From contig CAVPLU010000007.1 in assembly GCA_963706285.1 (NCBI GenBank), positions 1-28,058 on the forward strand: a stretch of DNA of 28,058 nucleotides, given 5' to 3'. The notes beneath the pieces are model-generated. The model was not told where the DNA came from. It worked only from the letters and a program-made list of their open reading frames with translations, and made no database searches. This document shows, piece after piece, positions 1 through 28,058 of this stretch (positions are counted from its first letter, which is position 1; every line of letters begins with the position of its first letter). A program made the position numbers and the translations under genes. Source of the DNA: Candidatus Bathyarchaeota archaeon (GTDB taxonomy: Archaea; Thermoproteota; Bathyarchaeia; 40CM-2-53-6).

Positions 1-328
1 TATTCTTGAACGCGATCGGCACTCCTCCTCCCAATATGCAGATCCGGCCACCACACAGCGTGTTGGCTCCGTAGTCCGGTTGTCCAGGCTGCGCAAGTTT
101 CGCCTCATCTGCTGTGCGACATCCCAGAATCGCGGATGTGTACGCTTTGTCTATTGCGACCTGTATACAACCCAGCACTGCGCCATCCATTCGCTCGAAA
201 GTGAGCAGGTTGCCCGCCTCATCTGTCACAGCAATATCCATCGGAACGCCGATTTCGAGGGCTTTCTTTCTGCATGCTTCCAGCGCGACATGAACGTCCT
301 GCAAGGTCAGTTTCGGAACCTGAATCAA
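1..328 (-). CDS. GlcG/HbpS (DUF336, PduO-C-like) heme-binding protein, 3' end runs off the window
   Basis: Not in the ORF track; translated by hand from TTG at 328 with GGTGAT SD 5 nt upstream: MIQVPKLTLQDVHVALEACRKKALEIGVPMDIAVTDEAGNLLTFERMDGAVLGCIQVAIDKAYTSA...GGRICILGGGVPIAFKN. Matches the family motifs IAVxDxxGxL..F.RMDGA, AxxKAYTS and GGGVPI. Confidence 0.9.
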   Translation of the reverse strand, partial: MIQVPKLTLQDVHVALEACRKKALEIGVPMDIAVTDEAGNLLTFERMDGAVLGCIQVAIDKAYTSAILGCRTADEAKLAQPGQPDYGANTLCGGRICILGGGVPIAFKN

Positions 329-416
329 GTCAGATCACCAAAGCCGAAAGAAAGCGGGACAGAGCTCAGCATTCTCCCCACTGCGTAACCGTCAACGAAC
401 GCTGGAGTATCACTGA

Positions 417-1181
417 ATGCGATTGAATGGCAAGGCAGTCATCGTGACCGGTTCAGCTAGAGGCATCGGAAGAGCCGTTGCCCTTTCCCTGGCGAAGGAA
501 GGCGCAAGCGTCGTCGTCGCTGATAAGGAACCCGGACACGAAACCGTGAGAATGATTCATGCTCTAAGGAAACCTGCGTTCTATGTTGCCGTTGACGTTA
601 GAGATGCTCGATCTGTTGAAGAACTCGTATCGCGAGCCATACAGGAATATGGTAAGATCTACGTACTGGTCAACAACGCCGGCGCTTTCATCCACGTCAC
701 GGTCGTCGACATGACTGAAGAGCAATGGAACCTGACATTTGATGTCAACACGAAAGGAATTTTTCTGTCCTGCCAAGCCGTGGCAAGGGAGATGATAACC
801 CGAAAGATTGCCGGGAATATAATCAACGTCTCATCCAGCGCTGCATTGACTGGCCACGTAGGATACTCAGCCTATTGCTCTTCCAAGCGAGCAGTCTTAG
901 CATTCTCCGAGTGCCTAGCGAAGGAGCTTGGACCGTTTGGAATAAACGTGAATGCGATATGCCCCGGAGACACAGAGACAGACATGCTAGAGGACGAGAT
1001 CAGAAATATTGCGATACAGAAAGCTATCCCCGAGGATCAGGCACGACAAGAGAAGCTGGCGAACATTCCCTTGGGCAGATTCGCCACGCCAGAAGATATT
1101 GCCAACATTGTCGTCTTTCTTGCGAGCGATGAGTCGAGACACGTATCCGGGGAATTCATCAAGATCACCGGTGGAAAATAG
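417..1181 (+). CDS. Classical short-chain dehydrogenase/reductase (NAD-dependent; polyol/acetoin dehydrogenase-like)
   Basis: TGSARGIG Rossmann motif, acidic residue at the end of beta-2 (VVAD), NNAG, catalytic YCSSK, NAICPG; GGAG upstream of the ATG. Confidence 0.93.
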   Translation: MRLNGKAVIVTGSARGIGRAVALSLAKEGASVVVADKEPGHETVRMIHALRKPAFYVAVDVRDARSVEELVSRAIQEYGKIYVLVNNAGAFIHVTVVDMTEEQWNLTFDVNTKGIFLSCQAVAREMITRKIAGNIINVSSSAALTGHVGYSAYCSSKRAVLAFSECLAKELGPFGINVNAICPGDTETDMLEDEIRNIAIQKAIPEDQARQEKLANIPLGRFATPEDIANIVVFLASDESRHVSGEFIKITGGK

Positions 1182-1273
1182 AATCTCCTGCTGCGCATTC
1201 AAGTAGCAGTCGATGAAAGCCGAGCCTAGTCAAGTGATAAGGGAGTATTCATGCGTCTGGAGAGCTGATCTTC

Positions 1274-1915
1274 GTGGCGGGAACAACGCTTGAGATGGTT
1301 TCATTCGATGTGGATGGCACGATTCTGCGCGGAAGAATCCTGAACTACCTGAAGATACCCAGGGAGTGTCACGACCAAATCGAAGCGTTACATGAATCCT
1401 ACCACAAAGGAAAACTCGGTTACGAAGGCACCCTCCGAGCACAGTTCTCACTCTTAGCTGGAATGAAGGCTTCAGAGATAGTGCCGAGATTGACCGACCT
1501 GCGTCTGATTGATGATCTGCGGGCAGTTCTTGAGAAATTGAGTCTTAAGGGAGTGAGAGCCGTCATTTTGACGGATAATCCATCTTTCGCTGTCGATCCA
1601 ATTAGAAGTCACGGGTTCAATGACGTGATTGCAAGCGAGATCGAAACGCAAGGTGGACTGCTGACAAACAGGATGCGCCTTCTGACAAACAAACTGTATG
1701 CTTTGCGAGAGTACTGTGTGGAGTATGGAATCGACATCACGCGCTGTGCCCACATTGGAGACGGATTTAACGACATTGTAGCTTTCAAGGCAGTGGGGCT
1801 CTCAATTGCGTTCAACTCGCATGAAGAGGAGGCTTTGAGGGCCGCGACCTATCGCGTGAACGGCAACTCAATGCTTGACGTCTATCGCGTCTTGGAAACG
1901 AATCTCGACAAGTAA
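1274..1915 (+). CDS. HAD-superfamily phosphatase, SerB/HAD-IB-like
   Basis: Motif I FDVDGT, motif II LTD, conserved Lys (TNK), motif IV GDGFND, and IAFN. Substrate cannot be determined. Confidence 0.88.
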   Translation: MAGTTLEMVSFDVDGTILRGRILNYLKIPRECHDQIEALHESYHKGKLGYEGTLRAQFSLLAGMKASEIVPRLTDLRLIDDLRAVLEKLSLKGVRAVILTDNPSFAVDPIRSHGFNDVIASEIETQGGLLTNRMRLLTNKLYALREYCVEYGIDITRCAHIGDGFNDIVAFKAVGLSIAFNSHEEEALRAATYRVNGNSMLDVYRVLETNLDK

Positions 1916-1959
1916 CCCGATAATTCCGGTAGTCAGTGAATCTGCAGAGCAACACACGC

Positions 1960-1965
1960 TTATAT
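1960..1965 (+). promoter_or_regulatory. Candidate archaeal TATA box (TTATAT) for the PLP-enzyme gene
   Basis: TTATAT about 33 nt upstream of ATG 1998, in the intergenic gap. Confidence 0.45.
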
Positions 1966-1997
1966 CAGATACGGGCGTTTCGCTGTACGATGTGACC

Positions 1998-3173
1998 ATG
2001 ACTCAAGAAAGCGAGCTTGTTAGGAAAGCAGCTGAACTGAGAAAGTCGATGCCGATCTCTGACGGTGGCCACATAATAACCGGTGCACAGAGCATCTTTG
2101 AAGCGCCTAGGGCTGGCGTTGCGCGGTTCGACCTCAACGAGAACCTGTTCGGCGCGTCTCCGAAGACCATCGAAGCAATCAAGAACTTCACAGAAGAGGT
2201 GGGCGTTCAATGGTACAACGCTTGGATGAGAAAGGAATGCGAAATAGCTATCGCGAAATACTCAGGCGTGAGGCCAAGCCAAGTCTTCGTGGGCAATGGA
2301 TCGGCTGAGACGATGGTGCTAATCGCTCAGATCTTCCTCAAAGCCGGCGACGAGCTAGTGACAATGTATCCAACCTACAGAGTCCTTCCCAACTACGCTA
2401 AGGTCTATGGAGTCAATCTGGTAGAAGTCCTGCACGAGAGCAACTTCAGCGGAGACACAATGCCAAGAAGATTGGGAGAGAAGATCAGCGCGAGAACAAG
2501 AATGATCTACCTCTGCAATCCGTCCACATTTTCCGCTAAAGTCCATAAGACGGAAATCGTCAAGCTGCTGGAGAATACTCGCAAGCCGCCTCATCCTCTC
2601 GTGATTGTCGATGAGGCATACTACGATTGTGCCACCTACCCATTCACCAACGAGACAATGGCTGACAAGGTGAAGGACTACGATAACCTGATCGTGGTCA
2701 GGACTTTCTCGAAAGGATTCGCGCTGGCGGGATTGAGGATCGGGTACGCACTCTGTTCTGAACGTATCGTTGAGCAGATGAACAAGATGTTCTCACCTCT
2801 CGGAGTCGGCTCTCTCGCGTACGTAGGAGCCATGGCAGCTCTAGAAGATCTTGGTTACTATGAAGACGTCAGAAAGAAGCTTGAGGAGAACAAGAAGTAT
2901 CTAACTGAAGAACTGAGGAAGCTGGGCCTTGAAGTCTATCCATCATACGCGAACTTCATGCTCGCTAGGTTCCGGCCGGGAATCTTGAACGATTCAGGAG
3001 GCACGAAAGGCGTCTGGACCAGACTCGTGGAGAAAGGAATCTACCTGAGAAACAAGAGCGTAATGTATTCCGGAACTGACATTTGCCATGATATGATTCG
3101 CATCACGATTGGCAAGAGAGAAGACTGCGAGAGATTCATCAAAGAACTGAGAGCAATAATGGCAACGCTGTGA
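1998..3173 (+). CDS. Fold-type I PLP enzyme, histidinol-phosphate aminotransferase (HisC)/CobD family, atypical
   Basis: NEN, GNGS, DEAY, RTFSKGFALAGLRIGY (PLP lysine), ANF and RITIG motifs. Start moved to ATG 1998 because the track start (1875) overlaps the HAD gene. The usual NPNNPTG motif is replaced by NPSTFSA. Confidence 0.88.
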   Translation: MTQESELVRKAAELRKSMPISDGGHIITGAQSIFEAPRAGVARFDLNENLFGASPKTIEAIKNFTEEVGVQWYNAWMRKECEIAIAKYSGVRPSQVFVGNGSAETMVLIAQIFLKAGDELVTMYPTYRVLPNYAKVYGVNLVEVLHESNFSGDTMPRRLGEKISARTRMIYLCNPSTFSAKVHKTEIVKLLENTRKPPHPLVIVDEAYYDCATYPFTNETMADKVKDYDNLIVVRTFSKGFALAGLRIGYALCSERIVEQMNKMFSPLGVGSLAYVGAMAALEDLGYYEDVRKKLEENKKYLTEELRKLGLEVYPSYANFMLARFRPGILNDSGGTKGVWTRLVEKGIYLRNKSVMYSGTDICHDMIRITIGKREDCERFIKELRAIMATL

Positions 3174-3309
3174 GGATCCTGGCGATTGCTTCTCGCGAAG
3201 ATCTGAGGGCTGTTTGCCCTCGTAGTACAGGTAGGGTCCCCGCGGATGTTCGGCAGCCCCATGCGTGCGTAGTGCAACAGTGGCGCGAGATCGTTCCGGT
3301 GCTTGTTGT

Positions 3310-3348
3310 ATTGGTTCGGTTTTTGACCAATTACCAAGCCGTTAAATA
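3310..3348 (+). promoter_or_regulatory. Inverted repeat ATTGGT-N10-ACCAAT (candidate operator) followed by TATA-like TTAAATA upstream of the ECF operon
   Basis: ATTGGT 3310-3315 / ACCAAT 3326-3331, an extra ACCAA half-site at 3333-3337, and TTAAATA 3342-3348 about 35 nt before ATG 3383. Confidence 0.5.
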
Positions 3349-3382
3349 CGAAACCGGGGGCAATTCTGCTCGAGGATTTCAC

Positions 3383-4198
3383 ATGCAATCCGAAACGAAA
3401 ACGAGGAAAGGAATCGTCGGATACAAGACAATGCTGCTCGTCGCTGTTGCGGGGCTCATCGTTTCGATCGCCGCTTGGATCTACACGAATCCGCTGTCTC
3501 CAGACTCGATGCTAGGCATGCCAGGATGGCCGCCATCGCTAGGCAGACATGCCTTGTTCTACGTGTGGGCATTCACTTTCTTCCTGCCCGTAATGTATGC
3601 AATGTATCTGTACTTCAACCAGCACAATGCTTGGCTGTGCCCAAGAGCTGAGATCTACGACTCTAAGAAGACCTACAAGGTTTGGACTACCCGAAGAGTT
3701 GTGGAGGCAGCTGTTGCTTCAGGTTTCTATCTAGCTGCGTCAATGATCAAGCTACCAATGTTTCAGCAACTTGATCTCATGTTCTTAGCAGGAGGTTTCA
3801 CCGCAGTGTTCTGGGGCGGTCCAGTGACATTCGTGATGTCGTTTGTTGGCGGAGTCCTCCGCAGCGTTGTGGGCGGATTCGCCAATGCCTACGACCTAGT
3901 TGGAAACACTATAGTGGACGGATTCTACTGGATGATACTAGCTGTATTCTGGCGCAAATTCGTTGAAGACGCGAAGCCTGCAAGGCATGTACTGGCAATC
4001 ATCGCTGCCATCATAATGGTTCAGGTACTCTTCTTCGTTAACTGGTTCGTGATCGTCAGCGCAATTTCTTGGACATGGGAAACATACGTGCCATTCGTTG
4101 TGGTCGGCGCTCCCCTGTACGCAATAGTGATTTTGATTGGTCTACCACTAGGGATCATTGCCGGAGACGCAGCTATTAGAGCAACCAAGAGACGATAG
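3383..4198 (+). CDS. Probable ECF transporter substrate-specific (S) component with N-terminal membrane extension
   Basis: Very hydrophobic, about 8 predicted TM segments. WTTRRVVEAAVAS resembles S-component helix 1, and FWGGP the typical GP turn. Lies directly upstream of the ecfA and ecfT homologs. Start moved to ATG 3383 (GAGGA upstream). Confidence 0.75.
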   Translation: MQSETKTRKGIVGYKTMLLVAVAGLIVSIAAWIYTNPLSPDSMLGMPGWPPSLGRHALFYVWAFTFFLPVMYAMYLYFNQHNAWLCPRAEIYDSKKTYKVWTTRRVVEAAVASGFYLAASMIKLPMFQQLDLMFLAGGFTAVFWGGPVTFVMSFVGGVLRSVVGGFANAYDLVGNTIVDGFYWMILAVFWRKFVEDAKPARHVLAIIAAIIMVQVLFFVNWFVIVSAISWTWETYVPFVVVGAPLYAIVILIGLPLGIIAGDAAIRATKRR

Positions 4199-4199
4199 A

Positions 4200-4244
4200 G
4201 GACTGCTAGGTCGCGACAGTCCCCCAATTTTTTTTCGTATTTTT
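4200..4244 (+). terminator. Hairpin plus T-tract terminator/attenuator between the S-component and ATPase genes
   Basis: GGACTG (4200-4205) / CAGTCC (4217-4222) stem, followed by T8 (4228-4235) and a further T5. Confidence 0.5.
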
Positions 4245-4303
4245 CTTCTGTCAGAGTGAATGGCAATTTTCGTGAAACACGTGGACTTGGAGTCGGATGG
4301 TTA

Positions 4304-6033
4304 TTGAGCGAAGTATTGTCGGTAGACATTGACAGGATACTCTATCGCAGATATGCCGGAGATGTTCAGGCTGTGAAGAATGTACACTTCACAGTAAAGA
4401 AAGGAGAGTATGTGGTGATCACAGGTGCAGTCGGTTCTGGCAAGAGCTCTCTTCTGTATAGTCTGAACGGGACGATACCAAAACTCATCCCCAACTCAGT
4501 CCTGGAAGGAGATGTTAGCGTTATGGGGCGCAGCATCAAAGACATTGAAGTGGCAGATGTTTCTCGCAGCATCGGTCTCGTCCTTGAGGATCCGGACACT
4601 CAAATCACACAGATGACCGTTGAAGATGACTTGGCGTTTGGACCATCGAATATGGGCTTGCCTCCAGAGAAGCTTAGGGAGAGGGTCGAATTCGCCGTGA
4701 AAAACGTGAGACTGGAGGGACTGGAGAAGAGAAACCCGAGGAGCATGTCGGGCGGTCAGAAACAAGCGGTTGCAATTGGTGGTGTGCTAAGTTTCATGCC
4801 CGATATAGTCGCCTTGGATGAGCCCATTTCGATGCTGGACCCGATCGGCAAGATAGATGTTCTGTCTCGCCTCAGGAATCTTAACAAGCAGAGCGGAATG
4901 ACCGTGATTGTGACGGATTCCGGGATGGAAGTCGAATCGTATGCCGACTACGCTGACAGGGTCATGGTCATGAGCCAAGGCACAATCCTCAAGGCCGGAA
5001 CACCCCACGAGATCTTGACCGATACTGAAGTAATGAAAAAGAGCAGTTTGAGGCTGCCGCAAGTTACGGAACTATGCATGAAGATGGGAGCGCGAGGACC
5101 TACTACCCCGGTCACTCTGGCGGAAGCAGAGAAATACGTCACCGACCGAATGCGAGGAAAGAGGTCGCCCAACAGGTTGGTGAAATCGGAAACCACATCG
5201 CAGGGCGAACCTGTGGTCGTAGTTAAGAATCTGAAGCACACATATCCAGGCTTGGAGAAAGGAATTGAAGCTCTGAGAGGAGTGTCCTTCACGATTAACA
5301 AGGGAGAATTCGTTGCTTTAATTGGACAGAACGGATCTGGGAAATCAACGCTGGCGCTACATCTAGTCGGCATACTCAAGCCCACGAACAAGGACGCAAT
5401 CGTTGAGGTCGCAGGGTTGAATGCTGCAAAAGTCCGATCAAAGGAATTGATCAAGCGCATCAATTATGTCTACCAGAACCCTGATGACCAAATCTTCTGC
5501 GAGAAAGTGCAGGAGGAGATTGCTTTTGGGCTTCAGGCTCAGGACCTTCCGAGCGAAGAAATCAAGAGAAGAACAACTGCGGTCATGAACATCTTCGGAC
5601 TTGAGCCTCTGAAGGACGAGTACATCGTGCACCTTGATCGAGGTCGTAGAACTTACGTCTCAATATCCGCGATAATGGCATTGGAACCCGACATACTCAT
5701 AATTGACGAACCAACCACAGGCCTGGATGAGCAAGACAGTTTGGTAGTCATGGTGAATTGGAGAGATCTGACACGAGGAGGAAGGACTGTTATCGCAATT
5801 ACTCATAACATGAATCTTGCGGCTGCCTATGCGAATCACGTAATCGTGATGCACGAAGGTGTTGTTCTTCTTGACGGCACCCCGCGAGAAGTGTTCGCTC
5901 AGTCCGAAACCCTGGCCAGAAGCTACATCGCACCACCCCAGATAACCCAGTTGGGCCAGAGGCTGAAGCAGTTGGGTTTCCGCCTGATGTCTTGAGCGTC
6001 GACGAAATGGCCGGACTAATGGGGAGAGCGTGA
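4304..6033 (+). CDS. ecfA: ECF transporter fused dual ATPase (EcfA-EcfA'); -1 frameshift near the 3' end
   Basis: Two NBDs: GAVGSGKS/MSGGQKQ/LDEP and GQNGSGKS/YQNPDDQ/IDEPTTGLD. As written the ORF stops at 5995. A -1 shift at 5974-5980 gives LGFPPDVLSVDEMAGLMGRA* ending at 6033, which mirrors the PQVT...PVTLAEA tail of NBD1. Start at TTG 4304 is inferred. Confidence 0.9.
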
Positions 6034-6040
6034 AAGAGCC

Positions 6041-6886
6041 ATGGGAATACTCGATCAGCCAATGCTGGAATACGTCTACAAGGATACTCTGATGCACAAG
6101 ATGCATCCAATTCCGAAGGCGTTCATGCTCGTAGTGATCACCCTGCTGGCGCAATTCTATTTCGATCCAGTCTTCATTCTGCCAATCTTGATCTTCGTCG
6201 TCATTCTCGCTAAGCCAGTGTCCAAGATACCTAATACATGGTTGCTTCCAATGTACGTTTTTGGGACGATGTCCATTCTTGAAAGAAGTTACAACGCCCT
6301 TTTCATTTCCTCAGGGGGGTACTACAGAGTATATTCGAGTCAATTGATGACTACGACCTTGATCTACCTGGCCAACATCCCTGTTCTTGGCGTGGCAAAA
6401 GTCACTTGGGGGGGGCTTTTCTGGCTTCTCTCAATGGTTCTCAAATTCTTTGTCGGGCTCTTCGCTGTCGCCATCTTCTTGTACACTACAGACCCAAGCG
6501 ACTTGATGCAGTACCTTGCCAGTAAGAAAGTCTCGAAGAACGTTCTGTTCATCGTCTTTGCAGGATTCAACTTCTTCCCCATCCTTCTAAGGTACGCAAG
6601 AACAATCATGAATGCACAACAACTGCGCGGAGTCGGATTATCGAAGAACCCCGTCAAAGCAGTCAACACTTTGGCCCAAGTGTTCCACCCGCTCGTCATA
6701 CGGGTGACAGTATTGGCGGATATCCTCACCTTGTCCGCAAGCATTCGAGGATTTGGGTCAGGGCAATACTCCTACCTTCGGGAGATCAAGCTGAGCAATA
6801 TTGACAAGCTGATCACTGTTTTCTCTATCGCGTTCTTCGTCATCATGGTTGCTGGTCTTGCGCTTCTGAACTGGGGAGCTCTATAG
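6041..6886 (+). CDS. ecfT: ECF transporter transmembrane (T) component
   Basis: MHKMHPIPK N-terminus, YTTDPSDL, the two coupling motifs AQQLRG and SIRGF, and multiple TM helices. Confidence 0.9.
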   Translation: MGILDQPMLEYVYKDTLMHKMHPIPKAFMLVVITLLAQFYFDPVFILPILIFVVILAKPVSKIPNTWLLPMYVFGTMSILERSYNALFISSGGYYRVYSSQLMTTTLIYLANIPVLGVAKVTWGGLFWLLSMVLKFFVGLFAVAIFLYTTDPSDLMQYLASKKVSKNVLFIVFAGFNFFPILLRYARTIMNAQQLRGVGLSKNPVKAVNTLAQVFHPLVIRVTVLADILTLSASIRGFGSGQYSYLREIKLSNIDKLITVFSIAFFVIMVAGLALLNWGAL

Positions 6887-6912
6887 AACAAGCTCTGCTA
6901 TTCAGGGGATAA

Positions 6913-8442
6913 TTGACCTCGAAAGGTCGCAGCGAGACCTCCCCGAACGCTTGTGTCGTAGGCGTGGACATCGGCGCCAGCGGCTGCAAAGCAATCGTCT
7001 TCGGTAGCGATGGAAATGGAAATACACGAGGAAGCGCGCAACGAGAATACTCTAGGAACACACCGAACCCAGGCTGGGTCGAGCTCGACGCAGAACAATG
7101 GTGGCTGACAGTAGCAGACACAATAAGGCTAGCAGTCAAAACATCAAACATCACTCCGGAGCAGATCAAAAGTCTTGGCGTGTCGACAGAGACTGACGGC
7201 GTGGTACCCATCGGTGATTATGGGAAGCCTCTTAGGCCGTACATTCACTGGTCGGACGCACGATGCTATCCCCAGTATGATTGGATACTGAAAAACACGG
7301 ACATAGAGAAGATCTACCGAATCACCGGAATTCCTCTTCACAAGAGCTGGTGGTCTCCGCCAGGGCTCAAAATGCTCTGGATCAAAGAGAACGAACCGAA
7401 CGTCTATGCTAAGACCAAGAAATTCGTCCAAATAGGCAACTACGTGAGCTACAAGCTTACCGGCGAATACGTGAATGACTATTCGGTAGCCGCTCGCACG
7501 ATGCTCTTTGACATACAGAAGCTGGACTGGTCGGACGACATGGCGGAACTTCTTGACATTCCCCTATCCACCCAACCAACGATTCGCAAGTCGGCCGAGA
7601 TTATCGGCGCGGTGACAGAGGACGCATCTGAACTAACGGGGCTCGCACCTGGTACGAAGGTTGTCGCTGGGGGAGGAGACACGGAATGCAGCGGGTTAAG
7701 CGCAGGCCTTACGTCCGAAGGTAAGGCGCTGGCCTCTGTCGGCACATCTCTTATGGTGCTAGTCGCTAGTGCGAAGCCACCTTTCCTTTCAGACAGGAAA
7801 GCAAGGCAGCTCTCAGGAACGGGCGTGTTCAGCTCATGCCACGTAGTAGATGGATTGTGGTTGATTGAAGCTGGATCGATGGCAGGCGCAAGACTAACGT
7901 GGTTCAAGAATGAATTTGGCCATATCGAGGATCAAAGCGCAAGCAGCCTCGGAATAAGCGTCTATGATCTCCTTAGCGCAGAAGCCAAGAGTTCAGTGCC
8001 TAGTCTCAACTCGCCCGTTTTCGTGATATCGCATGACGCAATATTCAATCTAACCACTGAACACAAGAGAGGAGACGTAATTCGAAGCATCTTTGAAGGA
8101 GTTGCGTTCGAAGCGCAACAGATCATTGAAGCGTCAGAGACAACTGGAACTCAAGTCAAGAGTATAATCATGGTCGGGGGAGGCAGCAAATCAGATGTCT
8201 GGAGACAGATAATGGCCGATGTGACGAACAGGCCAGTCAGCTCTCCGGATCAGTCAGAGACAGCTGCCTTCGGCGCCGGTATATTGGCCGGGCTCGGAGC
8301 TCATGTGTTTGAGGATGTCGGAGGAGCAACTCAGACCGATGCATATTCAGATAACAAGCCGCATCCAAGCGCTCACGAAATCTACGAGACTCTCTACCGA
8401 AAATTCAAGGCGCTGTATGAATCCTCGCGAATCAGCCAGTGA
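6913..8442 (+). CDS. FGGY-family carbohydrate kinase (xylulokinase-like, atypical), copy 1
   Basis: GVDIGASGCK phosphate-1 motif, PGWVE, WSDARC, GGGD, SVGTS, EGVAF, GGGSKS, WRQIMADV. Confidence 0.92.
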   Translation: MTSKGRSETSPNACVVGVDIGASGCKAIVFGSDGNGNTRGSAQREYSRNTPNPGWVELDAEQWWLTVADTIRLAVKTSNITPEQIKSLGVSTETDGVVPIGDYGKPLRPYIHWSDARCYPQYDWILKNTDIEKIYRITGIPLHKSWWSPPGLKMLWIKENEPNVYAKTKKFVQIGNYVSYKLTGEYVNDYSVAARTMLFDIQKLDWSDDMAELLDIPLSTQPTIRKSAEIIGAVTEDASELTGLAPGTKVVAGGGDTECSGLSAGLTSEGKALASVGTSLMVLVASAKPPFLSDRKARQLSGTGVFSSCHVVDGLWLIEAGSMAGARLTWFKNEFGHIEDQSASSLGISVYDLLSAEAKSSVPSLNSPVFVISHDAIFNLTTEHKRGDVIRSIFEGVAFEAQQIIEASETTGTQVKSIIMVGGGSKSDVWRQIMADVTNRPVSSPDQSETAAFGAGILAGLGAHVFEDVGGATQTDAYSDNKPHPSAHEIYETLYRKFKALYESSRISQ

Positions 8443-8610
8443 CTTAGCGAACCAAACCCAAATCGAATGAGGCTCTGCTCACCCGCGTTAGTCTGCAGAT
8501 TCGTCTTGCGCACTTCGGGGAGACCATGGTCTGCTAGAGGAGACCATCATCTAGATTCCGTTAATGAGGCTGCTTTTTCAGTGTATGTGTCAGTTGTCAA
8601 GGAAAGAGCA

Positions 8611-10020
8611 TCACACAGTGTTGGACTCAGCTTCTTTCAAAAGCACTGAGATTTTCTGCTGCGCGTCTCTGCCGAGTTGTGTCACCGGTCGATGCTCAGC
8701 AAGAATTTTCCTTACCGCATGTTTTGCCTGTTCCCTAATGTCTTTGTGTCCGGAAGCTTCCCAAGCAGATCTGGTTTTCTTATCGAACAGTCTATGCTGG
8801 TAGAATTCCTTCAGATAGAATTTCCTGGTGTGGGGGCGTCCGAGGTAATTACCTCCAGGGCCGACGCTTGCAATCTCGTTAAGTGCAAGCCTCTCTTCAT
8901 CAAAGTCTATTCCTCTCAGCACCCTTTGGATCATGCCATAGACTTCATTGTCGATGACAAGTTGCTCCAAACTGAATGTGTTGATGGCTTCTGCAGATCC
9001 CGCCCCAGAATCCAATCTCGCTCCAGCCAAAGCGGGTAGCAAGCTCACAAAGACTCTCTCAACTCCGGCCTGCTCGTCTATGGTTTTCGAGTCTGAGCGA
9101 AGCCCGAAGCCTTCGCCGGGGAGACCGTAGAATTGCGCTACCTGAACGCACGCTGCGGATAGCAATCCGATTTCGACCACGCCGCTCAATGGAGTTGCAT
9201 ATCTCTGGTCGAGTGGTGAGGATTTGTTGCCAATGATCACAGGCGTTCCGGGGTTAACGATTTGCATCAAAGTAATAGTTGCCAAGCATTCGGCGCTCTG
9301 CTGAACCAATGTGCCAGCCAGCGTAACAGGTGACGCTACGCCAACGACGACTCCGGAGACAATTATGGCCGGGATGTTCTTTTCGGCACAGAAGATTGTC
9401 ACGGGATCCCTCAAGGTCAGCGGACTTATCGGGCATACGAGCGAGCTGAAGATTGGAGATCGTGAGTCTGACTCCTCCTCAAATACTGTAGCTAAACGCT
9501 TCTGGAAATCTAAAGTCGTTCTGCTCAAAGGCGTGGTAACCACGTGCTTCTCACAGTTGTCCAAGGCCAGCTTGAACGAGTGAACGTCCCTCACGTGCGG
9601 TGGCGTGTCCGAAGGAAAGATGTGGGTCGCGTTGATCGAGACGTTGTCTAGATCCTGTATGAGCTTAGATGCATCAGCCGTGTCTTTCGATAATCCATGC
9701 CTTGAGAGGCCGGTTTCAAGATCGATCACTTCGGTGAGCCCAGTCGAGGCGCGAGTGTACATCCGGCCCGGTTCAAGCTTGACCGCATACTTCTTGTTTC
9801 TTGCTCCAAGAGTCACCTCGCGGGGCGCTTTCTTCACAGCCTCTTCGACCAAAGAGGGAGGGATTTTTACGGTCTGATTCTTGTCGTCAACCGTCGCCCC
9901 TTGATCATGGAAAATCTGAAGTGTGCTCCTGTCAACGACCCTGACTCCCACTTTTTCGAGAATGCCGAGTGCTGACGAGTGCAATGTCTCCAACTGATCA
10001 CGGCTCAATAGTTGCCACAT
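8611..10020 (-). CDS. Trimethylamine:corrinoid methyltransferase (MttB/MtgB) family protein, non-pyrrolysine
   Basis: LH..AL.ILEKVGV, CPISPL, SPVTLAGTLVQQSAE, PGTPVI, YGLP...SDSKTIDEQAG, FSLEQLVIDNE, VGPGGNYL...HT motifs. No in-frame TAG. Confidence 0.92.
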   Translation of the reverse strand: MWQLLSRDQLETLHSSALGILEKVGVRVVDRSTLQIFHDQGATVDDKNQTVKIPPSLVEEAVKKAPREVTLGARNKKYAVKLEPGRMYTRASTGLTEVIDLETGLSRHGLSKDTADASKLIQDLDNVSINATHIFPSDTPPHVRDVHSFKLALDNCEKHVVTTPLSRTTLDFQKRLATVFEEESDSRSPIFSSLVCPISPLTLRDPVTIFCAEKNIPAIIVSGVVVGVASPVTLAGTLVQQSAECLATITLMQIVNPGTPVIIGNKSSPLDQRYATPLSGVVEIGLLSAACVQVAQFYGLPGEGFGLRSDSKTIDEQAGVERVFVSLLPALAGARLDSGAGSAEAINTFSLEQLVIDNEVYGMIQRVLRGIDFDEERLALNEIASVGPGGNYLGRPHTRKFYLKEFYQHRLFDKKTRSAWEASGHKDIREQAKHAVRKILAEHRPVTQLGRDAQQKISVLLKEAESNTV

Positions 10021-10052
10021 TGTGAATCGCGCGCAGCTAGGATCATGCGATC

Positions 10053-10058
10053 ATTAAA
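10053..10058 (-). promoter_or_regulatory. Candidate TATA box (TTTAAT) for the mttB-like gene
   Basis: Minus-strand CTTTAATG about 33 nt upstream of ATG 10020. Confidence 0.4.
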
Positions 10059-10251
10059 GACTTTGGAGCCTCACGACGACTCACAATCAACATCGCCATG
10101 GCTCGTTCGCTCCCTGAAGATCGCTGTCACCTTATGATCTGTCCGCAATCAGACCGATGAGCGATTTTCTCCAGCTTCGCGTGCAGAGCCCTAGTATTGC
10201 ATAATTATCAGATCGTGCGGATTGTCAAGGACAAGGGAATGGGAGGAGACG

Positions 10252-11763
10252 CTGACTTCAGAACTCCACATGAAGGACGCTGACGCAAGATACCTCATCG
10301 GCGTGGACATCGGAGCGAGCAGCTGCAAAGCAGTTGTATTTGACACCATTTGGAACGTCGTGGGCCGAGCGCAACAGGAGTATGCCCGAGATCACCCGCG
10401 CCCCGGATGGGTTGAGCTCGATGCAAACTCTTGGTGGAACGCGGTGGCAAGCGTAATCATACGATCGATTGAAGATTCAAACGTTCCTGCCGAGCAAATC
10501 AAATGTGTCGGGATCTCTGCTGAAACTGATGGAATACTTGCCGTTGACAGAAACGGCGCGCCTCTGAGACCATACATTCATTGGCTTGACACTAGATGCG
10601 TGAACGAACACCGGCAACTGCAACAGCGAGGCGACTTCGAGCACGTCTACGAAATAGCCGGAATACCTGTTCAAGGAGGTTATGATTTCCCAGCACTCAA
10701 AATGCAGTGGCTGGAGAAGAATGAGCCGGATACATACGAAAAGACGTACAAGTTCCTCTCGATCGGAACCTTCATGGTTCTCAAGCTAACCGGGAAATAC
10801 GTTGCCGACCGATCAACGGCATCGCGAAGCCTTCTATATGATATCCGAAAGCATGATTGGTCAAGTGAGCTCGCCGACCTACTCGGAATCCCCATTGCCA
10901 AGCAACCTGAAGTCGTACGTTCCGCAGAAGTCGTTGGGACTGTCACTCCTAAAGCGGCACAAGAGACAGGACTGAGAACGAACACGATGGTGGTTGCTGG
11001 AGGTGGAGACACCGAGTGCAGTGCGCTAGGTGCAGGCGCAGTAACGGAAGAACAGGCCCTCATCTCGATCGGGACCTCATTGATGGTTGCCGTTCCGATG
11101 AGCAAGCCATTGACGATTCCGATTAGTCCTGAGACTCGCCTTTTCGGGACAGGCTCAGTCTGTACGAGCCACGTGGTTGACAACATGTGGATACTTGAAG
11201 TTGGAGCACCAGTTGGAGGAGCAATGCTTGCGTGGTTCGACCGCGAACTAGGTCAAGCAGAACGCAAGCTTGCGGCAGAACTTGGTGTCCCCTCCTATGA
11301 TATTCTCAGTCTTGAAGCCGAGAAGTCACGGCCCGGAGTAGACTCGCCGATATTCGCGGCCCCTGTCGGGGCAATTCTCAATCTCAGAAATGAACACAAG
11401 CGAAGTGACCTGATACGAAGCATATTGGAAGGAGTCGCGTTTGAAGCAAGAGAGGTCATCGAGGTTTTCGTAAAGTCCGGCCTTAACATCAAAGAGTTGA
11501 TTATGGTTGGAGGCGGGGCAAAATCCGTAACCTGGCGTCAGATAATTTCAGATGTTACAAACAAACACGTCAAGTCGCCGCACATGCAGGAAACGGGAAC
11601 GCTAGGTGCGGCGACCCTCGCTGGCGTGGGAGCAGGCATTTTCAAAAACTTCATTCTGCCCGAGATAGAAAGGTACGGAGAGAGCTCGCCAAGAAATGAT
11701 GTCCAAGAAACATACTCTATCCTCTACGAGAAATATAGGCGGCTGTACAAGGCGCTCCAATAG
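10252..11763 (+). CDS. FGGY-family carbohydrate kinase, copy 2 (paralog of 6913-8442)
   Basis: GVDIGASSCK, PGWVELD, ETDG, PLRPYIHW, GGGDTECS, EGVAFEA shared with copy 1. Start is uncertain: TTG 10222, CTG 10252 (GGAGG SD) or ATG 10270. Confidence 0.92.
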   Translation: MTSELHMKDADARYLIGVDIGASSCKAVVFDTIWNVVGRAQQEYARDHPRPGWVELDANSWWNAVASVIIRSIEDSNVPAEQIKCVGISAETDGILAVDRNGAPLRPYIHWLDTRCVNEHRQLQQRGDFEHVYEIAGIPVQGGYDFPALKMQWLEKNEPDTYEKTYKFLSIGTFMVLKLTGKYVADRSTASRSLLYDIRKHDWSSELADLLGIPIAKQPEVVRSAEVVGTVTPKAAQETGLRTNTMVVAGGGDTECSALGAGAVTEEQALISIGTSLMVAVPMSKPLTIPISPETRLFGTGSVCTSHVVDNMWILEVGAPVGGAMLAWFDRELGQAERKLAAELGVPSYDILSLEAEKSRPGVDSPIFAAPVGAILNLRNEHKRSDLIRSILEGVAFEAREVIEVFVKSGLNIKELIMVGGGAKSVTWRQIISDVTNKHVKSPHMQETGTLGAATLAGVGAGIFKNFILPEIERYGESSPRNDVQETYSILYEKYRRLYKALQ

Positions 11764-11880
11764 GCCCCCACAAAACTGAGCGAGCAGAGCATCCTCCAGT
11801 TCGTGCGGAGCTTTTGCGTGCTCGCCTGCGGTCCGTCGCACCGGTTCAGGTGACTGGACCGAGACCCTAGGAGGATCACT

Positions 11881-12891
11881 TCATTTCTTCGATGATCCGC
11901 GGTCTCCGGGGCAGTATGTGTCTGCAAGATAAGTTTGCTTTGTATCCTTGATGCGTTCACCGATGATCGAATCTATAGCTGTCATCGCTTTGGGGTCGAG
12001 AGACCATCCCGCAACCTCTCCAACTGTCTTCATCTGTTCTGGTCGACGTGCACCCCACAGAGCGATCGCAAGGTTCGTCCTATCGAGCACCCACCGCACC
12101 GCCAGTTCAAGAACACGTTTTCCGTAGTTTTTCTGAGCGAACTGGTCGAGAAGTTCCACCGTCTTTAGGTACTCTTGGTAGAGGGGTGGTTTGAATTTTG
12201 GATCCATATTTCGATGATCGTCGCCCTGGAATTGGGTGTCGGGGCGCATTCTACCGCTCAACAGGCCTCGGCAGAGGGAGCCATACATGAGCATCGTAAT
12301 GCTGTGCTTTTCACAATAGGGAAGGATATCCTGTTCGATGATGCGCTCAAACATGTTGTATGGCGGCTGGAGCGTATGGAGCGGGGACACGCTGCGAAAC
12401 CGTTCCATCTGTTCCACGGAGTAGTTGCTCACTCCAATTGCCCTGATCTTGCCCATTTCGTAGAGTCTTTTCATCGCTCCCGCGGTTTCTTCTATTGGAA
12501 CGAAGGGGTCTGGCCAATGCACTTGGCAAATGTCGATGTAGTCTGTGCCTAATCGTTTCAGGGACTCATCGACTCCTTTAAGGACTTGTTCTTTCGTCGA
12601 ATTCCGATAGAACCATCCGTCTCGGTTCTCCAAGCAGACCTTTGTGGCAATGATGATGCTTTCCCTGTTCCCATGTTTCTTAATCGCTTCTCCCACGATC
12701 TCTTCCGCAAGACCAGCACCATACGCCGGTGCTGTGTCTACGAGGTTGACACCACGCTCAAAGGCAGCAAGCACTGTCCGAATTGACTCTTGTTTGTCAG
12801 ATCCGCCCCACATCGCGCCGCCTATGGCATACGTGCCCAAGCCTATTCGCGACGCCTTGATGCCGGTTCCTTCTATCGTAATCTGCTCCAT
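11881..12891 (-). CDS. Aldo/keto reductase (AKR11/YhdN-like)
   Basis: GLGTYAIGG, DTAPAYG (catalytic D/Y), ATK, QVHWPD, GKIRAIGVSN, QPPYNMFER; GAGGAG SD. Confidence 0.93.
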   Translation of the reverse strand: MEQITIEGTGIKASRIGLGTYAIGGAMWGGSDKQESIRTVLAAFERGVNLVDTAPAYGAGLAEEIVGEAIKKHGNRESIIIATKVCLENRDGWFYRNSTKEQVLKGVDESLKRLGTDYIDICQVHWPDPFVPIEETAGAMKRLYEMGKIRAIGVSNYSVEQMERFRSVSPLHTLQPPYNMFERIIEQDILPYCEKHSITMLMYGSLCRGLLSGRMRPDTQFQGDDHRNMDPKFKPPLYQEYLKTVELLDQFAQKNYGKRVLELAVRWVLDRTNLAIALWGARRPEQMKTVGEVAGWSLDPKAMTAIDSIIGERIKDTKQTYLADTYCPGDRGSSKK

Positions 12892-13123
12892 CCTAGACTC
12901 CTCCCTTGGCAGATGAGCGGCTTCGGACAGTAGATATTGTTGTCGATTGTCTGATGACTAGCGGGAAAGCGAAACACGCGACTACTCGTTCTAAGACTGA
13001 AGATCTTAAGAAGGCGTGTTGCGTGTGGTCGGCCACGCGGGGTAGGATCGAACGACCACTGTAAGGTCTGTCAGCTGTGAAGATTACGCGAAGTATGGTC
13101 TCTCTAGAGATAAGGTACTGCAA

Positions 13124-14062
13124 ATGCTTCGAACTATGATTGAGATCAGACGATTCGAAGAGCGCGTGGAACGGCTATTCTTGCAGGAAGGACTGCTGAT
13201 CGGCCCATCCCACCTATACTTGGGCCAAGAAGCTGTTGCAGCCGGCGCGATAGGTGCACTCAGGGATGATGATCTCATTGTGAGCACATACCGAGGTCAC
13301 GGCCACGCCATCGCAAGAGGAGTGCCAATGAACCCGCTGATGTCGGAGCTGTTTGGAAAGGCTACTGGCACCTGTAAAGGTCTCGGAGGATCGATGCACG
13401 CCCCCATATTTCCTGAGAAAGGCATATTGTATGCCAGCGCAATTGTGGGCAGTGGAGTGCCGATCACGTCAGGAGTCGGACTCGCTCTGAAACTGGCGGG
13501 CAAGCATCAAGTTGCCATGACTTTCTTCGGTGACGGAGCCACCAACACAGGCGCCTTTCATGAGGGGATCAATCTCGCGGCCGTCTGGAAACTTCCAGTG
13601 GTCTTTGTCTGTGAGAACAACCTCTACGCTATGTCAACTCGAGCGGACAAGGCGATAGCGGCTGAGAGTGTCGCAGATCGCGCTAAGGCATATGGAATTC
13701 ACGCGATTGCTGCAGATGGCAACGACGTAGTTGCAGTGGTTCTGTCGGCTGAAGAGGCGATTGAGAACGCACGAAAAGGAGAAGGTCCGACTCTCATTGA
13801 ATGCATCACGTACAAAATGAAGGGTCATGGAATCTACGACAAGGCCGAGTACAGACCGAAAGAGGAAGTTGAGGAGTGGCGGAGACGCGACCCGATCGAG
13901 ACCTTTGAGGCCAAGCTTCTCAAGATGAAACTTGCAGCGCAGACCGATATCGATCGAATCGAGAAGGAAGTCGCCATTTTAGTCGAGGAATCTGTTGCAT
14001 TCGCAAAGTCAAGCCCGGTACTACCATTCGAGGAACTCGGGGACTTCGTGTATGCTAGGTGA
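13124..14062 (+). CDS. TPP-dependent 2-oxoacid/acetoin dehydrogenase E1 alpha subunit (PdhA/AcoA-like)
   Basis: HLYLGQEA, TYRGHGH, GGSMH and the TPP motif GDGATN...ENN. The frame is open upstream to 13046, so the true start may be earlier. Confidence 0.93.
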   Translation: MLRTMIEIRRFEERVERLFLQEGLLIGPSHLYLGQEAVAAGAIGALRDDDLIVSTYRGHGHAIARGVPMNPLMSELFGKATGTCKGLGGSMHAPIFPEKGILYASAIVGSGVPITSGVGLALKLAGKHQVAMTFFGDGATNTGAFHEGINLAAVWKLPVVFVCENNLYAMSTRADKAIAAESVADRAKAYGIHAIAADGNDVVAVVLSAEEAIENARKGEGPTLIECITYKMKGHGIYDKAEYRPKEEVEEWRRRDPIETFEAKLLKMKLAAQTDIDRIEKEVAILVEESVAFAKSSPVLPFEELGDFVYAR

Positions 14063-15042
14063 ATGGAATGCGTGAGTGTACGTATGCCGATGCCTTGCGA
14101 GAGGCCCTGCGTGAAGAGATGCTCAGGGATTCGCACGTAATCCTCTTGGGTGAGGAGATAGGGGTCTTCGAAGGTGTCTACAAAGTTACGCGCGGTTTGC
14201 TGAAGGAGTTTGGTCCTGAAAGAGTAAGGGACACTCCAATCTCCGAGGCTGCAATCGCAGGCGCCGCAGTGGGTGCGGCATTGGCTGGCTTCAAGCCTGT
14301 AGCAGAGATTATGTACATGGACTTTCTCACGATATGTCTCGATCAGATAGCAACAAACGCTGCAAAGATGCGGTTCATGAGCGGCGGGAAGCTGAAGGTT
14401 CCGTTCGTCCTCCGAACACAATACAGCCTTGGACGAATGCACGGTGCTCAGCATTCCCAGTTCTATCCATCAATATTCTTCCAAGTACCGGGTCTGAAGG
14501 TTGTCCTGCCCTCGACACCACACGACGCCAAAGGCCTTCTGAAAGCTTCGATTCGAGAGAACAATCCCGTCATATTTATCGAAAGCGGCGCACTATACAG
14601 AACGAAAGGGCCAGTTCCGGAAGAGGAATATCTGTTGCCTCTCGGCCAGTGCGATATCAAAAGAAACGGCGATGACCTCACCATAGTCGCGGTCTCAAGA
14701 GTTGTCAGTGAAGCTCTTGCCGCAGCCGCTAAGCTGGAAGAGCAAGGCATCACGACGGAAGTGATAGATCCGAGAACTATCCAACCGCTCGATTCAAACA
14801 CAATAGTTGAGTCTGTCAGGAAGACTGGAAGACTGATTATCGCGTCGGATGACGTAAGATCAGGCGGAATCGGCTCCGAGATAGCGGCAATCGTGGTCGA
14901 AGAAGCTTTTGACTCGCTAGACTCACCGATTCTGCGTGTGGCATCCGCCGACATGCCGATACCATTCTCTCCGCCACTCGAGCAAGCGTACATGCCAAAC
15001 GCACAGAAGATCATCGAAGCAGCGAAGAAACTGATCGGGTGA
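14059..15042 (+). CDS. 2-oxoacid/acetoin dehydrogenase E1 beta subunit (PdhB/AcoB-like)
   Basis: GEEIG, RVRDTPISE, AEIMYMDF, AQHSQ, DPRTIQPLD, SVRKTGR. GTGA overlap with E1a; alternative ATG at 14068. Confidence 0.95.
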   Translation: MNGMRECTYADALREALREEMLRDSHVILLGEEIGVFEGVYKVTRGLLKEFGPERVRDTPISEAAIAGAAVGAALAGFKPVAEIMYMDFLTICLDQIATNAAKMRFMSGGKLKVPFVLRTQYSLGRMHGAQHSQFYPSIFFQVPGLKVVLPSTPHDAKGLLKASIRENNPVIFIESGALYRTKGPVPEEEYLLPLGQCDIKRNGDDLTIVAVSRVVSEALAAAAKLEEQGITTEVIDPRTIQPLDSNTIVESVRKTGRLIIASDDVRSGGIGSEIAAIVVEEAFDSLDSPILRVASADMPIPFSPPLEQAYMPNAQKIIEAAKKLIG

Positions 15043-16235
15043 AAGCGATGTTCAAGGTGACAATGCCTCGTCTAGATCCCGGTATGCAGTCGGGCAAGAT
15101 CGTAGAGTGGCTGAAGAAAGAAGGAGATCACGTCGAAAAGGACGTTCCTATTGTTCAGATAGAAGGAGAGAAGACCACTTTTGAAGTGAACGCCCCGGGA
15201 GCAGGCATCGTCCGGAAACTACTGTTTGGGCCTGGTATGGATGTTCAGGTTGGACAGACTATCGCGCTTGTGGGCGAGCAAGACGAGCCGTTACCGACCG
15301 GCGCCCAAGCACCAATGGCAAGCGAGCCTGTTGTAGTGCACGAACCGACTGCGGCTCCTCCAATTTTACGAGTGACAGAACCATCAGCTTCACCGGTAGC
15401 GAGGAAGATGGCCAGAGAGGCGGGCATCGACATATCGAAGATCAGGGGCTCTGGACCTGGCGGCAGAATAGTCCGTGAAGATGTTCAGAAAGCAATCGAA
15501 CAGATTAGCATACCGCCGGAAGCGGGCGCTGTCATGGTTCAAGAAACTAGGGCTGTCCCAGTTGCCAGGACGATCAAACTATCGGGAAAACGGAGGGCGA
15601 TATCGGAGCGTCTTTCATACGGTTTCCACACAACGGTTCCTGTTACGATCACGATGGAGGCGCGAATGGAGGCAGTTCTTGAGCAAAGGAGGAGCCTTCA
15701 CGGTCGGACAGGTGAGGAGGTATCCATCACCGCTTACATTGTGAAGGCAGCAGCGAGAGCTCTCGAGGATCACGAGATGATCAACTCATCCCTTGAGGAA
15801 GACGAGTTGCGAGTCTACGCTGACATCAACGTGGCCGTGGCAATCAACACGCCCGACGGACTTGTCGCGCCGGTGATACCGCAAACAAACAAGATGTCTG
15901 TACTTGAGATTTCACAGGGAATTCGGGATCTGACTGACCGTGCCCTGCAGAACCGGCTCACAGTAAGAGATCTCACAGGTGGTACATTTACGGTGACGAA
16001 TCTGGGCGGTTATGGTGTCGACCTTTTCGCGCCAATAATCAATCCTCCACAGTGTGCAATCATTGGTTTCGGCCGAACGTCCGAGAAACCCATAATTGTC
16101 GAGAACCAAGTGCGAGTGGCGTCGATCACGACACTATCACTAGTCTTCGATCACAGGATAGTTGATGGTGTACCTGCGGCGCAGTTTCTGCAACGAGTCA
16201 AAGAACTACTGGAGGACCCGAAGAAGCTTGATTGA
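15039..16235 (+). CDS. Dihydrolipoamide acyltransferase E2 (one lipoyl domain, subunit-binding domain, catalytic domain)
   Basis: Lipoyl domain with EGEKT lysine, ASPVARKMA...GSGPGGRI subunit-binding domain, GGTFTVTNLG, PIINPPQ, DHRIVDG. Confidence 0.95.
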   Translation: MKAMFKVTMPRLDPGMQSGKIVEWLKKEGDHVEKDVPIVQIEGEKTTFEVNAPGAGIVRKLLFGPGMDVQVGQTIALVGEQDEPLPTGAQAPMASEPVVVHEPTAAPPILRVTEPSASPVARKMAREAGIDISKIRGSGPGGRIVREDVQKAIEQISIPPEAGAVMVQETRAVPVARTIKLSGKRRAISERLSYGFHTTVPVTITMEARMEAVLEQRRSLHGRTGEEVSITAYIVKAAARALEDHEMINSSLEEDELRVYADINVAVAINTPDGLVAPVIPQTNKMSVLEISQGIRDLTDRALQNRLTVRDLTGGTFTVTNLGGYGVDLFAPIINPPQCAIIGFGRTSEKPIIVENQVRVASITTLSLVFDHRIVDGVPAAQFLQRVKELLEDPKKLD

Positions 16236-16252
16236 TCTCGGTCGCGCCGTCG

Positions 16253-17284
16253 CTATGGCGTGATCGCCACTTTGATCGCTGTGCCTTTCTGCATCAGACG
16301 TAGCGCTTCTTCGACCTCGGTGAGTCTCATTCTATGAGTGACGAGCTGGGCAACGTTAACCTGCGCTGTCGATATCAGCCTTAGGGCCTCACGCACATCT
16401 GTTGGCGTGTGATGGAACACTCCTCTCAACGTGAGTTCTCCGTAGTGCATCAGGCCCGTGTCAATCGAAGCTTTGCTTCCCGCTGGACATCCACCAAACA
16501 GAACTGTTGTTCCGCCTTTCCTCGTGGCTTGCACAGCCAGTTCCCACGTCTCGGGTTTTCCAACCGCTTCAATGGTGACATCTGCTCCACGGTTCTCACT
16601 CAGCGCCTTCAATTTGGTGATTGAATTACTGGGAGCGACTAACTGGTCTGCTCCGAATTGAGCTGCCATCTGTAACCTCTCAGTGATCGCGTCTGTGACG
16701 ACAACGGTCCTTGCCCCATGGATCTTCGCGAGCTGAATGTGCATCAGTCCGATCGGTCCAGCGCCAATAACGAAGACGAGATCGCCTGCTCGGATGCCGG
16801 ATAACTCGATTCCATGAACCACACACGCCAGCGGCTCCACAAAGGCAGCGGTCTCGAACGGTACATTTTCCGGTATTGCATGCGTGTTTTGCCTGACGAT
16901 TCGTGCTGGTAACCGCACGTATTCGGCATACGCACCAGGAGAAGAGAATCCAACAAGCACTTCATCTAGATGATCGCATAAGTTGGGTTTGCCGATCCGG
17001 CAGTAGTGGCATGACATGCATGGCGCTGAATTAGCCGCGACAACTCTCATGCCCTTTTCAAATCCTTGGGCACCTTCGCCTACTCTTTCAACTGTGCCAG
17101 CGAATTCATGCCCAATAATAAGTGGAGGATTTGCGAGTCTGTGACCGCGAAGATACATCTTCAGATCCGTACCGCAAGTGAGCGCCACATGATTACGAAT
17201 GAGCAGCTCTCCCCTCGATATCTCTGGGATATCGACCTCTTCGACTCGCAGCACTCCGGGGGCATAGAAACGCGCGGCCAGCAA
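16253..17284 (-). CDS. Zn-dependent medium-chain dehydrogenase (L-iditol/threonine dehydrogenase-like)
   Basis: CGTD, GHE, structural Zn motif CxxCxxCx7C, EPLAC, GAGPIG. Confidence 0.92.
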   Translation of the reverse strand: MLAARFYAPGVLRVEEVDIPEISRGELLIRNHVALTCGTDLKMYLRGHRLANPPLIIGHEFAGTVERVGEGAQGFEKGMRVVAANSAPCMSCHYCRIGKPNLCDHLDEVLVGFSSPGAYAEYVRLPARIVRQNTHAIPENVPFETAAFVEPLACVVHGIELSGIRAGDLVFVIGAGPIGLMHIQLAKIHGARTVVVTDAITERLQMAAQFGADQLVAPSNSITKLKALSENRGADVTIEAVGKPETWELAVQATRKGGTTVLFGGCPAGSKASIDTGLMHYGELTLRGVFHHTPTDVREALRLISTAQVNVAQLVTHRMRLTEVEEALRLMQKGTAIKVAITP

Positions 17285-17304
17285 CTAATGTTCACGTCCC
17301 ATGT

Positions 17305-18330
17305 CTACTCGTGAACCATGACCTTGAGAGATGACAGTGCATCATCTGCAGCTCGGAAGGCATTAACAACGTCGCCCAGACCAAAGCGGTGTGTTATCAT
17401 GTTCGTCAATCGAATAACCTTCTTGTCCATCATCTCCAAAGCCCTTTCGATCTCTTTGTCTGTGGTTGAATAACTTGGCATCAGCTTGATCTCGCGTATG
17501 AACACGTTGCTTGCGTCGAACTCAAGCATGCTTCCTTGTGCAGGAATACCGAAGAGGAGAATCTTGCCGCCTTTCCTTACTAGTGAAAACGCAGACTCTA
17601 TTGCCTTCAGGTTTCCTGATGCGACTATTACATTGTCCGCTCCGATATCTCCGGTTGCGTCGAGAACGTGACTGCGCAAGTTTTTGTCGGATGCATTGAG
17701 TGTCTCGTCTGCTCCGAACTTCTTTGCCCATTCTAGTCTGGGCTTGATGATGTCCATAACGATTATGGAGCGGGCACCGGACGCTCGAAGAAGCTGGATG
17801 TACGTTAGTCCTGCGGGTCCAGCTCCGATTATCAGAAAGCTGTCTCCCTCTGCAATACCTAGCCTGTCGAGTCCTCTTATGCAGCATCCTGTCGGTTCCG
17901 CGAAAGCAACTTCTTCGTAACTCATTTCGTGAGGTACTCTGAACACAGCTCCTTTGGTAACGTTCTCTTGGGGAACCCTGAAGTACTCCGCGAACCCGCA
18001 AGGGTCTATATTGCTTCTAGGAAACTCCTCACAGAGGGTCTGGTCGCCGTGAAGACAATAGTAGCAGGTCTGGCAAGGTACGTGATGGTGCACAACTATT
18101 CGATCGCCGCACGAGTAGTTCTCCACGCCCTCTCCCACCTCTTCGATTTCTCCAGCCACCTCGTGTCCTAAAATTGGGGGAGTCACCCTTACCCCACGGA
18201 GTTTCTCTAAGTCTGTTCCACATATACCGCACACTTTCATTTTGACGAGAAGCTCTCCGTGACCGATCCGTGGCCTCTCAACATTACGAAGCCCAAGCTT
18301 TCCCTGAGAATCAACGAAAGTAGCCTTCAA
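17305..18330 (-). CDS. Zn-dependent medium-chain dehydrogenase (L-iditol 2-dehydrogenase-like)
   Basis: CGICGTD, GHEVAG, HHHVPCQTCYYC...C, EPTGC, GAGPAG. Confidence 0.92.
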   Translation of the reverse strand: MKATFVDSQGKLGLRNVERPRIGHGELLVKMKVCGICGTDLEKLRGVRVTPPILGHEVAGEIEEVGEGVENYSCGDRIVVHHHVPCQTCYYCLHGDQTLCEEFPRSNIDPCGFAEYFRVPQENVTKGAVFRVPHEMSYEEVAFAEPTGCCIRGLDRLGIAEGDSFLIIGAGPAGLTYIQLLRASGARSIIVMDIIKPRLEWAKKFGADETLNASDKNLRSHVLDATGDIGADNVIVASGNLKAIESAFSLVRKGGKILLFGIPAQGSMLEFDASNVFIREIKLMPSYSTTDKEIERALEMMDKKVIRLTNMITHRFGLGDVVNAFRAADDALSSLKVMVHE

Positions 18331-18685
18331 GATGCGGTCGAGTCTCTTCTCTGGCTTGTCTTATTGGATAAAGGAACCGCTTTCTCTCACATCTGCGAAC
18401 CATAATGGCAAGCTTGAGGTTAGTTGTGAATACTTTCCTCAGGAACCCCTTCATGCACCGATAGAGAACTAAGTGGATGAAGTAGCACGTAGTCTCTTCA
18501 CAATTTCGTTGAGACGGGTACAGAAGATGTCAAGGGCGAGATTGTACGCATAGGTTGGTGCAGGGGAGATTCGTGCATCAGCCCAACACATGCTTTCCCC
18601 ATATTTGGCGCAATTCTGATCTTTTCCAAGAGGTTCATGGACATCTGGTGCTAGACATCATGGGAGTTGGTGTTATTCATCGCCG

Positions 18686-19162
18686 CTACTCGATGATCAC
18701 TAGTACTTGGCCCATCCCAACCGGCTCGCGTTCTCTAGCGTTGATCTGCTTGATCACGCCCGACTTGTTAGCACGGAGCTCGTTCTGCATCTTCATTGCT
18801 TCAAGAATGAGAACAACTTCGCCGGCTTCGACCCGATCGCCTTCCTTCTTCAACACTCTGACAACCACGCCTGGCATGATAGCTGTAATGTCATCCTCCT
18901 CAGCACGAGTCGAGATCGCGACTCCTTTGCGAGTTCCACTTGGCTTTTGTTCTGCCAGCCCTATGACCTCGAATGGGTGAGTGATACCGTCCACTGTAGC
19001 TGTGCCGCCGCTGAGCTCAACTTTATGGGCATTGCCTTGAACAATGACTGTGTTGTCTTTGATCGCGAAGGAGAATTCTTGTCCATCAACCAGCAGCAGG
19101 TTGTCTCGGCGTTCAATTTCGTACGACACGGTATCTAGTACTAGTCTGAACCTGTCTGCCAT
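18686..19162 (-). CDS. Biotin carboxyl carrier protein (transcarboxylase 1.3S/AccB-like)
   Basis: C-terminal biotinyl domain AIMPG...LEAMKMQNE. Likely start is ATG 19162 (MADRFRL), overlapping the end of the upstream gene. Confidence 0.93.
   Translation of the reverse strand: MADRFRLVLDTVSYEIERRDNLLLVDGQEFSFAIKDNTVIVQGNAHKVELSGGTATVDGITHPFEVIGLAEQKPSGTRKGVAISTRAEEDDITAIMPGVVVRVLKKEGDRVEAGEVVLILEAMKMQNELRANKSGVIKQINAREREPVGMGQVLVIIE
18956..19147 (-). repeat. Four tandem degenerate 16-aa beta-hairpin-like repeats in the BCCP N-terminus
   Basis: RLVLDTVSYEIERRDN / LLLVDGQEFSFAIKDN / TVIVQGNAHKVELSGG / TATVDGITHPFEVIGL. Exact 16-residue period, visible at protein level only. Confidence 0.65.
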
Positions 19163-20679
19163 CGTTGCCACCCGTTCGCTAGGCCGGGCCGGTTGGCCAT
19201 CTTCCATGGTGCAACTTGCCCAACGCGTCGTGTAGTCGCCCCGCTCTCGGTTTCGGAGTTTTGTTCAAGCAATAATGCTGCGACAGCTGCGGCTAGCTCC
19301 CTATCGCCAACTAATCCTCTAGCGCGTCGTTCCAATAACTGACGGCCGGCTTCCGGGAATAGTGCGTAGCAGAGGATGTCTTCTTCGGACTTTGCCAGGT
19401 CACCGACATCTTCTCTCGCCTTTTCCCATCCCGGCGGCAGCATATCGAGCCGGCAAGTGATCGGCTGTTCATCCCCAATCGCCTTGCGTTGAAGCTCAGG
19501 ATTGACCGGCGCCGGGGGCTTCCCATAGTACCCACGGATGTACTCCTTTACTTCTTCAAGGATCATTTTGTAGCGTTCTCCCAACAGCACATTCAGTGTC
19601 GCCTGTGTTCCAACGATCTGGCTGGACGGCGTGACCAACGGCGGAAAGCCCAGATCCTCTCGAACTCGCGGCACCTCTTTCAGCACGTCATAGTAGCGAT
19701 CCATTGCATCCTGTTGACGCAACTGGCTGATCAGATTAGAGAGCATACCGCCGGGCAATTGGAACTGCAACACGTTAACGTCAACACTGTTGGTGCCAGC
19801 CTCGAAGCTGGCATATTTCTTACGTATTTCGCCCACCTCGCGTGCAATCTCAGCCAAGGCAGCAATGTCCAAGCCTGTGTCGCGCTCAGTATCCTTTAGC
19901 GCAACCACAAGCGTCTCAGTAGGTGGTTGAGAGCTGGAAAGCGCCATTGATGAGATGGACGTGTCCACAACATCCACACCGGCCTCCACAGCCTTCAGCA
20001 GTGTCGCTGTTCCCATGCCGCTTGTGCAATGTGTATGCAGCTGCACTGGGAGGCACACCTCTTTCTTCAGTACAGATACCAGTGCATAAGCCGCGTAAGG
20101 CGACAACAACCCGGCCATGTCTTTTATGCAGATAGAATCTGCACCCAGACGGGCCAGTTCATGCCCCATTCTCGCGAAAAGAGGGATGTCGTGTACCGGG
20201 CTGATTGTGTAGCAGATGGATGCCTGCACGTGTCCGCCTTCACGCTTCGCGATCCTCATTGCAAATTGCATGTTACGAATATCATTTAGCGCGTCGAAGA
20301 TCCTAAACACATCTATGCCATTGCGTTTCGCCGCCACGATGAAGTGCTCAACAACGTCATCCGGGTAATGCTTGTAGCCCAACAAATTCTGACCACGCAA
20401 GAGCATCTGAAGGCGGGTGTTAGGCATCTCGCGTCTGAGTACGCGGAGGCGTTCCCACGGGTCTTCACCTAGAAATCGCATCGCGCTATCGAATGTGGCA
20501 CCCCCCCACATTTCTACGGACCAGTAACCGATCTTGTCAAGTTTGGCAGCGATCGGCAGCATGTCGGCAGTGCGCAAACGCGTGGCGAGTAGCGATTGAT
20601 GTGCATCACGCAGGACAGTTTCGCAGATCTTCACAGGATTCTTAGCGATTTCTGACACCCTCGGCTTCTTCACACGCAA
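19141..20679 (-). CDS. Pyruvate/oxaloacetate carboxyltransferase (transcarboxylase 5S / OadA / PycB family) without a biotinyl domain
   Basis: LRDAHQSLLATR, MWGGATFD, QMLLRGQN, IKDMAG, HTH metal ligands, PGGMLSNL, PPLVTPSSQIVG. No AMKM motif. Confidence 0.93.
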   Translation of the reverse strand: MRVKKPRVSEIAKNPVKICETVLRDAHQSLLATRLRTADMLPIAAKLDKIGYWSVEMWGGATFDSAMRFLGEDPWERLRVLRREMPNTRLQMLLRGQNLLGYKHYPDDVVEHFIVAAKRNGIDVFRIFDALNDIRNMQFAMRIAKREGGHVQASICYTISPVHDIPLFARMGHELARLGADSICIKDMAGLLSPYAAYALVSVLKKEVCLPVQLHTHCTSGMGTATLLKAVEAGVDVVDTSISSMALSSSQPPTETLVVALKDTERDTGLDIAALAEIAREVGEIRKKYASFEAGTNSVDVNVLQFQLPGGMLSNLISQLRQQDAMDRYYDVLKEVPRVREDLGFPPLVTPSSQIVGTQATLNVLLGERYKMILEEVKEYIRGYYGKPPAPVNPELQRKAIGDEQPITCRLDMLPPGWEKAREDVGDLAKSEEDILCYALFPEAGRQLLERRARGLVGDRELAAAVAALLLEQNSETESGATTRRVGQVAPWKMANRPGLANGWQRWQTGSD

Positions 20680-20682
20680 GCA

Positions 20683-22233
20683 TCACAATGGAATATTGCC
20701 GTGTTTCTTGGGCGGGTTGCTATCCCTCTTGTTCTGCAGCATGCGAAGGGCCTCGATCAAATGCGGCCGGGTCTCTCGCGGTTCGATCACGTCGTCCAAG
20801 TAGCCGTGTGCAGCAGCAACATATGGATTCGCGAATTTCTCACGATATATCTGTACGAGTTCACTGCGTTTTGCGACCGGGTCGTCGGCTTCAGCGATTT
20901 CTTTGCGGAAAATTATGTTAACTGCGCCATCTGGTCCCATCACTGCGATTTCGGAGCTGGGCCAAGCTACGTTGTAGTCGCCGCGTATGTGCTTGCTGCT
21001 CATGACATCGTACGCGCCGCCGTAGGCTTTCCTCGTGATTATTGTCAGCTTGGCCACAGTAGCCTCGCAATAAGCGTACAGTAGTTTCGCTCCGTGGACG
21101 ATAATGGCGCCATGTTCTTGGTCAACGCCAGGCAGGAAGCCGGGCACATCTACAAACGTTACGATCGGAATGTTGAATGCGTCGCAAAAGCGCACGAAAC
21201 GTGCGCCCTTGATTGACGACTTAATGTCGAGCACGCCGGCCGAGACGGCGGGTTGATTTGCGACTATTCCTATGCTATGTCCACCCAAACGTCCAAAGCC
21301 AACTACGATATTTGGCGCAAAACTCTTGTGAATTTCGAAGAATTCTCCGTTGTCAACGATCATGCGAATGATTTCTTTCATGTCATACGGCTTGCTGGGA
21401 TCATCTGGGACGATCGTGTCGAGTCGCTCATCCATCCGTTGTGGATCGTCGTCGGTCTCGACGTACGGCGGGTCTTCCACGTTGTTCGAGGGCAGGTAGC
21501 TAATCAGTTGGCGAATGAGCGACAAAGCTTCCGTCTCGTTATCTGCCGCCATATGGCATACGCCGCTCTTTGCACTGTGCGCCAGCGCTCCGCCCAGCTC
21601 CTCAAATGTTACTTTCTCACGCGTCACGGTTTCTACCACATCCGGCCCGGTAATGAACATATGGCTTGAGTCTTTTACCATGAAAATGAAATCCGTCAGC
21701 GCAGGGCTGTACACTGCACCACCTGCACACGGGCCCATGATGGCACTGATTTGCGGTATTAGACCAGATGCCAGAGTGTTACGCAAGAAGATCTCTGCGT
21801 AGCCTCCTAAGCTGACCACACCCTCTTGGATTCGCGCCCCTCCAGAATCGTTCAGCCCGACTATCGGCGCGCCATTCTTCATCGCAAGGTCCATCACCTT
21901 GCAAATCTTCTCGGCATGAGCTTCTCCAAGACTGCCTCCGAAGACGGTAAAGTCTTGGCTGAATACGTATACACGCCGTCCATTAATCATGCCCCAGCCC
22001 GTCACCACGCCATCAGACAGCACTTTTTTTTCATCCATTCCAAAGTCCGTGGCACGATGTACGACAAACATGTCCAGTTCGTGAAAAGATGCTTTGTCCA
22101 ACAGTGCCTCGATGCGCTCGCGAGCAGTCATCTTGCCTTTGGAACGCTGCGCCTCTACCCGGTTGGCACCGCCGGCCTCTCGAGCCTGCTTTCTCAGTCG
22201 GTGCAATTGCTCAGTTTTGTGATTAGTCGGCAT
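20683..22233 (-). CDS. Acyl-CoA carboxyltransferase (PccB/MmdA/transcarboxylase 12S family)
   Basis: [58 protein letters not shown] and C-terminal KKHGNIPL. Start is ATG 22233 or GTG 22254. Confidence 0.95.
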
Positions 22234-22534
22234 GCAGGTCCATATTCCCTGCACTCCTAATAAGAGGTGTTTCGTTGTGACGCTATCATTGAATCAAACC
22301 CACATCTATAGCCGTAGCATACTGGGCGAGAATCAACGCAATGCGATTGTGCAGATTCTATGGTGTCGAGCTTGTCGCGATAGATCATCCAAGCAAGAGG
22401 AACAAATCTACAAGGAGATCTGGCTGAGCGCGAATCGGATAGAAAGCCGTCTTGTGTTAGTTCTCGAAGCCTCTCGCCTATTTCCAATATGGTCCACATT
22501 TCTTCTCAGTGTGACCCTGTCGAAAAAGATACGC

Positions 22535-23338
22535 CTATGTGCGACTTCTGATTTCCCGGACCGAGACGTCCCCTGATAGAAGCCTTCGAATTGTGCCGTC
22601 TTGGGCTTGGATGACTAGAGCACCATCAGAGTCCAAGTCTACAACTTCCGCTCTGTAAGATATCTTCTTTTCCTGGACAATAATCGACATTTTCAACATG
22701 TCGGAAAGTCGTTTCCACTCCGCGATTACGTGTGAGGAATCGCAGGCAAGTATTTTTGCATAAATCGCCGAGAAGTCATTGAGGATCTCTCGCATCAACC
22801 AGTCGACATTCACGTTCGACTTCAACTCATCTAAGATAGATGTTGCTTCACTCGCCAGCTCGACTGTCATCGAGCCAACGGAGTTGTTTACATTAATCCC
22901 AAAACCCATGATCGCATGGCAGTTGCTGCCTTCTGTTGTTGTTTCGGCAAGTACTCCGGCAACCTTTCTTTCATTAATGGTTACATCGTTGGGCCACTTC
23001 AGCATGGCTCGGATACGAAAAAGGCGTCGGATCGTTGTCGCGACAGCAACTCCGGCAGCTAGCGGAAGAATTGAGATGGTTGACATCGTCACCTCTGGCC
23101 GAAGGATAAGAGAGAACCATAATCCCCCTACAGGAGAAAACCATGTTTTGTTTCCTCTTCCTCTTCCGTGCTTCTGCGTAGCTGCGAGGACTACCGTCCC
23201 CTCAGGGGTGCCTTGCTCAGCAAGCTTCTTTGCAACATCATTTGTCGAGCTCACACTATCAAATCGAATGATGATTTCGCCTAGGTGCGGGTCATGTTTG
23301 ACAGAACCATCTCTTCTTGTAGGCGACTGCTGCTTCAT
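22535..23338 (-). CDS. birA: Biotin-[acetyl-CoA-carboxylase] ligase, group I (no N-terminal HTH)
   Basis: SSTND, QKHGRGR, WFSPVGGLWFS, KWPND, KVAGVL, GINVN, DGALV, SGDVS. Confidence 0.95.
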   Translation of the reverse strand: MKQQSPTRRDGSVKHDPHLGEIIIRFDSVSSTNDVAKKLAEQGTPEGTVVLAATQKHGRGRGNKTWFSPVGGLWFSLILRPEVTMSTISILPLAAGVAVATTIRRLFRIRAMLKWPNDVTINERKVAGVLAETTTEGSNCHAIMGFGINVNNSVGSMTVELASEATSILDELKSNVNVDWLMREILNDFSAIYAKILACDSSHVIAEWKRLSDMLKMSIIVQEKKISYRAEVVDLDSDGALVIQAQDGTIRRLLSGDVSVREIRSRT

Positions 23339-23896
23339 TCGCTTTCTCTTTCCGCCAGCTCGACAAGAAGAGACTCTTGGGACGGATTAATACTACCTAC
23401 AGCAGTAGTCTCATCAATATCAGAGACGCGTCTCGCATACCGAATGATGGTGCTGGGACACTGATTGACTTGGTGAATGACTTCTGATCCATAATGATCT
23501 CAAAAGATGCTGGAGTACTGTGGGACATGTAGCATCGCTGGCCGCAGTTACATATTTTGCGGGAGATAAGTTCACGAGAGAATTCAAGAGTATTGTCTGA
23601 AGAACGCTCCCAGACTCATCAAAAATGAAATGCACTCAATTGTCGAAGAACAAGGAGCTCGATTTTGAGGCCACTCTTCATGTCACGACTCATGCGTTGT
23701 TCCCGTCGAGCGAAACCAAGCTGACAAAGCAGCCAAGAGGGTTGACAATTGTCTTGACTGTGATAGGAGCGATGCAAATCTCTCTCAAGTTGCACCCAGA
23801 TGGCGACTCGTCAGGGAGCCCTCACTGAAGGCTCGAAGTACCTTCAATCCTCCAGTGATCTACATCCCTGCTTTTCTTCGAACCGGATTATGTCCT

Positions 23897-25135
23897 CTAT
23901 TCTTTCTTCAAGGCTGTTATCGGGCTCAGTGTTGATGCTCTCCAAGCAGGATAGATGCCCGCCATGACGCTTAGAGCGCAGGCTAGAAGGAATACCTGGA
24001 TAAGATCGGTAGGGCGAAAATAGGGAGTAATTGATATTGCGTTTGCCCCCAAAGGCAAGAGCCCGATCATGGCATATGCTCCAGCAATCCCGGTGGCCAA
24101 TCCCAATAGTGCGCCTAGAAGCCCGATTGCGAATGATTCCGTGAGAAACATGAAGAGAATAGTCCCACCAGTGTAGCCTATTGCTTTTAGTAGCCCAATT
24201 TCGCGTGTTCTCTCCATTACGGATGTGTACAATGTTGTGATTATGCCGACAGCGCCGACGAACATGGAGACTGCGGCGACAGCGGTGAGAAATCCTAGGA
24301 AGGTGCCCATCACTTCATTTATGGTGCTTGCAATCGCTTTGGGTGATGTTATGCCGATATTCTTTCCATAGAATTTTGTGATGTTTGTTTCGACATTATC
24401 GTTAATGTCGGGGCCTTTCGTGATCACGTAGATGACGTCGTAGATGCTATTCTTTTCGAAGAACGTATTGGCCGCTGAGAGAGAAATGAAGACTTCGCTG
24501 TCGATCTGCTGGCTTCCGAGCTCGTTGAGAACTCCCCTCACTAGGAATGCTTTCCTTTTCGTGACTAGCTTCTCAACGCCTCCTTGATTTTCAATCTTTG
24601 AGAACTCAATAAACACTGACTGCCCTATGCTCGCAAACGGCTTGTCAAGATTCGATGGGTGAGCAATACTGTGTCCAAGTACAATTCCGCCGGAGTCGGT
24701 AGATGAGACGAATGCTCCGGATTCAAAGCTAATCTTGGGAGTGACATATACCATCTTGCTTTGATCCATCCCCAGAACTGCCACGGTTCTTGATTCGCTT
24801 CCTGACCTCAACGTTCCCCCACCGGTGAACGATGGGATAACATAATCTACGCCCTGAATTCTTTCGAGGGTGCGTACGGTCTGTGATGTGAGTTTTGTTT
24901 GCATACCGGATTGTGCTTCGGGTCCGAAAGCACTGGCTGAAGGAGTAACTATCAGTGCGTTAGCGCCGAGAGTGCCTAGTTGGTCGCTAATGTAGTTGTT
25001 CATCCCTCCGCCCAGTCCGTTGATGGAGGTCATCAGTGCCACGCCTATGATCACCATTAGCACTGTGAGGCCTGTTCTCAGTCGTCGCTCTTTCAAAGCT
25101 CCAAACGAAAGCCCAACCAAATCCAGTACAGTCAT
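23897..25135 (-). CDS. ABC transporter permease, MacB/FtsX (SalY) family
   Basis: RRLRTGLTVLMVIIGVA TM1, large extracytoplasmic domain, SVMERTREIGLLKAIG, YPAWRAS..PI.AL. Start is ATG 25135 with GAGGA SD. Confidence 0.93.
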   Translation of the reverse strand: MTVLDLVGLSFGALKERRLRTGLTVLMVIIGVALMTSINGLGGGMNNYISDQLGTLGANALIVTPSASAFGPEAQSGMQTKLTSQTVRTLERIQGVDYVIPSFTGGGTLRSGSESRTVAVLGMDQSKMVYVTPKISFESGAFVSSTDSGGIVLGHSIAHPSNLDKPFASIGQSVFIEFSKIENQGGVEKLVTKRKAFLVRGVLNELGSQQIDSEVFISLSAANTFFEKNSIYDVIYVITKGPDINDNVETNITKFYGKNIGITSPKAIASTINEVMGTFLGFLTAVAAVSMFVGAVGIITTLYTSVMERTREIGLLKAIGYTGGTILFMFLTESFAIGLLGALLGLATGIAGAYAMIGLLPLGANAISITPYFRPTDLIQVFLLACALSVMAGIYPAWRASTLSPITALKKE

Positions 25136-25140
25136 CGTCT

Positions 25141-25875
25141 TTAGTTCCTCGTCTCTGTAGCTATGTTTTCGTGGCCCCACAAGCCGGTTCGTTCTTTCTC
25201 TATGACTCCATCTCGCAGATGGATGATTCTGCCGGTTCCCTCAGCCAACTCCAGGTTGTGCGTAACGATGACAATGGTCGCGCTTCTCTCATGATTCACG
25301 CGAAGCAAGAGATTCTCTATCTCTTGTCCCGTTTTGGAATCGAGATTGCCGGTGGGTTCATCTGCAAGAATGAATGCCGGGTCATTCATGAGTGCACGTG
25401 CTATCGCGACACGTTGTTGTTCCCCACCGCTGAGTGCATGTGGTTTGCGATTCAATTTATCGCCCAAACCTACAAGATCCAACAGCTCGTGAACCCTCTT
25501 ATTCCTCAGCTTCTTCGGCATGCCCGCTACTATGGCAGGCAACTCGACGTTCTTCGCCACCTTCGACCTTTCGATAAGGTTGTAGGATTGGAAGACAAAG
25601 CCAATCTTCTTGTTGCGAAACTTGGAAAGGGCTCTCTCTCCCAGCCGGGTTATGTCCGCTCCATCAACCAGTATTTTTCCACTTGTAGGGATATCGAGAG
25701 CACCTAGCATGTTTAGCAGGGTAGATTTGCCGCTGCCGGAAGGTCCAACGATTGAAACCATCTCCCCGTGCTTAATCCTCAAGCTTACTCCGTTTAGCGC
25801 ATGTACTGTAACGAGACCCATTCTGTAGGTCTTCTTAAGATCGTATGTTTCGATAGCAAATCCTTCGCCTGCCAT
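25141..25875 (-). CDS. ABC transporter ATP-binding protein, LolD/MacB family
   Basis: [44 protein letters not shown]. Start is likely ATG 25875 (MAGEG). Confidence 0.95.
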
Positions 25876-25970
25876 GCAGATCCTCTTTGCTTCGGACGGG
25901 CCGCAAGATTTAGGTGTTTTCAGACCGAAAAGGAACCCCATGGAACTCGTTGAGTAGGTTGATCCCAGAG

Positions 25971-26934
25971 ATGTCGCGTTCGATCGGGTGGTTCAAGAAA
26001 CCAGATCTGCATGTTCTCGCGTTACTGGTGTTTGTTTGCATTATTGCGATTTCGCCTGCAGCTACTCGCAGCTATGCACAAACATCATCAAATCTGTCCA
26101 TCACATCCTCAACGAATCTGCTTGTGGCCTCTCAGAACTGTACCGTACTGCTGGAAATCGAGAACGTTGGTAACTTCCTTAAGGAGCTTGATGTTGCACT
26201 TGCACTTCCTTCCCCGCTGGTGTTATTTGGCGACAATCATTGGAGCAGATCTACGTTCGCTCACGGCGATATGATACGCGCAAACCTCACGATCTTCGCA
26301 CCGGCTTTCGCCGCCGGAACAACCATTCAAGGCAGCATAGTAGCCGTGTACAAAGTCATAGGTGAAAGTAACCCGTCAACTGAGACGCACACAATTTCGT
26401 TTCTGATCCGAGGCTGGGTTGACCTCAAAGTCTACGAAGTGAGCGTTAGTCCGGACCCTGCCCTACCCGGGAGTTGAGTTGACAATCTCGGGCAATATCT
26501 TGAATCGTGGTGTGATTCCTGCCATGTATGCGAACGTTACGATTGCTGCAGATCCACCTCTAGTGGAGAATTCCATCAAACCCACTTATGTTGGGGAAGT
26601 TGATTCCAATGCCCCGGCTCCGTTCAGTGTAACTGCACTAGTCGATCCTAACACAACTGCAGGCACTTATCGAGCGACGATTCTTCTATACTACCGAGAC
26701 GATCTTCAACTAGACCATACTATCATGACTGCAATCAGTTACACCGTTGTCGCGAAGCTACCTCAGACTGAGACAACTAAGACCAGTATCGTCGAGCAGG
26801 CACTCTCGAACCCTATCCAGTTGCTATCGAATCTACTGTCAAACCAAGTGGTACTGGTTGGACTGGGAGGACTCGTTCTTGCGATCATTGGCATATACCT
26901 TCGGAGAAGAAGACAACACACGGCAGAAACCTAA
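25971..26934 (+). pseudogene. COG1361-like S-layer/Ig-fold membrane-anchored protein, split by a +1 frameshift at about 26475 (possible sequencing error)
   Basis: Signal peptide (LALLVFVCIIAISPAATRSYAQ), Ig-like segments (IENVG; ISGNILNRG; YVGEVDSNAPAPFS), Thr-rich linker, C-terminal TM helix + RRRR. Removing one T at 26475 joins PALPGS-E-LTISGNILN. Confidence 0.75.
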
Positions 26935-27258
26935 TCGGTTGTCAGATTCCGAGTGCAACGAAGTGGCGATTTTGGCTTACATCCTCGCGTGAACTCATTC
27001 AGCGGGGTAGCCTCCGCCCACTAGATTCCTAGTTACTGGACCTTGCATCCTAACCGGAATCTCACCCCATTGTGCTCGTTGGTTCCTCTGGGAAGATCCG
27101 TTCAATTGAGCTTCTCTTCTCCGCGTATTTGATGAATATGCCCAATGACACTCATTCCAGGCGCTCGTTCGTGGAGCCCAAGGCTTTGTGAATATTGCAG
27201 TTGTAAGCTGGAAGACGTATGCCTTCCCGACGGCAATATGCCTTTGCTGATGGTGAAA

Positions 27259-27459
27259 ATGGTTTCCCTAAATCCGTTCAGACGCAAAATTGAACTCGCG
27301 AGTCAACCAATTCACAGTGATGTCAGTCGATGTACATGTAAACGATGCAATTGCCCTCATCCGGCAGGGCAACGTCATTCAACCAAGAAAGATGCCTTGG
27401 GTTACGAACAGGTGTTTTGCGCCGACTGTAACGATATCTGTCTAACTCACCCGATGTAG
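27259..27459 (+). CDS. Small (66 aa) Cys/His-rich putative zinc-binding protein
   Basis: GGTGA just upstream of ATG 27259; CxCxxCxCxH ... CxxCxxxCxxH motifs. A longer frame from 27145 also exists. Confidence 0.5.
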   Translation: MVSLNPFRRKIELASQPIHSDVSRCTCKRCNCPHPAGQRHSTKKDALGYEQVFCADCNDICLTHPM

Positions 27460-27523
27460 TCCCCGACAGAGAATCACGGGACTCCTCAAAAACGGATGCT
27501 GCGATTCGCTTGGGGGACACTCA

Positions 27524-27760
27524 TCAAGAAAGCAAGTCGCCTAGCGTTTCTTCTAGCAATCTATTTTCACTTTCTCTAGGCATCGATTTGCTGTTCTTCT
27601 GAGCCGATTCGAGCTAATCGCGCAACTGTCTCTCGAATCTGTCAACAATCGCAAGAATATCTGTGATGGGAACCCAATCAGAAGTTATGGGGTACAACCT
27701 GTCAACATAAGGGCTCTTAGCAAACTTCTCAATCTCTATTTTCAGGTCAGCAAGTCTCAT
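27524..27760 (-). CDS. Small hypothetical protein with an in-frame TAG at codon 49 (48 aa if terminated, 78 aa if read through)
   Basis: Hand translation: MRLADLKIEIEKFAKSPYVDRLYPITSDWVPITDILAIVDRFERQLRD*LESAQKNSKSMPRESENRLLEETLGDLLS, followed by TGA TGA. Not in the ORF track. Confidence 0.5.
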
Positions 27761-27847
27761 CCAAAACACGCCCATGCCAAGTTACAGCGAGATAACAATC
27801 TCTTCTATGTAAGCAACCTAATAGTTCATGGCCGATGTCGAGGTTCC

Positions 27848-28058
27848 CTATCCAAATCTCCTGTAGATCTTCTCGGCCTTTGCGGCCATGATGAAGTCGT
27901 TAACACTTAACCCCTTGATGTCGTGAGTCGTCAGCATCACTCTCACTCTCTTCCACCTCACGAGAATGTCCGGGTGGTGGTTCTCTTTCTCTGCTATTTT
28001 CCCAGTGAGTAGGCGAACTTGAGTCCCGCCAAGTAGTTTTTGAACTTGAATTCTCTTA
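27848..28058 (-). CDS. phhB: Pterin-4-alpha-carbinolamine dehydratase (PhhB/DCoH), 5' end outside the window, with a -1 frameshift
   Basis: Hand translation: REFKFKNYLAGLKFAYSLGK/IAEKENHHPDILVRWKRVRVMLTTHDIKGLSVNDFIMAAKAEKIYRRFG*. Shows the HHPD, TH and GLSxNDFIMAAK signatures. Shift at 27997-28003. Confidence 0.88.
   Translation of the reverse strand, partial: KRIQVQKLLGGTQVRLLTGKIAEKENHHPDILVRWKRVRVMLTTHDIKGLSVNDFIMAAKAEKIYRRFG

Follow-up and report, generated by a model that had tools for sequence, protein, structure and literature searches.

A predicted three-subunit methylmalonyl-CoA:pyruvate transcarboxylase operon with its own biotin ligase in a soil-type Bathyarchaeia genome

Four genes on the minus strand of a 28,058-nucleotide stretch of DNA (hereafter the window) encode a biotin-protein ligase (BirA), a 12S-like and a 5S-like carboxyltransferase and a biotin carrier (Table 1). 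The original prediction had described this co-oriented set, with abutting or overlapping enzyme genes and birA upstream, and its description agrees with both the Pfam/NCBIfam assignments and the coordinates. The 12S stop and the 5S start are 3 nt apart, and the frames of the 5S and carrier genes overlap by 67 nt, or by 22 nt with a carrier start at the second ATG; translation of the 12S-like protein may really begin at the ATG of residue 8. A PDH-like complex adjoins the operon. The region between birA and the 12S gene is likely to be the promoter region of the latter. An 80-aa open reading frame within it was rejected as a gene, since it belongs to no Pfam or NCBIfam family, has no homologue by tblastn across 96 related loci and diverges between the strain copies on contigs C6 and C7 at a rate like that of intergenic DNA (11 substitutions in 243 nt).

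Table 1 Features of the predicted transcarboxylase operon.
Feature	Coordinates	Strand	Notes
BirA biotin-protein ligase	22535-23338	-	BPL_LplA_LipB + BPL_C; TIGR00121
Intergenic, 5' of 12S gene	22255-22534	-	holds 80-aa ORF 22257-22499
12S-like acyl-CoA (methylmalonyl-/propionyl-CoA) carboxyltransferase, 523 aa	20683-22254	-	PF01039
5S-like pyruvate/oxaloacetate carboxyltransferase, 512 aa	19141-20679	-	HMGL-like + PYC_OADA
Stand-alone biotin carboxyl carrier (BCCP), 173 aa	18686-19207	-	PF00364, EAMKM

The window has a second copy at C6:19255-47319, 96.3% identical to it, within an assembly that is 89.2% complete with 7.47% contamination. The archaeal affiliation that the original prediction had asked to see confirmed holds for this soil-type member of the Bathyarchaeia: an archaeal 16S gene was found on C4 of the same assembly and the C6 copy is adjoined by RadA, a family-B DNA polymerase and Fae-Hps.

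The 12S-like subunit matches Carboxyl_trans (PF01039) over its full length (672.7 bits, model positions 2-493 of 493). It reaches 837 bits with the mmdA model TIGR01117, under the cut-off of 998.8, and in the PDB it is closest to PCC beta and MmdA-like chains, with 714 bits for PCC beta 3n6r and 585 bits for transcarboxylase 12S 1on3. The 5S-like subunit consists of HMGL-like and PYC_OADA domains only, the domain search having found no fused biotin or ATP-grasp domain. It matches positions 3-451 of the 591-position PycB model NF006761 (738.6 bits) and scores 561.5 bits with the 5S model NF008984, under the cut-off of 827; indeed, the equivalog models all fell below their cut-offs for the carboxyltransferase subunits. 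Among solved chains, PycB 5ks8 scored 539 bits, OadA 2nx9 532 bits and transcarboxylase 5S 1rqb 476 bits, and all three align with the subunit at its LRDAHQS, KDMAG and HTHCTSG motifs. These are metal- and substrate-site motifs, and we take RD..Q, KDMAG and HxH within them to include the ligand residues. Approximately 60% of residues match those of pyruvate/oxaloacetate enzymes in the alignments, as estimated by eye.

The carrier contains a biotinyl domain at residues 107-172 with the motif EAMKM (Biotin_lipoyl PF00364, 1.8e-17; PDB 1.3S subunit 1dcz, 1.2e-12), preceded by an N-terminal ~100 aa that match the linker region of PycB/OadA. Residues 52-173 correspond to positions 467-590 of 591 in NF006761, and the 5S-like protein and carrier joined cover this PycB model almost end to end. 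A separate, overlapping carrier gene is kept in the related loci L009, L091 and L092, a separate one also in L011, L014 and L016, and the 12S-5S-carrier gene order is maintained throughout the nearest clade. The carrier is the sole biotin protein found in the genome and would be the substrate of BirA, a catalytic-type ligase that lacks an N-terminal HTH (BPL_LplA_LipB 7.7e-24, plus BPL_C; TIGR00121 175 bits, cut-off 83). No close orthologue of BirA was found among nine congeners, the best match (39%) being the ligase of their Mmd locus.

Biotin carboxylase and Na+-pump subunits were sought by six-frame HMM searches and tblastn in the window, the larger contig copy and the 89.2%-complete assembly. 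Biotin_carb_C (PF02785), found in 13 of 14 known genomes as a control, gave no match in the whole assembly, where CPSase_L_D2 (PF02786) identified CarB only, plus two weak matches that are SucC and PurD. A Bathyarchaeia biotin carboxylase used as a tblastn query retrieved only CarB, at 24% identity. OAD_beta (PF03977) had no match in the window, the larger contig copy or the assembly, and the MmdB of a congener used as a tblastn query had none in the genome. The claim that neither a biotin carboxylase nor OadB/MmdB lies in or near the cluster is thus upheld and extends to the 89.2%-complete assembly as a whole.

Taken together, what the genes encode, the catalytic motifs they retain and the outcome of the searches, in which neither an ATP-grasp biotin carboxylase nor a Na+-pump beta subunit turned up, argue that the operon probably encodes a three-subunit, ATP-independent methylmalonyl-CoA:pyruvate transcarboxylase (EC 2.1.3.1) with its own biotin ligase. 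The parts that define EC 2.1.3.1 are present, namely a 12S-type acyl-CoA carboxyltransferase, a 5S-type subunit that bears the metal-site motifs but is fused to neither a biotin nor an ATP-grasp domain, and a small, separately encoded biotin carrier with an (A/V)MKM site, in an 89.2%-complete genome in which neither biotin carboxylase nor OadB/MmdB was detected. The parts that define its relatives were not found in these searches: PycA and a PycB with a fused biotin domain for two-subunit pyruvate carboxylase, the membrane OAD_beta subunit for Na+-translocating decarboxylases, and the biotin carboxylase alpha partner for acyl-CoA (propionyl-/acetyl-CoA) carboxylases. We infer the substrates and direction of the enzyme, and propose its mechanism by analogy with the family. 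BirA would biotinylate the lysine of EAMKM in the 173-aa carrier; carboxyl transfer between the (S)-methylmalonyl-CoA/propionyl-CoA pair and biotin would be the task of the 12S-like subunit, and that between carboxybiotin and pyruvate/oxaloacetate the task of the 5S-like subunit. The N-terminal part of the carrier corresponds to a linker split off from a PycB/OadA-type alpha chain and probably tethers the carrier to the 5S-like subunit.

Several points count against a transcarboxylase, among them that, by sequence, the subunits are closer to PycB/OadA and PCC beta than to Propionibacterium 5S/12S, and that a partner gene may lie in the missing part of the assembly. In the latter case, the carboxyltransferases and carrier would be parts of ATP-dependent propionyl-CoA/pyruvate carboxylases or Na+-pumping decarboxylases, with the partner encoded in the ~11% of the genome that is not assembled. 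Room for this is left by the incompleteness of the assembly, by congeners G111 and G164, which carry MmdB, and by other Bathyarchaeia in which 12S-5S pairs are joined to biotin carboxylase (G077, G008) or OadB (family f13); such linkage means that the module alone is not diagnostic of a transcarboxylase. We nevertheless consider this explanation quite unlikely. G111 and G164 possess the same cluster plus a complete Na+-pumping MmdA-MmdB-MmdC locus, and because that locus has its own carboxyltransferase, carrier and ligase, the 12S-5S-carrier set counts as an enzyme in its own right. Furthermore, the sequences that flank the congeners' Mmd locus on either side are both on C4 here, with P-type ATPase, thiolase-like, DUF35-like and GDT1 genes in the ~6.1 kb between them; the absence of Mmd at this syntenic site is not an assembly gap. 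The six-frame searches, tolerant of frame breaks, revealed no partner, and biotin carboxylase was found neither in this genome nor in the other three cluster-bearing genomes of the genus (G111 (95%), G164 (88%) and G201). Of seven Asgard genomes in the same clade, none yielded a biotin carboxylase or OadB, and three further Bathyarchaeia genomes show a similar picture.

It is conceivable, if unlikely, that the operon encodes a transcarboxylase with other substrates: the 12S-like subunit might, for instance, act on acetyl-CoA/malonyl-CoA, or the 5S-like subunit on a different 2-oxo acid. The sub-threshold equivalog scores and the proximity of the 12S-like subunit to carboxylase beta chains, certain archaeal examples of which are promiscuous, are consistent with this. 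However, the best 12S matches are propionyl-CoA-specific beta chains and MmdA, the 5S-like subunit keeps the pyruvate/oxaloacetate site motifs as well as the ~60% matching residues (by eye), and mutase, epimerase and MeaB are encoded in the genome, with mutase and epimerase adjoining the cluster in a Hermodarchaeota relative. It is very improbable that the operon is a decaying, functionless remnant following loss of the Na+ pump locus. The Mmd locus has indeed been lost here, G201 retains it as a 69-aa remnant only, and two 1-nt deletions are present in the 5S gene on C6, the second strain copy, but in the window itself none of the four frames is broken and the catalytic motifs are retained, and frame breaks are common elsewhere in the assembly. 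Between strain copies the 5S gene differs at 3 of 1539 positions and the carrier gene at 2 of 522, against 11 of 243 in a nearby non-coding stretch, and the genome has kept both the dedicated BirA and a BioY homologue.

The whole-genome search for mutase and epimerase that the original prediction had called for located both. Methylmalonyl-CoA mutase, MeaB and the B12 subunit are present together with the epimerase (144 bits, cut-off 115), succinyl-CoA synthetase SucCD, SdhABCD (succinate dehydrogenase) with an oxidative TCA cycle, and a heme-copper oxidase; PrpD was sought in the genome and not found. These partner genes are scattered over C4, C6 and C12. In the Hermodarchaeota relative, which is of the same clade, the cluster lies among two mutase genes together with epimerase, B12-subunit and birA genes. 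Because of this gene complement, the adjoining PDH-like complex and the failure to find PrpD, we lean slightly towards a transcarboxylase that converts propionyl-CoA and oxaloacetate to methylmalonyl-CoA and pyruvate; the Wood-Werkman, propionate-forming direction is nearly as plausible. If the former direction is true, propionyl-CoA would enter the TCA cycle free of ATP cost, as in syntrophic propionate oxidisers.

Phylogenetic analysis, from which Propionibacterium chains were left out, gave concordant 12S and 5S trees in which the genus copy falls beside Acidobacteriota, inside a Chloroflexota group, and far from other Bathyarchaeia copies. Since both trees place it among bacteria and apart from other Bathyarchaeia, the 12S-5S-carrier module was probably gained by the genus horizontally from bacteria, as had been suggested at the outset. 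Thor- and Hermodarchaeota copies lie within the same 19-row 5S clade. The novelty of the locus had been rated too high and appears modest: the trio occurs in other Bathyarchaeia too and had earlier been read as a methylmalonyl-CoA transcarboxylase in Asgard archaea (Imachi 2020, PMC7015854).

It is tempting to speculate that a respiratory Bathyarchaeia lineage has lost the Na+-pumping Mmd and has come to rely on a bacterial-derived transcarboxylase as its sole biotin enzyme, using oxaloacetate as the carboxyl donor so that propionyl-CoA can be fed into the TCA cycle without spending ATP. More generally, the 12S-5S-carrier set of Bathyarchaeia would be a plug-in core, paired with biotin carboxylase, a Na+ pump or nothing according to lineage. 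This picture is tentative, and we hold it as possible rather than probable; if true, it would represent aerobic use of a Wood-Werkman enzyme in place of propionyl-CoA carboxylase.

Among known systems, the 5S-like subunit matches PycB (5ks8) and OadA (2nx9) best in sequence, yet here the chain is split into two genes, and PycA and OadB were not found. MmdABC of G111 and G164 likewise comprises a biotin ligase and a biotin carrier alongside a carboxyltransferase from the family of the 12S-like subunit (59% identity), but differs in its OAD_beta membrane subunit, its short 126-aa carrier and its locus, which is absent here. The Asgard trio, whose members are annotated as pyruvate carboxylase B, methylmalonyl-CoA decarboxylase alpha and biotin carrier, is read by Imachi et al. 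2020 (PMC7015854) as a methylmalonyl-CoA transcarboxylase for propionate fermentation in anaerobes. This predicted enzyme shares the trio plus a biotin ligase with the window copy, and 55-61% identity on the 5S-like subunit; the window copy branches with Acidobacteriota and Chloroflexota, apart from the Asgard copies. In syntrophic propionate-oxidising bacteria, as described in the review PMC8892533, an mmc-type transcarboxylase annotated as MMD alpha, gamma and transcarboxylase 5S works with epimerase, mutase, succinyl-CoA synthetase and succinate dehydrogenase to convert propionyl-CoA to succinate. These are bacterial anaerobes, with pathway genes clustered in Firmicutes, whereas the partners here are dispersed.

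The transcarboxylase of Propionibacterium freudenreichii (12S, 5S and 1.3S; PDB 1on3, 1rqb, 1dcz) has the same three-part composition: an acyl-CoA carboxyltransferase, a pyruvate carboxyltransferase without a biotin domain and a small separate carrier, with conserved 5S site motifs and neither a biotin carboxylase nor a pump subunit found. In contrast to that enzyme, the subunits described here are nearer to PycB/OadA (539/532 versus 476 bits) and PCC beta (714 versus 585 bits), the carrier is longer (173 aa) with a PycB/OadA-like linker, and the host is an archaeon equipped with respiratory genes.

The cluster anticipated by the original prediction, in which birA accompanies genes for a 12S-like and a 5S-like carboxyltransferase and a biotin carrier, is confirmed by the Pfam and NCBIfam identities of its products and by their order and spacing on the minus strand (Table). 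The Pfam Carboxyl_trans match of the 12S-like protein is full length (672.7 bits, model positions 2-493 of 493), while its NCBIfam score against mmdA, 837 bits, lies below the cut-off of 998.8. For the 5S-like protein the top NCBIfam name is PycB (738.6 bits, model positions 3-451 of 591); its scores against oadA (687 bits, cut-off 756.5) and transcarboxylase 5S (561.5 bits, cut-off 827) both fall short. PycB positions 467-590 are matched by carrier residues 52-173 in NCBIfam, so that the two proteins cover successive parts of the model and together resemble an alpha chain of the PycB/OadA type divided between two genes. This split is not a frameshift artefact of a fused gene, as the same two-gene layout recurs in six related loci (L009, L091, L092, L011, L014 and L016). 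Only three bases separate the 12S stop from the 5S start, and the 5S frame shares 67 nt with that of the carrier. Alignment with PycB (5ks8), OadA (2nx9) and transcarboxylase 5S (1rqb) showed that the 5S-like protein keeps the stretches LRDAHQS, KDMAG and HTHCTSG, which presumably hold the metal ligands and carbamylated lysine. The BirA protein has no close orthologue in nine congeners, the best match being the biotin ligase of their Mmd locus at 39%.

Table. Features of the transcarboxylase-type cluster in the window and of the Na+-pump locus in congeners
Feature	Location	Strand	Family or content
BirA	22535-23338	minus	Pfam BPL_LplA_LipB + BPL_C
Spacer, 280 nt	between BirA and the 12S-like gene	minus-strand order	
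12S-like carboxyltransferase, 523 aa	20683-22254	minus	Pfam Carboxyl_trans
5S-like protein, 512 aa	19141-20679	minus	Pfam HMGL-like + PYC_OADA, without biotinyl domain
Biotin carrier, 173 aa	18686-19207	minus	Pfam Biotin_lipoyl; EAMKM
Congener Na+-pump locus	G111:C14:6198-12992 (L089); G164:C42 (L090)		MmdA-MmdB-MmdC
Syntenic site of the Mmd locus in the genome studied	C4:27000-33600 (L115)		

The host genome comprises 2.13 Mb on 21 contigs and is 89.2% complete and 7.47% contaminated. The window, which is contig C7 in its entirety, has a second copy at C6:19255-47319 that is 96.3% identical; this duplicate is probably a co-assembled strain variant, likely contributing to the contamination figure. 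The possibility that the window is itself a contaminant can be ruled out. An archaeal 16S gene (1468 bits) lies on C4, and just upstream of the C6 copy are archaeal-type genes for RadA, a second Rad51-family protein, a family-B DNA polymerase, Fae-Hps and myo-inositol-1-phosphate synthase. The G+C content of all contigs is 50-52%, and among public sequences the 5S-like gene has its closest relative (82%) on a 346-kb contig of a Candidatus Bathyarchaeota archaeon. The cluster thus belongs to an archaeon. Comparison of the two strain copies shows 3 differences in the 1539 positions of the 5S gene and 2 in the 522 of the carrier gene. The spacer also contains an 80-aa ORF with 11 differences in 243 positions, a divergence resembling that of intergenic DNA; lacking a family in Pfam and NCBIfam and a homologue in 96 related loci, it was rejected as a small epsilon-like subunit and is treated here as non-coding. 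The 5S gene of the C6 copy carries two 1-nt deletions. Single frame breaks likewise split many genes of this genome, including a second mutase copy, PEPCK, DNA polymerase B and a P-type ATPase (C12 46359-49757 and 130309-131407; C6 4534-6800; C4 28263-31014). These look like assembly indel error, and single broken frames should accordingly not be read as pseudogenes.

Central to the interpretation is the claimed lack of both a biotin carboxylase and a Na+-pump beta subunit (OadB/MmdB), which withstood extension of the search to the whole 89.2%-complete assembly. The Biotin_carb_C domain, found in 13 of 14 known genomes as a control, had no match in any of the six frames. CPSase_L_D2 matched both halves of CarB and two weak places; the weak ATP-grasp matches, on C4 and C8, were considered as hidden biotin carboxylases and rejected, since NCBIfam identifies them as succinyl-CoA ligase beta (SucC) and PurD. 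A tblastn search of the genome with the biotin carboxylase of another Bathyarchaeia genome recovered CarB only, at 24% identity, and the enzyme was not found in the congeners G111, G164 and G201 either. The carrier in the window was the only biotin protein that tblastn detected in the genome, the one further match being on C16 (35% over 63 aa, E 6e-4).

The Na+ pump requires closer attention, as OAD_beta is present in G111 and G164, which carry the same cluster at 81-82% identity. There it belongs to a separate locus encoding a second biotin ligase, MmdA, MmdB, a 126-aa carrier, a Na/Ca exchanger and BioY. In the genome studied, OAD_beta had no matches and tblastn with a congener's MmdB returned nothing. 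Both flanks of the congeners' locus are nevertheless assembled on C4 (33474-34046 and 27043-27339), and the approximately 6.1 kb between them encode instead a GDT1 protein, a frame-broken P-type ATPase and thiolase-like and DUF35-like proteins. Thus, the pump locus is missing from its expected site, and no assembly gap explains its absence. In G201, a 69-aa OAD_beta (MmdB) remnant is all that is left.

With neither an ATP-grasp partner nor a pump, transcarboxylation is the only known chemistry left for a carrier between both carboxyltransferases, and at the genomic level the transcarboxylase interpretation is supported. The 12S-like subunit would exchange (S)-methylmalonyl-CoA and biotin for propionyl-CoA and carboxybiotin, and the 5S-like subunit would exchange carboxybiotin and pyruvate for biotin and oxaloacetate, both reversibly. 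The transcarboxylase reaction is near equilibrium, and hence its direction will be set by the pathway.

The mutase and epimerase expected of such a pathway are both encoded: one methylmalonyl-CoA mutase copy is intact and one frame-broken, MeaB and a B12-binding subunit are present, and the epimerase scores 143.7 bits against a cut-off of 115. SucC and SucD, an ADP-forming acyl-CoA synthetase-like gene and a frame-broken GTP-PEPCK were also identified; archaeal PEP carboxylase and PrpD were not found in the genome. Some 8-24 kb beyond the C6 copy of the cluster (C6:50000-66000), genes for SdhABCD, citrate synthase, isocitrate dehydrogenase, aconitase and cytochrome b occur with those for heme-copper oxidase subunits I-IV and heme O synthase, a set that indicates aerobic respiratory potential in this Bathyarchaeota-labelled genome. 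Directly downstream of the operon (window 13124-18330) is a PDH-like E1alpha/E1beta/E2 set, for which the window holds no E3, and two threonine-dehydrogenase-like Zn alcohol dehydrogenases are found in the same stretch. Further along, an MttB-family methyltransferase gene (8611-10020, minus strand; TIGR02369 420 bits, below the cut-off of 525) has no in-frame stop and is thus a non-pyrrolysine homologue; a B12-binding corrinoid-type protein is encoded upstream of it at C6:10472-11125. The cluster of a Hermodarchaeota relative from the same clade is surrounded by two mutase genes, an epimerase, a B12 subunit and BirA; that of G111 has succinyl-CoA synthetase 2 kb upstream.

The respiratory-looking genome, the lack of a methylcitrate route (no PrpD) and the adjoining PDH-like complex favour conversion of propionyl-CoA and oxaloacetate to methylmalonyl-CoA and pyruvate. 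According to a review (PMC8892533), the same enzyme set runs in this propionyl-CoA-consuming direction in syntrophic propionate oxidisers. Wood-Werkman propionate formation is possible, especially in the congeners possessing the Na+ pump. Anaplerosis, which had also been proposed, fares less well: the methylmalonyl-CoA donor is made from succinyl-CoA, such that one C4 acid would be spent per oxaloacetate formed, making a net anaplerotic role unlikely.

Sampling of 201 genomes of the class, including the one studied, revealed a 5S-like gene in 19, accompanied by a biotin carboxylase in six and OAD_beta in nine. Neither partner was found in four, namely the genome studied and G072, G118 and G184, the latter three being 97-100% complete; both were missing from all seven Asgard genomes of the nearest clade. 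In family f13 (L093, L102, L104) the 12S-5S pair is joined to OadB and two carriers, and in L094 and L095 (families f31 and f16; G077 and G008) to a biotin carboxylase, a second carrier and BirA. Across Bathyarchaeia, the 12S-5S module seems to have been paired with varying third partners.

Related loci were assembled from 600 candidate stretches, of which 599 were confirmed and the best 80 kept; 16 class-mate regions brought the set to 96, on which six relevant genes were mapped. In a quick IQ-TREE analysis of 93 5S rows with SH-aLRT support only (L027 and L035 left out by length or single-frame filters; L012 on a very long branch), the window forms a group with L009, G111 and G164 (99), and this genus group is sister to two Acidobacteriota (100). 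Together they fall inside a 12-row group completed by five Chloroflexota and one 'uncultured bacterium' row (96), which joins five Thorarchaeota or unnamed-archaea rows and two Hermodarchaeota (95; 19 rows). Flanks within this 19-row clade contain 12S and a long carrier, a biotin carboxylase in one row only (L017), and no OadB. The 12S tree (32 rows, after removal of fragments, split genes and carboxyltransferases below 40% identity, such as L011, L017 and L049) is congruent. Monophyly of the cluster-type Bathyarchaeia 12S rows is rejected by an AU test (p = 0.0003), a result weakened by the group having been named after the tree was seen. In other Bathyarchaeia, 5S-like genes reach just 48-55% identity and fall into two distant clades. 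The suggested horizontal acquisition is supported, the simplest reading being that the whole 12S-5S-carrier module passed between this genus and bacteria. That it moved into the archaeon is suggested by how patchily it occurs (2 of 22 family-mates and 2 of 6 genus-mates sampled). Cluster flanks differ in all four genus genomes (the window, L009, L091 and L092), with BirA adjoining only in the genome studied. A mobile-element origin of these variable flanks was considered but found no support: the window showed neither a tRNA nor any member of an integrase or transposase family.

The operon, compact and of four genes, is a good candidate for the first biochemical test of an archaeal transcarboxylase, and a clean one for expression and assay because neither a biotin carboxylase nor a pump that might compete turned up in its genome. 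Were activity shown, it would document the transfer of a whole multi-subunit enzyme from bacteria to archaea, provide a way for an archaeon to handle propionyl-CoA without ATP cost, and lend support to the inference of propionate metabolism in Asgard archaea. Consistent with the original claim, the full-text literature searched (subscription journals being outside its coverage) holds no characterised archaeal transcarboxylase and no report from Bathyarchaeia, the sole archaeal precedent being a genomic prediction for Asgard archaea. In Imachi et al. (2020; PMC7015854), 'propionate' is scored in these organisms by methylmalonyl-CoA decarboxylase, biotin carrier and pyruvate carboxylase, and Supplementary Figs 16-18 are trees of succinate dehydrogenase flavoprotein, biotin ligase and biotin carrier. 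Given that the kind of enzyme is known and its archaeal prediction not new, the advance is incremental: rather than a new kind of system, the operon is a further, probably horizontally acquired representative of a known one.
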